DNA of 64,000 bases from an uncultured Treponema sp. (GTDB lineage: Bacteria; Spirochaetota; Spirochaetia; Treponematales; Treponemataceae). The notes below the pieces were generated by a model. It worked only from the letters and a program-made list of their open reading frames with translations. It was not told where the DNA came from and did not search any database. The translations under genes and the position numbers were made by a program. The DNA is taken from the NCBI RefSeq assembly GCF_946531015.1, contig NZ_CAMNAL010000001.1, one strand, 5' to 3'. The first letter of the stretch is position 1. Each line of letters opens with the position of its first letter. This document shows, in pieces, positions 1 through 64,000 of this stretch.

Positions 1-1931
1 ATGTTCAGACGGACTTTGAAAGCTATAAATTCAACGCTTACCGCGACACAAGCATAAAGCCGGGAGATGACTTCTTCAACTATTCTCTCGGAAACTGGAT
101 TAATAAGTCTCCTAGTGCAACAGGCGTATGGAAAATCGAAAGCTATAATGACCAATCTCTTTACCCGGACAACACTTACACATTCACGGATTCAGACACT
201 GGCGATACAGGCGTAATGAACAATCAGGAGACCTTTGGTAATAAACTTGCGGCGCTTGTATGGAATAAATACAAAGAGTTAAAAGACGAGAATATAATAA
301 AAACACTGGATAAAAAATTTTCAGACGAAACAGACAAAAAGGCCGCACTCCAATTACATATAAGTGAGATTGGCAAGGCAAACACTGCCAAAGACATTTA
401 TGAGATAATCGCATCTGACATCACAGAAGGCTTTTCAACCCTGTTGCCTGAGATTTCGTGCAAAGAGCGAAAAACTCCTTTCATCAACCTTACAACAAAT
501 GAGGATTTAGATGGACTTCTGAATGATATCAGAAAAAACGAAATCAGCACATTCAGCCAGATACTTGAAAAAATGAAAATGACAGACTCGGCAGCAGAGA
601 TAAAAGGAATCCTTGGAATCACGGGGGACGAAGGTGCCCCTACGGAAGAAGATTTCGCAGCATCTTTTACAAAGGTCATAAACTCCCTCAATAATGCCGA
701 TTTAACTGCTCCTGTTGATAATATAACAAATAAAGTTGCCGACAAGCTGGGAATTGAGTCTGAGAGTTTCATTGCTGATGAAGGCTGCAACTTAAAAGCA
801 TTTACAGAACTTCTTGCCGATGACGATGGAATTGACACAGTCAAGAAATACCAGCAGTTCTCATATCTTCTTACAGCCTACTATTTTGTAAGTTCTAAAT
901 CTTCAGTGTACGACTTTCTTCCTGTCCGAATGATTATGCTGAAAGAATTTAGAGATAATTTTGACAAGGACGGAACGCAAAAAAAATCATTACTCGCAAT
1001 GTGCGAGGAATTCCGGGCAAAATTCATTGAGCGACTAAAAAACAACACATGGATGAGCGATTCATCAAAAAAAGCGGCAGAAGAAAAAGCCGAGGCGATG
1101 TTTTTTGCCATAGGCTACCCTGATGAATTTTCAGACGAAATTCTTTTCAAGGACAAAACTTCGACAAATGCAACGACTTTCCTTGCCGCATGCGGCGAGC
1201 TTTACAAAGAGGCAGTAAAACGCTATTTCAGTGCTGTTTCAGCCGAAACAGACCCGACTAAACGCTTTGAGTATATGCTTGCTATAGATATGGCGCCTTT
1301 AAAGGCGAACGCACTCTATGATCATACGGTAAACGGCTGTCTTATCCTTGCGACAAACCTCATTGATCCAATCTACAACACTGAATATGCCGATGCCTAC
1401 AACTATGCGACAATCGGAGCCACAACAATCGGACACGAAATGTGCCATGCATTCGATGCGTCCGGCTCAAAACACGACAAAAACGGCAAGAAAACGGACT
1501 GGTGGGCCATCTCTGACAAACTGCGTTTCGAAGAAAAGAAAAATCAGATGACAGAACTTTTCAACATGTTCACGACGCCAAGTTCATATACAAGCCTCAA
1601 CGGTGAAAAGACCCTCACGGAAAACATGGCCGACTTTGGCGGTCTTGTGACAGCCTACGACATTTTCATTGAAAAGAAAATTAATGAGGGATTCAGCGGC
1701 GACAGGCTTAATGAACAGCGGAAAATGTTCTTCCAGTCCTATGCGCTTGCATGGTCAGAAATTCCGAATGATGAAAATATGAAGACTCTGATTGAAGGCG
1801 ATGTGCATGCTCCGAATCCATACAGGACAAATGGTAATGTTTGTCAGATGGACGACTGGTACGATTTGTACGATGTCCAGAAAGGCGACAAATATTATCT
1901 GGAGCCGGGTCAGCGGATAATTCTTTGGTAA
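1..1931 (+). CDS. M13 (neprilysin/PepO-like) zinc metallopeptidase, 5' end outside the window
   Basis: HEMCH zinc motif, ENMADFGG, NALY, HAP. The frame is open from base 3 and encodes DTSIKPGDDFFNYSLGNW (M13 N-terminal motif), so the gene starts upstream of the track's 216 start. Confidence 0.9.
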   Translation, partial: VQTDFESYKFNAYRDTSIKPGDDFFNYSLGNWINKSPSATGVWKIESYNDQSLYPDNTYTFTDSDTGDTGVMNNQETFGNKLAALVWNKYKELKDENIIKTLDKKFSDETDKKAALQLHISEIGKANTAKDIYEIIASDITEGFSTLLPEISCKERKTPFINLTTNEDLDGLLNDIRKNEISTFSQILEKMKMTDSAAEIKGILGITGDEGAPTEEDFAASFTKVINSLNNADLTAPVDNITNKVADKLGIESESFIADEGCNLKAFTELLADDDGIDTVKKYQQFSYLLTAYYFVSSKSSVYDFLPVRMIMLKEFRDNFDKDGTQKKSLLAMCEEFRAKFIERLKNNTWMSDSSKKAAEEKAEAMFFAIGYPDEFSDEILFKDKTSTNATTFLAACGELYKEAVKRYFSAVSAETDPTKRFEYMLAIDMAPLKANALYDHTVNGCLILATNLIDPIYNTEYADAYNYATIGATTIGHEMCHAFDASGSKHDKNGKKTDWWAISDKLRFEEKKNQMTELFNMFTTPSSYTSLNGEKTLTENMADFGGLVTAYDIFIEKKINEGFSGDRLNEQRKMFFQSYALAWSEIPNDENMKTLIEGDVHAPNPYRTNGNVCQMDDWYDLYDVQKGDKYYLEPGQRIILW

Positions 1932-1945
1932 CTTAAATCAGTCAG

Positions 1946-1994
1946 GAAAGCCGAAGCCTGCATTGAAGTGCGCTTCACAGTGCTCACGGCTTTT
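1946..1994. terminator. Possible bidirectional hairpin between convergent genes
   Basis: GAAAGCCG...CGGCTTTTC arms between the stops at 1931 and 2005. Confidence 0.4.
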
Positions 1995-2004
1995 CTGACT
2001 ACAG

Positions 2005-3375
2005 CTATTTTTCCATCTTCTTAAAATCCCTGTTCATATAAAGGAACATAGCGATTGCAAGAAGGATTGAAACATAGTCTGCGATTGGCTGGGCATAGAC
2101 CAGACCTTTCAGCCCGAAAATCATATTCAGAATGATAGTAGCAGGGAAGAAAATGAATCCCTGACGGCTGACGGCAAGGGCGAGAGACTGTTTTGCCTTG
2201 CCCATAGCCTGAAATGAAAAATTAAGGACGAACTGGATTCCGAGGACAGGCGTTGACATCATAAGTGCCCGCAGCATAATCACGCCCATTTCGATTACTT
2301 CCTCATCGTTGATAAAGATACGGATGATTTCCCGCGAGAAAATAAAATAAATTATCGTAATCAAAAAGCCTGCGATTAAATTACAGAGCAGGGCAAATTT
2401 CATGGCGTCTTTCATGCGGCGAAAATTGCTCGCGCCAAAATTGTATCCGACCAGAGGCTGAATTCCCATGGCGATACCCAGCTGGACGAAAACCACGAGC
2501 ATATTCGCTTTCATGGCGACCCCCATTCCCGCAACAGGAATGTCACCATAAGATACGAGATACTTGTTCATTAAAATGTTGCTCATGCTCATAAGGATAT
2601 TCGTAAGGGAAGCCGGAAGACCAATCAAAAAAACGCCTTTCAGGATGCCGTCGCGAATCGCAAAATATTGCGGGCTGAGAGTCAGGACAGAATTAGCCTT
2701 TTTTGAGCAGATGTGAAAAAAGAAAAAAAGAATTGAAACTATATTTCCGATGACTGTAGCGATTGCCGCACCTGCAACCCCCAGTCCCAGGCAGGGAATT
2801 CCAAAAAAAGAATCAAGAATGAATACCGGATCAAGGATGATATTTGCTATCGTTCCCGCCATCATGCCGTGCATGGAGCTTTGAGCCGCCCCTTCTCCGC
2901 GAAGAAGGTTTGTGAAAGCCGTCGAGACGACAATTGCAGGGCCGCCGCAGGCAATCCATGAAAGATAGGATTTTGCAAAATCAAAGGTGTTGGGACTGGT
3001 TCCGACAGCCTCAAGAATCTGGCGCATGAACGTGAACATAAGAACGGCACCAATGAGGCCCGTAAAGATTCCTGCGTAAAGACAGAATGAACTGATATTT
3101 TTCGCCTTATCGTAGTGTTTTTCGCCAAGAGCACGGCTTAAAAAAGAAGAGCCGCCGATACCGAAAATATTTCCAGCCGCCATGAAAAACAAAAAGACCG
3201 GAGTTGCAACGCTTACGGCCGCCATCTGATTGGCATCTCCTGTTTGGCCTACAAAAAAAGTGTCTACCATGTTGTAGAAAACGGCCACAATCATACTCAA
3301 GACAGTGGGAAGGGCGAGCTTAAAAACAGCCTTTGGGATTGAATCCTTTTCAAAAACATCAATATTCTTCAGCAT
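2005..3375 (-). CDS. MATE family efflux transporter
   Basis: About 12 TM segments; LALP..LSM...YNMVDTFFVGQ, NIILDP, GVAGAAIAT, QPLVGYNFGA. Confidence 0.93.
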   Translation of the reverse strand: MLKNIDVFEKDSIPKAVFKLALPTVLSMIVAVFYNMVDTFFVGQTGDANQMAAVSVATPVFLFFMAAGNIFGIGGSSFLSRALGEKHYDKAKNISSFCLYAGIFTGLIGAVLMFTFMRQILEAVGTSPNTFDFAKSYLSWIACGGPAIVVSTAFTNLLRGEGAAQSSMHGMMAGTIANIILDPVFILDSFFGIPCLGLGVAGAAIATVIGNIVSILFFFFHICSKKANSVLTLSPQYFAIRDGILKGVFLIGLPASLTNILMSMSNILMNKYLVSYGDIPVAGMGVAMKANMLVVFVQLGIAMGIQPLVGYNFGASNFRRMKDAMKFALLCNLIAGFLITIIYFIFSREIIRIFINDEEVIEMGVIMLRALMMSTPVLGIQFVLNFSFQAMGKAKQSLALAVSRQGFIFFPATIILNMIFGLKGLVYAQPIADYVSILLAIAMFLYMNRDFKKMEK

Positions 3376-3448
3376 GAGTCAAATTTAGCAGAAAAAAACA
3401 TTAAATGTCAACAAATGTCAAAAAAAAGACAATTCAGCTAACAAATTA

Positions 3449-4810
3449 TTATTTTTTTTCAAAGAAGAGAATCGTAGGACTTGCGCTGCGGGCTGTTACA
3501 ACCCCTTCTTTTACAGGAGCTTTTGAAGCGTCTTCCAGTCTCAGTCCAGTGTCGGTGAGTTTGTAGAGGAAATTAACGCCATCTTCCATTCCAGTGAAAT
3601 GCATGGTGAGTACGCCGTCATAAGAAGATTTAAGGGAGTTGGCGATAAAATAATCCAGGGTAACTGTTACGCTTCCCAAAGCCTTGTTTGAGATAATGTT
3701 AGGCTGCAAGAGCTTGTAATTGCTCCATGTTACGCTGCTTTCGTTGTTGAATTTTATCGTTCCGTAGTTCGAGCTTTTAAAGACAGGACCGGCCTTCGCA
3801 ATCCTTTTTAGCTCTGTCTGACGACGGGTAAACTCATTTTCCAGCACCTGCTCAATATTTTCTGAAAGTGCTACCAAAGTTTCCTGTCGGCTTCTGCCTT
3901 TTTCCATGAACTGAAGTATCATGGTGTCTGAACCAGCTCCCCGAATTGACATTTTGAGATTTGCACCCTTGAATTCGTATTCCTTTTCGGCCTTTTTTAC
4001 GATGTCGGTGTAAGCCCATGAGCCGCCGGCATTTTCAGTGTTAAGGACAGCCGTTCCAGCAAAAGCAGAGTCAGCATTTTCTTCAATGTTGATTCCAAAT
4101 GAGAAGCCCAGGCTTGGATTCATGCGGTTGAGATCGATGCGGCCAACTTTTATCATGTTTGCAAAAGACTCAGGATACCACTTTTTGGCAATCAAAGCCC
4201 TAATAATAGAAGAATCCCGCTTGTTTTCGGTCTTTGAGTCTTCTTTTTTGACTGATGCAAGCTCATCAGCCCCGCTCACGTCAAATGAATCGGACTGGAA
4301 AAGAGCGAGATTGTGAGAGAAGCACCAGCCGTAAGTTCCGGTTTCCGTAAGAACACGAAGCCATTCACCGCTCATGTTTCCTTTTCCATTGGTGACGGCG
4401 GCTCCTGAACCACGGTATAGACAGCGGATAATTTCTCCCTCACGAAGACGATAGACCTGCTTTGAAGTATTTACGGCTTCGGCTCGTATTGGAAGGCCAT
4501 CGAGTTTTACGCGGGCATAAGTGTGCTCAAATTCAGAAAACCTTTTCTGCTGACGAAGTGCACGGGATTTGCTTTCGGGTTCCGTTGCCTGCCAAAGAGG
4601 AATTTCAAAATTTTCCTTGCTTCCAGGAAGGGAAACTACATATACCTGAGAAATATTTGACTTAATATGAACTTTCAAAAGAGCACCGTCCAAAACCTCA
4701 TGCTCAGAATTGCTCCACAAAAGCACGCTGTAACCAAGGTTTTTGCCACAAGAAGTGAAAAGAAGAAACAAAATAGAAAATAAAAAGAAGACTGAAATTT
4801 TCTTTGACAT
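3449..4810 (-). CDS. SH3-domain lipoprotein (spirochete type)
   Basis: MSKK start with signal and lipobox LFTSC; SH3b-like segment GLPIRAE...WLRVLTETGTYGW. The track's 4867 start runs up to the MITE boundary. Confidence 0.7.
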   Translation of the reverse strand: MSKKISVFFLFSILFLLFTSCGKNLGYSVLLWSNSEHEVLDGALLKVHIKSNISQVYVVSLPGSKENFEIPLWQATEPESKSRALRQQKRFSEFEHTYARVKLDGLPIRAEAVNTSKQVYRLREGEIIRCLYRGSGAAVTNGKGNMSGEWLRVLTETGTYGWCFSHNLALFQSDSFDVSGADELASVKKEDSKTENKRDSSIIRALIAKKWYPESFANMIKVGRIDLNRMNPSLGFSFGINIEENADSAFAGTAVLNTENAGGSWAYTDIVKKAEKEYEFKGANLKMSIRGAGSDTMILQFMEKGRSRQETLVALSENIEQVLENEFTRRQTELKRIAKAGPVFKSSNYGTIKFNNESSVTWSNYKLLQPNIISNKALGSVTVTLDYFIANSLKSSYDGVLTMHFTGMEDGVNFLYKLTDTGLRLEDASKAPVKEGVVTARSASPTILFFEKK

Positions 4811-4867
4811 GATGCAATTATTATATAGAAAATTTCTCACAGAGTACACAGAGGGCAAGGATGGCAC

Positions 4868-5083
4868 CAGGGTCTCCGCATTATAAACCGTACTGTCTAA
4901 AAAATGGCTCCCAGTCGTAAAAACGACTTATCGGGACGCTCATCTAGCCTGCTACATGCGTTTTGTGCTTGTAATTATATACATTTGCCGCTTCCGCGGC
5001 AGCACAAAAGCGAACCTTCCCGTAAGCCGTTTTACTCCCTCGCGCCATTTTTCCTGCAAATGCATTATAATGCGGAGCCCCTG
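4868..5083. mobile_element. MITE copy 1 (about 216 bp), ISAs1-like CAGGG ends
   Basis: 18-bp TIR CAGGGTCTCCGCATTATA / TATAATGCGGAGCCCCTG, nested internal inverted repeats, near-identical to 13106-13319. Confidence 0.85.
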
Positions 5084-5104
5084 GGAGGACAAAGGATTCG
5101 CCCG

Positions 5105-5167
5105 TTTTCAGTTTTCCGTTTTCAACTTTCAGTTTTCATCTTTCATCTTTCAGTTTTCCATTTTCAC
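5105..5167 (+). repeat. Degenerate heptamer tandem repeat (YTTTCMN) x9
   Basis: ttttcag ttttccg ttttcaa ctttcag ttttcat ctttcat ctttcag ttttcca ttttcac. Confidence 0.85.
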
Positions 5168-5198
5168 TTTTCTTTTTTTTCACTATAATCTTCTCACT

Positions 5199-7256
5199 AT
5201 GGCTGGATTTTATGATTTTTATGATGTAGCTGTCGTTGGCGGTGGACATGCCGGAATCGAGGCTGCCCTTGCATCAGCACGAATGGGACTCAAAACCCTT
5301 CTTATTACTCAGACAATTGACTCAATCGCACGAATGAGCTGCAACCCTTCAATAGGCGGTATCGCAAAGGGAAACATCGTCCGGGAAATTGACGCTCTTG
5401 GCGGCGAAATGGGTAAGCTCATCGACAAATCTATGATTCAGTTCAGGATGCTCAACAAAAGCCGTGGTCCTGCGGTTCAGGCTCCACGAAGTCAGGCAGA
5501 CAAGCTCCTTTATTCAAGCCTTGCCCGACAGACAGTCGAGACAACGCCAAACCTTTACACATTAATGGACACTGTCGTTGATTTGCTCACAACCGAAAGC
5601 GACACTCCCCTTCCCCCGGCAGAAAGCTCCCAGTCAGGCCAGATTCCGGGCGAATTCACAGAAAAAGACATTCTTTCAGAAGCCGCAAAATCCGGCAAAA
5701 GGCAGAAACTCACGGCTCTCGTCACTGAGCGGGGAAGATTGATTCCAGTCCGCTCGGTCGTCCTTACGACAGGCACTTTTTTAGGAGGCCGAATCTTTAT
5801 CGGCGAATATGACGCTCCCTGCGGCCGCATTGGAGAGCAGGCGGCTTTCGGGCTCACACAGAGCCTAAACCGCCTGGGCTTTACGACAGGCCGCCTGAAG
5901 ACAGGCACCCCCCCGCGAATCCTGCGTCACACAATCGATTTCTCTCAGCTTGAGATTCAGGCCGGAGACGAGACAATCGTTCCTTTCTCATTTGAAAACG
6001 AAAGCGTTGACCGCCCACAGGTTCCCTGCCACCTGGTTTACACCAACGCAAAGACCCATGAAATTATCCGGGAAAACATCGGCCGCTCGCCCCTGTATTC
6101 TGGCAAAATCCACGGAATCGGTCCCCGCTACTGCCCTTCAATCGAAGACAAGGTAATGCGATTCGCAGAAAGGGAGAGGCACCAGCTTTTCGTGGAGCCA
6201 GAAAGCCTTGCCACGGACGAAATTTACCTCAACGGTCTTTCTTCGAGCCTGCCTGAAGAAGTTCAGGATTCTTTCCTGCGTACCCTTCCGGGCTTTGAGA
6301 ACTGCCATGTTGCCCGCCCGGGTTACGCCGTAGAATATGATTATGTTGAGCCGACCCAGCTTTTCCCATCTCTTGAGACAAAAAGGGTGGCGGGACTTTT
6401 TAACGCCGGTCAGATTAACGGAACCTCTGGCTACGAGGAAGCGGCAGGACAGGGCCTGGTCGCCGGAATCAACGCCGCCCTTTATGCCCGTGCTCATAAG
6501 GAGCTTTGCGGGGACTTGTGCCCCTCTCACTCTGGAATGGGACAGGTTCCGGCCAGTGCCGAACCAAAAGCCTTCGTCTTCAAATCACACTTTACCCTCG
6601 AAGAAATCAGGCATTTTGCAGAAATTTCCGAAAAAGAAACTCACGCTGTGAACACTCTTCTTGAAAATTTCCAGAAAGAACAGGGAAAGGAAAATTTTCA
6701 CACAATTCCGGACTGGGAACCCCTTATTTTGGGCCGGGACGAAGCCTACATCGGCGTTCTGATTGATGACCTTGTAACTTTGGGAACAAAAGAGCCTTAC
6801 CGCATGTTCACGGCCAGGGCAGAATACCGCTTAAAACTGCGCCACGACACGGCCGACCGCCGCCTTTCCGAAAAGGCATTCAAGGTCGGAATTAAAAGCG
6901 AGGCTCAGTTTAATGCGACAAAACTCAAATACCAGCAGGTTGAGGAAGCCACGGAACTTTTGCTAAAAGATGCCAAAGCCGAAAATCCTGGATTCAGCCC
7001 AATCGTTTGGGAAATTGCCCGGGAAGACGCAAAATACAAGTACTACATCGAAAAGCAGGATGCAAGGGTGGCCAAAATGCACAAAATGGAGCATTTCCAT
7101 ATCCCGGCCGATTTCGACTACTCAAAAATCCCGGCCCTCTCAGGTGAAAGCCGGCAGAAGCTTGAGGCCGTCCGCCCGCTCACTCTGGGGCAGGCAAGCC
7201 GAATTTCAGGAATCCGCAATTCGGATATAATGTTATTGATGGTGTACTTGAAATAA
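5199..7256 (+). CDS. mnmG: tRNA uridine 5-carboxymethylaminomethyl modification enzyme MnmG/GidA
   Basis: VVGGGHAGIEAA, MSCNPSIGG, GPRYCPSIEDK, GQINGTSGYEEAA, EPYRMFT. Start moved to MAGFYD. Confidence 0.97.
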   Translation: MAGFYDFYDVAVVGGGHAGIEAALASARMGLKTLLITQTIDSIARMSCNPSIGGIAKGNIVREIDALGGEMGKLIDKSMIQFRMLNKSRGPAVQAPRSQADKLLYSSLARQTVETTPNLYTLMDTVVDLLTTESDTPLPPAESSQSGQIPGEFTEKDILSEAAKSGKRQKLTALVTERGRLIPVRSVVLTTGTFLGGRIFIGEYDAPCGRIGEQAAFGLTQSLNRLGFTTGRLKTGTPPRILRHTIDFSQLEIQAGDETIVPFSFENESVDRPQVPCHLVYTNAKTHEIIRENIGRSPLYSGKIHGIGPRYCPSIEDKVMRFAERERHQLFVEPESLATDEIYLNGLSSSLPEEVQDSFLRTLPGFENCHVARPGYAVEYDYVEPTQLFPSLETKRVAGLFNAGQINGTSGYEEAAGQGLVAGINAALYARAHKELCGDLCPSHSGMGQVPASAEPKAFVFKSHFTLEEIRHFAEISEKETHAVNTLLENFQKEQGKENFHTIPDWEPLILGRDEAYIGVLIDDLVTLGTKEPYRMFTARAEYRLKLRHDTADRRLSEKAFKVGIKSEAQFNATKLKYQQVEEATELLLKDAKAENPGFSPIVWEIAREDAKYKYYIEKQDARVAKMHKMEHFHIPADFDYSKIPALSGESRQKLEAVRPLTLGQASRISGIRNSDIMLLMVYLK

Positions 7257-7367
7257 AGCACCGCATGGAGGCGGTGTAAAAGCAAAGAGAGAAAATTCTG
7301 TTTGCCCTCAGGTGAACAGAATTTTCTCGTACGAATCAAAAAATCCACGGATGGATTTTTTGTTCGC
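7257..7367 (+). repeat. Three-hairpin repeat (family A) flanked by a 30-bp duplication of the mnmG 3' end
   Basis: 7227-7256 matches 7368-7397 at 29/30; element homologous to 46802-47110 (- strand) and 51606-51700. Confidence 0.85.
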
Positions 7368-7399
7368 ATAATGTTATTGATGGTGTACTTGAAGTAAGC

Positions 7400-7542
7400 T
7401 GTGGGGTACGGGGTCAAAGCCACTGTAGAAGGGGGTGTGGCGCTACGCTGGCGTGCGATGCGCGGTTCAGGCTCAGCCTTCACCGAGACTCGCCTAGAAA
7501 CTCACCTCGTGAGTTTCTTCGCCTTCGGCGACCGGCTCCCTA
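7400..7542. repeat. GC-rich palindromic repeat (family B, REP-like)
   Basis: 7463-7493 matches the reverse complement of about 45725-45755 inside recG at 29/31, with a compensatory hairpin following. Confidence 0.75.
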
Positions 7543-8487
7543 TATTTTTAAAATCGTCCCTATTTCTTCCACGCTGAAGACGCCCTCGTTACAGAGGTCA
7601 GAGGCAAACTCGGAGATTGACTTGCCCAGATGCAGGGTGTCCTCGGTGCAAAGTTTCAGCGGGATTCCATTTTCTGCAAAATCACGGATGACCAGATTCT
7701 TTTCTCTGTCCTTGTTGCCCGAAAGTCCTGGTGCCGGGCTGAATTCAACTTTTATTCCTGTATTTTTTCCGAATGCGACGATTTCAGGAGAGAGCTTTGA
7801 GTTTTTGATTATTCCAAGGCTCTCGTTATTGACCGCCATATTCGGGTTTAAAAGCAGGGTCGGCTTTAAGTTGTCGAGGATTTCAAAAATTTCCTCACGG
7901 GACTTTATAAAATGAAAGCCAAGGCAGCAAATTCTCGAATCGATGTTCATGCGGCGTGAAGTCCTGAACAGTGACAGGAATTTTTCGGGCATTTCGATAA
8001 ATTTTGTTCCGTAGAGCTCAATTCCGCCAAAAAGACCGCTTTCCAAAAGCATTTCAGCGAGCGGAAGATTGTTCTCATTACTGGTATCAATTCCCAAAAA
8101 GGGCCGGACTGTGATTTTGTCGGAATATTTTTCGCAAATCTTTTTTACAATATCAAGGAATTCAGTGGCATTCTTACACTTTGAAAGAAAATCAACATTG
8201 ACGGTGCCATTCAAAAGCTTTACATTATCAGAAATACTCTCTGAAATTGCATGACAAAACAAAAGAAGGATGTCATGGGCAGAAGAAATTCTTGTCTGCG
8301 TGTAAAGATTGAAGTCTTTTCGGATTGCCAGATCCTGCACGGAACCAGCCGGGCGGCTCTTTAGTTCGTCATAACCGGGAAGCAAAAATCCAGCCCACTG
8401 GGTGAAAGAATCATATTTCATGCCGGAAGAAAGGTGCTTGCAGGAGTCTATTTTTGGAATTTTAAGAAAATCAGAAATTGCGGCCAA
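7540..8487 (-). CDS. Degenerate adenosine-deaminase-like protein (probable pseudoenzyme)
   Basis: Colinear with the adjacent add (FLKIPKID, GGIELYG, VEFSP.., GIPLKLCTED) but lacks HxH, HAGE and DD; TTG start. Confidence 0.65.
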   Translation of the reverse strand: MAAISDFLKIPKIDSCKHLSSGMKYDSFTQWAGFLLPGYDELKSRPAGSVQDLAIRKDFNLYTQTRISSAHDILLLFCHAISESISDNVKLLNGTVNVDFLSKCKNATEFLDIVKKICEKYSDKITVRPFLGIDTSNENNLPLAEMLLESGLFGGIELYGTKFIEMPEKFLSLFRTSRRMNIDSRICCLGFHFIKSREEIFEILDNLKPTLLLNPNMAVNNESLGIIKNSKLSPEIVAFGKNTGIKVEFSPAPGLSGNKDREKNLVIRDFAENGIPLKLCTEDTLHLGKSISEFASDLCNEGVFSVEEIGTILKI

Positions 8488-8489
8488 GT

Positions 8490-9503
8490 TTACTTCCAGT
8501 TTTCTTCAACAAGATTTTTGAATTTTGCTTTTTCGCCGTCGTCAAGGAAGGAATCGTCGAAGCTGTTGATGACAATTTTTTTTAGGTCAGCCTTTGAAAA
8601 ATGCAGCTTTGAATAAAGGTTCCAGTATTCGTCCAAAAGCTCTGCCCCGAAGAAGATAGGATCATCAGTTGCGATTGTGACAGGGATTCCCTTATCGAAC
8701 ATTTCCCGAACAGGATGCTCGGCCATTTTCTTGACATATTTTTTGGTGAAGACATTGCTGGTCGGACAAACTTCAACCGGAATTTTGTTTTCGCTGATGT
8801 ATCTTACAAGCTCGGAATCCTGAACAGATGTAATTCCGTGTCCGATTCGCTCTGCGTGACAGATATTCAAGGCATCCCAAATTGACTCAGGCCCTACATC
8901 CTCGCCTGCATGAGCCACTGCATGATAATTGTCGGCAAGGGCTTTTTCGAAGACTGGGCCAAATTCTTTTGACGGACCTTTTGCCTCTGCTCCTCCAAGG
9001 CCAATTCCGATGAAGCCTGCAAATGGATGTTCCTTGAACATTTTGTAATTGTTTTCGGCATTTTCCAGCCCGAATGTGCGTGAAACATCTCCCATGAGCC
9101 AGATTGTTATTCCAGTCTCATCTTTTATTTTTTTAAGGTTTTTCTCGAAATTTTTTGTCATTTCACCGTAGTCAAAGCCTTTTTTGATGAATGCTGATGG
9201 AGCAAAGAAAGCCTCGCAGTGAACAATGCCGTTGCGAACGAGATAGTTTTTAAGGTCGTCGAAAATCAAATCAAAATCAGAGACTTCCGTAAATATATCC
9301 TGAACTTTAAGGAAGGCGGCTATAAAACCATTCAAATCAGAGTAAGAGAAAAGTTCTTTAATTTCACTGTCAGAAAATTCAACGCCGTTCTTTTTTTGAT
9401 ACAATTTTTTTATTGTCTCGCGGCTCATTACGGCTTCAATATGAATATGAAGTTCCGCCTTGGGTATTTTTCTGAAAAAATTGTAAAACTCTGATTTAGT
9501 CAT
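8490..9503 (-). CDS. add: Adenosine/adenine deaminase
   Basis: PKAELHIH, HAGE, RIGHG, VEVCPTSN, TDDP. Confidence 0.93.
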   Translation of the reverse strand: MTKSEFYNFFRKIPKAELHIHIEAVMSRETIKKLYQKKNGVEFSDSEIKELFSYSDLNGFIAAFLKVQDIFTEVSDFDLIFDDLKNYLVRNGIVHCEAFFAPSAFIKKGFDYGEMTKNFEKNLKKIKDETGITIWLMGDVSRTFGLENAENNYKMFKEHPFAGFIGIGLGGAEAKGPSKEFGPVFEKALADNYHAVAHAGEDVGPESIWDALNICHAERIGHGITSVQDSELVRYISENKIPVEVCPTSNVFTKKYVKKMAEHPVREMFDKGIPVTIATDDPIFFGAELLDEYWNLYSKLHFSKADLKKIVINSFDDSFLDDGEKAKFKNLVEENWK

Positions 9504-9574
9504 GCAAGCCTCTTTTTTTTGCCTTATAACATTCTAATCTAAATTTCGGCAAATTTCACGAAAAACTTAAAGTT

Positions 9575-11368
9575 TTACAATGCTTTTTCAAGCTCATTTA
9601 CAAGATTTGCGAAGACATCCAGGGCTGACTGAATCGGCTCGCTGGAAGACATGTCCACGCCCGCAAGTTTAAGGCTTTCAATTGGATAACGGCTGCCTCC
9701 ACTTTTTAGGAATTTGAAATAATCTTCCCGCTCGGCATCTCCCCCCTGAGTGACTCTTTTCGCAAGGGCCAGGGCTGCCGAAATTCCAGTCGCATATTTG
9801 TACACATAGAAAGCATTGTAAAAATGAGGAATTCGCAAGCCTTCCATGTCGCTCTCGGCCTCAAACTTCATTTCGCTTCCAAAGTAAAGCTGCAAAAGCT
9901 CCCGGTAAATTTTTCGCAAAACTTGGGCAGAAAGTGGCGTTCCGGCTTCTACAAGCTCGTGTGCCTTAAGCTCAAACTCAGCGAACATGGTCTGACGATG
10001 AAGAGTCGCAAGAATGTCATCGACCCGCATCGAAAGAAGATAGGCTTTCATTTCAGGATTTTTTGCTTCTTTTAGCAAATATTCAAAAACCAGCTCCTCA
10101 TTGAAAGTTGAGGCGACTTCAGCCTCGAAAATCGTGTAGTTGTAGCACATGAAGGGATTATTGGTCTTTGAGTAGTAGGAATGCATTGAGTGACCGCCCT
10201 CGTGTGCCATAGTAAACAGATCCCGGATTGAATCACTTTTGTAGTTAAGGAGAATGTAGGGATAGCCTGTGTATGCCCCGGAAGAAAAAGCTCCGCTTCG
10301 TTTGCCTTTGTTTTCGTAGCGGTCAACCCAGCCGCCTTTAAGTCCCTGACAGAGGATGTCGGTATAAGACTTGCCGAGAGGACTGAGAGCCTTGCGGCAA
10401 ATTTCCACGGCTTCGTCATAGCTTGTCTTGCACTCCATGTTTTTGACCAGGGGGACATAGACATCATAATGACGCAATTCTTCCACGCCCAGGACTTTTT
10501 TTCGCAAAGAATAATATTTGTGCAGGGTCGGAAGATTTTTGTGAACGGTGTCGATAAGGTTACGGTAAACTGACTCAGGAACTTTGTTTCCGTAAAGAGC
10601 TGCTTCCAGTGATGATTTGTAACCCCTTGCCCTTGAAATGAAAATATCCTGATTTACGCTTCCCGCATAGAGGGTCGCCAGAGTGTTTTCGTGCTTTACG
10701 AAAGAGTCATAAAAATTCTTGTAGGCCTCTTCGCGGATTTTTCGATCTGGATTGTGAAGGTAAAGAGTGAAAGTGCTTTGAGTAAGAGGTTTTTCCTCGC
10801 CATTCACATGAACGCTTCCAAATTGCAGGTCAACATTCGTCAAAAGTGAAAAAACATTCTGTGCTGTTTCAGAACTTTCGGCCTGCAGGGAAAGGATTCT
10901 CTCTTCTTTTTCGCTCAAGATATAGGGCTTGTGATGCAGCTCTTTCTGCAGGAAGATTTTATAATCAGCGAATTCAGGAAGATTCATCCAAGAATTGATT
11001 TTTTCGTCTGGAATAGCCATGAGTTCAGGAGAAAAGAATGATGTTGCACTCTCGCTGGCGGCATAGGCCATCATTGCCCGACCGTCCCTGTCCTGGGCTG
11101 CAGAATCGCCTTCGTCGGCCGTATGCTGAAGGGAGGCATAGTTGTAGACAGTCTCAATGACCTTTTCCAGAGCCTCATTAGCCTTGAGCGCTCCAAGCAG
11201 AGAGTCGGAAGAAAGAGCCAGTTTGCCCTTAAAAGCGACTACATTCTCTGTAAGCTGCTTAATAGAGGCAAGGGCCTTTTCCCAGTCTTCATCAGATTTA
11301 TATAAAGTTGACAGGTCCCACTTATCGCTTGCAGGGACATCTTTTCGTTCAGGAATCGTATTAGCCAT
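9575..11368 (-). CDS. pepF: Oligoendopeptidase F (M3B)
   Basis: KWDLSTLY, GKRSGAFS, HEGGHSMH, FEAEVAST, HFY..FYVYKYATG. Confidence 0.95.
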   Translation of the reverse strand: MANTIPERKDVPASDKWDLSTLYKSDEDWEKALASIKQLTENVVAFKGKLALSSDSLLGALKANEALEKVIETVYNYASLQHTADEGDSAAQDRDGRAMMAYAASESATSFFSPELMAIPDEKINSWMNLPEFADYKIFLQKELHHKPYILSEKEERILSLQAESSETAQNVFSLLTNVDLQFGSVHVNGEEKPLTQSTFTLYLHNPDRKIREEAYKNFYDSFVKHENTLATLYAGSVNQDIFISRARGYKSSLEAALYGNKVPESVYRNLIDTVHKNLPTLHKYYSLRKKVLGVEELRHYDVYVPLVKNMECKTSYDEAVEICRKALSPLGKSYTDILCQGLKGGWVDRYENKGKRSGAFSSGAYTGYPYILLNYKSDSIRDLFTMAHEGGHSMHSYYSKTNNPFMCYNYTIFEAEVASTFNEELVFEYLLKEAKNPEMKAYLLSMRVDDILATLHRQTMFAEFELKAHELVEAGTPLSAQVLRKIYRELLQLYFGSEMKFEAESDMEGLRIPHFYNAFYVYKYATGISAALALAKRVTQGGDAEREDYFKFLKSGGSRYPIESLKLAGVDMSSSEPIQSALDVFANLVNELEKAL

Positions 11369-11419
11369 GATAGAATTATACAATATTTGATAAGAATTGA
11401 ATACACGGAAGGAATTCTT

Positions 11420-13057
11420 TTATCTCTCGTAGCTTGAATTAATGTTCAGCTGACTTCGGTATTTGGCCACGGTGCGGCGTGCGACTTTTATGCCTTTTTG
11501 GGCAAGTATGTCCGAGATTTTCTGATCTGAAAGGGCTTTTTTGTCATTTTTATGCTCTTCCAGAATCTGCTCTATTTCGTATTTGACGGCTTCTTTTGAA
11601 AGAACAGAATTTTCCCCGTCTGAAGGCGAGTCTTTTGATGGTAGGGCCTTGCTTTTCTTTGAGTCATTTTTTTCGTCTTCTGACTCAACCTTCGTTTTTG
11701 CAGTGCCAATTGCATTGGTGAAAAAGTAGCCAATCGGAAAAATTCCCCATTCACAAGCCAGATATTTAGAATTTGCCATGCGGGAAATTGTCGCTTCGTG
11801 CAAGCCCAGTTTTTCAGCAATGTCCTTCTGTCGAAGAGGAGCCAGATAACGGCTTCCCTTTCTGAAAAAATTGATTTGTGCGGAGACTATTTCCTGAGCC
11901 GCCTTTAAGACGGTGCTTTCCCGATAGAGGACGCTTTCAATGAAAACCTTTGCCTCATTCACGCTGTTTCTGGCGAATTTCAGCTCAGCCCTTTTGCGTT
12001 CGGCTTGTTCTCCATTGTCCCCTTCCTTTATTTCCGCAGATTTTATGAGGGAAGAATATTCTTTTGAAATTTCAAGCTTCGGAAGGAATTCCCGAGCAAA
12101 GGTGACGACAAATTCAGGCTCGGCTTCCTGCATTGAATCAGAGGGCAAGTCTGAGCTAAATCCTTCATTTCGCCTTACAATCACATCAGGGGAGACATAA
12201 TTTGTGGTGGTGCTTCCGAAATTTCGGGCGGGATAGGGGTCAAGGCCACGGATAAAATTTAGCGAATCTTCAATTTCTTCTATTGAATAATCATTTTTTT
12301 CGAGTTGCTTTTCATTTTCCCCGGTGAATTTAAGTTTTTTTTGCCCCAATAGATAGTCAGCAATTTTTTTTTGGATTTTGGCAGGCTGCGGTGGATTAAG
12401 CAAGTCAAAATGCTCCTGCTTTTCCAGAAAAAAGAGGGTCAGACGACTCGCATTCCCAGAAATTTTTGCCTGAACCAAAAGGCTTTCAAGATAATTGTTG
12501 GTGCAAGTTCCAAGCGGGTCGAGGTGCTGAACCAGGCAAAGGCATTTATTCAGGAATTCTTCGTTATGAAGGGGATTTTCTCCGTCCAAAAATGAAATAG
12601 GTGCCAGAATGTGAAAGCCCTTTTCGTCAAGATTGTAAATGAGTTTGAGGCAGAGGGCTTTTTCCTCATCAGACAGCTTCATTGCGTTAAGCTGATGCTC
12701 CAAATGGTCAGTCAGAGCCTCCCTTTCGTCTGCATTGCTCTCTAGCGCAGCCTGAAAATTGTCGCTGGCTTCACTTCCACTTGCAGAAGCCGAGCCATAA
12801 TGGGTATTGTCCGAAAAGCGGGATGAAGCTGAGACTTCCGCTCGTGAAGATTTTACCCCGCTTTCAAGAGAATCTGACTTTATTTCCAGGGCAGGATTTT
12901 TGGCCGCATAAGAATAAATTTCATTTCGCAGGTCAGCGGAAGACATGGCAAGCAGATTGAGCGACATTATCTGAGTCTGGCTCATTTTCTGAACCTGACT
13001 CTGTGACATTATCTGAGAAGTGCGCTGCTGAAAAGACATCTGCGGAAAATCGGACAT
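11420..13057 (-). CDS. rpoN: RNA polymerase sigma-54 factor
   Basis: Q-rich N-terminus, HEATISR helix-turn-helix, RpoN box VARRTVAKYR. Start uncertain (13039-13084). Confidence 0.95.
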   Translation of the reverse strand: MSDFPQMSFQQRTSQIMSQSQVQKMSQTQIMSLNLLAMSSADLRNEIYSYAAKNPALEIKSDSLESGVKSSRAEVSASSRFSDNTHYGSASASGSEASDNFQAALESNADEREALTDHLEHQLNAMKLSDEEKALCLKLIYNLDEKGFHILAPISFLDGENPLHNEEFLNKCLCLVQHLDPLGTCTNNYLESLLVQAKISGNASRLTLFFLEKQEHFDLLNPPQPAKIQKKIADYLLGQKKLKFTGENEKQLEKNDYSIEEIEDSLNFIRGLDPYPARNFGSTTTNYVSPDVIVRRNEGFSSDLPSDSMQEAEPEFVVTFAREFLPKLEISKEYSSLIKSAEIKEGDNGEQAERKRAELKFARNSVNEAKVFIESVLYRESTVLKAAQEIVSAQINFFRKGSRYLAPLRQKDIAEKLGLHEATISRMANSKYLACEWGIFPIGYFFTNAIGTAKTKVESEDEKNDSKKSKALPSKDSPSDGENSVLSKEAVKYEIEQILEEHKNDKKALSDQKISDILAQKGIKVARRTVAKYRSQLNINSSYER

Positions 13058-13105
13058 GATTTTATTATACATCACTTTTTCCACAAAGCAAAATAGCTAT
13101 TTTAT

Positions 13106-13319
13106 CAGGGGCTCCGCATTATAAACCGTTCTGTCTAAAAAATGGCTCCCAGTCGAAAAACGGCTTATCGGGACCGCAGGCTAGCCTGCTACATGCGTTT
13201 TGTGCTTGTAATTATATACATTTGCCGCTTCCGCGGCAGCACAAAACGAATGTTCCCGTAAGCCGTTTTACTCCTTCGCGCCATTTTTCCTGCAAATGCA
13301 ATATAATGCGGAGACCCTG
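13106..13319. mobile_element. MITE copy 2 (about 214 bp) with 10-bp target-site duplication
   Basis: TIR CAGGGGCTCCGCATTATA / TATAATGCGGAGACCCTG; GCTATTTTAT at both 13096-13105 and 13320-13329. Confidence 0.9.
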
Positions 13320-13397
13320 GCTATTTTATGCATTGGATCCACTTCGACTTCAGCGAGGGGGAGACTTCCGCCTCTTTCTGTGATATACTTTCCTATT

Positions 13398-14717
13398 ATG
13401 AAAACATTTTCCAACTACGGAGTGCAGATTCCAGAAATACTGCTTCCAAAAAAAATTGACTTAAAATCATGGTCTGTGATTGCCTGCGACCAGTACACAC
13501 AGGATAAAGAATATTGGGCAAAAGCCTCTCAGGCGGCAGGAACAAATCCATCCACCCTCAATTTGATTTTCCCTGAAGTCTACCTGAATGACGGTGACGG
13601 CGAAGAAAGAATCAAAAAAATCCACGAAACCATGAAAACTTACCTTGATTCAGGAATTTTTTCAGCTGGCGAAGAGTGCATTTACATTGAGCGAAAAACA
13701 GAATACGGCCGCACTCGAAAAGGCCTTGTCCTTGCCGTTGACCTTGAAAAATACGAATGGAAGCCGGACTCTAAAGCCTTGATCCGCGCAACTGAAGCCA
13801 CGGTTCCCGAGCGAATTCCTCCGAGAATGAAAATCCGTAATGGGGCTGCCCTGGAGCTTCCCCACATCATGCTTCTTGCAAATGATCCCAAAGACGAGCT
13901 CGTTGGAGGAGCCGGGAAACTTGCGAAAAGCTCAAGCCCCCTTTATGACGGCGAACTAATGCTAAACTCAGGCCACATTACAGGTTGGGCTGTAAAAGGC
14001 GACGAGGCAGAAAAAGTTCTTGAATCTGCCCTTTCTTCACTCGCAAAGGCCGGTACCGACAAAGACGGAAAGACTTTCCTTTTTGCCGTTGGCGACGGAA
14101 ACCATTCTCTTGCAACTGCAAAGGCTGTCTGGGACGAGCACAAAAAAACGCTGTCTGGCGAAGAACTTGAAACTTCACCAGTACGCTATGCCCTTGTTGA
14201 AATCGTAAACATTTATGATGAAGGCCTTACCTTTGAGCCTATTCACCGGGTTATATTCAATCAGGATGCCGGAAAGCTAATTCTCTTCATTGAAGAAAAA
14301 CTGGGCGGCCAAGTTAAGTCTTTCGCTTCAGAAAAAGAGCTTGAAGACTTCGTTGCAGACAAAAATGCAAAAGGAGCCAGATACGGCTTTATCACCACGG
14401 AGGGTGGCTCAGAAAAGCTCTGTGTCCTCGAAACTGAAATCACGGACCTGGCAATCGCTGCACTTCAGCCTGTTCTTGACGAATATCTGGATGCAAATTC
14501 AAAAGACAAAAAAAATGACATCGACTACATTCACGGAACGAGCGATGTCGTAAAGCTTGGTCACAAGGAAAATGCTCTTTCAATTCTCCTGCCGCCAATC
14601 GCAAAGGACAGCTTCTTTGCAACGATTAACGGCCGAGGCCCCTTGCCACGCAAGTCATTCAGCATGGGCGAGGCAAGCGAAAAGCGCTTCTATGTTGAAG
14701 CAAGAAAGTTGTTCTAA
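13398..14717 (+). CDS. DUF1015 family protein
   Basis: WSVIACDQYT, IRATEAT, GDGNHSLATAK, LPRKSFSMG. Start moved to MKTFS. Confidence 0.85.
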   Translation: MKTFSNYGVQIPEILLPKKIDLKSWSVIACDQYTQDKEYWAKASQAAGTNPSTLNLIFPEVYLNDGDGEERIKKIHETMKTYLDSGIFSAGEECIYIERKTEYGRTRKGLVLAVDLEKYEWKPDSKALIRATEATVPERIPPRMKIRNGAALELPHIMLLANDPKDELVGGAGKLAKSSSPLYDGELMLNSGHITGWAVKGDEAEKVLESALSSLAKAGTDKDGKTFLFAVGDGNHSLATAKAVWDEHKKTLSGEELETSPVRYALVEIVNIYDEGLTFEPIHRVIFNQDAGKLILFIEEKLGGQVKSFASEKELEDFVADKNAKGARYGFITTEGGSEKLCVLETEITDLAIAALQPVLDEYLDANSKDKKNDIDYIHGTSDVVKLGHKENALSILLPPIAKDSFFATINGRGPLPRKSFSMGEASEKRFYVEARKLF

Positions 14718-14721
14718 AATT

Positions 14722-14752
14722 TCACACTGAGGACAAAGCCTTCTCAGTGTGA
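14722..14752. terminator. Hairpin between convergent genes
   Basis: TCACACTGAG-N11-CTCAGTGTGA. Confidence 0.6.
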
Positions 14753-14760
14753 TTGCAGAC

Positions 14761-15921
14761 TCACAAGCCTCTTTTCCGCTCGTTTATGGCCATGCCGGTC
14801 TTAATAAAGCGGAAGAGACGGAGGGCACCATCGTAGTAGGCTTCCTTTGCATGGGCAAGGGCTTCTTCAAGGCTTATTGTGTCTACCACGGTTGGAAGCA
14901 TTGAGCAGATTCCGTGCTCAAAAATCTTATCGGCGTCTTTGCCCATGCTGCCAACCAGCGCAAGGGCAGGAACGCCTTTATTTTTGCACCTGTCCCCGAC
15001 CCCCTGTACGACCTTTCCAAAACATGACTGCCAGTCAGTGCGGCCTTCACCAGTCACGACAAAATCAACGCCATCAAGCTGGCTGTCAAAATCAGTCAAA
15101 TCCAGAACCGTTTCAATTCCGCTTTTTAGCTTTGCCTTCAGGAATACAAGAAGGGCAGCCCCCAGGCCTCCTGCGGCTCCGCTTCCTGCAATTTCATCAG
15201 GATTTATTCCGAATTTTTTGATAATGATGTCCCGGTAGTTTTGCATTCCCTTTTCGAGCCTGTCCTGAATTTCAGCCGTGGCTCCCTTCTGCCTTCCGAA
15301 AGTGTAGGTGGCTCCGTCTTTTCCGCAAAGGGGATTGGTGACATCGCACATAACCGTAAAAGAAGTTTTTGCAATTCTCTCATCCAGGCCACTTGTGTCG
15401 ATGTCGGCTATTTTCTCCAGGTCTGCGCCAATTCCAGAAAGTTCATGGCCGTCTGAATCCAAAAAACGCACGCCCAAAGCCTTCATGCACCCGATTCCGC
15501 CGTCATTGGTAGCAGACCCACCGATTGCAATTGAGATTTTCGTAAAGCCCTTGTCCAGCGCATCGCGAAGCAACTCACCAGTTCCGTAAGTCGTCGTATT
15601 TAGGGGATTGCGCTTTTCTGCTGGAACCATAGGCAGGCCTGAAGCCACCGCCATTTCCATGACAGCCTCACCCTTGCCCAGATCGCCGTAATAGGCTGAG
15701 GCTTTTTCCATAAGGGGGCCGTGAACTGTGAGATGGATTTTTTTACCGCTTCGGGCAGCAATTACGGCATCGGTTGTGCCTTCTCCGCCGTCAGCCACGG
15801 GAATGCTTTTGCAGACAACATCCTTTCCGAAGATTTCCCGAGCCGCCTTTTCCAGCATTTGCGCAGATTCTGTGCTGCTTATAGTTCCTTTAAAAGAATC
15901 AGATGCAAAAAGTAATTTCAT
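14761..15921 (-). CDS. Glycerate kinase (GlxK/GarK family)
   Basis: ASDSFKG, PVADGGEGT, GGSATNDGG, GAAGGLG, TGEGRTD. Confidence 0.93.
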   Translation of the reverse strand: MKLLFASDSFKGTISSTESAQMLEKAAREIFGKDVVCKSIPVADGGEGTTDAVIAARSGKKIHLTVHGPLMEKASAYYGDLGKGEAVMEMAVASGLPMVPAEKRNPLNTTTYGTGELLRDALDKGFTKISIAIGGSATNDGGIGCMKALGVRFLDSDGHELSGIGADLEKIADIDTSGLDERIAKTSFTVMCDVTNPLCGKDGATYTFGRQKGATAEIQDRLEKGMQNYRDIIIKKFGINPDEIAGSGAAGGLGAALLVFLKAKLKSGIETVLDLTDFDSQLDGVDFVVTGEGRTDWQSCFGKVVQGVGDRCKNKGVPALALVGSMGKDADKIFEHGICSMLPTVVDTISLEEALAHAKEAYYDGALRLFRFIKTGMAINERKRGL

Positions 15922-16004
15922 AGCCTGTAAAAAAGCGGTCAGACCTGCCAAAATCTTCTGACCGCCGAATTTCAGTAAGAAACGCCTGACAGGGGGCGAT
16001 TAAT

Positions 16005-17393
16005 TTACTTCAAAAAGAGTGACAAGATGCAGATTTCCAGCATGGCGGCAAGACCCAGAACAAGGGTGCCGACAGTCTGAGTCTTGTAACCACGATCCGG
16101 GGACATTGCGCCGAAGTTAGTGACGACCCAGAAGTAGCTGTCATTTGCATGAGAGACAGTCATTGCGCCGGCTCCAATTGCCATACAGGCGAGAACTGCA
16201 CGGACAGGTGAGCCAAGGCCAAGGACTGGAAGCAAGGGGGCGACGATACCGGCAGTTGTCGTGAGGGCAACTGTAGAAGAACCTTGGGCACTCTTTAGGA
16301 TTGCAGCAAGGACGAAGGGGAAGAAGATTCCCATCGTGCTCAATACAGTGGCATGTTCCTTGATGTAGTTTACCATGTCGCTTGAAGCGATTACCTTTCC
16401 GAGAACGCCGCCGGCGGCCGTTACAAAGAGAATTGGGCCGACAGTTTTGAGTGTCTCATTTGTCAGCTCGTAGAATTTGTCGATTTTTCCGGCAAGTTTA
16501 AGCTGAAGGATTGCAAAGAGGGCACCAACTGCAAGGGCGATAATCGGAGTTCCAAGGAATGTCAGGAGATTTGCACAAGCTCCGGTCATTTTTGCCATGG
16601 CAACGATAGAAGAAGCCGCCATGAGGATGATTGGAAGGATAATAGGGGCAAGAGCATTGCAGCCGTTAGGAAGCTTTCCGTAAGCCGCAACAAGCTCCTC
16701 GTAAGTTTTCGTGACTTCACCTGCGTCGGCCTCATCATCAGCCTTTACTTTCTTTCCGATGAAGTTTGCGTAAAGAAGACCTGCGATAATCGGGAAGAGT
16801 GAGCAGAGAACGCCAAGGCCGATGACAAGAAGGAGATTGTCGCCGATTCCCAGAGTAGAAGCTGCGGCAATCGGGCCTGGTGTCGGCGGAATGAAACAGT
16901 GGGCGATGAAAAGTCCGCTTGAAAGACCAACGGTCATTGCCACTGAAGATGCTCCGGTTCGGCTAACAAGTGCCTTTCGGATTGGATTAAGGATTACGAA
17001 GCCTGAGTCACAGAAAACCGGAATCGAGACAACCCAACCCATGAGTTCCATGGCGAGAACAGGTCGCTTTTTTCCGACCAGCTTAATGACGATGTCTGCC
17101 AGTTTTAGGGCAGCACCTGTAGCTTCCAGAATGCTTCCGATAAGGGCACCAAGAATGATTACGATACCGATGCTGGAGAATGTACCCGAGAAACCGGCTC
17201 CGATAATGCTGGCAATGCCCTGGACATTTTTTCCATTAATGGTGCGGTTGGTAATCGGAATGCCCGCAACCAGACCAAGCAGCAAGGAAATCGTCATAAT
17301 GGCGATAAAGGGATGAAGTTTCCATTTTGAGATGGCGACAATCATGAGTGCAATCGCCAGGACAAAAACAATAATTAGTGGAAAACCTGTCAT
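16005..17393 (-). CDS. GntP family sugar-acid permease
   Basis: PVFCDSGF, PPTPGP, AQGSSTVA, SHANDSYFW. Confidence 0.92.
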   Translation of the reverse strand: MTGFPLIIVFVLAIALMIVAISKWKLHPFIAIMTISLLLGLVAGIPITNRTINGKNVQGIASIIGAGFSGTFSSIGIVIILGALIGSILEATGAALKLADIVIKLVGKKRPVLAMELMGWVVSIPVFCDSGFVILNPIRKALVSRTGASSVAMTVGLSSGLFIAHCFIPPTPGPIAAASTLGIGDNLLLVIGLGVLCSLFPIIAGLLYANFIGKKVKADDEADAGEVTKTYEELVAAYGKLPNGCNALAPIILPIILMAASSIVAMAKMTGACANLLTFLGTPIIALAVGALFAILQLKLAGKIDKFYELTNETLKTVGPILFVTAAGGVLGKVIASSDMVNYIKEHATVLSTMGIFFPFVLAAILKSAQGSSTVALTTTAGIVAPLLPVLGLGSPVRAVLACMAIGAGAMTVSHANDSYFWVVTNFGAMSPDRGYKTQTVGTLVLGLAAMLEICILSLFLK

Positions 17394-17484
17394 AAAACCT
17401 CCTGTATCCGACGCATTTTCTTTGCAGCAAGAGCGGCGGACTTTTTTTTATAGTTTTATGATAGGTTTGAAATTTCCTCTTAGC

Positions 17485-17535
17485 AATGTACAAAAAACGC
17501 AAAAAAAGAGATTTTTTTGTATCAATGATACAAAT
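17485..17535. promoter_or_regulatory. Candidate CdaR operator upstream of the permease
   Basis: TTTGTATCAATGATACAAA palindrome (about 17516-17534) plus a related half-site TGTACAAAAAACGCAA. Confidence 0.4.
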
Positions 17536-17561
17536 TTTCGGTCAAAAGCCCACATTCAGTC

Positions 17562-18686
17562 TTATGTAAAGTTCCGCCTTACATACAAATACAGGCTTTC
17601 CATGAAGAAGCGGTCGCTGCTTTTTTCCAGCGGATTCAGGCCCAGGGTGTTCTTGATTTTTTTGAGCCGGTAAATCAAGGTGTTTTTGTGAACGCCCAGA
17701 AGTTTTGAGGCAGAGACAAGATTGTAATTTGAGCTTATGAGAACCTGGGCAACCTCAGAAAACTCAAGCAGAAAACGCTCGTCACACTTTTTTGCGTAGA
17801 CATTGAACATGTGCTGCAATTCTGACTGAGGGACAATCTCCGCAAGGTAAGAGTCGATTTTGTCATAAAAATAAGCGATTCGCTTTCTTGCTTTTGAATG
17901 TTCTTCAAGCCACTTGCAATGGCGGTAACTGTAATAATACTGGGAAAATGAAGTCTGAATGGAGCCTACATAGAAATTACAGTCGATTCCGTTAGCATCA
18001 ATGAGTTTTAACGGAGCCTTCAGATAGGCTTCCACTTCATCACGACCGGCATCTACAAGAAAATCTGCCTGAATCGTCTTAAAAATGAGAAGGTGGTTTT
18101 CATCAATGGCAAAACTGATGTCTTCGCTGGAGTGATTTTTGTTGGTCTTTATTATTCCTAAAAGACTTGTAGAATTTGTCTTTCTTACATGACAGAGAAT
18201 TGGAATTCGGTAAAGATTCTCGCTGTAGCCAAGGTCCTTTGCAAGACTGCGAAGTTCGTGGCTGTCCGCATGTTCAACTTGTGTCAAAAGACTAAAAAAA
18301 CGGTCTTTGCGGGTGAAACGCTGATGCTGGCTTTCCTGCTGGCGTTCATATTTCAGCATGGTCTCCACGGACATTTTCGTGATGAGGGCAACAGGCTTTA
18401 CTTTTTCTGGCTCCCCCGTAATTCCAACCACGCCTTCACGCTTTCCGTCCATGGTAATAACCATGTTTATGCCAGGCAACACCCCCGGATACTCATTTTC
18501 CGTGCTGGTGACAACCATGTCTTCCTTTCCCGTGACAATCCTGTAGGCAACCTCGTGAAAAGTCCCTACCCTCTCCGGGTTTCGGCTGGCGATTATAACA
18601 CCGTTCTCGTTCATGATGTTGATGTTGTAACCAGTGTAGTGCGTGACCTGCTCAATGAATTTCTGTGCGAAAGCGGCTTCAATCAT
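17562..18686 (-). CDS. CdaR family sugar-diacid transcriptional regulator
   Basis: NINIMNENGVIIAS...RVGTFHE; C-terminal VHKNTLIYRL helix-turn-helix; adjacent to glycerate kinase. Confidence 0.9.
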   Translation of the reverse strand: MIEAAFAQKFIEQVTHYTGYNINIMNENGVIIASRNPERVGTFHEVAYRIVTGKEDMVVTSTENEYPGVLPGINMVITMDGKREGVVGITGEPEKVKPVALITKMSVETMLKYERQQESQHQRFTRKDRFFSLLTQVEHADSHELRSLAKDLGYSENLYRIPILCHVRKTNSTSLLGIIKTNKNHSSEDISFAIDENHLLIFKTIQADFLVDAGRDEVEAYLKAPLKLIDANGIDCNFYVGSIQTSFSQYYYSYRHCKWLEEHSKARKRIAYFYDKIDSYLAEIVPQSELQHMFNVYAKKCDERFLLEFSEVAQVLISSNYNLVSASKLLGVHKNTLIYRLKKIKNTLGLNPLEKSSDRFFMESLYLYVRRNFT

Positions 18687-18796
18687 AAGAAAAATTGTAG
18701 CAAAGCTTTGTCACTTTCGCCACCTTTTTTTGCGCCGTAACCTCGACGCCAAGCCTTTTGCCGCTTCTGTCAAATTTAAAAGTCACTGTTCAGCCT

Positions 18797-19594
18797 TTAA
18801 TTCAGCAGCACATTATCATTATTCACTTTGATTTTCTTGAAAAGTTCTACTATTGAATCCATGGTGAGCTTCTGCTTTTCTTCGCCAGAAATGTCCGAGA
18901 TAATCTCGCCCTTGTCCATCATAATGAGGCGGTTTCCGAAATCCAAAGCATGCTGCATGTTGTGTGTGACCATCATCACGGTTAGATTGTATTCTTCGGC
19001 AAATTTTTTAGTAAGCTCCATGACGATTGCGGCATTTGTTGGGTCAAGGGCTGCCGTATGCTCATCCAGGAGAAGGAGACTCGGCTTGCTCATAACGGCC
19101 ATAAGGAGGGTGAGAGCCTGCCTCTGTCCCCCAGAGAAGTGGTCAACATTGTCGGCCAGCCGGTTTTCAAGTCCCATGCCTAGAACTTTTAGCTGCTCCC
19201 TGAAAAAAGAGCGCATCATGTTGTTTAGGGAAATTTTAAGTCCCTTAAAGCCCTTTTTGTAACAAATCATCATATTGTCTTCCAGGCTCATATTTCCTGC
19301 CGTTCCCAGCCGCGGATTCTGGAAAATGCGTCCTATGTATTGTGCCCTCTTGAATTCAGCATCATTTGTAATATTCTTCTGAAAGCCGTTTTGATCCGTC
19401 AGCGTGATTGTACCAGTCGTTGGCTTTAAGCTTCCAGCGATTATATTGTAAAGGGTGGATTTTCCGGCTCCGTTTGAGCCTATCACCGTGATAAAGTCCC
19501 CCTTATTGATGTTGAAATTTATGTTTTTGAGGACTTTTTGTTCGTCCGGAGTGTTCGCATTGAATGTGATAGAAATATTTTCCAGCTTAAGCAT
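18797..19594 (-). CDS. ABC transporter ATP-binding protein (no adjacent permease)
   Basis: GSNGAGKS, FSGGQRQ, LLLLDEHTAALDP, VTH. Confidence 0.92.
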   Translation of the reverse strand: MLKLENISITFNANTPDEQKVLKNINFNINKGDFITVIGSNGAGKSTLYNIIAGSLKPTTGTITLTDQNGFQKNITNDAEFKRAQYIGRIFQNPRLGTAGNMSLEDNMMICYKKGFKGLKISLNNMMRSFFREQLKVLGMGLENRLADNVDHFSGGQRQALTLLMAVMSKPSLLLLDEHTAALDPTNAAIVMELTKKFAEEYNLTVMMVTHNMQHALDFGNRLIMMDKGEIISDISGEEKQKLTMDSIVELFKKIKVNNDNVLLN

Positions 19595-19663
19595 TTTATT
19601 TTCCTGCCGCCTATTTTAGAGGATTATGAAAGATTTTGAAAGTATCAGGCGTACAAGTTTACG

Positions 19664-19939
19664 TTACATGTACTTCTGGATTATTTCAAGCACGGTTTGT
19701 TTTGCATGTTCTTTTTCGGCATCGTATTTGAGGAAGAGAACTGACGGATCGATTTTCATGGCATTGCAGAGTTTTAGGATGGTGGAGATGCTCGGTGTGC
19801 GTTTCCCATTTTCAATATAAGCAATCATGTTTTGAGAGACGCCAGCTTCAAGAGAAAGTTCAAATTGAGAAAGATGTAATTTTTCACGTTCCTGCCGTAG
19901 TCGCTCATAAATATGTTTTTCCTGCTCTTCTATCACCAT
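19664..19939 (-). CDS. XRE family helix-turn-helix regulator
   Basis: LSQFELSLEAGVSQNMIAYIENGKRTPS. Confidence 0.9.
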   Translation of the reverse strand: MVIEEQEKHIYERLRQEREKLHLSQFELSLEAGVSQNMIAYIENGKRTPSISTILKLCNAMKIDPSVLFLKYDAEKEHAKQTVLEIIQKYM

Positions 19940-20094
19940 ATAGTAAGATTTTTAAGCAATTTAGTATGATTTACAAATAAATATTGTATTTATTTTATAG
20001 AAAATTATGTGCAATTAAGTGAATTTTGTGTTGCCTTAAAGAAATCTAGTATGTATAATTATTACTATATTATAATTATATAAAGAGAAGTTAT

Positions 20095-20655
20095 ATGAAA
20101 AAGTTCGTGGCGTTTACTTTATCATTACTATTCTGTACTTCAATTATCATCGCACATGTCGAAAAGAAACGTTGTGAAATCTGCTCAGGTTCTGGAACTG
20201 TCGCATGCTTGACTTGTGGCGGTCGAGGAACAACTTACAGAACAACCAAAGATGGTAAAAAACAAAGCATCCGCTGTAACACTTGTAACGGCACAGGAAG
20301 AAGAACTTGCACCGCATGTGGCGGACAAGGTTGGGAATTTGTCAATGTCACCCAAAATTACGCACCACTTCCGTCGCCACCTTCGCACGAACCTCAAAAA
20401 CACAACTGCACAGCTTGCAATGGTCGAGGAACAGTACAATGTCCGTCATGTAGAAACAGCAGCTATGGAGCTGGTAAACAAATGTGTTCCACATGTTTCG
20501 GTATGGGGTACAAAATCATAAATATTCTTACAGCCGAAAAAGAAACTTGTACGGTCTGCAATGGGACTGGAGCGAAACCTTGTGCAAAATGCAATGGTTC
20601 TGCCCGTGTAGACTGTCAAGCATGCAATGGCGTGGGGTATTTTGAGGAAAGATAA
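20095..20655 (+). CDS. Exported protein with multiple CxxCxGxG zinc-finger repeats
   Basis: MKK signal peptide; about 10 CxxC(x)GxG units in two blocks joined by a Pro-rich linker; no J-domain. Confidence 0.75.
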   Translation: MKKFVAFTLSLLFCTSIIIAHVEKKRCEICSGSGTVACLTCGGRGTTYRTTKDGKKQSIRCNTCNGTGRRTCTACGGQGWEFVNVTQNYAPLPSPPSHEPQKHNCTACNGRGTVQCPSCRNSSYGAGKQMCSTCFGMGYKIINILTAEKETCTVCNGTGAKPCAKCNGSARVDCQACNGVGYFEER

Positions 20656-20656
20656 A

Positions 20657-22447
20657 ATGTTTATGAAGAAATGCCATGCTGATTTTTACATACAAAAGAC
20701 ATTCACATTACTGACATTTATTTTATTGTTTATTTCGCCTTGTGTTTATGCAAAGAAGCTTGCTTTCGATGCAAACGGGGATATGTATTACGAATATGGC
20801 GAAAGAAAATATTTTGATGGAGAAGTTGTTAGTTCAAAAGAATTTAGAGTTATCCGCATTTTTTCTGCAATAGAAATGGACGACTTTGCCGTTGTAAAGG
20901 AAGAACTTGCTTCAGGAATCGGAATTAATGATTCCATACGAGAGATTCATGATGATGGTGATATAATGGAATACACTCCACTTATATTTGCGATAAACAA
21001 CGGAAAGGAAGAAATAGCAAAAAGTCTGATTGAAATGGGGGCAAATCCCGACAAAACTGTTAAAGTGTTTTTCAATGGACAAAACTTTGAATTTTATCCG
21101 CTTTTAGCTGCGTTTACACAATTTTCAAATGAGAAAGCCCCAATTTCAATTGATTTCATTATGAACATAGTGAAAAAGGCGAGAAATCTACCAAAAGACT
21201 GTGATGTAAATGTGGGGCTTAACTATACCGAAGAACTTTTAGATTTGTATTTTTCAAAAATTTGCGAACTTTATATTGGGGATGAAGACAGACAGGTAAA
21301 CTGTTTGATTCAGATGATGTCAGGTGCAATGTTCATAGCATTCTCTCACGGAGAGAGCCAGTTTGCAACAGAATCAGCAGACTGTATTGAACAGGTAGTA
21401 AATTTTCCACTTGTGTTAGAAAAACGTGATATATTCTTGCAATGGTTCAAAAATGTTCGTTCGAATTTTGGTGCAGGGTATTCGGGACAAAGAGAATGGC
21501 AGAGAGTTGAGGCTGCATTTAAATTTCTTGAAATGAAAAAAGATCCCCGGTTAAATGCTAAAACCAGTAAAAACGAAACAGTCGCTCATTTTTCCCCTGT
21601 AATTTCTAAAATCATCCCAATGCAAGCAGAAGATGTAATACCAAAGGTTGTTGATTCAAAAAGTAAATCTGTGAAAACAGAAAATACCACCTCAAAGACT
21701 TCTAGTTTAAAAAGCCAATCCTCTGTACTAGCGGAAAACAAAACACCTGTTGTCAAAAAATCAGAATCATTATCTCCTGAAAACAATGCAGTGAAAATCA
21801 TTGATGCCTCTGCGGTCTCAGGAAAGTTCAAGGACAATATCGTTATCATCAGCAAAATAAGCGAGTCAAGTCCTTCAATAAAGATAAGTGCAATCTCAAA
21901 TGACAGTTTTATCCCTATTGGAACTGCTGTATTACATGGATTCGATGACAGCCTAAAATTCGATTCCTCAAAATCTTTACGGTTAGCAGACTATAAAACA
22001 TTCCAATTAGAATCTTCGGATGGAAAAACTTATACCTATAAAGCAGAAAAGAGAAACAATGACTTGATTATTGAGGTTCGCGAGAACGGAAGCGATTTAT
22101 CCAAGCCCGCAATTCCAAAATGGACTGGAAACACCGATGTTTTTTCATTTGATTTAAAATCTTTGGAAGATGAACCTGATGAAAATGTCAAAATTTTCTG
22201 CAATTCTTTGCGAGGCGTTGGCAAAACTTTCAAATTACGCGCTTATGATTCAAAACAAAGGAAATGGATTCTCTACGGAACAGTTCAAGTCAAAAAACAG
22301 AGAAATGACGAGAAAATGAAAACAGAAAAAGGCGTTGAAGACCTTGATGACTACCGCTATTTCGCCATTGAAACCGAGAATACAAATTCATACAAATTTT
22401 ATTTTGAAGAAAAAGATGATGATTTGTTCATTACGGTGAGTGATTAA
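20657..22447 (+). CDS. Exported ankyrin-repeat protein with a duplicated C-terminal domain
   Basis: Signal peptide; YTPLIFAINNGKEEIAKSLIEMGANPD; S/K-rich linker; two roughly 95-aa repeats ending DLIIEVRE and DLFITVSD. Confidence 0.7.
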   Translation: MFMKKCHADFYIQKTFTLLTFILLFISPCVYAKKLAFDANGDMYYEYGERKYFDGEVVSSKEFRVIRIFSAIEMDDFAVVKEELASGIGINDSIREIHDDGDIMEYTPLIFAINNGKEEIAKSLIEMGANPDKTVKVFFNGQNFEFYPLLAAFTQFSNEKAPISIDFIMNIVKKARNLPKDCDVNVGLNYTEELLDLYFSKICELYIGDEDRQVNCLIQMMSGAMFIAFSHGESQFATESADCIEQVVNFPLVLEKRDIFLQWFKNVRSNFGAGYSGQREWQRVEAAFKFLEMKKDPRLNAKTSKNETVAHFSPVISKIIPMQAEDVIPKVVDSKSKSVKTENTTSKTSSLKSQSSVLAENKTPVVKKSESLSPENNAVKIIDASAVSGKFKDNIVIISKISESSPSIKISAISNDSFIPIGTAVLHGFDDSLKFDSSKSLRLADYKTFQLESSDGKTYTYKAEKRNNDLIIEVRENGSDLSKPAIPKWTGNTDVFSFDLKSLEDEPDENVKIFCNSLRGVGKTFKLRAYDSKQRKWILYGTVQVKKQRNDEKMKTEKGVEDLDDYRYFAIETENTNSYKFYFEEKDDDLFITVSD

Positions 22448-22457
22448 CTCACTTATA

Positions 22458-22495
22458 AAAATAATGTTCTGCCAAGAACTGAAACTGGCAAGGAG
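22458..22495 (+). promoter_or_regulatory. Conserved 38-nt leader, copy 1
   Basis: AAAATAATGTTCTGCCAAGAACTGAAACTGGCAAGGAG before ATG 22504. Confidence 0.8.
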
Positions 22496-22503
22496 TTTAT
22501 TTT

Positions 22504-23097
22504 ATGAAAAAAATTGTTTTAGCTTTCTTTTGTATGTTGATTGCCACACATTCTATAATTGCACAAGAAGTATTCAACAGCGTATCTATAGGAGGCTGCT
22601 CAGAATTTTCAAATCCGCTAATGTTTGGCGGAGTGATTACAACGGAAAGCGTTCTTATGCAAAATAAAGATTTAAACTTGGATTTTTCAGCAGAGGGGGT
22701 TTTCAAGCTTGGATATAGCACTTGGGAAGAAAAGTTTCATGGTAACGACGAAAAAGGAACATATTCCGGAATGTTATTGGCTTGCGGTGCTTATATTGTT
22801 TTTAATAAAGGCTTGACAAATACATTGGGACTTCGCTTGGGAGCTGGTGGCGAGCTCACATATTTCAGCGGAGATGACAAAAGCCATATCGGAGGACTCT
22901 TAGGCGGACTCGTTGGGGTGGAATTATTTCCGCAAAAAACCTTCTCACTCGTTTTAGATACATTTCCTTCGTATGCAAGCAAATCAAAAGACTCAGCCTT
23001 CGATTGTCCTATCAACCTGACACTACGATTTAATTTCTGTAATTTAATGCACGGAATAAACTATGCGGATAATGTGGATTATTTACTGAAAGAGTAA
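22504..23097 (+). CDS. Exported hypothetical protein, possibly a small outer-membrane beta-barrel
   Basis: MKK signal peptide; Gly/aromatic alternating strands; NLTLRFNF near the C-terminus. Confidence 0.6.
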   Translation: MKKIVLAFFCMLIATHSIIAQEVFNSVSIGGCSEFSNPLMFGGVITTESVLMQNKDLNLDFSAEGVFKLGYSTWEEKFHGNDEKGTYSGMLLACGAYIVFNKGLTNTLGLRLGAGGELTYFSGDDKSHIGGLLGGLVGVELFPQKTFSLVLDTFPSYASKSKDSAFDCPINLTLRFNFCNLMHGINYADNVDYLLKE

Positions 23098-23153
23098 GAA
23101 TAAAACAGAAAGTTATTATGAAAAAAAGAGAGATTTAAAACTTCTCTTTACAT

Positions 23154-23190
23154 AAAACAATGTTCTGGCAAGAACTAAAATTGCAAGGAG
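23154..23190 (+). promoter_or_regulatory. Conserved leader, copy 2
   Basis: AAAACAATGTTCTGGCAAGAACTAAAATTGCAAGGAG before ATG 23197. Confidence 0.75.
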
Positions 23191-23196
23191 TATCTT

Positions 23197-23493
23197 ATGA
23201 AAAAGATGATGATGGTAATGACAGTATTGACAATTATTTGCGGAACGGCTTTTACTCAGGGAATTTCTCCAGACAAAGCTCTTTCATACACAAAGAAATA
23301 CACTTGTGGACATAAAGAATCTGCCTATACCACAGATAAAGGAAAAGCAGGAAAAATAATTGAAGAGTTTAGCAAATGTGATGCTTGTAAGTATGATGAA
23401 AAACGAAAGAGCATTTGTACAAATTCTCAGTCAACACAGGAAAACAGAGATACTTATAACTGCAATAAATGGGGTGATACATTTGGTTATTAA
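23197..23493 (+). CDS. Small exported Cys-containing hypothetical protein
   Basis: AGGAG RBS; MKK signal peptide ending TAFT; CGH...CDAC. Confidence 0.7.
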   Translation: MKKMMMVMTVLTIICGTAFTQGISPDKALSYTKKYTCGHKESAYTTDKGKAGKIIEEFSKCDACKYDEKRKSICTNSQSTQENRDTYNCNKWGDTFGY

Positions 23494-23525
23494 AATTATA
23501 AATCAATGTATCTATTTTTATATTT

Positions 23526-23563
23526 AAAATAATGTTCCGCCAAGAACTGAAACTGGCAAGGAG
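23526..23563 (+). promoter_or_regulatory. Conserved leader, copy 3
   Basis: 37/38 identical to copy 1; before ATG 23570. Confidence 0.8.
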
Positions 23564-23569
23564 TGTTTT

Positions 23570-23908
23570 ATGAAAAAATGGATTTTGGTGTTGGCGGTGC
23601 TGGCAACGGTCGGAGGAATGGCGTTTGCCCATGATAGACCTGAAATAGAAAAGTTTATCAAAAAATATGAATCTGCTGCTGATGATGTAGTAAGAGGTGT
23701 CGATTATCTTGTAAGAAATCCAAATAATGCAAATGGAGTAAAAAGACTAGAAGCTGCACAGGATAAAATGACGGAGATTAAATGGACTGCTTCGGATTAT
23801 GTAAACGAACTAACACAAGCAGACATGGCTAGAGTACAGGGAGCTAATGAAAAGATGCATAAGGCTGCCGCAAAACTCGAGAACTTTAAGCGAAAAAAAG
23901 GGTACTAA
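23570..23908 (+). CDS. Small exported alpha-helical hypothetical protein
   Basis: AGGAG RBS; signal peptide ending AFA. Confidence 0.72.
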   Translation: MKKWILVLAVLATVGGMAFAHDRPEIEKFIKKYESAADDVVRGVDYLVRNPNNANGVKRLEAAQDKMTEIKWTASDYVNELTQADMARVQGANEKMHKAAAKLENFKRKKGY

Positions 23909-23938
23909 AACATAAGTTTTGAATTGCTTGTTTGTTTT

Positions 23939-23976
23939 CACATGATTAAAACATAAGTCTATGTTTTAATCATGTG
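23939..23976. repeat. Perfect 17-bp inverted repeat
   Basis: CACATGATTAAAACATA-agtc-TATGTTTTAATCATGTG. Confidence 0.85.
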
Positions 23977-24203
23977 TATAAAAACTTAATCTAATTAAAA
24001 AATATTAGGTTTATAAAAAGAGGAACTTTATAGCAGGATTTCTTCTAATTATAATTCGCACATACCCTAGAGAAACTCAAAGTATCTCTGTTAAAAATTT
24101 AGATGCTAAAGAAAGAATTGGATTCTATAAGTATATTGGCTGAATACTTTAGATGAAATACCATTATGGGGGCTTCCATTGAAAGTGTTCTTTTTATTCC
24201 TTT

Positions 24204-24488
24204 TTAATCTTCCGCCTTAACCAAAAACAATTTCGTCCCCTCCCCCTTAAAGCGTTCTTTTACGGCGGCAACAATAGCCTTCAGGGTAGAAACATGCTTG
24301 TCTTCCATATAACTGATGAGAACAAAATTTGTCTCAGGCCAGGTGGAACTTCCCATCTTGTACGAAGTCTTTCCCCGCCCCACGACGGTCGGGATAATCG
24401 TGTACAAAACGCCCGGAATATGCTCTTCCATGAGAGAAACGATTTCGTCCTGCACGGACTGATTTGCGATGATTTCAGCTCTAGTCAT
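24204..24488 (-). CDS. P-II-like transporter-associated protein (PG0541 type)
   Basis: 94 aa; YT.IP.V.GRG...MGS.TWPE.N; downstream of the RND operon. Confidence 0.7.
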   Translation of the reverse strand: MTRAEIIANQSVQDEIVSLMEEHIPGVLYTIIPTVVGRGKTSYKMGSSTWPETNFVLISYMEDKHVSTLKAIVAAVKERFKGEGTKLFLVKAED

Positions 24489-24692
24489 TTTTTTCCTCCA
24501 ATTTTTTTACTCATATGATTCAATGAACTCCCCGACAAGATACAAGGGAACATTTTTATGAGCGAAGTTTTTACAAAATGCAACACTTTTATGAGCGAAG
24601 TTTTGTTACAATCTTGCCAGAATCGAATCAACGCATCTGTTTAGGGAAACGCATTCCATTGAAGAAGAATATTTGCAGAATTGTTCTAAAAA

Positions 24693-24956
24693 TCAGTCCT
24701 CATAATGCCCACGGCAAGCGATTACGATAATCTTATCATCATCAACTTTATACACAAGCCTGTTTGCACTGTCTATTCTTCGGCTAAATCGTTCTTCTAG
24801 ATGCTTTAATTTTTCTGGCTTTCCTTCACCATTCAATGCTCCATCACGGCATATGCTCTGGAGAAGTTTATTGATTTTCCGCAATGTTTTTCGATCTTGT
24901 TCCTGCCAATAGAGATAATGAGAAAAACCGTTTTCTGTAAAAATAATCTTGCTCAT
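24693..24956 (-). CDS. yoeB: Txe/YoeB family toxin
   Basis: YLYWQ..DRK, GEGKPEKLK, SRRID..NRLVY, CRGHY. Confidence 0.93.
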   Translation of the reverse strand: MSKIIFTENGFSHYLYWQEQDRKTLRKINKLLQSICRDGALNGEGKPEKLKHLEERFSRRIDSANRLVYKVDDDKIIVIACRGHYED

Positions 24957-25213
24957 TCATCCTCCATTGCCAGAAGTTCTTCCATTGTTTTTTCAATAAC
25001 TTTACCTTCCCTCAATTGTCGTTCACTCTCTTCAAGCATTTTTAAATACGCCTCATTATTCCTGGCTTTTTCCATCGCTTTGTATTCTTTTTCGGAAAGA
25101 ATAACGACATTGCGATTTTCTTTTCGTGGAATAATTACAGGCTCTCCAGAGAATGCCATATCGAAATATTTTTTTAAGTTTGAGCGAAAATCCATCTGTT
25201 TTGCGATTGTCAT
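24953..25213 (-). CDS. yefM: Phd/YefM family antitoxin
   Basis: DFRSNLKKYFD..., PVII.R, NVVILS..EY; GGAGG RBS before MTIAK; 4-nt overlap with the toxin. Confidence 0.88.
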   Translation of the reverse strand: MTIAKQMDFRSNLKKYFDMAFSGEPVIIPRKENRNVVILSEKEYKAMEKARNNEAYLKMLEESERQLREGKVIEKTMEELLAMEDE

Positions 25214-25230
25214 AGTATGCCTCCTTTTTT

Positions 25231-25280
25231 TAGTACTAAAAACTGTACTATTTTCTGTACTAAATATAGTACAGAAAATA
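25231..25280. promoter_or_regulatory. Toxin-antitoxin autoregulatory operator
   Basis: Four GTAC-core boxes; perfect 14-bp IR TATTTTCTGTACTA-aata-TAGTACAGAAAATA (25249-25280), resembling the TGTACA operators of yefM-yoeB. Confidence 0.7.
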
Positions 25281-25333
25281 CGAATTGGCAAGTGTTTCCG
25301 GGGCGTCGCGCGTAGGGGGAAACTTTCCCCTCC

Positions 25334-28300
25334 TTACTCCTCCGTCAAAAGCACTTCAATCTTGCTTTTCTCATGCTTTTTTTCTTTCATTACAAGCGAG
25401 TACAAAACCGGGATGAAGAACAGCGTTACGAAGGTCGATGACAGAAGGCCTCCCACAACTGCGACACCGATTGGCTGAACCATGCCTGCGCTTCCGCTTG
25501 TGGCAAAACACATTGGGAGCATTCCAAGAACTGTGGTAAGAGTCGTCATCAAAACTGGGCGCAGGCGGCTGGTTCCGGCTTCAAGGCAGGCTTCCTTCAT
25601 TTTGTAGCCACGGTCAATCAGAAGGTTTGTGTAGTCAACCAGAATAATTCCGTTGTTGACGACGATTCCGACAAGCATAATCAGGCCGACTGCGCTGACC
25701 ATAGAAATTGTCTGGCCTAAAATCTTGTAAATAGCCACGACACCGATAATCAGGAAGGGAATCGTCATCAAGTTTATAAACGGGGCCTTAAAGCTCTCGT
25801 AGGTACCGGCCATTACGCCGAAAACAAGGAGAATAGCCATCAAAATAATTAAACCGTAAGTTTTACCCTGGGACTGCATGTTCTGCCATGCTCCGTCGTA
25901 AACCAAAGTGACATCGTCAGGAACAATGAAAGTGCCTGCTATTCCGTCTTTTATGTCCTGCTCCACCTCATAAGCGTTTCTTTCGGTAATTATATCGCAA
26001 GTTACGGTGACGATTCTGGATTGATTTTCACGCTTTACGCTTACAGGCCCCAGACCTTTTTTGACTTTGGCAAAGTTCGCCACGCTTACTTTTCCGCTAG
26101 TTCCGTTCACAAAAATCTGCTCCAGGTCAATAACCTGCTTTCGGTCTGATTTCTGGTACATGAGAACCGTTGAATAGTCCTTTCCGCCCTCACGATAAGT
26201 CGTTGAGGTAACGCCGTTCATGGCATAGTTGATTTCTTTTGCGACAGTTGTGACATCGACTCCAAAGGCATAAGCCCTCTGACGGTCAATCTCAATCTCA
26301 ACCTCAGGAACGCCTTTCTCAATATCAACGGAAGATTCCCCAAGGTCAGGAATTGTCTTCATTACGGCCGTAATCTGGTCTGAAATATCCAAGGCTTTTT
26401 CCAAATCATCGCAGCGAATCTTGATTTTGATGTCGCTTCCCGTCATTTGACCACGCATACCGGCCCTAAAACCGAATTTCGCTCCCGCAAAATCGTTGAA
26501 ATGGGAACGAAGCTTCGTCTGCACAGTCTGGGCATCATCAATCTGCTCATCTGAATCCGGCAGCTTAATTTCCAGAGTACCCCGGTAAGACGAGCTGGAC
26601 GCACCGCTGGTTGAAATAATGGTTTTGTAGCCCTTGATTTCATCTCGTACAATCTGCTCAAACTGACTCATTACGGTCATTGTTTCTTCAAGGGTAGTTC
26701 CAATAGGCAGGGTTACATTCATGGTTACGCTGTCATCCTTACCGTTGGCCATCATGTTCACATTCAAAGTTGTGGCAAGGGCAAGGGCAATAATCAGGGC
26801 AGAAAAGCAAATCACTACTGTAGCTTTTCTGTGCCCGAGAGCGCTCTTTAAGGCACGACGATAGATGGCCGTCAGCTTTATGAGTGGGATATCCAAAAGC
26901 TCATAGAATTTTTTGAGGGGCTTAAAAGTGACGGGCTTTTCATTTCTGTTTGACAGGGGAAGGAATTTTCCGGCCAGGACAGGAACCAAAAATATAGCCA
27001 CAAAAAGCGATGAAACGAGGGCTATGACAACCGTAAAAATGATTCCCTTGAACATCTGCCCCATCATTCCCAAGTCCGAGATAAAGAAAAGGAAAGGAAT
27101 GAAAACGCAGATTGTGGTGAGGTTTCCCGACAAAACCGACATTACCATTTCACTGGAACCAAGAACGGCGGCAACTTTTGGCTTTGCTCCACGGCTCCGA
27201 TATACATAGATGTTTTCAATCATAACGATGGAAGCATCTACTATCATGCCGACACCCAGGATAAGCCCCGTAAGAGTCATCATGTTCAGGGTAATTCCCG
27301 CAAAGTGCATACACAACATCGTAATTACGATAGAAAGCGGAATCGAAATTGCGATGATAATCGTTGACTTGAAATTTTTCAAAAAGAGGAAGAGAACCAA
27401 AACCGCAAGAAGCAAGCCCTGATAGCAGCTTTCAAGCAAAGTGTTGATTGTGTCACGGATTGAATCGGTGGTGTCCGAAATTATTTCCAGTGAGACATCG
27501 CTGGGCAAAAGTTCCTGAATTTCCTCCAGCTTTTCGTAAACCTTGTTGGCAACTGTAACTGAGTTTTTTCCCGACTGTTTGGTGACGCTGACATAGATTC
27601 CCGGAGTTCCGTTGATGTAAACTTCGTTGGTCTTATCCTTGTAGCCCATATAGGCCCTGCCTATGTCAGAAAGACGAACTACATAATCGCCTTTTTTGGT
27701 AATTATGGCATCGTTAATCTCGTCAATGCTGGCAAATTCACCTATCGTCCTGATTGAATAGTCAGTTTTTCCCTCTGTGATTTTTCCGCCGCCAAGCTCC
27801 AGGTTTTGTTTCGAGAGAGCAGAATTCACTGAAGACAGAGTGAGACCGTAAGCCGCAAGCCTGTTCTGGGAAATGTCAACCCGCACGATTTTTGTCCGGC
27901 CGCCGCTCACAGAAGCCTCTGCAACACCGTCAGTCTGCTCCAGAAGGCTCACGATAGTATCCTCTGCAAGGACTTTGAGTTCATCCCGGCTGCGGTTTCC
28001 CCTAACGGCAATTCGCATGATTGGCATTGAGTCCGAGTCCATCTTAAAAATCGTGGGGCTGTCAGCGTCATCTGGCAGTCTTTTCAGGACTCTGTTGATT
28101 TTATCGCGAACATTGTCCGTGGCGATGTCGAGGTCAGTTCCGTAGTTGAATTCCATTGAAATTGAAGAAGAGCCTTCTTTTGATGTGGAAGTGAGGTTTT
28201 TGAGTCCACTCACGGAAATCAGCTGGGCCTCAAGGACTTTCGTGACAGTTTTTTCAACTGATTCCGGCCCGGCATTGGTATAAGTCGTCCTAACCGTAAT

Positions 28301-28432
28301 ATATGGGCTGTCTACATCAGGCATAAGCGAGATTGCTACATCGCTCATAGTAAAAAGTCCCATAATTCCGAGCAAAACGAAAACAATCAAAGTCAAAACA
28401 GGATGTTCAAGTGTATTTTTTGAAATATTCAT
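25334..28432 (-). CDS. RND efflux permease (AcrB family)
   Basis: 1032 aa; GMIVDASIVMIENI, GIVVNNGIILVD, RLRPVLMT. Confidence 0.95.
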   Translation of the reverse strand: MNISKNTLEHPVLTLIVFVLLGIMGLFTMSDVAISLMPDVDSPYITVRTTYTNAGPESVEKTVTKVLEAQLISVSGLKNLTSTSKEGSSSISMEFNYGTDLDIATDNVRDKINRVLKRLPDDADSPTIFKMDSDSMPIMRIAVRGNRSRDELKVLAEDTIVSLLEQTDGVAEASVSGGRTKIVRVDISQNRLAAYGLTLSSVNSALSKQNLELGGGKITEGKTDYSIRTIGEFASIDEINDAIITKKGDYVVRLSDIGRAYMGYKDKTNEVYINGTPGIYVSVTKQSGKNSVTVANKVYEKLEEIQELLPSDVSLEIISDTTDSIRDTINTLLESCYQGLLLAVLVLFLFLKNFKSTIIIAISIPLSIVITMLCMHFAGITLNMMTLTGLILGVGMIVDASIVMIENIYVYRSRGAKPKVAAVLGSSEMVMSVLSGNLTTICVFIPFLFFISDLGMMGQMFKGIIFTVVIALVSSLFVAIFLVPVLAGKFLPLSNRNEKPVTFKPLKKFYELLDIPLIKLTAIYRRALKSALGHRKATVVICFSALIIALALATTLNVNMMANGKDDSVTMNVTLPIGTTLEETMTVMSQFEQIVRDEIKGYKTIISTSGASSSSYRGTLEIKLPDSDEQIDDAQTVQTKLRSHFNDFAGAKFGFRAGMRGQMTGSDIKIKIRCDDLEKALDISDQITAVMKTIPDLGESSVDIEKGVPEVEIEIDRQRAYAFGVDVTTVAKEINYAMNGVTSTTYREGGKDYSTVLMYQKSDRKQVIDLEQIFVNGTSGKVSVANFAKVKKGLGPVSVKRENQSRIVTVTCDIITERNAYEVEQDIKDGIAGTFIVPDDVTLVYDGAWQNMQSQGKTYGLIILMAILLVFGVMAGTYESFKAPFINLMTIPFLIIGVVAIYKILGQTISMVSAVGLIMLVGIVVNNGIILVDYTNLLIDRGYKMKEACLEAGTSRLRPVLMTTLTTVLGMLPMCFATSGSAGMVQPIGVAVVGGLLSSTFVTLFFIPVLYSLVMKEKKHEKSKIEVLLTEE

Positions 28433-28615
28433 AAGTAATTTTCCTTATTTGAATTCCTCACAGATAGTGAGCGTTAAAAAATTGCACGGCAATTTTAGCG
28501 AATCTCCCGTAGAGCTAGGCTCGTAGGGCTTAGGAGCACACAGAGAATAGGTTAAAGGGGAAAAATTGTCATCTGCAATAATCTCTCTGTGCCCCCTGTG
28601 TTCTCTGAGAGTGTT

Positions 28616-29668
28616 TTATTTTCTTTCGCCGCTTCGCTCGCTGTTTGTGCCTTCGCCTTTTCCGCTTCGGTCGCCGCTTCTTTCCTTGCGCTCAGGATTT
28701 TCGCTTTTTTTCTCTTTGCCCGCTTCAGCCTGCTCTTTCTTTACAGTTTCTTCTGTGATGTCACGGATTTTTGAGCCGTCATTAAGGGAAGTCTGTCCCT
28801 GAATTACGACCTTTTCGCCTTCATTCACTCCATCAAGAATCTGAATCTGGCCGTCAACGCTCTCACCAGTCTTTACCTTTCGTCTCTCAACGCTTTCTCC
28901 ACCTTCTTTTACAACATAGGCATAATATTCATCATTCAGGAAAACCAAAGCATCGGCCGGCATTACAACCTCACCCTCGTAATCCACAGTGTAGAGCTTG
29001 ATTTTTCCAAACATGCCGGCATTCACCCTCTCGTCCCTTTGGTCAAAATGCAGGATAACTTCCTTGGTACGGCTGCTAGTGTCTACAACCGGGCTAACCC
29101 TCGTTACTGTGGCATTAAAAAGCAAATCAGGGTAGGCCTCAACGCTGACTTCCGCCTTTAAGCCCTGTTTGAGGACTGCCACATAACGCTCAGGAATATC
29201 CGCACTTACCTGCAAGTTTGAGATGTCGCCGACGATTGCCACAACAGTGTTGGTGGAAACGGTAGTTCCGTTTTTGAGCGGGGTTGAAATAATGCTGCCG
29301 CTAATGGGGGCATAAACCGGGCTTTTTTTGTAATACTGACCCGGCGCATTTGGATCGACATAAGCGATTATATCCCCCCTCTTAACGCTTGAGCCAAGCA
29401 TGACATTTGTTTCCATAATTTTGCCAGATACATCCGGGAAAACGTTCACGGAATTCTGGCTTTCGATTTCGCCATTGGCAATTACATAGCCGTGCAGGGT
29501 CTCTTTTTTGACCACTTGAGTCTTAACTGAAAAAACAGTGTTTCCTCCCTTGCCCCGGCCCTTTCCGCCAGCAGCCTTGCCATCTGATTTTTTTGAGATT
29601 CCAACAAAAGCCAGGGTGCCGACCACTGCCGCAGCCGCACAAAGCATGACAATATGTGATTTTCGCAT
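28616..29668 (-). CDS. RND periplasmic adaptor (MFP)
   Basis: Lipoyl/beta-barrel motifs APISG, VTRVSPVVDTSSRT, GMF; operon position. Confidence 0.92.
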   Translation of the reverse strand: MRKSHIVMLCAAAAVVGTLAFVGISKKSDGKAAGGKGRGKGGNTVFSVKTQVVKKETLHGYVIANGEIESQNSVNVFPDVSGKIMETNVMLGSSVKRGDIIAYVDPNAPGQYYKKSPVYAPISGSIISTPLKNGTTVSTNTVVAIVGDISNLQVSADIPERYVAVLKQGLKAEVSVEAYPDLLFNATVTRVSPVVDTSSRTKEVILHFDQRDERVNAGMFGKIKLYTVDYEGEVVMPADALVFLNDEYYAYVVKEGGESVERRKVKTGESVDGQIQILDGVNEGEKVVIQGQTSLNDGSKIRDITEETVKKEQAEAGKEKKSENPERKERSGDRSGKGEGTNSERSGERK

Positions 29669-30994
29669 TTATTTCCTCCCCAGCGAACCGAAGTCCACGC
29701 CGATTGTATTTTCCAGATTTAAAATCGCCTTGATAAGCGTTAAAGTCTCACTTTTCAGGGAAACTTGGGCATTCAAGAGCGAAGTATTTGCATTCTGCAA
29801 TGTAAGAAGGTCTTTCGTGCCACGGTTATAGGCCTCTGCCGTCATATCATAGCTTCTCTGAGCCAAAGTGACATTGGCCTGCTTGTATTTGATTGATTCC
29901 TGACTCTGCTTTATTGAGCGAAGGCTTGAATCAACAGTTCTCTTCAGGTTTTTCTTTTCGTTTTCCAGCTGAAGCTCCAAATCTGCAACAGAGTCCTTTG
30001 CTGAATCTATGGCATCATTTTTGGCTGACCAGGGCAAAATGCCGTCCAGTGGAATCGTGGCCGAAAGTGAAATAGAAGAGGCTTTTTTGGCTTCCGGTGC
30101 AGTCCCGTCATAATTCATGTACCAGCTTGAATCACTCCACTTAAAACTTGCGCTTAAAGTCGGAGCAAAGGCCGAAAATCTTTTGTCGAGGAGGCTGTTT
30201 TTGGCACTGGCCAGCTTGTATTCCAGAGATTTTACTGATGAAGACTGAACTTTATCCGAATCGACGACGATTTCCTTCAGGTTTATCATGTCATCAAGAG
30301 AGCCAACAAGCTCAATTTTTTCATCAAGGTTCAAGCCCAATGTTTGCTTGAAAGAAGCCAGGTCATTCAAAAATGTTGTTCTTGCGCTCTCCAATGTAGG
30401 AATTTTGCTCTTGTAATTGACTTCCGCTGAAAGGACATCAATTTCGCTCAATCGTCCCTGATTATACTTGGCCAGGTTGGTATTGTATTGGGTTTTTGCA
30501 ATCTCAAGATTTTTTTCCTGCAAGAGAATGTTTTCCTTTTCGTACAAAAGGCCGTAAAAAGCCTCCCTCACAGAAAGCTCCACAGATTTAAGGGCATCGG
30601 CAAAAGTGAGCTTACCAGACTCGTAGGCAATTTTTGCCGCATTCATCGTCGTGTAAAGGTTGGCGCTAAGAGAAAGCGAAAGGGTGGCTGAAATTCCAAG
30701 TGAAGCGCTGTATTTTGACTCATCGTCGCTCAAAGAATCCACAGGGATAGCTGATGTCGCCGAAAAACTCGCACTGGGGCTAATGCTGTTCCAGGAATGG
30801 GCCTTTGCGCGAGCCGCCGCATCCAGGGTAATCTGAGCGCGGGCAAGGGAAACATTGTTTTCGTTCGCAAGTTTTACTGAATCATCAACCGTAAGAAGGC
30901 GCACAGGCTCTTCACTTTCTTTATTGACATTTTCCGAAAAAATAAGTCCGGCCGCAAAGAAAAAAATCGCCGGTATCATCAGCTTTACTTTCAT
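29669..30994 (-). CDS. TolC family outer-membrane efflux protein
   Basis: Signal peptide; repeats KYNQGRLSEIDVLSAE and AYNRGTKDLLTLQNA. Confidence 0.88.
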   Translation of the reverse strand: MKVKLMIPAIFFFAAGLIFSENVNKESEEPVRLLTVDDSVKLANENNVSLARAQITLDAAARAKAHSWNSISPSASFSATSAIPVDSLSDDESKYSASLGISATLSLSLSANLYTTMNAAKIAYESGKLTFADALKSVELSVREAFYGLLYEKENILLQEKNLEIAKTQYNTNLAKYNQGRLSEIDVLSAEVNYKSKIPTLESARTTFLNDLASFKQTLGLNLDEKIELVGSLDDMINLKEIVVDSDKVQSSSVKSLEYKLASAKNSLLDKRFSAFAPTLSASFKWSDSSWYMNYDGTAPEAKKASSISLSATIPLDGILPWSAKNDAIDSAKDSVADLELQLENEKKNLKRTVDSSLRSIKQSQESIKYKQANVTLAQRSYDMTAEAYNRGTKDLLTLQNANTSLLNAQVSLKSETLTLIKAILNLENTIGVDFGSLGRK

Positions 30995-31084
30995 AATACT
31001 AATAATATCGGCGATTTATCTTAGTTTCAAAAAAAAAGTGTTATAATAGAGGATAAAACAAAAATTTATAGAAGACAGCAGGCG

Positions 31085-33976
31085 CTATTTGCTCTTCATT
31101 GTATATACGCCATCCCAAATTTTTGGAATACCGTTCTTTATAAAGTCCTCGCATCGAGCCATAAAGACCTTTGAACTTTCGTCCATAGGATAAAGTTCGT
31201 CAGCTTGCTTGTACAAAGACCAGGCCTTCTTTAAGTCTTCTGGATTTTTTGGGGCTTCAGGCGTATCCATTCCATTGAGGTACCACTTCATGCCCTCGTT
31301 GAAAAGCTCTGTTGCGCGGATTCGTTTTTCACTCAACTCGTTGCGCAAACCAATTATGCTGTAAATTCCAACAGGCCGCTTTACGTTGATTACCCGAACG
31401 CAGTCCAGTTTTCTGGCTACAATTTTGCCCTCGTTTTCACCGCGGTTGGCCGCATTCCATGTTGACTCTGAGCACATAATCCATGAACCGTAAACCTTGT
31501 TTGTTCCTTCAAGACGGCTGGCAAGGTTTACATTATTGCCCATGATTGTGTAGTTCAGTTTTTTCTCAGTTCCCATGTTGCCGACAACCATGTTTCCAGT
31601 ATTCAGACCGACCCTGGAATGTAAGTAGAATGGCTCTCCTGTCTGAGGATTGATTGGCAGACGGTCTTTGTTTTCCTTATTAAACCTCTCCTCAGCCTGC
31701 AACATGCGGATTCCAGCCACGCAGGCATCGTAAGCGTTGTTGTCGTCATGGATTGGAGCGCCAAAGAAGGAAACGATTTCGTCACCAACATATTTATCGA
31801 TTGTTCCCTTGTTATCCATGATAGCGTCACTCAAAACGCCCAGATAATCGTTCAGGATTGCTACCAGCCTTTCTGCGCCCTTGTCCTCGCCTTCCTCATT
31901 GTTGATAACCTCGGTAAAGCCGGAGAAAGTCTTTACATCGGAGAAAAGCGCAGTGAGGTAATCGCTCTTACCGCCCAAGCGAGCAATTTCAGGATTCTTA
32001 ACGATTTGGTCAACGACAGCAGGAGCAACATAAGCACCGAATGTGGTCTGCAGGAATTTTTTGTCTTTTTCGCTGGTGGCAAAGCGGAAAATCGTCATCG
32101 CCAGGTATGAAGAAAAGGCAATCAAAATCGCCGCAAGGGCAGGAATATAAATGCTGAAAAGGACAATCAGAAGGACAGGAACAACAAGACTCAGTACAAA
32201 AAGTCCGACACCAGAAATGTTCTGCACATAGGCCTTTTTGTCAGCCATAAGAACTATGAGCAAAAGGGACATAATAGCAACGATTAGGACTCCCCAATAC
32301 CAGTCCAGAGAATAGATAAAGTCCTGATTCATAATCGTATTGTAAACATTGGCGTGAGTACCGACATTCATATAAGCCCTTTCAAAAGGAATGGTACCCA
32401 AATCGGTTGTTGAGCTTGCTGTATGGCCCAGGATACAGAATTTGTTGGCAAAAATCGCTTTTTCCTGATTGAAAAGATCATTATAAAGAGAAGTGTCACT
32501 GGCCATAACTTCAAAGTTGGTCAAAAATTCGCTCATTGTCTCCTGAACAACTTCAGGAGTAATATAATTCAACTCAGGGGAATCAGAAGCATCCATGGCG
32601 AGAAGTTTTTCTTCGATTTCTTGTTTTATATTTCCGCCGCACAATTTTGTCACGCCATCAAAGAATGACTTTCTCGCCTGGAAATACTGAACATAGTCAG
32701 AATATTCAACGCCTCCGTCAATGGCCTGTCCCTCAAAGTCATATCCATTGCATTTTGAGAGAAGAAAGTCTTTGAAATCGCTTATGTCCTTGTAATCATT
32801 TACCAGCTTGTGAATAGCTTCAGCAGATTCCAGTCGAGCATAATCAAGGCCGGGGTGCGAATCAAGGTTAGTGACAAATGGCTCCAGGACATTCAAGATG
32901 CGCACGATGTTTTTCTCAAGATAATCCAGCTGGGCAAGAAACAACATGCTCGTGCGCTGGAAGGAATCGTCGTATAGAGAATGAAGCCAGTTGATGATGA
33001 GCCTTCCGCTGGAATCCAGTGGGATTTTAAGATCTTTTCCACCTATTCCACGGCAATTTTCAAGGTTTAATGAGCGTTTTTTCCTTATTATGCGCTCTGG
33101 ATTCAAAGTTTTTACGACAGGAGCAAAAGTAAGCTGGGCAGAGTACACTTCATCCTTTTTGTTTAAAAGCTCGATTCTGCGGCGGGTTCCGTCCATGTCG
33201 ATGATAACGTTTGTAAAACCGGCTCCACTGGCATGGCTTAAAAACATGTTCATTGCAGGAGAAAAACCAATCCGATATTTTTTGCGGAATTCAGGATTGT
33301 CCCAGTCAGCCTTTGGTTCCCTTAAATTGTCAATAAAAGAAGTCTTTATACTGTCGAGTTTTCCCTGATAATAATCTTTAAGAATGAAGTCACCTTTGTC
33401 CTCAACATTGTAGAGGAAACGTTTTTTTACATAGTCAATGTCGCTGTCGCTGTAGTCAAAATCAAGGTCATCAGTATTGATGGTAAGCCAGGTATTGCCG
33501 AAAAACTGAATAGCACGAGCAAAATAATCATCGTTATCCTTGATGAAACTCTCAAAATTCGGCCTGCTTCCATCAAAGTTCGAGGCGGCTTCAATAACAG
33601 CATTCTCATCTACGGCAAGACTCGATGGCGAAAGATACTCAATATCGAATACGGCAGTAGCGGCACCGAATTCCTTCATTCGCATGAGAGCGTTGGCAAA
33701 AACATCCCTAGGCCAAGGCCAGGTTTTCATATTCTCAAAAGACTCGTTGCTGGTTGACCGATTGTCCGCCTCTACGAGAAGAATTTCCTGCCGGGGCTGA
33801 GGTTCGTGGGTAAAGCCCAGAAGCAAATCATAGATACGGTAGTCAAACTTCTGTAAAGCTCCGATGGCACAGACCATGGACCAGAAAGCAAGTGAGGCGA
33901 CCACAATAATAAGGGCAACAACTTTGCGTGGAAGACTTTTTTTAGAATCTTTTTGATTTTTATTTCTTTTTCCCAT
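31085..33976 (-). CDS. CHASE2-domain class III adenylate cyclase
   Basis: WPWPR CHASE2 motif, three TM segments, ALFSDV, DKYVGD, YTIMGNNVNLASRLE. Confidence 0.92.
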   Translation of the reverse strand: MGKRNKNQKDSKKSLPRKVVALIIVVASLAFWSMVCAIGALQKFDYRIYDLLLGFTHEPQPRQEILLVEADNRSTSNESFENMKTWPWPRDVFANALMRMKEFGAATAVFDIEYLSPSSLAVDENAVIEAASNFDGSRPNFESFIKDNDDYFARAIQFFGNTWLTINTDDLDFDYSDSDIDYVKKRFLYNVEDKGDFILKDYYQGKLDSIKTSFIDNLREPKADWDNPEFRKKYRIGFSPAMNMFLSHASGAGFTNVIIDMDGTRRRIELLNKKDEVYSAQLTFAPVVKTLNPERIIRKKRSLNLENCRGIGGKDLKIPLDSSGRLIINWLHSLYDDSFQRTSMLFLAQLDYLEKNIVRILNVLEPFVTNLDSHPGLDYARLESAEAIHKLVNDYKDISDFKDFLLSKCNGYDFEGQAIDGGVEYSDYVQYFQARKSFFDGVTKLCGGNIKQEIEEKLLAMDASDSPELNYITPEVVQETMSEFLTNFEVMASDTSLYNDLFNQEKAIFANKFCILGHTASSTTDLGTIPFERAYMNVGTHANVYNTIMNQDFIYSLDWYWGVLIVAIMSLLLIVLMADKKAYVQNISGVGLFVLSLVVPVLLIVLFSIYIPALAAILIAFSSYLAMTIFRFATSEKDKKFLQTTFGAYVAPAVVDQIVKNPEIARLGGKSDYLTALFSDVKTFSGFTEVINNEEGEDKGAERLVAILNDYLGVLSDAIMDNKGTIDKYVGDEIVSFFGAPIHDDNNAYDACVAGIRMLQAEERFNKENKDRLPINPQTGEPFYLHSRVGLNTGNMVVGNMGTEKKLNYTIMGNNVNLASRLEGTNKVYGSWIMCSESTWNAANRGENEGKIVARKLDCVRVINVKRPVGIYSIIGLRNELSEKRIRATELFNEGMKWYLNGMDTPEAPKNPEDLKKAWSLYKQADELYPMDESSKVFMARCEDFIKNGIPKIWDGVYTMKSK

Positions 33977-34095
33977 GACAAATAGTATAACACAAGATAT
34001 AATATAGTTGGTAAATTTTTTTTCTTATTTTAAGAAAAAATGTAAAAAATCATGGAAGCAACGCCGCTAATGCGGTGTTTTCAAGGAGTTAAAAA

Positions 34096-34596
34096 ATGAA
34101 AAAAACTCTGCTGTGTACTGCCATAGCTTTCATTTGCACAGCATTTGCATTTTCGCAAAGTTCTGAAGTAATGTCAGAAATCATCGACTCAGAAAAGGCA
34201 ACATGCGCGCAAATCTCTTATCTCCCGGCACTCTACGCAAACAAAATCACTGAAGACGATTCCTCAAAATCAATCGGCGTAATGCCAGCTTCAAAGGAAG
34301 GCTCTTCTCCCACAAAAGAATCTTTTGAAGCCCTGAAAGCCGAAGATTTTTTTGCTTCCGACGACGAGGCTGACTCTGCGGCAACTGTAGCTAAAATTTC
34401 CTATGTATACATGAAGGCTCTTGGAATCAAAGGCGGCCTTTTCTACACGCTTTTCCCTTCACCCCGCTATGCTTTCAAAGAATTAAAGGCCCGGGGAATT
34501 CTTCCTGTAGAAACAGATCCTTCAATGACCATTTCTGGCCGTGAGTCCCTGGACTTGTTCAGCTCATGTCTCGAAATTGTAGGAGGAAACGAATAA
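34096..34596 (+). CDS. Exported hypothetical protein
   Basis: AAGGAG RBS; MKK...AFAFS signal peptide. Confidence 0.75.
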   Translation: MKKTLLCTAIAFICTAFAFSQSSEVMSEIIDSEKATCAQISYLPALYANKITEDDSSKSIGVMPASKEGSSPTKESFEALKAEDFFASDDEADSAATVAKISYVYMKALGIKGGLFYTLFPSPRYAFKELKARGILPVETDPSMTISGRESLDLFSSCLEIVGGNE

Positions 34597-35801
34597 TGAA
34601 ACTTTCATTCAAAAAAATAATCAGTTCGGCCGCAATTTTGTCAGCAGCAAGCCTTCTGTTCGCAGTTGAAACAGGCGGTCTCATTTCCAACGACACAAAA
34701 TTAGCAAATACAGACGAAAGCAATTCACTAAAGCTCACTCAAAAGAACGGCATCAACCTTTGGTTCCGCACCCCCCTCAACGAAGACGGAAAAAGCTACT
34801 TCACGGGTGAGGGTGCCTTCCGCACGGAATACGATGACACGGTTGTAAATTCAGACCAGAAATTCAAGCTGGCCCTGGATGTAAACCTTTTCAAGCTCGT
34901 CCTTCACAAGGAGCTCGATTCAGGAAGCATTATCTTCTCGGCAGGTCGTTTCTTTAACAACGATTTAACAGGAATCATTTATGCCCAGAACGGAGACGGT
35001 GCAAAACTCAGCGCAACTTTCTCGGGAGTAGAAATTTCCGCATTTGCGGCTTTCACAGGCCTTCTAAACGCAAAGAATGTCACAATTCTCGAAGAAAAAG
35101 AACACAAAAAAGACGAAGTCAATCTCATCGACAAAGAAAAAAATCTCTATGTCCTTGCAAACAAATATGCGATTGGAGCCGTCACTTTCTCACTTCCCCA
35201 TATCTTTGCAAGCCAGACAATTTCTCTCGAAGGCTTCGGTGCTCTTTCCCTTGAATCAACAAAATTCAACAGGTTCTATGCGACTGCAGCCCTCAACGGT
35301 CCAATCGTCTCCCCGATTTTCTACAGCCTATCATCAACATTCGGTTTTGCCTCTTATGACGGCGGCGACACAAAAACAGGCAACCTCACTCAGGGCGCAA
35401 TTTTGTTTTACCCGAATTTCAAGTCCATGTCACTTTCACTCAACGGACTCTATGCCTCAGGCAAACAGGGAAGTTTCGACAGATTCTCGGGCTTTACAAG
35501 CGGTACAGCCATCAATTCTACGAAAGACACAGAATACTCTTCTCTCTTAAAAACTGGTCTTTCTGCCACAATCAAACCGCTTTCAAATCTTGTATTCCTT
35601 GCAGGCGGAGACCTTGTATTTGACGCAATCGAAGACATCAAATACGCAGGCATCCAGTACCTTCTGGGCTTGAACTATCAGGCAGTCAGCGATGTCTCAC
35701 TGGGAATCAATTTCAGCCACTACATAGGAAAAGACGATTTTGCTGAGTCAATCGGCAAATCTAAAACACAGCTCAAAATAAATGCGGCTATCGCATTCTA
35801 G
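34596..35801 (+). CDS. Probable outer-membrane beta-barrel protein
   Basis: GGAGG RBS; signal peptide; amphipathic strands; terminal Phe (INAAIAF). Confidence 0.65.
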   Translation: MKLSFKKIISSAAILSAASLLFAVETGGLISNDTKLANTDESNSLKLTQKNGINLWFRTPLNEDGKSYFTGEGAFRTEYDDTVVNSDQKFKLALDVNLFKLVLHKELDSGSIIFSAGRFFNNDLTGIIYAQNGDGAKLSATFSGVEISAFAAFTGLLNAKNVTILEEKEHKKDEVNLIDKEKNLYVLANKYAIGAVTFSLPHIFASQTISLEGFGALSLESTKFNRFYATAALNGPIVSPIFYSLSSTFGFASYDGGDTKTGNLTQGAILFYPNFKSMSLSLNGLYASGKQGSFDRFSGFTSGTAINSTKDTEYSSLLKTGLSATIKPLSNLVFLAGGDLVFDAIEDIKYAGIQYLLGLNYQAVSDVSLGINFSHYIGKDDFAESIGKSKTQLKINAAIAF

Positions 35802-35819
35802 GCAATAAGGAGGTTTTAC

Positions 35820-36704
35820 ATGAAAAAACTTATTCTTACACTTGTTATGTCAGCTTTTGCCTTCTCTTCATTTGCAATGCAGGCTACAGTCGTATCTGCT
35901 AAAGGAAAGGCAGAAATGAAAAGTGGCGGCATCTGGTCTGCCCTCAAAGTTGGAGACAGCATCGATCAGGGCACGGAAATCCAGACAGGTTTCAAATCAG
36001 AGCTTGTTCTCAAAATCAAGGAATCTACCGTAACAGTAGCTCCGCTTTCTCGTCTGACTATCCAGACTCTTGCAGAGCGGGAAGGAATCAAGGGTGCAAG
36101 CGGCAAGGACGAAACAGCCATTAGGCTTGCAACAGGCTCACTCAAATCAAACGTGCAAAAAACAGCAGACCGCCGAGTCGGTTTTACCGTACGCTCACCG
36201 GTAGCAACGGCTTCTGTCCGAGGTACAAACTTCACTTTCACCACAAGATTCCGAAGAACAGCTCTTCGAACAAATTCCGGCTTCGTCGCCTTCTGGAAAA
36301 ACACAAGGCAGAGCGAGCGTATCCTTGATGCAATTCTCAAAGCAATAGAAGAAAACGCTGAGGAAAACAAGGAAGAGGCTGCAAAAGAAGAAGTTGCCGC
36401 TACTGAAGACGCAACAGCAAACACAGCTCAGGAAAAACTTGGAACCGAGCCTGGAGATATCTCAGAATTCGCTCCTTCAAATGCAATAACTGTAGCTCAG
36501 GGCGAAGTTGCAAGCGCAAGCACAAATTCACCAAGCCTGACGACCCCTTCTCAGTCAGCCCAGAATGAGTCAAATTCAATCGGCGAAGGAACAAAAACTG
36601 CCGCCGATACAGAAAGCGGCTCTGGCATCATTCTGACAAGCGGAAAATCTCAGCGAGAAGGATACGGTTCGGCCATAGTCACCATCGGCTTCGATCCAGA
36701 GTAA
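35820..36704 (+). CDS. FecR-domain exported protein
   Basis: LKVGD.I..G.EIQTG..S, FTVRSPVATASVRGTNF. Confidence 0.85.
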   Translation: MKKLILTLVMSAFAFSSFAMQATVVSAKGKAEMKSGGIWSALKVGDSIDQGTEIQTGFKSELVLKIKESTVTVAPLSRLTIQTLAEREGIKGASGKDETAIRLATGSLKSNVQKTADRRVGFTVRSPVATASVRGTNFTFTTRFRRTALRTNSGFVAFWKNTRQSERILDAILKAIEENAEENKEEAAKEEVAATEDATANTAQEKLGTEPGDISEFAPSNAITVAQGEVASASTNSPSLTTPSQSAQNESNSIGEGTKTAADTESGSGIILTSGKSQREGYGSAIVTIGFDPE

Positions 36705-36720
36705 CAAAAAACTCATACAT

Positions 36721-36757
36721 GCGGTCCCTTAATTTTTTCGGGGGACTGCTTTTTTTT
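36721..36757 (+). terminator. Intrinsic terminator
   Basis: GCGGTCCCTT...GGGGGACTGC followed by a T tract. Confidence 0.7.
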
Positions 36758-36802
36758 CTCTTTTTACTTTTGCAAATCATTCATATTTGATAAAATCAGA
36801 GC

Positions 36803-37615
36803 ATGTTAAGATTTTTTTTCAGTTATAAAAGTTTTTCAAAAGGGCTTCTCAAAACAGCGCTCCTTACATTTTTGGCCTTTTTTGCAATTTTCGCCCTGGC
36901 TTGTAAAAACGACAGAAAACTAACGGCAGAAAATTCACTTGAGCAGTCAGATTCAGATTCAAGCCCGCTAAAGCTCAAAAAGCTCTCTGCTGAAACAAAA
37001 GCCTACATCGAAGGAAAAAATATCGTCGTAGTTTTAGGCTATGGCTACAATGATGTGGAAAGCATCACTAAAATCACCAAGACTCTCGACGAAAACTTTG
37101 GAATTGAAACCGAAGATAAGCCGGCTCTTCTTTCTGTCCTCGTCTACCCGGCTGACTTCATGGTTGCAGGCAAAGAGCGAATCAGTTCACTTGCAGACCG
37201 AATCGAAGGAAAAAATCTGGCCGGCATGATAATTCTTGGCGCACCGGACGGTCTTCATATTGCCCTCTCAAAAATTCAAGACAAGGCAGAGGGTGGCAAA
37301 ATTCCTTATCCTATATTCACCTTCTTCTCTCAGGACGATGTCCTCGGCTCTGAGTCTACATCCGACTTTGTTCTCGACTACGCCCACAAGACAAACACAA
37401 TCGACGGCGAAGTAACGGATTTCATTCCAGATTTTGATGCCAGCCAAATTCTCACGAACTCAATTTCAGAAATGATTGAGCTGAGAGAGCCATTAAAAGC
37501 TGACGCAAACCTCAAGACCTTTGTCCAGAAACTTCTTGATAAAAACAGAACTGTCATTCACTATGTTGATGGGGAAAGCGGTTTACAGTCAATAAATCAC
37601 TTCATATTCGAGTAA
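36803..37615 (+). CDS. Hypothetical lipoprotein
   Basis: Hydrophobic N-terminus with lipobox ALAC. Confidence 0.65.
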   Translation: MLRFFFSYKSFSKGLLKTALLTFLAFFAIFALACKNDRKLTAENSLEQSDSDSSPLKLKKLSAETKAYIEGKNIVVVLGYGYNDVESITKITKTLDENFGIETEDKPALLSVLVYPADFMVAGKERISSLADRIEGKNLAGMIILGAPDGLHIALSKIQDKAEGGKIPYPIFTFFSQDDVLGSESTSDFVLDYAHKTNTIDGEVTDFIPDFDASQILTNSISEMIELREPLKADANLKTFVQKLLDKNRTVIHYVDGESGLQSINHFIFE

Positions 37616-37627
37616 AAATCCAGGGAA

Positions 37628-38344
37628 ATGATAGAAATCACGCAGCAGGAAAATTTAGCGATTGGCTCAAAGAAAGACGTTTTTTCTCTTGCAAAGAAGG
37701 AGCTGGCAAAAGCCCTCGTGATTTCTGACTCTCACGGAAATCCCAGGGTAATGCAGGCCATAATTTCTGAATTCGGCGGGCAGTGCGACCTTATCTGCTT
37801 TTGCGGAGACGGCATTCTGGATTTGGTTGAAAACCTTGAAAACGCTTTTTTTGACCCCGAATTCGGAAAAGTCTTTCCGCCTGTAGTCTATTTCGTCAGA
37901 GGAAACGGCGACAACTCCACCACAACGATTTTCACAGACAAAAGAATCCCCATAACGGTACCCGAATTTCAGGAAATAGAAATTGCGGGCAAAAAACTCT
38001 TTCTAACCCACGGTCACCGCTACAATGTCTATTACGGAAACAAAGATTTAAGAAACGAAGCAATCAGCCGGGGAATGGATTTAGCCTGGTACGGCCACAC
38101 TCATGTGCCGAATTCACTGCGAAGCCATGTGACTAGGAATGGTCGGAACGATTTTTTGGGTATTTTGAATCCAGGAAGCTGTGCCCAAGCCCGGGGCGGA
38201 ATGCCCAACACATTTGCCATAGTCGATGTTCATCGTATGGAAGAAAAAAATGTCTGCCACTATTACAAAATCATTCAGAACAGATTCGGTGAATACAACT
38301 TTGAAGAAATGCCCACACCCCGGGGCGAAATAAAACTCTTTTAG
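37628..38344 (+). CDS. YfcE-like metallophosphoesterase
   Basis: SDSHG, CGD, VRGN, THGH, GHTH, NPGS. Confidence 0.9.
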   Translation: MIEITQQENLAIGSKKDVFSLAKKELAKALVISDSHGNPRVMQAIISEFGGQCDLICFCGDGILDLVENLENAFFDPEFGKVFPPVVYFVRGNGDNSTTTIFTDKRIPITVPEFQEIEIAGKKLFLTHGHRYNVYYGNKDLRNEAISRGMDLAWYGHTHVPNSLRSHVTRNGRNDFLGILNPGSCAQARGGMPNTFAIVDVHRMEEKNVCHYYKIIQNRFGEYNFEEMPTPRGEIKLF

Positions 38345-39033
38345 AAATTTTCTCCAAGTAAAAAAGCTCCGTCATCGTGGCCGGAATATACCCTGCTCTC
38401 TTCATCGCAATACTCAAAGACCTTCAAAAGACTCTGATGGATTTGAGCTTCGTTTCCGCCGATTAAGTCGGTTCTGCCCCAGGAATGATAAAAAATCGTA
38501 TCCCCGGAAAGTAAAGTACGCTCCCTTTCATTGTAAAGGCAGCAGGATCCCTGAGTGTGCCCCGGCGTATGAAGAACTTCCCATTCAGAAAGGGCAGCAA
38601 TAAGGTCGCCCGACAAATTGCATGACTCAAATATTTGAGCCAGCGTTTTTTTGTCTTTCAGGAAAAAATCTGCCTTGGGAAGAGAGCTTACAAAAGGAAG
38701 GAATTCGTCAAAGCCCATTTGAGAAAGGGCCTTTCCCTGCAACAGGGAAGAATCAGGGCCAATCATAGCTGAATCGTTTTCGTGAATGATAATTGGAAGA
38801 GAAGGAAAAGCCTTTTTTAGCGAAGGCAAGCCTGAAACATGGTCAAAATGGCCGTGGGTCAAAATTACGGCCACAGGCTCCATTTTTTTTGAAGCAAGAA
38901 AAGAAAAAACGGAACCTTCATCCCCTGAAAAAGGACAGTCGGCAGGGTCAAGAACAAATACCTTGTTCCCGCAAAGAGGAACGATATAAGTGTTGACCGA
39001 AAGCGGCCCAGTGTGCAAAAGGTGAAGGTTCAT
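38341..39033 (-). CDS. MBL-fold hydrolase (glyoxalase II-like)
   Basis: THGHFDH, HTPGHT.GS, SGDT, GRTD, GH. Confidence 0.92.
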   Translation of the reverse strand: MNLHLLHTGPLSVNTYIVPLCGNKVFVLDPADCPFSGDEGSVFSFLASKKMEPVAVILTHGHFDHVSGLPSLKKAFPSLPIIIHENDSAMIGPDSSLLQGKALSQMGFDEFLPFVSSLPKADFFLKDKKTLAQIFESCNLSGDLIAALSEWEVLHTPGHTQGSCCLYNERERTLLSGDTIFYHSWGRTDLIGGNEAQIHQSLLKVFEYCDEESRVYSGHDDGAFLLGENF

Positions 39034-39097
39034 TCATTCTCCGTAAAAATCCGGGAGCAAAAAGCCTGCAAAAAGCAGCCTGTCCCGGACAATTTAA

Positions 39098-39937
39098 TTA
39101 CAAATCTTCTGATGATGAAGAGCGTGGAGCACGTGCTGCGAGAATCTCCTCGTCTGTCATCTCAGCCTGAGCCTTTGCAAAGGCAGCCTGCTCAGCCAAA
39201 GTGTCGTTGTTGCTAGAAGTGTAGCTGTCAACGATTGGAGCAGATTCATTTGATACATTTGGAACCGGCTCGTTGTTCTCGTAGTTTTCTGCTGTCTCTT
39301 CTTCTGAATCAGCATAGTCGCCTTCATCACGCTGTTTTGAGTAGCTTACGCTCAAAGCTCGTCCTCGGTAAACATGGCCGTTCAAGGCTGAAATTGCCTT
39401 TTCTGCGTCTTCTTTGAAAAGCTGGACGAATGAGTAGTTAGCGAGAACACGGATGTCACCGATTCGCTCTTTTTCGATTCCGGCAACACTGATAAAGAGG
39501 CCAACAAGGTCGCGAGGGAAAACACGGCGGTTGCGGCCGATGCTTACGAATACAACCTCTGCATTTTCTGCAGGAATCTGAACTCGTGTGAATCGCTCTC
39601 TTGGCTCAGCAGGAGCTGAAGATGAAGAATCCTCTGAAGCAGATTCGTTTCTTTCGTAGCGGTTAAATCGTTCCTCACGGTTAGAATGGAAATCTTCGCG
39701 GTCATTGAATTTGTTGAAACGGAAGATAGCTCCGCCTGCATTGCGCAAAAGATAGGCGGCTACATAAGAACGCATAGTAAGAGGAACATTCTTTTTGAAG
39801 ACCTTTTTAAGTGCCTCAAGCTCATCAGGATTAGCTTTTACTTTTGTAACAAGGTCTTTGAGATAGTTTGCTGCCTGATCAAGGTCAATTTCTCTGTTCT
39901 GTCTGAAATTTCTTCTGAAATTGCGTCTGAATGCCAT
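39098..39937 (-). CDS. Stand-alone DbpA RNA-binding-domain protein
   Basis: FVSIGR..RVFPRDLVG...IGDIRVLANYSFV...LNG..YRGR; no helicase core. Confidence 0.8.
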   Translation of the reverse strand: MAFRRNFRRNFRQNREIDLDQAANYLKDLVTKVKANPDELEALKKVFKKNVPLTMRSYVAAYLLRNAGGAIFRFNKFNDREDFHSNREERFNRYERNESASEDSSSSAPAEPRERFTRVQIPAENAEVVFVSIGRNRRVFPRDLVGLFISVAGIEKERIGDIRVLANYSFVQLFKEDAEKAISALNGHVYRGRALSVSYSKQRDEGDYADSEEETAENYENNEPVPNVSNESAPIVDSYTSSNNDTLAEQAAFAKAQAEMTDEEILAARAPRSSSSEDL

Positions 39938-39968
39938 AATAAAATCTCCTTTTAAAACTGGCGTAATT

Positions 39969-40904
39969 TTAAATGTCTGCCTTTTCTAGCACATAAAATG
40001 AGCCTTTTTTTTCAAAACCACAACGGGCAATTAAAGGCTCTAAAAAATCTGGGAGCGCTGAATCAGCAATAATAATGCTCTGAATTCCTGAACTTTTTAA
40101 GTAGGAAATACCGCGTGAAAAAAGCTCTCTGGCAATTCCTAGGCCCCGGAAATTCTGATTGACAAAAATTGCCGTGAGAGCCACGACTTTTTTTGCAAAG
40201 GACGAGCAATCTGAAAACAAAAGAAGGCCTGCGAAATCTTCTGCCGTAGTGCGGGCGACAATTCCCAAAAAAGGAAGCTGCTTAGAATCACCAGACTCTA
40301 ATTCAAAACGTCGAAGCCAAAAATGGGCAATCGCCTTGGCTGCCTCGCCTGTAAAATCTTCTTTTATTTCTTCTGCTATTCTTTTTGCTTCCGCAAGGAT
40401 ACAATCATAGTCCTTCGTCTGATTGTATGGGATAAATTCAAAATCCTGCTGAATAAGGTCATCATAATCATCAAAATCCTGATTCAGCTTTTCTAGTCCC
40501 CAAGACTCACGGAGCGAATTGTACCAGTCCAAAACAACAGCCCGCATTTTCTTTTCTTTGAAAGTGTGAAACTGTTTTTCGATATGCGGGTACTTATTCA
40601 AAAGGTTTTTATAATTCCTGAACACCCCCCTGCCATTTGAAAGAACCTGCTCAAGTTCAGAGCGGACTTTGGGAATCCGCACGCTTTCAGCAAAGTCTTC
40701 CATAATCTCAAAGCCGTCATTTGAAGTCCACAACGGCAAAGAATACAAAGAATCGTTTTCGTCCAGCTCTTCAATTTCTGACTGAAGCATTGAATCAAGG
40801 GAAATCACACAGCCTTGGCTTGCATCTAGGGCAAATTCTCCATCTTGATCTTCCATGGAGAAAATTATGTCTTCGATAAGTGATTTCGTTAATTCAAATG
40901 TCAT
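39969..40904 (-). CDS. UPF0158-like domain fused to a GNAT domain
   Basis: GFEIMEDF...L...L.GRGVFRNYK N-terminal domain; FVNQNFRGLGIA acetyl-CoA motif. Confidence 0.7.
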   Translation of the reverse strand: MTFELTKSLIEDIIFSMEDQDGEFALDASQGCVISLDSMLQSEIEELDENDSLYSLPLWTSNDGFEIMEDFAESVRIPKVRSELEQVLSNGRGVFRNYKNLLNKYPHIEKQFHTFKEKKMRAVVLDWYNSLRESWGLEKLNQDFDDYDDLIQQDFEFIPYNQTKDYDCILAEAKRIAEEIKEDFTGEAAKAIAHFWLRRFELESGDSKQLPFLGIVARTTAEDFAGLLLFSDCSSFAKKVVALTAIFVNQNFRGLGIARELFSRGISYLKSSGIQSIIIADSALPDFLEPLIARCGFEKKGSFYVLEKADI

Positions 40905-40925
40905 ATTTTTGACTCTAAAACGAAT

Positions 40926-41525
40926 TTATGCCGACAAATCAGACCTTTTTGAAAGAATCTTGCTTACAAGGCCGTATTCAAGGGCCTCTTCGGCAGTAAG
41001 CCAGTGGTCACGGTCACAGTCTTTTTCGACCTGAGCCTCGCTCTTGCCAGTCTCTTCGGCGATGAGCTTAATGAGCTTCTTTTTTGATTTTGCGATTTCC
41101 TCGGCCTGAATCTCCAAATCGGTAGCGACACCACGGGCAACGCCGCCAATCAATGGCTGGTGAATGAGGTAGTGGCTGTTGGGAAGGGCAAAACGACGCT
41201 CTTTTGGCACTGCAAGCAGGATGATTGAGCCCATGCTGGCGATAAGGCCTGTGCCGATTGTGTAAACAGGAGCGTTGATAAAGCGAATCATGTCGTAAAT
41301 GCCGAAACCTGAATCGATTGAGCCTCCGGGTGAATCGATGTAAATGTAAATCGGCTTGTCGCTGTCTGCTTCGAGCAAAAGAAGCTGCTTGATAACTTTT
41401 GCAGTATTTTCTTCGTTAATCTCACCGCTCAAAATAATCTGGCGGGTTTTCAAAAATTTCTCTGAGAGTGAATCTTCCTTCTGCTCAGACTTTTTTTCTT
41501 CATCGTTGTCGTTAAAAATTCTCAT
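40926..41525 (-). CDS. clpP: ATP-dependent Clp protease proteolytic subunit
   Basis: YIDSPGG, ASMG, IHQP, DRDHWL.AEEALEYG. Confidence 0.95.
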   Translation of the reverse strand: MRIFNDNDEEKKSEQKEDSLSEKFLKTRQIILSGEINEENTAKVIKQLLLLEADSDKPIYIYIDSPGGSIDSGFGIYDMIRFINAPVYTIGTGLIASMGSIILLAVPKERRFALPNSHYLIHQPLIGGVARGVATDLEIQAEEIAKSKKKLIKLIAEETGKSEAQVEKDCDRDHWLTAEEALEYGLVSKILSKRSDLSA

Positions 41526-41590
41526 ATTATAAATATACCTAAATCAAATCAAAAAGTAAATTGCCGTTTACCCACATTCTGCGGGAGCGC

Positions 41591-42457
41591 TTACCAGATT
41601 TTTTTTGCGGCCGCCCAAAATTCCATCATGTCCCGGTGATGAGCATGGTCAAAGGGAATGCCCTGTTCCTTCATTTTTTCTTCGATATAGTGGAAGCGGG
41701 ACTCAAATTTGTTCATGGTTTTGCGGAGGGCGACAGACGGGTCTATACCCAGCCAGCGGCCGTAATTTATAAGGCAGTGAAGGGAATCGCCGAATTCTTC
41801 CTCCAGGTGAAGCTGAGCCTTCTTTTGCTCCTCGGTCATATTCGTGACAGAAAGGGGGTGTTTGCCGTCGTAATCGTTAAGACGCTCCACATCAATGAAA
41901 GCGTCCTGCATTTCGGCAAGTTCCTCGCAAAACTTCATTTTGACTTCTGAAAGAGAGCCCCAGTCAAAACCTGCCTTTGACGCTTTTTTTAGCTCCTTAT
42001 AGGCTTTTAGTATTGGCGGGAAATTCTCGGGAACTGAATCGATGATGGATTCAGACTTGCGGCCTTCCACATTTTCTTTGATACGCTCCCACTGGCTGGT
42101 AACTTTTTCGGGATTATCAGATACATCTTCCGTGGCCTGAGACTTGCCCTCACTCTGGGCAAAAACATGGGGATGCCGTCGAACGAGCTTGTCCGCAATG
42201 GCATTTATCGTCTCTTCGACGGTAAAGAGACCTTTTTCTTCAAAAAGATAGGCGATTAAAATGACATTGAGAAGCACATCGCCAAGTTCTTCTTTGACAT
42301 GAGCGGGATCTTCCTGAGAAATTGCATCGATAGCCTCGCAAGTTTCTTCAAAAAAAGTGCTGCGGAGAGAAAGAGGCGTCTGTTCCTTGTCCCAGGGGCA
42401 GCCCTTGCGAATAGCCTTGACTATTTCAAAAAAATGTGCAAATGCGTTTTCTTTCAT
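41591..42457 (-). CDS. mazG: Nucleoside triphosphate pyrophosphohydrolase
   Basis: GCPWDKEQT, EELGDVL, RRHPHVF, GFDW, EEEFGD. Confidence 0.93.
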   Translation of the reverse strand: MKENAFAHFFEIVKAIRKGCPWDKEQTPLSLRSTFFEETCEAIDAISQEDPAHVKEELGDVLLNVILIAYLFEEKGLFTVEETINAIADKLVRRHPHVFAQSEGKSQATEDVSDNPEKVTSQWERIKENVEGRKSESIIDSVPENFPPILKAYKELKKASKAGFDWGSLSEVKMKFCEELAEMQDAFIDVERLNDYDGKHPLSVTNMTEEQKKAQLHLEEEFGDSLHCLINYGRWLGIDPSVALRKTMNKFESRFHYIEEKMKEQGIPFDHAHHRDMMEFWAAAKKIW

Positions 42458-42484
42458 ATTTAATAGTTGATTATACCACAAATA

Positions 42485-43144
42485 TTATATATTTTCCACG
42501 ATTTTCTTTTTGCTCCAGCCCTGAAGGATTCTGTTTGGGTCTGTGGAAAGCAAAAGCTTGCAGAACATTTCGTTTGTAGGGGCAAATTCCTGAGCAAGGA
42601 TTATTCGCTCGTCTGCGGTAAAGTTTGAAAGCACATAATCGGCGATATTGACATTCGCAGGCTTGGAAATTCCAAAACGAAGCCGCCAGAAATCTGCCGT
42701 GCCAAGGACTGCCTTGGTTGAGCGAAGCCCATTGTGACCGCCAAGCCCACCGCTCCATTTGAGGCTGACCGTTCCAATCGGAAGCTCCAGTTCATCATGG
42801 ACAACGAGAATTTCATCATTGTTGATTTTAAAAAAACGAGCCAGCTCGCCGATTGATTCCCCGCTCAAATTCATGTAGGTAAGGGGCTTTAAAAAGTAGA
42901 TTTTATCGGGAGCTTCTTCGGGGACTCTTGGTGAGCCACCGTCTTTTGTTGTGTAAACGCCAGTCTCCCCCATCCATTCGGCTAAGGTGCGTGTCTCGAC
43001 CACAGCATAATCGCCCTTGAATTTGTTCTGAAAGTAAAATTTATTGTAAAAAGGAAGCTGACCTGCAAACTGCCAGGCGACATTGTGCCTTGAATTTTTA
43101 TACTCCTCGCCGTAGTTTCCTAAAAATGCTATAAGTTTAATCAT
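42485..43144 (-). CDS. pth: Peptidyl-tRNA hydrolase
   Basis: LGN.G..Y..SRHN, KPLTYMNLSG, HDELEL, GGHNGL. Start moved to MIKL. Confidence 0.95.
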   Translation of the reverse strand: MIKLIAFLGNYGEEYKNSRHNVAWQFAGQLPFYNKFYFQNKFKGDYAVVETRTLAEWMGETGVYTTKDGGSPRVPEEAPDKIYFLKPLTYMNLSGESIGELARFFKINNDEILVVHDELELPIGTVSLKWSGGLGGHNGLRSTKAVLGTADFWRLRFGISKPANVNIADYVLSNFTADERIILAQEFAPTNEMFCKLLLSTDPNRILQGWSKKKIVENI

Positions 43145-43202
43145 GGGGACATTATAAGACTGTAAGAAGAGTTTTACAATAAGCCACAAGATTAAAAAGT
43201 GA

Positions 43203-43253
43203 GTCAAAATGATGCAAAAGTGAATCACAAAAATGGTCATGTATCATTTTGAC
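43203..43253. promoter_or_regulatory. Candidate enhancer (UAS) inverted repeat
   Basis: GTCAAAATGATGCA (43203-43216) and TGTATCATTTTGAC (43240-43253), 13/14 complementary. Confidence 0.45.
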
Positions 43254-43263
43254 ACAGAAAAGC

Positions 43264-43418
43264 TAGAGCGTTAGGGATAGTAAGGGCGGCGAAAGCCGTT
43301 CCGTAGCGAAGCGAAGAGCGAAGCGACGAGCGAAGCGAAGGAATGAAGCGTCAGCGGAACCCTGGATAGCCCGGCCGCTGCGTACGAAACGAAGTGAAGT
43401 AGCGGCGGCAACGCCCTA
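43264..43418. repeat. GC-rich structured repeat (family C) with GCGAAGC mini-hairpins
   Basis: TAGAGCGTT...AACGCCCTA ends; GCGAAGC x3 at a 12-nt period; internal hairpins. Confidence 0.65.
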
Positions 43419-43461
43419 AAAGTCTCTTTTTTTCACTTTTTACATTAAATTTTCAAATTCT

Positions 43462-43477
43462 TGGCACGAAAATTGCT
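43462..43477 (+). promoter_or_regulatory. Sigma54 (-24/-12) promoter
   Basis: TGGCACG-AAAA-TTGCT, perfect consensus and spacing, about 41 nt before ATG 43519. Confidence 0.85.
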
Positions 43478-43518
43478 ATATTTATCTCGTAAACAGTCAA
43501 TTTTTACAGGAGACGGCG

Positions 43519-44355
43519 ATGAAATACAATGACGAAACAATGGACGCTTACTTGAAAGATTTGAACAGAATCCCACTTTTGACTGGGGAAGAAGAAAAAG
43601 AACTGGCTATAAAGGCCGCCGCTGGCTCTAAGGCTGCAAAAAACAAGCTCGTAAACGCAAATCTCCGCTTTGTTGTTGCCATTGCAAAGACCTACCAGAA
43701 CCGTGGCTTTGAACTGATGGACTTAATCAGCGAGGGAAACATCGGTCTCATGGCGGCAGTTGACCACTTTGATGTGTCAAAAGGATACAAATTCATTTCT
43801 TATGCAGTCTGGTGGATCCGTCAGAGCATTCAGAAGGCCCTGAGTGACCGAAGCCGTGCAATCCGACTTCCTTCAAACAAAGTCAATGAGCTTTACCAGA
43901 TTGAAAAAGCCCGCAGCCTCGTGGAAGGCGATAAGGCAGAAGAAGAGCAGACTCGGGAAATTGCCAAGATTTTGGGCATGAAGACAAGCTATGTTCGTGA
44001 CTTGCTCAACTTCAACCGGGATATGATTAGCCTGGATGCTCCGATTGATGCAGAAAACGGCGGTGCCGTATTCGGCGACACCTTCCGTGACGAAATCAAC
44101 CCGACACCAGAGCAGGAAGCCCTTACCAGCGCCCTCAAGCAGGATGTGGACGGAGCACTTAAAACTCTCAAGCCAAAGGCAGAGCGTGTCCTTCGTATGC
44201 GTTACGGTCTCAGCGGCTACAAGCCAATGTCCCTCAAGGAAATCGGCGATGAGTGTGGTCTTACAAAAGAAAGAATCCGCCAGATTGAAAAAAGCGCAGT
44301 TCAGACATTACAGTCACCTTCAAGACGAAGACGACTTGAAGCTTATGTTGCGTAA
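43519..44355 (+). CDS. Sigma70-family factor, RpoS/group 2-like (no region 1.1)
   Basis: Region 1.2 (AYLKDL.RIPLL), NLRFVVAIAK, DLISEGNIGL, YAVWWIRQ, LTKERIRQIE. Confidence 0.92.
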   Translation: MKYNDETMDAYLKDLNRIPLLTGEEEKELAIKAAAGSKAAKNKLVNANLRFVVAIAKTYQNRGFELMDLISEGNIGLMAAVDHFDVSKGYKFISYAVWWIRQSIQKALSDRSRAIRLPSNKVNELYQIEKARSLVEGDKAEEEQTREIAKILGMKTSYVRDLLNFNRDMISLDAPIDAENGGAVFGDTFRDEINPTPEQEALTSALKQDVDGALKTLKPKAERVLRMRYGLSGYKPMSLKEIGDECGLTKERIRQIEKSAVQTLQSPSRRRRLEAYVA

Positions 44356-44356
44356 A

Positions 44357-46735
44357 TCACAAGGTTTTTGAATCGTTTTCCTGCCTTATCATAGAGAAAG
44401 CTTCTTTTCTTGCTTCCAGCATGATTTTTTCGTCCCGGGCCAGATTTGCTATTTTAAAGGCTAGTTCGCCGCTTTGGGCAGTGCCTGTGATTTCTCCGGG
44501 GCCACGAAGGCGAAGGTCTTCTTCGGCGATTTTAAAGCCGTCTGTAGTTTCATGCAGGGCTTTCATTCGCTCTATTCCATTTTCCGTTATGTTGGCTCGG
44601 TAAATCAAAAAGCAATATGACTGGGAGTTTCCTCGGCCTACCCGCCCCCTCAGCTGATGCAGGGCTGCAAGACCAAAGCGGTCGGCCTGCTCGATTACCA
44701 TGCAGGTAGCATTTGGCACATCGACGCCGACTTCAACGACCGTCGTTGCCACAAGAACCTGTATTTTATTGTCACGAAAATCTTCCAGGATTCGGTTTTG
44801 CTCTTCCTCATCCACCTTTGAATGAATTAGCGCGCACTTGAAATTTGGGTAAACCTCTTTCTGCAAAAATTCGAAGCTTTCTTCGGCTGACTTTAGGGGA
44901 GACTTTTGCCTTCCGAAATTGTCGCTGCCAAATTCACCCTGCCCAAAATCCATGTTGCTTTCTATGGCCGGATAAACGAAATAGGCCTGGTGCCCGGCAT
45001 TTAATTCACGTCTGACGGCTTCGTAGGCATTGCGCTCGTTTCCAGCCCTGGAAAGATGGGTAATCACGGGTTTTCGCCCCTGAGGCATGGTGCGGATAGT
45101 GCGCACATCAAGGTCTCCGAAAACCGTGAGGGCAAGAGTCTGGGGGATTGGAGTAGCGCTCATCATAAGAAGATTTGGCTCACGGAAAGGAGGCTGGGCA
45201 AATTTGTCCGTGGCAAGAACAGAAGTGCGGCCTTTATCCAGGATTGCAGAGCGCTGCATTACGCCAAATCGGTGCTGCTCGTCAATTATGGCCAGAGCCA
45301 GGTCGTGATACTGCACATTTTTTGAAAAAAGGGCATGAGTACCTATTACAAGATTGATGTCGCCGTTTTTGAGGGCCGAAAGAAGATTGTCCCTGCCCTT
45401 AGTCTTAATATTTCCGGTAAGGTAGGCCACGCTCACATTCAGGGCTTCCAGCTGTCTTGCGGCATTTTCAGCGTGCTGTCTGGCTAAAAGCTCAGTCGGT
45501 GCCATTAAGGCAACCTGTCCACCATAGTCGATTACCCGAAGAGAGGCAAAAAATGAAACCAGGGTTTTTCCAGAGCCGACATCCCCCTGAAGAAGGGTAC
45601 GCATGGAAAATCGTGGAAAGGGGAAAGCCTTCCCCTTCGCGCCCACTTCGTTGGTCGCTACCCCATCGCCTAAGGGGTAGGGAGCGGCGGCGGCAGCCGA
45701 CAAAACCTGTGAGACAGGTTTTGAGCGAGTCTCGGTGAAGGCTATGCCTGAACCGTGCCCCTTAAAATCCCCGCCGGCAAAGTTCAGGTTGTCTGAGCCT
45801 TCCCAGCCAAAGCCGTAGTTACGGTCAATGTCTTCGTTCATAAGGGCTATTACTGTCATTTGGTCGGCAGTGAGCTTATATGGCAGGCGGGCAAGAAGAT
45901 TTTTCTGTCTTGTGGAGAGATTTGCGGCAAATTCTTCCTCGCTGACTTGCTTTTGCTCGTTTTGTGAAGAATCAAGCTCTATTTTGGGTAACTTTCCCCT
46001 GTGTGCCAGAGCACGCTCAGCCAGCGTTTTCTGAAAGAAAAACAATTCCTCAAAAACAAGGCTGTTTCTTCCGCCTATAGCCTCGCTCAGACTTTTAGGA
46101 AAGTGAATTGCACGGAGAGCTTCTTTTTTGGAAAGCAAATGTCTCCGCTCGATAAGCTCAGGAGGCAGGTCATTTTCCATTCCCAGAGAAAACTGTTTAA
46201 AAGCCGCCTTGATTGCCTTGCTAAGAATCTTGTTCGTAAGGCCTTCCGTGAGGGGATAAATCGGGAAAACCTGGCTGTTTGGCACTTCAAGCCCCGAAAA
46301 AGCCGCAAGCTCGCCCCCATCAGCAATTTTTTCAATTTCAAATGAAGTTGACTGGTATTTTCCGTATTTTAAGTCACATTTTGCCGTAAGGGCCGCAATT
46401 TGTCCGACCGGGTGAGTTTTTTCCATAAACGGTCTGTTGAAGGCCACAAGCTCCACCATTCCGCTGCCGTCAGTGCAAATCAGTTTGAGCGTCTTCATTC
46501 GTCCGTAACCGAACCATTCATGGCCGACAACCTGAACAATCGTGTGAACCTTGCCCGTCTGATTCTGAATGGACTGGGCTATTGTGGACTTTTGAGTGCG
46601 GTCTTCGTAATCACGGGGGTAAAACTGAAGCAAATCGGAAATAGTGAATATGTTAAGGCGGGCAAAAAGCGCCTGTTTACTGGGGCCAATTCCCGGGAGA
46701 GTCGAAATGGAATTGTTTAATTCGGATAAATGCAT
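44357..46735 (-). CDS. recG: ATP-dependent DNA helicase RecG with an in-frame insertion of about 70 aa
   Basis: QGDVGSGKT, DEQH, SATPIP, HQLRGRVGRG, DLRLRGPG. Start moved to MHLSEL (AAGGAG RBS). Confidence 0.96.
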   Translation of the reverse strand: MHLSELNNSISTLPGIGPSKQALFARLNIFTISDLLQFYPRDYEDRTQKSTIAQSIQNQTGKVHTIVQVVGHEWFGYGRMKTLKLICTDGSGMVELVAFNRPFMEKTHPVGQIAALTAKCDLKYGKYQSTSFEIEKIADGGELAAFSGLEVPNSQVFPIYPLTEGLTNKILSKAIKAAFKQFSLGMENDLPPELIERRHLLSKKEALRAIHFPKSLSEAIGGRNSLVFEELFFFQKTLAERALAHRGKLPKIELDSSQNEQKQVSEEEFAANLSTRQKNLLARLPYKLTADQMTVIALMNEDIDRNYGFGWEGSDNLNFAGGDFKGHGSGIAFTETRSKPVSQVLSAAAAAPYPLGDGVATNEVGAKGKAFPFPRFSMRTLLQGDVGSGKTLVSFFASLRVIDYGGQVALMAPTELLARQHAENAARQLEALNVSVAYLTGNIKTKGRDNLLSALKNGDINLVIGTHALFSKNVQYHDLALAIIDEQHRFGVMQRSAILDKGRTSVLATDKFAQPPFREPNLLMMSATPIPQTLALTVFGDLDVRTIRTMPQGRKPVITHLSRAGNERNAYEAVRRELNAGHQAYFVYPAIESNMDFGQGEFGSDNFGRQKSPLKSAEESFEFLQKEVYPNFKCALIHSKVDEEEQNRILEDFRDNKIQVLVATTVVEVGVDVPNATCMVIEQADRFGLAALHQLRGRVGRGNSQSYCFLIYRANITENGIERMKALHETTDGFKIAEEDLRLRGPGEITGTAQSGELAFKIANLARDEKIMLEARKEAFSMIRQENDSKTL
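45620..45757 (-). repeat. Family B palindromic repeat translated inside recG
   Basis: Homologous to intergenic 7461-7542; its GGGGAAAGCCTTCCCC hairpin resembles 25316-25330. Confidence 0.8.
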
Positions 46736-46801
46736 ATAACTCTCCTTATTTATTTTATCCACAGATTTGACACAGATTATACGTATTAAAGGGAATTTCG
46801 C

Positions 46802-47110
46802 AAAATTCTCTCTTTGCTTAATCCCTGCATCTTTGCAGGGCATCTCCTATTCTAAAAAGGAATCATGCGAACAAAAAATCCATCCCTGGATTTTTTGATT
46901 CGTACGAGAATTTTCTTTCAGAAAATTCTCTCTTTGCTTAATCCCTGCATCCTTGCAGGGCATCTCTTTATTCTAAAAAGGAATCATGCGAACAAAAAAT
47001 CCATCCCTGGATTTTTTGATTCGTACGAGAATTTTCTTTCAGAAAATTCTCTCTTTGCTTAATCCCTGCATCCTTGCAGGGCATCTCTTTATTCTAAAAA
47101 GGAATCATGC
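46802..47110 (-). repeat. Tandem array of about 2.6 x 120-121-bp family A units, each carrying the last 17 nt of yggT
   Basis: Units at 46802-46921, 46922-47042 and 47043-47110, nearly identical. Confidence 0.92.
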
Positions 47111-47684
47111 TGATTAATGTTCCCAGGACTCGGATTGCGTAGGAAATCAACACTGAGAAAATCACAACGGTAATAAATGAAGTGACGAGAGCCTTTACGA
47201 AAGAAATTGACTGATTTCTGAAAACAAGAGCCGCAATACGAAAAACTATTGGCGAAATAGCCCTGTCCACAGCCGTCCAGATTGTGTAGCTGGACTGACC
47301 GTCACCAACAATAAGATAGGCAACAAGACGAATCAAGATGATAATGGCAATAAAGCCCAGAAGTGAAGTAAGTATATTTCCAAGGAGCATAACCAGCATT
47401 GCAAGTATCGTTGAAAACCTGAAACCAGAGCCGCTGGCAAGGCTGTTAAAGAAAGCCTGCAAAGCCATGAGCACGCAAAGAGCGACCGCAGGCGTAAAAT
47501 CAAAGGAAGAAAAGCGCAAAAAGCGGAGGCGGCGGAAAAGGTTTAGGTAAGGGTCACACATCTGTGCCAAAAACTGACCGAATCGTGAGTATTCTGCCCC
47601 CGGAAACCAGGAAAGCATGACCCGGATAAAACAGAGAAGGGCATAAATTGATGCGACTGAAGCCAAAACTGAAAAAATATTCAT
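47094..47684 (-). CDS. yggT: YggT family membrane protein
   Basis: IRVMLSWFP, DPYLNLFRR, DFTP; second repeat in the C-terminal half. Confidence 0.88.
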   Translation of the reverse strand: MNIFSVLASVASIYALLCFIRVMLSWFPGAEYSRFGQFLAQMCDPYLNLFRRLRFLRFSSFDFTPAVALCVLMALQAFFNSLASGSGFRFSTILAMLVMLLGNILTSLLGFIAIIILIRLVAYLIVGDGQSSYTIWTAVDRAISPIVFRIAALVFRNQSISFVKALVTSFITVVIFSVLISYAIRVLGTLISMIPF

Positions 47685-47761
47685 ACTGTAAATATAACGG
47701 TTTATTGCCAAAAAGACAAAACTTTTTTGCCCTAAAAATGCAATATAATACGGAAGCCCTG

Positions 47762-50700
47762 TTAAATGGTCCAGACATCTTTGACAAGGGGAAGGCCTTT
47801 TAAATCATCCAGGAATTCCTTTGTCGCTGGAGCCTGAAGCTGATTTGATGCCTTTACGATGTAAGTGTCTGTCGGCGTGTCTATGTGGAAATAAATCGAA
47901 CATGTTCCGTTCACGCCGAAAAGATATTCCTTGAGATTGAAAATCTTTCTTTCGTCGGCAAAATTTCCGTCAAGCTGAATGTGAACTTCTTCAATGGCCT
48001 TTTCCTGCAAAACTTTCGGATCAGCAATCTCATCAACAATCATGCTGGGCTGTTCCCGGCTGGAATCAATTTTGCCTTTGAAAGCGTAAATCTTGTCGTT
48101 TTCAATCTTATCTTTGAGTAAAGCCCATGTCTTCGGAAAGAAGGTCAGGTCAAAGGAGCCGTTATAATCCTGCAATTTTGCAAATGCCATTTGGTCGCCT
48201 TTCTTTGTGTTGATTTGCCTTAGCTCCATGAGCATTCCCACAGCAGTGTGAACTCTTCCGGCATTCTTTACTTTCCAGGCATTTCCGCCGTTTGCAGCCA
48301 GCAGAGCATCTTTTTCGGCCTTGTCATCTTTTGCAACACGGTCGATGTTGAGGGAATTCACGCTCGCCTTTTCGTAAGCCTTTCTGTAATCGTCAAGTGG
48401 ATGACCAGAGACATAGCAGCCTATGAGTTCTTTTTCCATGTTGAGTTTTTCGAGGCTTGAGCAGTCTTCAACTTTTTCAAAAATAAAGTCTGCATATTCT
48501 TTTTCGTCTGTATCGCCAAAGAGAGAAAGTTGACCGTCATCAGCACCAAAGGCAATTTTTTCGGCATAGGCATAGGCACGATCGAGATTCGCAATCAAAG
48601 TCGGGCGGTTCTGGTCAAGGTTGTCAAAGCCACCGCATTTTATGAGGACTTCAACAGCCTTTTTGTTGATTGCAGTCGCGCGGCCAGCTTTTCCTTCTTC
48701 CTCACCATGCTCTTCGCCAGGGATTTCCTTTACCTTGATGACACGAATCAAGAAGTCCATGAAATCTTTGTAAGGACCGTTCTGCTCCCGCTCATAAACG
48801 ATAGCCCGGGCTGCCCTGTCTCCCATTCCCTTGATTCCCTTGAAACCGAAGACGATGTGGCCGTCAACGACGTCAAAGATTGAGTCAGAGCGATTTACGT
48901 CTGGCGGATCAACCGGAACTCCGATTCTTCTGGCCTCTGCAATGTAAGCCGGAAGTCCGTCGGTTGAGGTAATTTCGTTGGTAAGGTTTGCCGCCATAAA
49001 CTCAGCGGGCTTGTTAGCCTTTAGCCAGCCTGTGCGGTAAGCGAGGACTGAATAGGCCGCCGCATGAGACTTATTGAAACCGTAGCCTGCAAAGGGAATC
49101 ATGATTTCGAAAATTTCATCGGCATGTTCTTTTGTAAAGCCCTGTTTGATAGCACCTTCTTCAAATTCAACTTTTTTGCCCATCATAACTTCAGGCTTCT
49201 TTTTTCCCATGGCTCGGCGCAACATGTCAGCTCCACCAAGAGAGAAGCCCGCAATCTTCTGGGAAACCTGCATAATCTGTTCCTGATAGACCATAACGCC
49301 GTAAGTTTCCTTCAGGATTGGCTCCAGACAGGGGTCAGGATAGTGAATGGTTTCCGGCTTCCATTTTCCGTCGATGTAGTTGGGAATGTAATCCATAGGG
49401 CCTGGTCTGTAAAGGGCGTTCAAAGCGACCAAATCTTCAAGTTTTTCTGGCTTGAACTGACGCAAAATCTTCTGCATGCCGGGAGACTCAAACTGGAATA
49501 CGGCGGCAGAGTCGCCTCGCTTAAAGAGCTCGAAGGTCTTTGGGTCGGTCTCACTGACCTTAGCGCAGACAAAATCAGGCTCACCGGGCTTTTTGTGCTT
49601 GTTGATGATATTTTCCGCATATCGAATCAGAGAAAGAGTTTTAAGTCCAAGATAGTCGAATTTTACAAGACCGCAAGGCTCGATGATGTCCATGGTGTAC
49701 TGAACGCCCACTTTTCCCGTCTTAGAATCCATGAAAACCGGAGCCCAGTTCGGCAATTCCGTAAGTCCGATAACCATTCCCGAAGCGTGGAGACCTGTGT
49801 TTCGCTTACAGCCTTCCAGCTTGATTGCAAGGTCAAAGAGCTTTTCATAGCGAGGGTCATGCCGGTATTCTGCCAGCTGACCTCCGTCAGGGAATTTTTC
49901 GTTTGGCGGCTCAAAGCAGTTTTTGAGCTTAGTCTTCAAGTTCTCAGAGACCTTGGATTTGAGCATGTTGACTTCAGAAAGAGGAATGCCAAGGGTGCGG
50001 CCAACATCGGCGATTACATTCTTCGGCTTTAAGGTACCGAATGTGACGATATGGCCGACTTTTTTGTCGCCATACAAATCCCGGGTGTGCTGGATGATGT
50101 CCTGGCGATAGTCGAAGTCCATGTCAACGTCGAAATCTGGCATGGAGACTCGCTCAGGATTCAAAAATCGTTCGAAAATCAGTTTGTAGCGGAAGGGGTC
50201 AATATCCGTAATCGTAAGGCAGTAGGCTACGAGAGAACCCGCACCCGAACCTCGGCCAGGACCAATCGGCATGTAAGGCTTGGGGCGCTTGTTCACATTG
50301 TCGTAAGTCGATTTTGACCAGTTGATGAATTCCCAGACGATGAGGAAGTAGCCGGAAAAGCCCATCTTAAGGATGATTGCCATTTCGTATTCGCATCGCT
50401 GGCGGATTTGAGGAGTGATTTCCTTGTACCTCTTGCGCAAGCCTTCCTCAACAAGGTGACGCATATAGTCGTCCTGGTTTTTTGCGTAATCATCTCCGTG
50501 GGTCTGGAATTCTTCTGGCAGGGCAAAGCGCGGCAATGTGCCTTTGAGTTCCATCGTTTTATACTGATGAATCGTGAGGTTGCACATATTGGCAATCTTA
50601 ACTGTATTGTCGTAGGCTTCGGGACAGTCCGGGAAAAGAAGACGCATTTCCTGCTCAGTCTTGAAGTACCATTCGTGCTTATCGCCGCCCATTGTCTGAT

Positions 50701-51475
50701 GAGGCTCGTTCATGTTCTTTTTAAAGCCTATGCAGCGCAGACAGTCCTGAGCTTCCCAGTCTTCCTGCTCGATGTAGTGAATGTCGTTGGTGACGACAAG
50801 AGGAATGTCCAGCTCATGGGCCATTGCAATCAGCTTTTTGTTGACGATTTTCTGGTCTTCAAGGCCGTGATCCTGTAATTCGATGTAGTAGTGGTCAGGA
50901 CCGAAAAGATTTTTGTATTTTAAGGCAAGTTCTTTTGCTTCCTCGTCCTTCCCCGCGAGCAAAAGCTGGGGAAGTTCACCTGCGATACAGGCTGAGCAGC
51001 AGATTAAGCCTTCGTGATATTTTTCCAGCAGTTCAAAATCGATTCGCGGCTTGTACCATGTTCCTTCGGTGTAGGCGATTGAAGAAAGCCAGCTCATGTT
51101 TTTGTAACCGGTCTCATTTTCGCAAAGGAGAATCAAATGGAAGTAGCGGGCCTGCCTGTCTCCGTCTTCACCCTTGTGTGAATATGGAACTGAATTTTTC
51201 TCTAAATGTGAGCCGAAAGCGACATAAAACTCTTCGCCGACAATAGGGTTGATTCCGTTTACATGACAGAGATGCTCAAAGTTAAGGGCTCCGAACATGT
51301 TTCCGTGGTCAGTGAGGGCAAGGGCGGGCATATTAAGCCTTTTTGCCTTTGCAACAAGAGCGTCAATAGTTGCACAAGAATCGAGCAAAGAATAGTCCGA
51401 GTGAACATGAAGATGAACAAAATTAGCAACCGGCGTGCCCTCTGGGGCACTATCGAACACATGGTAGTCTGCCAT
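47762..51475 (-). CDS. dnaE: DNA polymerase III alpha subunit
   Basis: HLHVHSDYSLLD, GRGSGAGS, RVSMPDFDVD, GFNKSHAAAY. Confidence 0.98.
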   Translation of the reverse strand: MADYHVFDSAPEGTPVANFVHLHVHSDYSLLDSCATIDALVAKAKRLNMPALALTDHGNMFGALNFEHLCHVNGINPIVGEEFYVAFGSHLEKNSVPYSHKGEDGDRQARYFHLILLCENETGYKNMSWLSSIAYTEGTWYKPRIDFELLEKYHEGLICCSACIAGELPQLLLAGKDEEAKELALKYKNLFGPDHYYIELQDHGLEDQKIVNKKLIAMAHELDIPLVVTNDIHYIEQEDWEAQDCLRCIGFKKNMNEPHQTMGGDKHEWYFKTEQEMRLLFPDCPEAYDNTVKIANMCNLTIHQYKTMELKGTLPRFALPEEFQTHGDDYAKNQDDYMRHLVEEGLRKRYKEITPQIRQRCEYEMAIILKMGFSGYFLIVWEFINWSKSTYDNVNKRPKPYMPIGPGRGSGAGSLVAYCLTITDIDPFRYKLIFERFLNPERVSMPDFDVDMDFDYRQDIIQHTRDLYGDKKVGHIVTFGTLKPKNVIADVGRTLGIPLSEVNMLKSKVSENLKTKLKNCFEPPNEKFPDGGQLAEYRHDPRYEKLFDLAIKLEGCKRNTGLHASGMVIGLTELPNWAPVFMDSKTGKVGVQYTMDIIEPCGLVKFDYLGLKTLSLIRYAENIINKHKKPGEPDFVCAKVSETDPKTFELFKRGDSAAVFQFESPGMQKILRQFKPEKLEDLVALNALYRPGPMDYIPNYIDGKWKPETIHYPDPCLEPILKETYGVMVYQEQIMQVSQKIAGFSLGGADMLRRAMGKKKPEVMMGKKVEFEEGAIKQGFTKEHADEIFEIMIPFAGYGFNKSHAAAYSVLAYRTGWLKANKPAEFMAANLTNEITSTDGLPAYIAEARRIGVPVDPPDVNRSDSIFDVVDGHIVFGFKGIKGMGDRAARAIVYEREQNGPYKDFMDFLIRVIKVKEIPGEEHGEEEGKAGRATAINKKAVEVLIKCGGFDNLDQNRPTLIANLDRAYAYAEKIAFGADDGQLSLFGDTDEKEYADFIFEKVEDCSSLEKLNMEKELIGCYVSGHPLDDYRKAYEKASVNSLNIDRVAKDDKAEKDALLAANGGNAWKVKNAGRVHTAVGMLMELRQINTKKGDQMAFAKLQDYNGSFDLTFFPKTWALLKDKIENDKIYAFKGKIDSSREQPSMIVDEIADPKVLQEKAIEEVHIQLDGNFADERKIFNLKEYLFGVNGTCSIYFHIDTPTDTYIVKASNQLQAPATKEFLDDLKGLPLVKDVWTI

Positions 51476-51482
51476 ATATGTT

Positions 51483-51700
51483 AGCGGTATGGATGCCGCT
51501 GCCTCCTTTAAGAAAATAAAAGCCGCAAGTTTTGAAAAAACTTGTTAGTTCGCGTAGCCACGGATGGCGTAGCGAACGACATAATCTGCCAAAATATACT
51601 CCAACATGCCCTGCATGGATGCAGGGGAAAAGCAAAGAGAGAATTTTTGGAAGAAAAATTCTCGTGCGAACAGAAAATCCATGGATGGATTTTCTGTTCG
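51483..51700 (+). repeat. Cluster of four ANGGAT-loop hairpins, including a family A element at 51606-51700
   Basis: Hairpins at 51483-51500, 51548-51577, 51609-51626 and 51667-51700. Confidence 0.8.
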
Positions 51701-51702
51701 GA

Positions 51703-54603
51703 TTATTGTAGCACGATTTTTAGGATTTTGTCTCTGTCAACTGAGCTTATGGCTTCCTGTAGCTGGGTAAAGTGCTCTTTTTTTTCGGCCGGGATTCTGT
51801 AATCCTTCATCATGGCAATAATCTGGTCTGCGGTGTCAAAATCAAAGGCCTCGATACATTCCTTTATGTTTGAAATGGCTTCGCTATACTGATTCAGCGG
51901 CATCTCTTTCTTGCCAGAATCATCCTCCACCTCGGCACAAAGAGGAGCCAGATGTTTTTTGTAGGAGCGGTAAAGTTCAAGCAAGGCAGGGGTTTTCTCG
52001 TTAATTTCGGCCTCGTTTTCATCATCGCCGCATTTCTCAAGATATTTTGCATCTTCAGAAAGTTTTTCGGCGCCAATCAAGCGGGCTGAGCTTTTTAGGG
52101 CATGAACGAGAATAGTGTAATTGTGCCAGTCTTTGAGAGCCGCAAATTCTTCGATGGCATCAGCCTTTATGTCGATTGACTTGTAGAATTCACGCAGGGT
52201 TTGCTCCAAAACTTCAGCCCCTCCAGTGTATTTTAGGGCATCATCAATGCTGATTCCAGTGAGAGAATTGAATATTCCTGTGTCTACCAGTCCCGGTTCT
52301 TCATCAATCTCACCGTTCTCATCCAGGGATTTAATTTCTTCAAGTTCTGGGATTTCCACATGATGAATCAGGCTTTCGGGGAGATATTTTCCAAGCATTT
52401 CCTCAAGTTTTTTGCTCTCAATCGGCTTTGTAAGGTAATCACTGAATCCGCTGGCAAGGTACATTTCTTTTGCACCAGAAACCGCATTGGCCGTAAGGGC
52501 AATTACAGGCACGCCCTTGCTTTTGTTTTCGGGCAGCTTGAGCATATTATTGAAAGTTTCAACGCCATCCATTCCCGGCATACGATGATCCAGGAAAATC
52601 ACGTCATAATGCTGCTTTTTGACAGCCTCAAGAGCATCGTAACCGCTTAAAACAGTGTCAATTTGAACCTGAGTCTGCTTCAGAAGACCACGGACGACGG
52701 TAAGGTTCAGTTCAGTATCATCAACCACAAGGATTCTGGCATCTGGAGCAGTGAATAGCTCGTGATACTCGTGGGCATTTTCAGTTGACTTGCGGTAAGT
52801 CTCCTTGAAATCACCGATTGGCTCCCAGTCGATTACGCCTTGTAAAACAGAGAAATAAAAATCCGAGCCCTTTCCGTAAGAGCTTTCAACCTCAAGCCTT
52901 GAATTCATAAGGGTCAGAAGGCTTTGAACGATGTTAAGGCCAAGACCTGTTCCCTCGATAGTTCGGTTCCGCTCCTCGTCAATTCGCTGAAAGGCCGTGA
53001 AAAGCTTAGGAATGTCCTTATCCTTGATTCCGATACCTGTATCCACGACATGCACTGTCAAAAGCACATGAGAATAATCAGCCTTTTTGCCCGTAATGGA
53101 AAGAGTGACAGAACCTTCATTTGTATATTTGACTGCATTCGTAAGAATATTGAGACAACACTGGCAAATTCGCACATCATCACCGTAAAGATAATGGGGA
53201 CAGTTGGGGTCAATGTTGACATTAAAGGCAAGATTCTTGTCAGCAGCCCTTTTCGACACCATATTCACAAGGTTATTAATAGAAGAACTTAAATCATAAT
53301 TCGTAGGAATAATCTCAAGTTTTCCGGCCTCAATCTTAGAAAAATCAAGGATGTCATTGACAATACTGAGCAAGCTCTTGCCGGCATTCTCAATGTCCCT
53401 TGCATATTTTGAAATAACGTCTTCCTTGCTCTCGCGGATAATCATTTCGTTAAGTCCAAGAACCGCATTTATAGGAGTCCTGATTTCGTGCGACATGTTT
53501 GAAAGGAAATCTGACTTTGCCTTGCTGGCCGCCTTTGCAGTTGCGAGCTGGGTTTCGAGAAGCTGGGAACGCTCCAGATTTTTGATGTAGCTCTCCGTTG
53601 TTGAAAGCATATCGACCAGGACATGATAGAGAACGCCGATTTCATCACGAGAATTGATATTAAGGGTCTTTATGTCAATTCTTGGTACATTACGGGTATG
53701 CTCTGTGATGTTGCACAAATTTGAATCTTCAACGGCCTTTGCAAGCAGCTGGAGAGGATATGTAATAGAAAGATTTGTGTAGGAAAAGGCAAAAAGAATG
53801 ACCGGAGTGGCGACAATCATCATAAGAATGACCAGCCGGGTGGCAAAGACAATTTGCTGCCATTCCGTTACATTTCTGAACTGACTGAGGAGGGCGTTTG
53901 CAAAACCAAAACCCGCAATAAGAAGAATCATAGCTTCGGCTACAATCAGGTTGGAAAGCTTGTCCCGGATTCGCCTGCCCTTTTTCTTTGAGAAAGCAGT
54001 TTTCAGCAGGTTTACATCCTCATAGTCATAAGTGCTGGCAAAAAAAAGGTTTTTGATATTTTCTGGAAAATAATTGTAGTAAAGGTAGCAGAAAAGACAA
54101 ACGATAAATGAGGAAAGGAAGGCCACCGCAAAATGAAAGAATTCCGCACCCCTCAGGAGGTTTCGGTCTTCAAGAATGGTCAAAAGAAAATTCCAGCCGT
54201 TTCCAAGGAAAAGCGAGAAAAACACGAGGCTGACAAGGGTTTTCCAAAGGCTTTTATACCAGTGCTTGATGACAGGAACATTTGCAATGAGGGAGCCGAG
54301 CAGAAGCACGAAAGCATGATATGGAAGAATATGACTGATCATACATTCTGCAGAGAAGAAAAGAAGAACGACGAGGGAACCAACGGCATAGCCCGAAAGA
54401 CTTGTGAGCAGCATGACCGGGATTAGCTGGGCATAAACCCGGGTTTTGTACAGGATAACGCCGTTAAAAGAAAAATCTGGAGCCTGTCCAACATGCTCAA
54501 TCAGAAGAAGCAAGATTAGGCATATAAAAGTCGTGAGCGGAATCGTAATCTTAAAATTCTTGTTATCCAAGAAAAAGAAAGCCCCAAGATTCTTTTTTGG
54601 CAT
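51703..54603 (-). CDS. Membrane-bound hybrid histidine kinase (HisKA-HATPase-REC-Hpt)
   Basis: Several TM segments; SHEIRTP, NAVKYT, GTGLGL, LDHRMP, HALKS. Confidence 0.93.
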   Translation of the reverse strand: MPKKNLGAFFFLDNKNFKITIPLTTFICLILLLLIEHVGQAPDFSFNGVILYKTRVYAQLIPVMLLTSLSGYAVGSLVVLLFFSAECMISHILPYHAFVLLLGSLIANVPVIKHWYKSLWKTLVSLVFFSLFLGNGWNFLLTILEDRNLLRGAEFFHFAVAFLSSFIVCLFCYLYYNYFPENIKNLFFASTYDYEDVNLLKTAFSKKKGRRIRDKLSNLIVAEAMILLIAGFGFANALLSQFRNVTEWQQIVFATRLVILMMIVATPVILFAFSYTNLSITYPLQLLAKAVEDSNLCNITEHTRNVPRIDIKTLNINSRDEIGVLYHVLVDMLSTTESYIKNLERSQLLETQLATAKAASKAKSDFLSNMSHEIRTPINAVLGLNEMIIRESKEDVISKYARDIENAGKSLLSIVNDILDFSKIEAGKLEIIPTNYDLSSSINNLVNMVSKRAADKNLAFNVNIDPNCPHYLYGDDVRICQCCLNILTNAVKYTNEGSVTLSITGKKADYSHVLLTVHVVDTGIGIKDKDIPKLFTAFQRIDEERNRTIEGTGLGLNIVQSLLTLMNSRLEVESSYGKGSDFYFSVLQGVIDWEPIGDFKETYRKSTENAHEYHELFTAPDARILVVDDTELNLTVVRGLLKQTQVQIDTVLSGYDALEAVKKQHYDVIFLDHRMPGMDGVETFNNMLKLPENKSKGVPVIALTANAVSGAKEMYLASGFSDYLTKPIESKKLEEMLGKYLPESLIHHVEIPELEEIKSLDENGEIDEEPGLVDTGIFNSLTGISIDDALKYTGGAEVLEQTLREFYKSIDIKADAIEEFAALKDWHNYTILVHALKSSARLIGAEKLSEDAKYLEKCGDDENEAEINEKTPALLELYRSYKKHLAPLCAEVEDDSGKKEMPLNQYSEAISNIKECIEAFDFDTADQIIAMMKDYRIPAEKKEHFTQLQEAISSVDRDKILKIVLQ

Positions 54604-54605
54604 TA

Positions 54606-55367
54606 TTATTTTCCTTTGAAGAAGTCATCAACCGTTTTTAGAAGCAGATCTGGCTCGCTGGACTTGAGGAGATATTTTTCAGGGCCTGCCGCCAGAACCT
54701 TCATAACAGTCTCCTTGTCATCTTTTGAAGTGAGAAAGATGACCGGAATATTGCAAAGGTTGGAATCGTGCTTGAGCATTTCAAAAATCTGCAAGCCGGA
54801 AGCTACAGGCATTTCATAATCAAGGAGAATCAAATCAACATGATTAGAAGATAGAAATTGCAGGGCATTGAGGCCTGAATTTGCCATGTAAGCATCGTAT
54901 TTTTTGGAAAGCCAAATTTTCATGGTACGGAGCATTACCCCGTCATCGTCCACAACGAGGACTTTTTTGCGACCAGGAACACCCCCAGCCTCACTGGTGA
55001 TGAGCATATTGAGCTTTTGAATTACATCCTGAATATTGACGGGACGACTGAAAGCGGCAGAAACCAGGGATTTCGGATAAACATCGTAAGCAGCTTCAAT
55101 TTCCATGGGATTTCCGATAAGGTACAAAACTCTGTCCCGGCCTTCCTCAGTGACCAATTTTTTGAGGTATTTTAGTGTGCCGTTAAATTTATTGAGATCG
55201 CCTTCGAGGTAAACCAGGTATATGTCAGGAATATTTTGAATAAGAGAAATTTCAACCATATCCGGTTCGGCAGTAGAAACTTCAAATCTGGCTTCCTTCA
55301 AGGCCTTTATCATAGCCGACACCAAAAAATTTTGAGTTTCGCTAACAAATAAAATACTTCTTTCCAT
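54606..55367 (-). CDS. Response regulator (degenerate REC plus REC, no output domain)
   Basis: VLVVDDD, LLDYEMP, FLT, K in the C-terminal REC. Confidence 0.88.
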   Translation of the reverse strand: MERSILFVSETQNFLVSAMIKALKEARFEVSTAEPDMVEISLIQNIPDIYLVYLEGDLNKFNGTLKYLKKLVTEEGRDRVLYLIGNPMEIEAAYDVYPKSLVSAAFSRPVNIQDVIQKLNMLITSEAGGVPGRKKVLVVDDDGVMLRTMKIWLSKKYDAYMANSGLNALQFLSSNHVDLILLDYEMPVASGLQIFEMLKHDSNLCNIPVIFLTSKDDKETVMKVLAAGPEKYLLKSSEPDLLLKTVDDFFKGK

Positions 55368-55521
55368 GTAAATCCTCTGCTTTATTTACCCTTTAATTAT
55401 ACACCAACTAGTGAAATTTTCATAGAAAAAATAAAAGCAAAAAAGAAAGAATTTTCTTGCCCTCTGAGCCAAAATTTTATATTTTTATTGTATAAGAAAG
55501 TATCAAATTTGGAGGAAATAT

Positions 55522-55794
55522 ATGAAACTCAAACCATTGGCAGACCGTGTTCTTCTCAAACAGGAAAAGGCCGAGACAAAAACAGCCTCAGGAATCATCA
55601 TTCCGGAGACCGCTCAGGAAAAAACACAGACAGCAAGTGTAGAAGCTGTCGGACCTGGCACCGAAAAAGACCCGATTACAGTCAAAGTCGGAGACCGAGT
55701 AATGTACGATAAATACGCAGGCGTTCAGGTAAAAATGGACGGCGAAGACTACCTCATCGTCAAAAACAGCGACATCATCGCCATCTGCGAATAA
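55522..55794 (+). CDS. groES: Co-chaperonin GroES
   Basis: KPLADRV, TASGIIIP, VKVGDRV; GGAGG RBS. Confidence 0.97.
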   Translation: MKLKPLADRVLLKQEKAETKTASGIIIPETAQEKTQTASVEAVGPGTEKDPITVKVGDRVMYDKYAGVQVKMDGEDYLIVKNSDIIAICE

Positions 55795-55816
55795 AGAGCA
55801 AAAGCTCAAACACAAG

Positions 55817-55854
55817 CCCCGGAAGCAGTAAAAAAGCTCCGGGGATTTTTTTTT
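55817..55854 (+). terminator. Intrinsic terminator after groES
   Basis: CCCCGGA...TCCGGGG followed by a T tract. Confidence 0.75.
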
Positions 55855-55988
55855 CGCAAGATTATCCGGCTGCCGCCCTTCCGCTCGCATATCCTTGTGC
55901 GATTTTTTTTCAAATATAACAAAAAATTATCTCCGCTCATTGCCGAAAATCGCTTTTCTTTCGCTATATATAAGCAAGGAGATAAAGT

Positions 55989-56885
55989 ATGAAAAGCCAA
56001 GATAATCTGCAAAGCTGGGAAGAGCTCACCTTCGCCAACAATTTTCTTTTTTGCAAGATTCTGGAGTCAGAACCAGAACTGTGCCGTCAGCTACTGGAGC
56101 TTCTGCTTCACATTAAGATTGACCGTCTGGAACTGACTCAGTCAGAGAAGACCATGCAAGAATGGATTGAGTCGAAGTCAGTCCGCTTCGATGTTTACGC
56201 AAAGGACGAGTCCCGGATTTTTGACATTGAAATTCAAACGACACTCAAAAAAGATTTGGCAAAGCGGGCAAGGTACTATCAGAGCATCAACGACATGGAT
56301 ACCCTTTCAAAAGGCGAGCGCTATGACAAACTGAAGGACACTTACATCATTTTCCTCTGCCTGAATGATCCTTTCAAAGACAATATGCCGGTCTACTTTT
56401 TCGAGAACACATGCCGCCAGAAAAGTGACCTGAAATTGAAAGACGGAGCCTACAAGGTCTTTTTTAATGCCAGTTGCTGTGATAAAATAAAGGACAAAGA
56501 GGAAAAGTCTTTCTTCAAGTTCCTTAAAGGCGAGCAAGCCGATTCAGCACTTACGAAGCGCATTGAGGAAAAAGTAAGAAGGGCCAAGGCCAACAAAAAA
56601 TGGAGGCGAATATATATGACATGGGAGCAGGAAATCTTAGACGAGCGCTATTGGGCAAGACTTGAGGGACATGAGGAAGGACTTGAGGCGGGGCGTGAAG
56701 AAGGACTTGAGGAGGGACGTAAGGAAGGACGTGAACAAGGACGTAAGGAAGGTGCCAAGCAGAACGCCATTGCAAATGCGAGAAATCTTTTGAACATGCA
56801 GCTTGGTAGCCCAGAGCAAATCGCACAGGCCGTTTCCCTACCATTGGAGCAAGTTCTTGCACTCAAAGAAGAGCTTGCAAATTAA
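55989..56885 (+). CDS. Rpn family PD-(D/E)XK nuclease (PDDEXK_2 type)
   Basis: NNFLFCKI, VRFDV, DIEIQ, KRARYYQ, YIIF.C.DPF; EG(R/L)E repeats; C-terminal EQIA...LPLEQV helix-turn-helix. Confidence 0.9.
   Translation: MKSQDNLQSWEELTFANNFLFCKILESEPELCRQLLELLLHIKIDRLELTQSEKTMQEWIESKSVRFDVYAKDESRIFDIEIQTTLKKDLAKRARYYQSINDMDTLSKGERYDKLKDTYIIFLCLNDPFKDNMPVYFFENTCRQKSDLKLKDGAYKVFFNASCCDKIKDKEEKSFFKFLKGEQADSALTKRIEEKVRRAKANKKWRRIYMTWEQEILDERYWARLEGHEEGLEAGREEGLEEGRKEGREQGRKEGAKQNAIANARNLLNMQLGSPEQIAQAVSLPLEQVLALKEELAN
56616..56885 (+). CDS. Predicted in-frame internal small protein (RpnS-like antitoxin, 89 aa)
   Basis: GGAGG at 56602-56606, 9 nt before in-frame ATG 56616. Confidence 0.55.
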   Translation: MTWEQEILDERYWARLEGHEEGLEAGREEGLEEGRKEGREQGRKEGAKQNAIANARNLLNMQLGSPEQIAQAVSLPLEQVLALKEELAN

Positions 56886-56893
56886 CTGGCATT

Positions 56894-57700
56894 TTGCACA
56901 GACAGAATTATGAAAACTATCTCAGGAAACTGAATTTTTCCGAGAACACAATCCGCTCTTACTTGTATGCGGCGAATGATTACAAAAAACGCTTTGGGAA
57001 GATTACGCAAAAGAGAATCTCTGATTACAGGGACTTTCTGCTTGAAAACTATTCCGTCAAGACCGTGAACTTACGGCTGGCTGGACTCACAAAATACATG
57101 CGTTTTCTTAAAAAAGACAAATTACTTCCGAAATTCGTGAAGGAACAGGGGGAGACATACCTGCAGAATGTTATCAGCAGCGAAGACTACGAGCGACTCA
57201 AAAAATCACTGGAAAAAGACAAGCGACTCAAATGGCTTTTCATCGTTTGCTATCTTGGCTCGACAGGAGTTCGCGTGAGTGAGCTGATTCAGCTGAAAGT
57301 GGAAAATGTAAAACAGGGTTTCGCTGACATCCGCTCCAAAGGCGGGAAAATCAGAAGAATCTACATTCCCGAAGAACTGAAAAAACGCACGCTTGAATGG
57401 CTAATGTCCGAAAAAAGGAATGACGGCTATCTTTTCCTCAACAAATTCGGCCTTCAAATAAGCACAAGGGGAATATCAGCGGAGCTTCAACATTTTTCTT
57501 CTATATATAACATCAACCATAAGACACTTCATCCACATTCTTTCCGGCACTTCTTTGCGAAAAACTTCCTGGAAAAAGGCGGTGACATAACCTTTCTTGC
57601 TGACTTGCTTGGCCACGAAAGCCTAGAAACGACGAGAATCTACCTTAGGAAAAGCATCGAAGAGCAAAAGAAAATCGTAAACACCATAGTAAAGTGGTAA
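56894..57700 (+). CDS. Tyrosine recombinase/integrase
   Basis: TGVRVSE, KGGK.R, HSFRH, LLGH, TRIY; all catalytic residues present; TTG start. Confidence 0.92.
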   Translation: MHRQNYENYLRKLNFSENTIRSYLYAANDYKKRFGKITQKRISDYRDFLLENYSVKTVNLRLAGLTKYMRFLKKDKLLPKFVKEQGETYLQNVISSEDYERLKKSLEKDKRLKWLFIVCYLGSTGVRVSELIQLKVENVKQGFADIRSKGGKIRRIYIPEELKKRTLEWLMSEKRNDGYLFLNKFGLQISTRGISAELQHFSSIYNINHKTLHPHSFRHFFAKNFLEKGGDITFLADLLGHESLETTRIYLRKSIEEQKKIVNTIVKW

Positions 57701-57705
57701 AATCC

Positions 57706-57845
57706 ATTTTTTTTGCGCAAGATAATCCGGCTGCCGCCCTTCCGTGGCTCAGTAACCCTCGGCCGTCCGCTCCGCTCCCGGCTGGCGGCCAAGCCGCCCC
57801 CACTCCACGGCGGAGCGGCAATTTCCGCCTGACAGGTGGCGGTCA
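57706..57845. repeat. GC-rich repeat whose first 35-40 bp recur upstream of rpn (about 55846-55884)
   Basis: CGCAAGATWATCCGGCTGCCGCCCTTCCG is present at both sites. Confidence 0.7.
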
Positions 57846-57860
57846 TGTGCTGCCGAGACT

Positions 57861-57929
57861 GAGCAGATTGCACGCTGCTGTTCTCTGCCCCTGGAGCAAG
57901 TTCTTGCACTCAAAGAAGAGCTTTCCTAA
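57861..57929 (+). pseudogene. Remnant C-terminus of a second rpn allele
   Basis: Encodes EQIARCCSLPLEQVLALKEELS*; 57892-57923 is identical to 56845-56876 (32 bp). Confidence 0.8.
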
Positions 57930-58481
57930 ACCATACCCTTCTCAACAGCACTTATAGCTGAATAAAAACATTCGCATGGCTTACGAATAATCTCTGGCCG
58001 TGTGCATGTTGCATTTTCTCACACCTCAAAAATATTCTTACAAAAAATTTCTTACTAACATTTTACTAAAGTTTTCTCTCTTTTATGCCGATATTTACAA
58101 ATGGAAGGTTCTGTCTTTTTTCAAAAATTCTTCTGAAAAACAGGATTTCCGAAAGATAATGTGTTTTTTCGTTGAAATTTTCTGAAAGTGCGTTATATTG
58201 AATATGTATTCTCTTGCGTTTTGACTGGGTGGGAATAGGGTCGGAATTGCAGAATAAAACGGAAGCATTGCTGTCCTTTTTGCGTGTCTTTGCACACATC
58301 TGCAATTTTATAGAGTATTTGCCATCGGTTGAACGGTTTCTCTAAACTATTCAATAAAGTAAAAATCCATTGGCAAACTAACAGACTTTTTCGGAAAACC
58401 TCAGCTTTCCGAAAAATTAAAAGGAAATACGGGCACAGCATTTCCGATAAGCCCCCTTATTGGTAACGCTGTGACAAAAAT

Positions 58482-59006
58482 ATGAAAAGGGCATCCGCTT
58501 TTGTTCTCATTTTCAGCTTTCTCTTCCTTCTATTCGCTTCGGGTTGCAATCAGTCGGTGGATGACATGTTGGACGGGTACAATGGGGGATTTTCACCTGT
58601 ATATACGGTATTAGAGCAGGATGAGAAAGAAGAAGAGATTCCGCTTTCTCCTGGAGATGACGGTTTTGACCCAGAAAAAATGCTGAGGGAGGTGTATTCA
58701 ATACAGGCTGATTCAACATTAATTTTGGCAGGACCGCCGAACAATGTGTATTCATACGACTGGATGGTCTATGGACCAATTTCAGTTTCATTAGACGACA
58801 ACATTACAAACGGAGAGGACAATATAGTCAATGTCAGACCTTTCAAAGGAACGCTGAATGACCAAACATTTGTCATCTATGTGCCACAATCGGGGTTGGA
58901 AGTTAACAACACTTACAAAGTGACCCTCAGAATTGTTACGCAAGGAGGTGTATTTTACAAAGATTCATGCAGCGTCGTGATTTATCCACACGCTAAATAT
59001 AACTAG
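58482..59006 (+). CDS. Hypothetical lipoprotein
   Basis: Signal peptide with lipobox ASGC; beta-rich C-terminal half. Confidence 0.72.
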   Translation: MKRASAFVLIFSFLFLLFASGCNQSVDDMLDGYNGGFSPVYTVLEQDEKEEEIPLSPGDDGFDPEKMLREVYSIQADSTLILAGPPNNVYSYDWMVYGPISVSLDDNITNGEDNIVNVRPFKGTLNDQTFVIYVPQSGLEVNNTYKVTLRIVTQGGVFYKDSCSVVIYPHAKYN

Positions 59007-59081
59007 GGAATTCTTCCCGGACAAAGGGACTTTTCCCTTTATGAAATTTGTTAATAAATCCAAAGATATGGAGGAAAAATT

Positions 59082-61937
59082 ATGAAAAAATCTAAGATTT
59101 TTTTAGTGTTGGCAGGATTAGCCTTAATTTTTACGGCTTGTTCTGACGTCTCTAACGGAGATGATGCTTCATTAAGCACAGGCTACGCAAACGCTAGCAA
59201 AGAAGTAAAATCTTTGACATTGAATGCCACCTCTGACAAAAAGTTGCTGACATTCCCTGTTGAAGATTCTTCATCACGAACAATTTTGCCAGCTGCTGTC
59301 GATGCAAGCGGCAACTCTGTCAAATTCTTTTTGGCATACACCGATCAATTGGCAGCGACCCCAACAGAAAAAATGTGGACCGGAAGTTCAGATACATCGG
59401 TAGTAACACCAGCCCCTGTTATCTTTACTTCTACAGATGGTTCTACAACAAAAGGAACTATTGCGCTTACTTTTGATGTTTCTGTGTACTCATTCACTTT
59501 GTTCTGTGTACCTGCTTCTAAAGCCACTTCTGTTACAAGTAAGCCTAGTGCTTTGTCAAATGCAATGTTCGTAGGTTATGCAAATGCTGATTTGCGTTAT
59601 AATGATGACATAACATTCTATCTCACAGCTGATAAAAGTACTGGTAATGGCGATGTTGAACTCAGATTGTGGTCAACAAATACAAAGAGCAAAACTGACC
59701 TTTACGAAATTGCAGAAGGCTATGCAGTAACTGCAGCTATTTATAAAAAAAATGATGAGACAGTTCTCATACCAACAAGTGGCCAATCTCAAAGTATAAT
59801 GACTGGAGATTTCACAGATGATACAAATGGACGAAAACTAATTGGAAGTGCTAGTTACAGTAAATTTGCTGCCACAGGTGTAAAACCAGGTTCATACACA
59901 TTTGCCGTTACTTTTACATCTGCCACAGCAACTTATTATTACAGCGATGAAATAATCATTCTTCCTAATCAAAAAACAGATTTTGATGTATTCATTCCAA
60001 AAGTTTATGAAGAGCCGCCTGCACCCCCAAGTGCATTTATGGTTGCATATGCGGATCCTCTTGTAAAAACAGATGACTATTATTACGCTCAGTTTGCCTG
60101 GTCTGATAATTCAAATAATGAACGAGAATTCCAGATAGACCTTCTTAAAGTTGATGATGCAATCAGTAATATTGTCACTTCAACTGATTACAAAAAGTCT
60201 GCCGTTCCATCTGATGATTCTTCATGGTCTACTAGTCTCAACGCTTACGGTTTGGCTGCTACAGATATTGTAACTTATAAATGGGCAGAGTATCAAAATT
60301 CTTCATTTAACCCAAATCCAGAAAAATACTCGCTCATAAAAAACAACACGACTGCCGTATTCATGCTCCCGCTTGGGTCACGCTATCTTGCTCGTATCCG
60401 CGCAGTAAATGATGCTGGTCCTTCCGCTTATGCTTATCTAAACATCACAAATGTCAAAACTGGTGCAGCTAATGAAACAATTGATATATACGACAGAAAT
60501 GGAGACGGTTCTACTGCCTCAGAATCAGATGTTGATGTTGCAGGAAAAATCTACTGCACAGAAACAAAAACTTTCGGCTCATCTGATAAAAAAATTGTTG
60601 CATATTCGTCTGTAACTCCAGCAAATGCTGACATACCATTAAATGGTAATTATTCTAAAACTTCTGTTACATTCAAAGCATTTGAAAAGAAGTATACCGA
60701 TAATGATCCAAGCAAAGATGTAATTTCTGATGTTCTCACAATCAACCGTTACAGAATCAAATACAATCTTAATGACGGTGAATTCAAAGGTGCTTTATCA
60801 TCTGGTACTTACAGTCCGATTGATGCATCGGAACTTCCTGACACAGTTATTTATGCAACACAAAAATATGCTTCAGAGACATCTACAACACCTGTTGGCG
60901 AAACAATTTTAATTCCTGACGGAAATGTAAAAGGAGCTGATACCGGAACCGGTACAGATTATCTTGATGTATCCGGGGCTGTTCAATCAGGTAAGACACT
61001 TAATCTCCTTTCTGTCAACGCAGAGAATATAAATAAGTTCAGCCGATGGCTCTTGTACAGTACGCAGGATTCAAACAAAGTTTCTACCGATGGCGGAAAC
61101 CGATATCCGACAACACAGTATTATTGGAAGAAGGATACATCTGAACCTACAAATTCATCATGGAATACTACCGAACTCAGTGGTGTGAGCACACGCTTGA
61201 ATCCCAATGTCTATACAGGACACGAAAACCTTGAACTCTTTGCAAGTTATGCACTCGACACAACTGCAAAGGTTGTGCTTGCTGATTACACAGCTTATGA
61301 ATGGCAAGGCTACGGCGAAACTTATTCTTATGAAAAGAAAGCGAATGCAGCAGCTGACAATGGAACTAAAACTAATGTAAGCAAACTTGACCCGAACCTG
61401 ACTTACGACGATGCTAACTCTAAGTGGGTTTATGCTTACAAGACAGCAACAAGTGAAACTGATTCAACATTAGTTGATGAAACCGCAGATGCAACACTTG
61501 TAACTCGTTCTGACATTTCACTTGTAGGTCTTGCACCAAATGGTACAACTGAAGTTGAACTTGATGGTCTTACATCGAATGGTGATACAGACACTCCTAA
61601 AAAAGTTTTAGTCTCTAAAAATGACTATGTTACTGTATCTGCTACAGCAACACCTTCTCTCAAATTTACACTGGACCAAACGATGCAAGGTTATGACACA
61701 GTAACCCTCAAAATTCGTTCAACGACCAGTGGTTACAACAGTTATTCTTACAAAAAGGATGTCACCCTAGGAAAACCCTATGATGATACTAGCAAAACAT
61801 GGACATCGGCTGCATCCATTACTGTTAATGTAAAAGCATGGACAACAGGAAAATATGAAGTCACATTTGTTGGTTCAAATAAAAAATACCCAAATAAGCT
61901 TTATACATTCCCGCTTGTCATTGATCTGAGAGACTAA
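59082..61937 (+). CDS. Large T/S-rich surface lipoprotein with an FN3-like domain
   Basis: GGAGG RBS; lipobox FTAC; WSDNSNNEREFQI...YLARIRAVNDAGPS. Confidence 0.8.
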   Translation: MKKSKIFLVLAGLALIFTACSDVSNGDDASLSTGYANASKEVKSLTLNATSDKKLLTFPVEDSSSRTILPAAVDASGNSVKFFLAYTDQLAATPTEKMWTGSSDTSVVTPAPVIFTSTDGSTTKGTIALTFDVSVYSFTLFCVPASKATSVTSKPSALSNAMFVGYANADLRYNDDITFYLTADKSTGNGDVELRLWSTNTKSKTDLYEIAEGYAVTAAIYKKNDETVLIPTSGQSQSIMTGDFTDDTNGRKLIGSASYSKFAATGVKPGSYTFAVTFTSATATYYYSDEIIILPNQKTDFDVFIPKVYEEPPAPPSAFMVAYADPLVKTDDYYYAQFAWSDNSNNEREFQIDLLKVDDAISNIVTSTDYKKSAVPSDDSSWSTSLNAYGLAATDIVTYKWAEYQNSSFNPNPEKYSLIKNNTTAVFMLPLGSRYLARIRAVNDAGPSAYAYLNITNVKTGAANETIDIYDRNGDGSTASESDVDVAGKIYCTETKTFGSSDKKIVAYSSVTPANADIPLNGNYSKTSVTFKAFEKKYTDNDPSKDVISDVLTINRYRIKYNLNDGEFKGALSSGTYSPIDASELPDTVIYATQKYASETSTTPVGETILIPDGNVKGADTGTGTDYLDVSGAVQSGKTLNLLSVNAENINKFSRWLLYSTQDSNKVSTDGGNRYPTTQYYWKKDTSEPTNSSWNTTELSGVSTRLNPNVYTGHENLELFASYALDTTAKVVLADYTAYEWQGYGETYSYEKKANAAADNGTKTNVSKLDPNLTYDDANSKWVYAYKTATSETDSTLVDETADATLVTRSDISLVGLAPNGTTEVELDGLTSNGDTDTPKKVLVSKNDYVTVSATATPSLKFTLDQTMQGYDTVTLKIRSTTSGYNSYSYKKDVTLGKPYDDTSKTWTSAASITVNVKAWTTGKYEVTFVGSNKKYPNKLYTFPLVIDLRD

Positions 61938-61958
61938 CTCCCAAATTAGTGATAATTC

Positions 61959-62006
61959 GGCAGCCAGATTTCAGCAAAAATTCTGAATTCTGGCTGTCCT
62001 TTCTTA
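61959..62006 (+). terminator. Hairpin/terminator between the lipoprotein genes
   Basis: GGCAGCCAGATTTCAG...CTGAATTCTGGCTGTC followed by a pyrimidine tract. Confidence 0.65.
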
Positions 62007-62019
62007 ATTATGGTTCAAA

Positions 62020-63990
62020 ATGAAAAAAATCGTCTTACTTTTTGAAGCTATATTCTCTCTTTTCTCATTCCTTTCCTGCTCAAATTTAAATGATGGCGAA
62101 ATTGCGTATATCATTCCAAAAGTAAAAGGCCGGCTAGTGGATATTTCTGTTTATTCTCAGGATAATATTTTTTCAGATCCTTCACGAACCTTGCTCCCAT
62201 CCGCTTTGTCAAGCGCATATTATTATCTTTTTTATATCGATACGCTTAGCACTAATGACACTGAATATTCATACTACGGCACTGTAGATTTAACATATTC
62301 CTCACCAACACTAGCAACAGCCTCTGTTGATTTTTCACCTTCGGTCTATCGCTTTATTCTTTATGCAAGCGAAACTGAAATTTCTTCCCCAACTATAACA
62401 AAAGTCGCTGAAAAAGCCTGTCTTGCCGGATACACCGTGGCAGATTTATGCGAAGTCAGACAAATCGTCTTTTATCTTTCAGCATCTTCCCTTTCCTCAA
62501 CCGGCACGGCAACTATCACATTGTCCTCAAACTGGACTTTTCCAACCTCATGGGATTTCTCAGAAAATGGAAATTCCACTGCGACGCTCGGGATTTATAA
62601 TGTCTCAACAAATGAACCTATTTCTGTTGGTGGAATAAATATAAATCCTTATTATATGGTTTATCCGACAGAAATTGGCAATTCACTCCATCTTTCCAAC
62701 TACACATTTGCAAACCGTCAGCTTCCTGCTGGAACTTATAACTTTATTGTTCGATTCACAAATTCCGATAACAACACTTCGTATGAATACAATGATTTGA
62801 TTATGATTTTTCCGAATCGTAACACGGATGTTAACATAGAAATTCCTGAAATCATAGAAAAAATTCCGGGACAACCTTCTGATTTTGTAGTTACGCCCAA
62901 TAGTCCATCAAGCGATTCAGCAGAATTTTATATTGCTGATTTTTCATGGATTGATAATGCAAATAATGAAACAGGATTTGAGATTCAAATTGCCGATATA
63001 AGTAGCTCTTATTCAAATCTTACAAGTAGTCTTCCCATTTTCCCATCAATTACAAGTGATTCTTCTTGGGAGGAATCTGTTTATACTTTCTCTTCATCAA
63101 TTGCATGTTATGATGTAAATTCATACAAGAATTATATCACCTATTATTTTAATTATTTCGATAAAGATGATTCATTCTCCCCTGACTCATACTCCCTTTT
63201 GCACAACAATACACAGGCAAAATTTTATCTACGATTCGGAAAACGATATGCAGCTAGAATTCGTTCTGTAAATAATGCTGGTGTAAGTGCCTGGACTTAT
63301 GCTTTTTTTGGGGACGGTTCTTGCTCAACAATAAATCGGTTTAAAGTCGAATATTACGGTGAGGGATCTGTCGAAATCGCCTATTTCAGTCAAAGTGAAA
63401 CAGGCATTCAAATTCAAAGTCCAATTGATACAAACTGGCTTGGATGGTACATTTCATCTATTTCTTATGATTCAGAAGGTATTCCTAATGACCTAAACAA
63501 ATATCCAATGACGAATAATATTTGCGATGCCTACACAGGAAGTGAGAATCTCGTACTCATAGGTCTTTTTAATGAAGAAAGTATCGCACAATCTGAATAC
63601 GCATGGGAGAATTACGACATTCTTGTAAACGGACTTGATGACGGAAATGCTGTATATTTTTCGACCTATCTCTCAGGAAACACAGGAACAGAATCTCAAT
63701 GTGAAAAAGGTCAGTATTTTGAACTTAGCAAAAACGATGTTGATTCTTTGTATTGGACGCTTTCCTCTTCAGCACAATCAAGAAACTATAAGACAGTAAC
63801 CCTTACTTTACGTAAATCTTCAGAAGATACGATTTTCTACTCCGAATTATGGGATTATAGCACAAAAGTTTGGAATACACATATCGCTGGTCTGGAAAAT
63901 GGATTTTATGTAGCGACTTTCATTGCCACAGCAGAAGAATATCCAAATAAAAAATTCAACTTCATAGTTATGTTCAAGGTGAAAGATTAG
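62020..63990 (+). CDS. Surface lipoprotein paralogous to 59082-61937
   Basis: Lipobox FLSC; shared blocks SRTLLP, WIDNANNETGFEI, RYAARIRSVNNAG, TINRF, YTGSENL, YPNK. Confidence 0.8.
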   Translation: MKKIVLLFEAIFSLFSFLSCSNLNDGEIAYIIPKVKGRLVDISVYSQDNIFSDPSRTLLPSALSSAYYYLFYIDTLSTNDTEYSYYGTVDLTYSSPTLATASVDFSPSVYRFILYASETEISSPTITKVAEKACLAGYTVADLCEVRQIVFYLSASSLSSTGTATITLSSNWTFPTSWDFSENGNSTATLGIYNVSTNEPISVGGININPYYMVYPTEIGNSLHLSNYTFANRQLPAGTYNFIVRFTNSDNNTSYEYNDLIMIFPNRNTDVNIEIPEIIEKIPGQPSDFVVTPNSPSSDSAEFYIADFSWIDNANNETGFEIQIADISSSYSNLTSSLPIFPSITSDSSWEESVYTFSSSIACYDVNSYKNYITYYFNYFDKDDSFSPDSYSLLHNNTQAKFYLRFGKRYAARIRSVNNAGVSAWTYAFFGDGSCSTINRFKVEYYGEGSVEIAYFSQSETGIQIQSPIDTNWLGWYISSISYDSEGIPNDLNKYPMTNNICDAYTGSENLVLIGLFNEESIAQSEYAWENYDILVNGLDDGNAVYFSTYLSGNTGTESQCEKGQYFELSKNDVDSLYWTLSSSAQSRNYKTVTLTLRKSSEDTIFYSELWDYSTKVWNTHIAGLENGFYVATFIATAEEYPNKKFNFIVMFKVKD

Positions 63991-64000
63991 TCTCGATAAA

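Follow-up and report, generated by a model that had tools for sequence, protein, structure and literature searches.

How does a row of unrelated genes come to begin with one and the same short sequence? The question is raised by a segment of the 64,000-nt stretch of rumen Treponema DNA analysed here (the window), in which a sequence-only reading had described an AT-rich island with three non-homologous signal-peptide genes, each headed by the same 38-nt leader. The island is plain in the base composition (33 to 38% GC at ~19600-25400, with flanks at 44 to 50%), and the shared leader is present before all three genes. With moderate confidence, we read this 38-nt element as a portable translation-start leader whose sequence doubles as the homology for cassette swapping, much as in the erp genes of Borrelia.

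The gene row and its leaders

The row is chromosomal: an ABC/XRE region lies on one side of it and an RND operon on the other, and its surroundings contain no phage genes. A toxin-antitoxin pair adjoins it. Its features and those of its flanks are as follows (positions in the window).

19664..19939, minus strand: XRE-family HTH regulator, divergent from the operon and kept in four syntenic loci
20031..20059, plus strand: sigma-70-like promoter match TTGCCT-17-TATAAT (a consensus match only)
20095..20655, plus strand: gene for a 186-aa exported, Cys-rich protein with DnaJ-type CxxCxGxG zinc-finger motifs
20653..20661, plus strand: stop codon of the DnaJ-type gene and truncated leader remnant AATGTT (20656-20661); homology to contig L088 stops here
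20663..22447, plus strand: gene for an exported protein of 594 aa containing a single weak ankyrin repeat; contig L088, from the same species, lacks this gene
22458..22495, plus strand: leader copy 1, type a (loop TGCCAA, tail TGGC, SD AAGGAG)
22504..23097, plus strand: gene for a 197-aa exported protein, an orphan
23154..23190, plus strand: leader copy 2, type b (loop TGGCAA, tail TTGC), one base shorter
23197..23493, plus strand: gene for a 98-aa Cys-rich exported protein, a weak relative of L028 and L074 genes behind type-b leaders
23526..23563, plus strand: leader copy 3, 37/38 identical to copy 1
23570..23908, plus strand: gene for a 112-aa exported helical protein whose signal peptide is common to unrelated RUG62, L030, and G431 proteins
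23930..23985, no strand assigned: inverted repeat (26-nt arms) downstream of the final array gene
24204..24488, minus strand: gene for a PG0541-family transporter-associated protein, the last RND operon gene and conserved right flank

The three leader copies are 37 to 38 nt long, and copies 1 and 3 are one base apart. Copy 1 starts 10 nt past the stop of the 594-aa gene, and the ATG of the 197-aa gene lies 8 nt on; the ATGs of the 98-aa and 112-aa genes lie 6 nt on from copies 2 and 3, respectively (GGAG-to-ATG distances of 8, 6, and 6 nt). These spacings agree with the 6 to 8 nt reported earlier. All three copies contain the GTTC-N6-GAAC inverted repeat, and the described complementarity between the loop and the bases next to the SD was likewise recovered in each of them (GCCA with TGGC in copies 1 and 3, GCAA with TTGC in copy 2). 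The core pattern was expected 0.00 times by chance, based on 100 shuffles of the window. To these copies we add a truncated fourth one, the AATGTT remnant between the DnaJ-type gene and the 594-aa gene, which the earlier description did not include. The 594-aa gene is flanked by two AATGTT leader starts and is without a full leader of its own. The 277-aa protein heading the RUG62 array is, by eye, an N-terminal look-alike of this 594-aa protein over the first ~70 residues.

The 197-, 98-, and 112-aa products all have signal peptides, matched no Pfam or NCBIfam family, and share no mutual BLASTP similarity beyond the signal peptide, which bears out their description as non-homologous. A homologue search of 5.8 billion proteins with the 197-aa protein returned its own 90% cluster alone. 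This protein is probably a small outer-membrane barrel, and its porin-like features are a lead only. The 98-aa protein, possibly a lipoprotein, is related to the L028 and L074 type-b products at 27 to 34% identity (E about 1e-4). The operon opens with the DnaJ-type gene, which is conserved and borders the variable row on its left. Before this gene lies the TTGCCT-17-TATAAT match, and no other strong sigma-70-like promoter match was seen upstream of the row. At the other end, the inverted repeat at 23930..23985 is probably the operon end.

Spread of the leader and probable exchange of its genes

The genome- and genus-wide search for the motif that had been called for was run, with nhmmer (with --max) and blastn-short for the assembly itself. 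In this 3.1-Mb assembly (84% complete), no copies were found beyond the three; the only weak extra match (contig C156, ~5755-5777) comprises the SD-proximal tail alone and lies before a non-secreted gene. Elsewhere, the leader is carried by 5 of 338 species genomes of the genus and by five metagenome contigs, one of which is the RUG62 contig again. T. zioleckii kT3, a named and presumably cultured strain, carries a single leader, of type b. Pattern-scan matches in genomes and metagenomes were mostly due to chance and were kept only where a GTTC arm was followed by an ATG, leaving a small sample of ~8 types or distinct sequences. Copy number is low (1 to 3 per genome), and all leaders found lie 5 to 9 nt before the ATG of a signal-peptide gene. 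More distant DnaJ-type loci (48 to 50% identity, four species) are without the leader. A phage origin was considered and rejected: the three viral-contig matches are chance, having neither the GTTC arm nor the ATG, and none of the viral contigs carries the leader.

Identity between leader copies is 85 to 98%, and flanking and mature sequences are unalignable; the leader is the sole sequence common to these genes. Between species, leaders are 85 to 93% identical compared to 76% for the flanking genes (DNA) and 75 to 84% for MnmG, and the leader is thus better conserved than the adjoining coding DNA. The left edge of conservation is sharp in several copies, at or near GTT. The arms of the dyad are invariant in 14 of 15 copies, and the 6-bp centre is variable. 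One point counts against the portable-leader reading: 30 conserved bases beyond the SD are more than an SD by itself requires. The leader contains an invariant core, AAGAACTRAAAYTG, for which this reading does not account. This core suggests a specific binding partner, and the ~14 invariant bases beyond the need of ribosome binding are a concrete lead to a binding factor.

Two other uses of the conserved bases were rejected. A small upstream ORF starting at the ATG within AATGTTC (MF-x-QELKL) lacks that ATG in L030 and in the second L085 copy, has TAA as codon 4 in the L074 leader a and the L085 copies, and is otherwise unconserved. For a sigma-54 or ECF sigma promoter within the motif, the GG/GC spacing is wrong and the -10 box would overlap the start codon (judged by eye).

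Gene order and content, whose comparison among strains had been proposed as a check, differ between conserved flanks. Four syntenic loci have the XRE and DnaJ-type genes on the left and the RND operon on the right of a variable row: the left pair is present in L028, L074, and L088, the PG0541 gene is present on the right in L028 and L074, and the genes in between differ among these three and the window. Contig L088, from the same species, matches the window at 98.7% identity for 3645 nt, as far as ...AAAATGTT at 20661, inside a leader. Past this breakpoint, L088 continues as copy 1 does at 22469 and then has different genes behind the same leaders. One strain difference breaks within a leader. 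Both haplotypes occur on several contigs at the population level. In the near-identical strains L028 and L074, identity is 0.9 to 1.0 in the flanks and 0.9 to 0.95 in the leader and signal peptide versus 0.25 to 0.5 in the mature parts, so that leader and signal peptide are kept within an otherwise unalignable row. These comparisons uphold the earlier proposal of a shared junction by which single-gene cassettes are accreted or shuffled. The opposite case, diverged paralogues with no extra copies of the motif and a fixed gene order, did not occur.

How far the likeness extends varies from pair to pair. Copy 1 is a full-length match to leader a of L088 (93.9% over a 49-nt BLAST match reaching the ATG), and the two genes behind these leaders have no signal peptide in common, with homology stopping at MKK. 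Type-b leaders in L088, L028, L074, and T. zioleckii are 90 to 98% identical, and the sequences on both sides are unrelated. The likeness of copy 3 to the RUG62 and L030 copies continues through the signal-peptide codons (81 to 85% over 107 nt), and this signal peptide is common to the copy 3 gene and those of RUG62, L030, and G431; the type-b genes of L028 and L074 also have theirs in common. The right edge of homology thus shifts between pairs, lying at the start codon at one extreme (copy 1 with L088 leader a) and where the signal peptide ends at the other (copy 3 with RUG62); this variable edge fits general, not site-specific, recombination. The genes carried are of different kinds. In G250, leaders head an OMP_b-brl (PF13505) outer-membrane barrel gene and an FGE-sulfatase (PF03781) lipoprotein gene, and because these Pfam families differ, the leader is shared by unrelated genes; the other leader-headed products are orphans of differing kinds. 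Some cassettes are without a leader (an FN3 lipoprotein gene in L028, three RUG62 array genes, and the 594-aa gene here). In each of the eight loci, the array genes share one direction.

In the reading that we favour, the leader combines a strong ribosome-binding site (AAGGAG) with a short segment upstream of it and extends in some copies into the signal-peptide codons, and recombination would have put it before many unrelated exported-protein genes in a strain-variable, AT-rich row in a few rumen Treponema species. Most transcription of the row would start at the promoter before the DnaJ-type gene, and weaker -10-like boxes just upstream of some leaders may add to it. Through its leader, each gene would be loaded with ribosomes to the same degree and might also come under one shared factor that acts after transcription. 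Its 40 to 100 nt of identity may serve as homology for the exchange, duplication, and deletion of cassettes, presumably through general recombination after uptake of DNA from relatives. Here, we infer transcription start, operon structure, and the effect of the leader on translation from sequence.

Other readings of the leader

The loop/tail complementarity had been taken for a co-varying pairing that forms a pseudoknot or switch at the ribosome-binding site, and a compact cis-regulatory RNA is the alternative that survives best, at a level that we still call unlikely. One form would be a 4-bp GUUC/GAAC hairpin whose loop pairs with the four bases before the SD, making an H-type pseudoknot with an A-rich linker. 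The other, which we count within the same unlikely reading, would be a longer hairpin in which UUCY and the loop pair with the tail and AGGA and mask the SD. Which of the two forms prevails would depend on a ligand, protein, or small RNA. Standard pairs do fill 93% of the proposed-pair cells compared to 5 to 46% when the partners are slid by 1 to 3 columns, UUCY and the loop are base-paired to the tail and SD in minimum-free-energy folds, and type b retains the 4-bp loop/tail helix through three joint changes. Leader orientation and distance to the ATG are fixed, and the core between the paired segments is invariant, like a binding pocket.

However, covariation, the check that had been suggested for the leaders, did not sustain the claim: none of the eight proposed pairs changes on both sides, and the score equals that of shuffles. 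Helix 1 is nearly invariant and so speaks neither for nor against pairing, and helix 2 is paired in 89% of cells and broken or re-registered in two types (among ~8 distinct sequences), being broken in the L028 leader a and re-registered in RUG62 and L030. Loop and tail form 3.6 bp in cognate versus 3.1 bp in non-cognate combinations, and the 5' arm is missing from the second RUG62 copy, which keeps the remainder. Fold z-scores are -0.4 to -2.4. The mean SD opening energy of the leaders is 2.77 kcal/mol, compared to 2.34 +/- 1.82 kcal/mol for 235 same-genome control genes with an AAGGAG SD, and copy 1 alone lies in the top 5% of controls. The proposed switch is thus not set apart by SD accessibility, and an SD-masking RNA thermometer or translational-coupling hairpin was rejected on the ground that SD burial does not exceed that of control genes. 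The copies are also few for a riboregulator (1 to 3 per genome, in 5 of 338 species), and the genes that follow them belong to no common pathway.

Among known elements, the preQ1-I riboswitch is an H-type pseudoknot of about 34 nt, and fourU and ROSE are RNA thermometers. The leader resembles them in size, in its short hairpin and A-rich linker, and in having the 3' strand by the SD, with a U/C-rich stretch that can pair with AGGA. Unlike them, it has no Rfam match, no covariation, and ordinary SD masking, and its genes are unrelated to queuosine or heat shock. A permissive search of 19500-25500 with Rfam 15, including preQ1-I, matched none of the leaders, with E values as high as 10 admitted. 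An AfaR match overlapping a leader was dismissed as chance, being on the opposite strand and scoring 23.5 bits against a gathering score of 100.

More doubtful still, in our view, is the more specific proposal of a new and very small (~30-nt) H-type pseudoknot riboregulator whose invariant core AAGAACUGAAAC has a recognition partner of its own, be it a protein, a small RNA, or a metabolite. If true, a whole set of interchangeable exported-protein cassettes would be under one post-transcriptional switch, and the same element would be both the regulatory and the recombination handle of the cassettes.

We regard as improbable that the GTTC-N6-GAAC dyad, at or just after each transcription start, is a DNA operator that switches all cassettes together by binding a dimeric repressor, be it the neighbouring XRE protein or a different one. 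The invariance of the arms around a varying 6-bp centre would suit such a site, and -10-like hexamers are seen by eye 2 to 11 nt upstream of several copies. An XRE gene adjoins the row in four syntenic loci, and a different one adjoins it in T. zioleckii. Yet this amounts to only five of eight loci, the T. zioleckii protein has no BLASTP relation to the XRE protein of the window, and the RUG62, G250, and G431 arrays have no XRE gene alongside within the stretches fetched. The spacer holding the divergent XRE/DnaJ-type promoter region (19940-20094) is itself without the dyad. The link to the neighbouring XRE protein, suggested earlier as a possible binder of the leader, is inconsistent. Conservation, moreover, reaches well past the dyad and is locked to the SD in strand and distance, leaders directly after the stop of a DnaJ-type gene leave no room for a promoter of their own, and a promoter scan gave no strong promoter at any of the three copies.

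Plain descent, in which tandem paralogues have diverged past recognition in their bodies and gene conversion has homogenised a leader that is an ordinary ribosome-binding site only, seems to us quite improbable. Signal peptides that are still common to several products, the weak likeness (27 to 41% identity) of genes behind type-b leaders, and the 37/38 identity of copies 1 and 3 within one genome all agree with it. Against it, leaders head different Pfam families, leaders are 85 to 93% identical across species where coding flanks are 76%, and point divergence cannot yield mature parts at 25 to 50% DNA identity between strains whose flanks are at 95 to 100%.

Least probable is a site-specific recombination site, two short inverted arms around a 6-bp spacer at which a tyrosine recombinase inserts and excises single-gene cassettes, for which integron attC sites, Xer/dif modules, and the Mycoplasma vis/vrs sites in conserved 5' UTRs are parallels: the single-gene units in one orientation with one repeated site between them, the sharp left edge at or near GTT, the 594-aa gene segment within a leader with AATGTT on both sides, the variation concentrated in the 6-bp centre, and the toxin-antitoxin pair beside the row are outweighed by a right edge that differs between pairs, cassettes that lack the site, the lack of any adjacent recombinase gene (the nearest Phage_integrase-family gene, PF00589, is at ~57170-57655, ~34 kb off, and the other five of the assembly are on other contigs), the lack, by eye, of an attC-like 57- to 141-bp imperfect palindrome or R''/R' pair, and a common gene direction that makes Mycoplasma-type inversion switching impossible.

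Known systems and significance

A chromosomal integron has been reported in Treponema denticola, and the row resembles integron arrays in its same-direction, mostly single-gene, often orphan units, in the repeated site between them, in its variability among strains, and in the nearby toxin-antitoxin pair. Unlike integrons, it has no adjacent intI, no attI, and no attC-type site, and some units are without the repeat; the repeat here is the 5' end of a gene with its ribosome-binding site, whereas an attC follows the gene. The spacers from stop codon to next leader are 0 to 56 nt long, and inspection by eye for an attC after the genes (57 to 141 bp, R''-L''...L'-R', GTTRRRY) found none: GTTCYGS does not fit, and no complementary inverse core lies upstream.

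In the vsp genes of Mycoplasma bovis, vpma of M. agalactiae, and vsa of M. pulmonis, clustered surface genes have a conserved 5' UTR and signal peptide with divergent bodies, DNA rearranges at the conserved 5' region, and an adjacent site-specific recombinase makes inversions that move one promoter between opposite-oriented genes. The row shares the conserved 5' region and divergent bodies with these loci but differs from them in its co-directional genes, in the lack of an adjacent recombinase, and in varying between strains and not within a clone.

The closest likeness to the portable translation-start leader is found in another spirochaete. The erp genes of Borrelia burgdorferi (ospE/ospF/elp) have an "upstream homology box" (Marconi et al. 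1996, PMC178399; review PMC10016077). They are located on cp32 prophage plasmids, one locus per plasmid, and their common part comprises a promoter, operators bound by BpaB, BpuR, and EbfC, and a lipoprotein leader peptide (PMC178399; PMC10016077). As in erp, a conserved upstream-plus-leader module is joined here to mature parts of many independent origins and is spread and reshuffled by recombination, with exported or surface products and allelic loci whose content differs among strains. The present row differs in being a chromosomal tandem row, in having a common part that is mainly 5' UTR and SD, with the signal peptide common to some copies only, and in that most products are not lipoproteins. 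The row works like erp and is not a member of it, the location on a cp32 prophage plasmid being absent here.

Rows of exported proteins that differ among strains of a single gut species are a likely contact surface with the host, phage, and competitors. The locus shows a simple route to diversity outside pathogens, in which a short leader is kept constant and protein bodies are exchanged. Compared with Borrelia erp, the arrangement here is chromosomal, in a commensal spirochaete of the rumen, and its constant part is non-coding.

Leader copies in the window and the proteins behind them

The three leader copies, which comprise a GTTC-N6-GAAC dyad with its loop, a tail, and an AAGGAG Shine-Dalgarno (SD) sequence, were recovered at exactly the positions reported in the sequence-only reading, each before a signal-peptide ORF.

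Leader copies in the window
Copy 1, 22458-22495, + strand: GGAG 8 nt before the ATG of a 197-aa signal-peptide ORF
Copy 2, 23154-23190, + strand: GGAG 6 nt before the ATG of a 98-aa signal-peptide ORF
Copy 3, 23526-23563, + strand: GGAG 6 nt before the ATG of a 112-aa signal-peptide ORF

Copies 1 and 3 differ by a single base, and the tail of copy 2 is one base short. Shuffles of the window gave 0.00 expected occurrences of the core pattern, and nhmmer and blastn-short found no further copies in the organism's own assembly (3.1 Mb, 84% complete). GC content is 33 to 38% from ~19600 to 25400, versus 44 to 50% in the surroundings. The 197-, 98-, and 112-aa proteins matched no Pfam or NCBIfam family and shared no mutual BLASTP similarity. 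As leads only, language-model features suggest that the 197-aa protein may resemble a small porin or outer-membrane barrel, and the Atlas model predicts a helical 112-aa protein. Elsewhere in the genome, a non-secreted gene (MSKELVDL...) on contig C156 follows TTGGCAAGGAGTATTTTATG (~5749-5790, - strand), which matches the type-b leader (loop TGGCAA, tail TTGC) in its SD-proximal half and is probably just a favored ribosome-binding context.

Leaders in other Treponema genomes

The genus-wide search proposed in the sequence-only reading, run with a relaxed pattern, found 5 leader carriers among 338 species genomes (1 to 3 copies each); the copies always precede exported-protein genes, which differ. 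Public matches among the carriers include T. zioleckii kT3 and the rumen MAG Tb.RUG.62 (RUG62), and the leader also occurs on metagenome contigs L028, L030, L074, L085, and L088, plus L084 (the RUG62 contig again). The remaining matches from three collection scans had no GTTC arm or no start codon, and we count them as chance; the viral collection scan found no leader on viral contigs. Judged by sequence, the carriers form no tight clade. MnmG identity to the organism's own genome is 84% in T. zioleckii and 69 to 81% in the other three carriers, RUG62, G250, and G431. Of these, RUG62 matches at 75% along the whole protein, whereas the G250 and G431 matches were each split in two; leader-free members of the genus reach 72 to 76% over the full length.

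A gap of 5 to 9 nt separates every leader from the ATG of its exported-protein gene, but the gene itself varies. G250 has an OMP_b-brl barrel (PF13505) and a lipoprotein of the FGE-sulfatase family (PF03781); elsewhere the products include several Cys-rich orphans (85 to 103 aa), a membrane family with two helices (~110 aa), and others. Similarity between copy 1 and leader a of L088 ends at the start codon, as in other pairs; in some pairs it runs through the signal-peptide codons and then ends. Copy 3 is 81 to 85% identical to the RUG62 and L030 sequences over 107 nt, and G431 and RUG62 have the same leader and signal peptide joined to different mature proteins. Because the leader precedes differing exported-protein genes and the shared stretch stops at varied points, the contrary outcome named in the sequence-only reading (diverged paralogues, no extra copies, and fixed gene order) is not what we observed.

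In Tb.RUG.62 (L118, 5729-6190, - strand), the array's membrane-protein-family gene seems to have lost its stop codon and to read through a degenerate leader copy with no 5' hairpin arm. The final gene in this array has a still more decayed leader look-alike (CAAGATTATG...TCAAGGAG).

Probable cassette exchange between conserved flanks

Island gene order and content were compared among strains at four syntenic loci, and the row differs between conserved flanks.

Gene rows at the four syntenic loci
Window: left, XRE (- strand) and exported DnaJ-type CxxCxGxG protein (+ strand); row, 594-aa gene and three leader-headed genes; right, last gene of an RND operon (PG0541 family)
L088: left as in window; row, leaders a and b with two different genes, up to the contig end; right flank beyond contig
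L028: left as in window; row, 110-aa membrane protein, FN3 lipoprotein (different leader), and 103-aa Cys-rich protein; right as in window
L074: left as in window; row, only the first and third L028 kinds (membrane protein and Cys-rich protein); right as in window

By sequence, L088 is of the same species as the window (98.7% identity over 3645 nt; ABC and XRE proteins 99.6 to 100% identical). In alignment A2, the two agree up to ...GATAAAATGTT at 20661, where L088 continues like the window from 22469; therefore, the window's 594-aa gene sits inside a leader. This gene is flanked by AATGTT at either side and lacks its own SD-bearing leader. In cluster look-ups, each of the two haplotypes of the species turned up on several contigs. 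Between L028 and L074, the flanks are 90 to 100% identical and each leader plus signal peptide retains 0.9 to 0.95 identity, with mature parts at 0.25 to 0.5, a pattern beyond the reach of point mutation that requires replacement by recombination. The breakpoint within the L088 leader and these replaced mature parts support the earlier suggestion of a shared junction through which cassettes are shuffled.

L028 has an extra cassette (6111-6776), absent from the near-identical strain L074, whose product is a lipoprotein of 221 aa containing two FN3 domains; its differing leader shares only AAGGAG-T6-ATG. The operon opens with a conserved gene (window 20095-20655) for an exported 186-aa protein made almost wholly of DnaJ-type CxxCxGxG zinc-finger motifs (~ten CxxC). 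Four further species of the genus have homologues (48 to 50% identity) without a leader, and we would guess that the protein is perhaps a periplasmic Cys/zinc chaperone for Cys-rich cassette proteins. After the last array gene, an inverted repeat (23930-23985; 26-nt arms, 88% complementary, 4-nt loop) is absent from L028 and L074, where a conserved 120-nt segment of their own takes its place (L028 7266-7385). An 838-nt insertion (24500-25337) containing a YoeB/YefM toxin-antitoxin pair (24693-25213, - strand) separates the PG0541-family gene from the RND pump gene; the two abut in L028. A perfect 14-nt palindrome just upstream (25249-25280) probably serves as the operator of the pair. In G431, a YefM homologue (66% identical) follows the leader array at a distance of ~1 kb.

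Structural and regulatory readings of the leader

That the leader acts as a pseudoknot or hairpin RNA switch seems unlikely to us. A GUUC/GAAC hairpin with a loop/tail helix is compatible with the data, and 93% of cells pair, compared with 5 to 46% when partners are slid by 1 to 3 columns. However, none of the pairs showed a change in both partners, and covariation scored the same as in shuffles. The RUG62/L030 leader type pairs differently, leader a of L028 breaks two of four loop/tail pairs, and one RUG62 copy lacks the 5' arm. Freeing the SD would take a mean of 2.8 kcal/mol, no different from the 2.3 ± 1.8 calculated for 235 other genes in the same genome with an AAGGAG SD, and Rfam matched no leader. 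These results do not favor the new compact cis-regulatory RNA first proposed. The apparent covariation from GCCA/UGGC to GCAA/UUGC is a real difference but reflects re-registration with a deletion, a single event common to all type-b leaders. In the minimum-free-energy fold, UUCY and the loop pair with the tail and AGGA to give a longer hairpin.

The dyad was also proposed as an operator possibly bound by the XRE protein, whose gene adjoins the row in all four syntenic loci. The link is inconsistent elsewhere: the XRE adjoining the T. zioleckii array is unrelated, none was seen in the sequence retrieved around the RUG62, G250, and G431 arrays, and GTTC-N6-GAAC is absent from the XRE gene's own divergent spacer. 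That spacer, shared with the DnaJ-type gene, holds two 17-nt inverted arms (ATATAGTAAG... / ...TTACTATAT; 19938-20070) ~100 nt apart, which would suit the role of XRE operator better than the leader dyad does. Since the sole strong sigma-70-like match in the promoter scan lies upstream of the DnaJ-type gene and leader a abuts that gene's stop codon, the leaders are probably intercistronic in at least some positions, despite -10-like hexamers seen by eye 2 to 11 nt upstream of several copies. As for a site-specific recombination site, there is neither a tyrosine recombinase nearby nor, by eye, an attC-like site, and the right edge of the shared sequence differs from pair to pair, which argues for general recombination instead.

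Our preferred reading makes the element a portable translation-start leader that has spread among exported-protein genes unrelated to one another and would double as homology for exchanging cassettes of a strain-variable row. The Treponema row resembles the Borrelia burgdorferi erp genes with their upstream homology box, but it is chromosomal and tandem, and its shared part is mainly non-coding; it therefore falls outside that family. The ~14 bases from the hairpin loop to the SD (AAGAACTRAAAYTG) are invariant in 15 of 15 copies and are 85 to 93% kept across species with neighboring genes at 76%. This invariance, which the translation-start reading does not account for, points to a putative binding partner.
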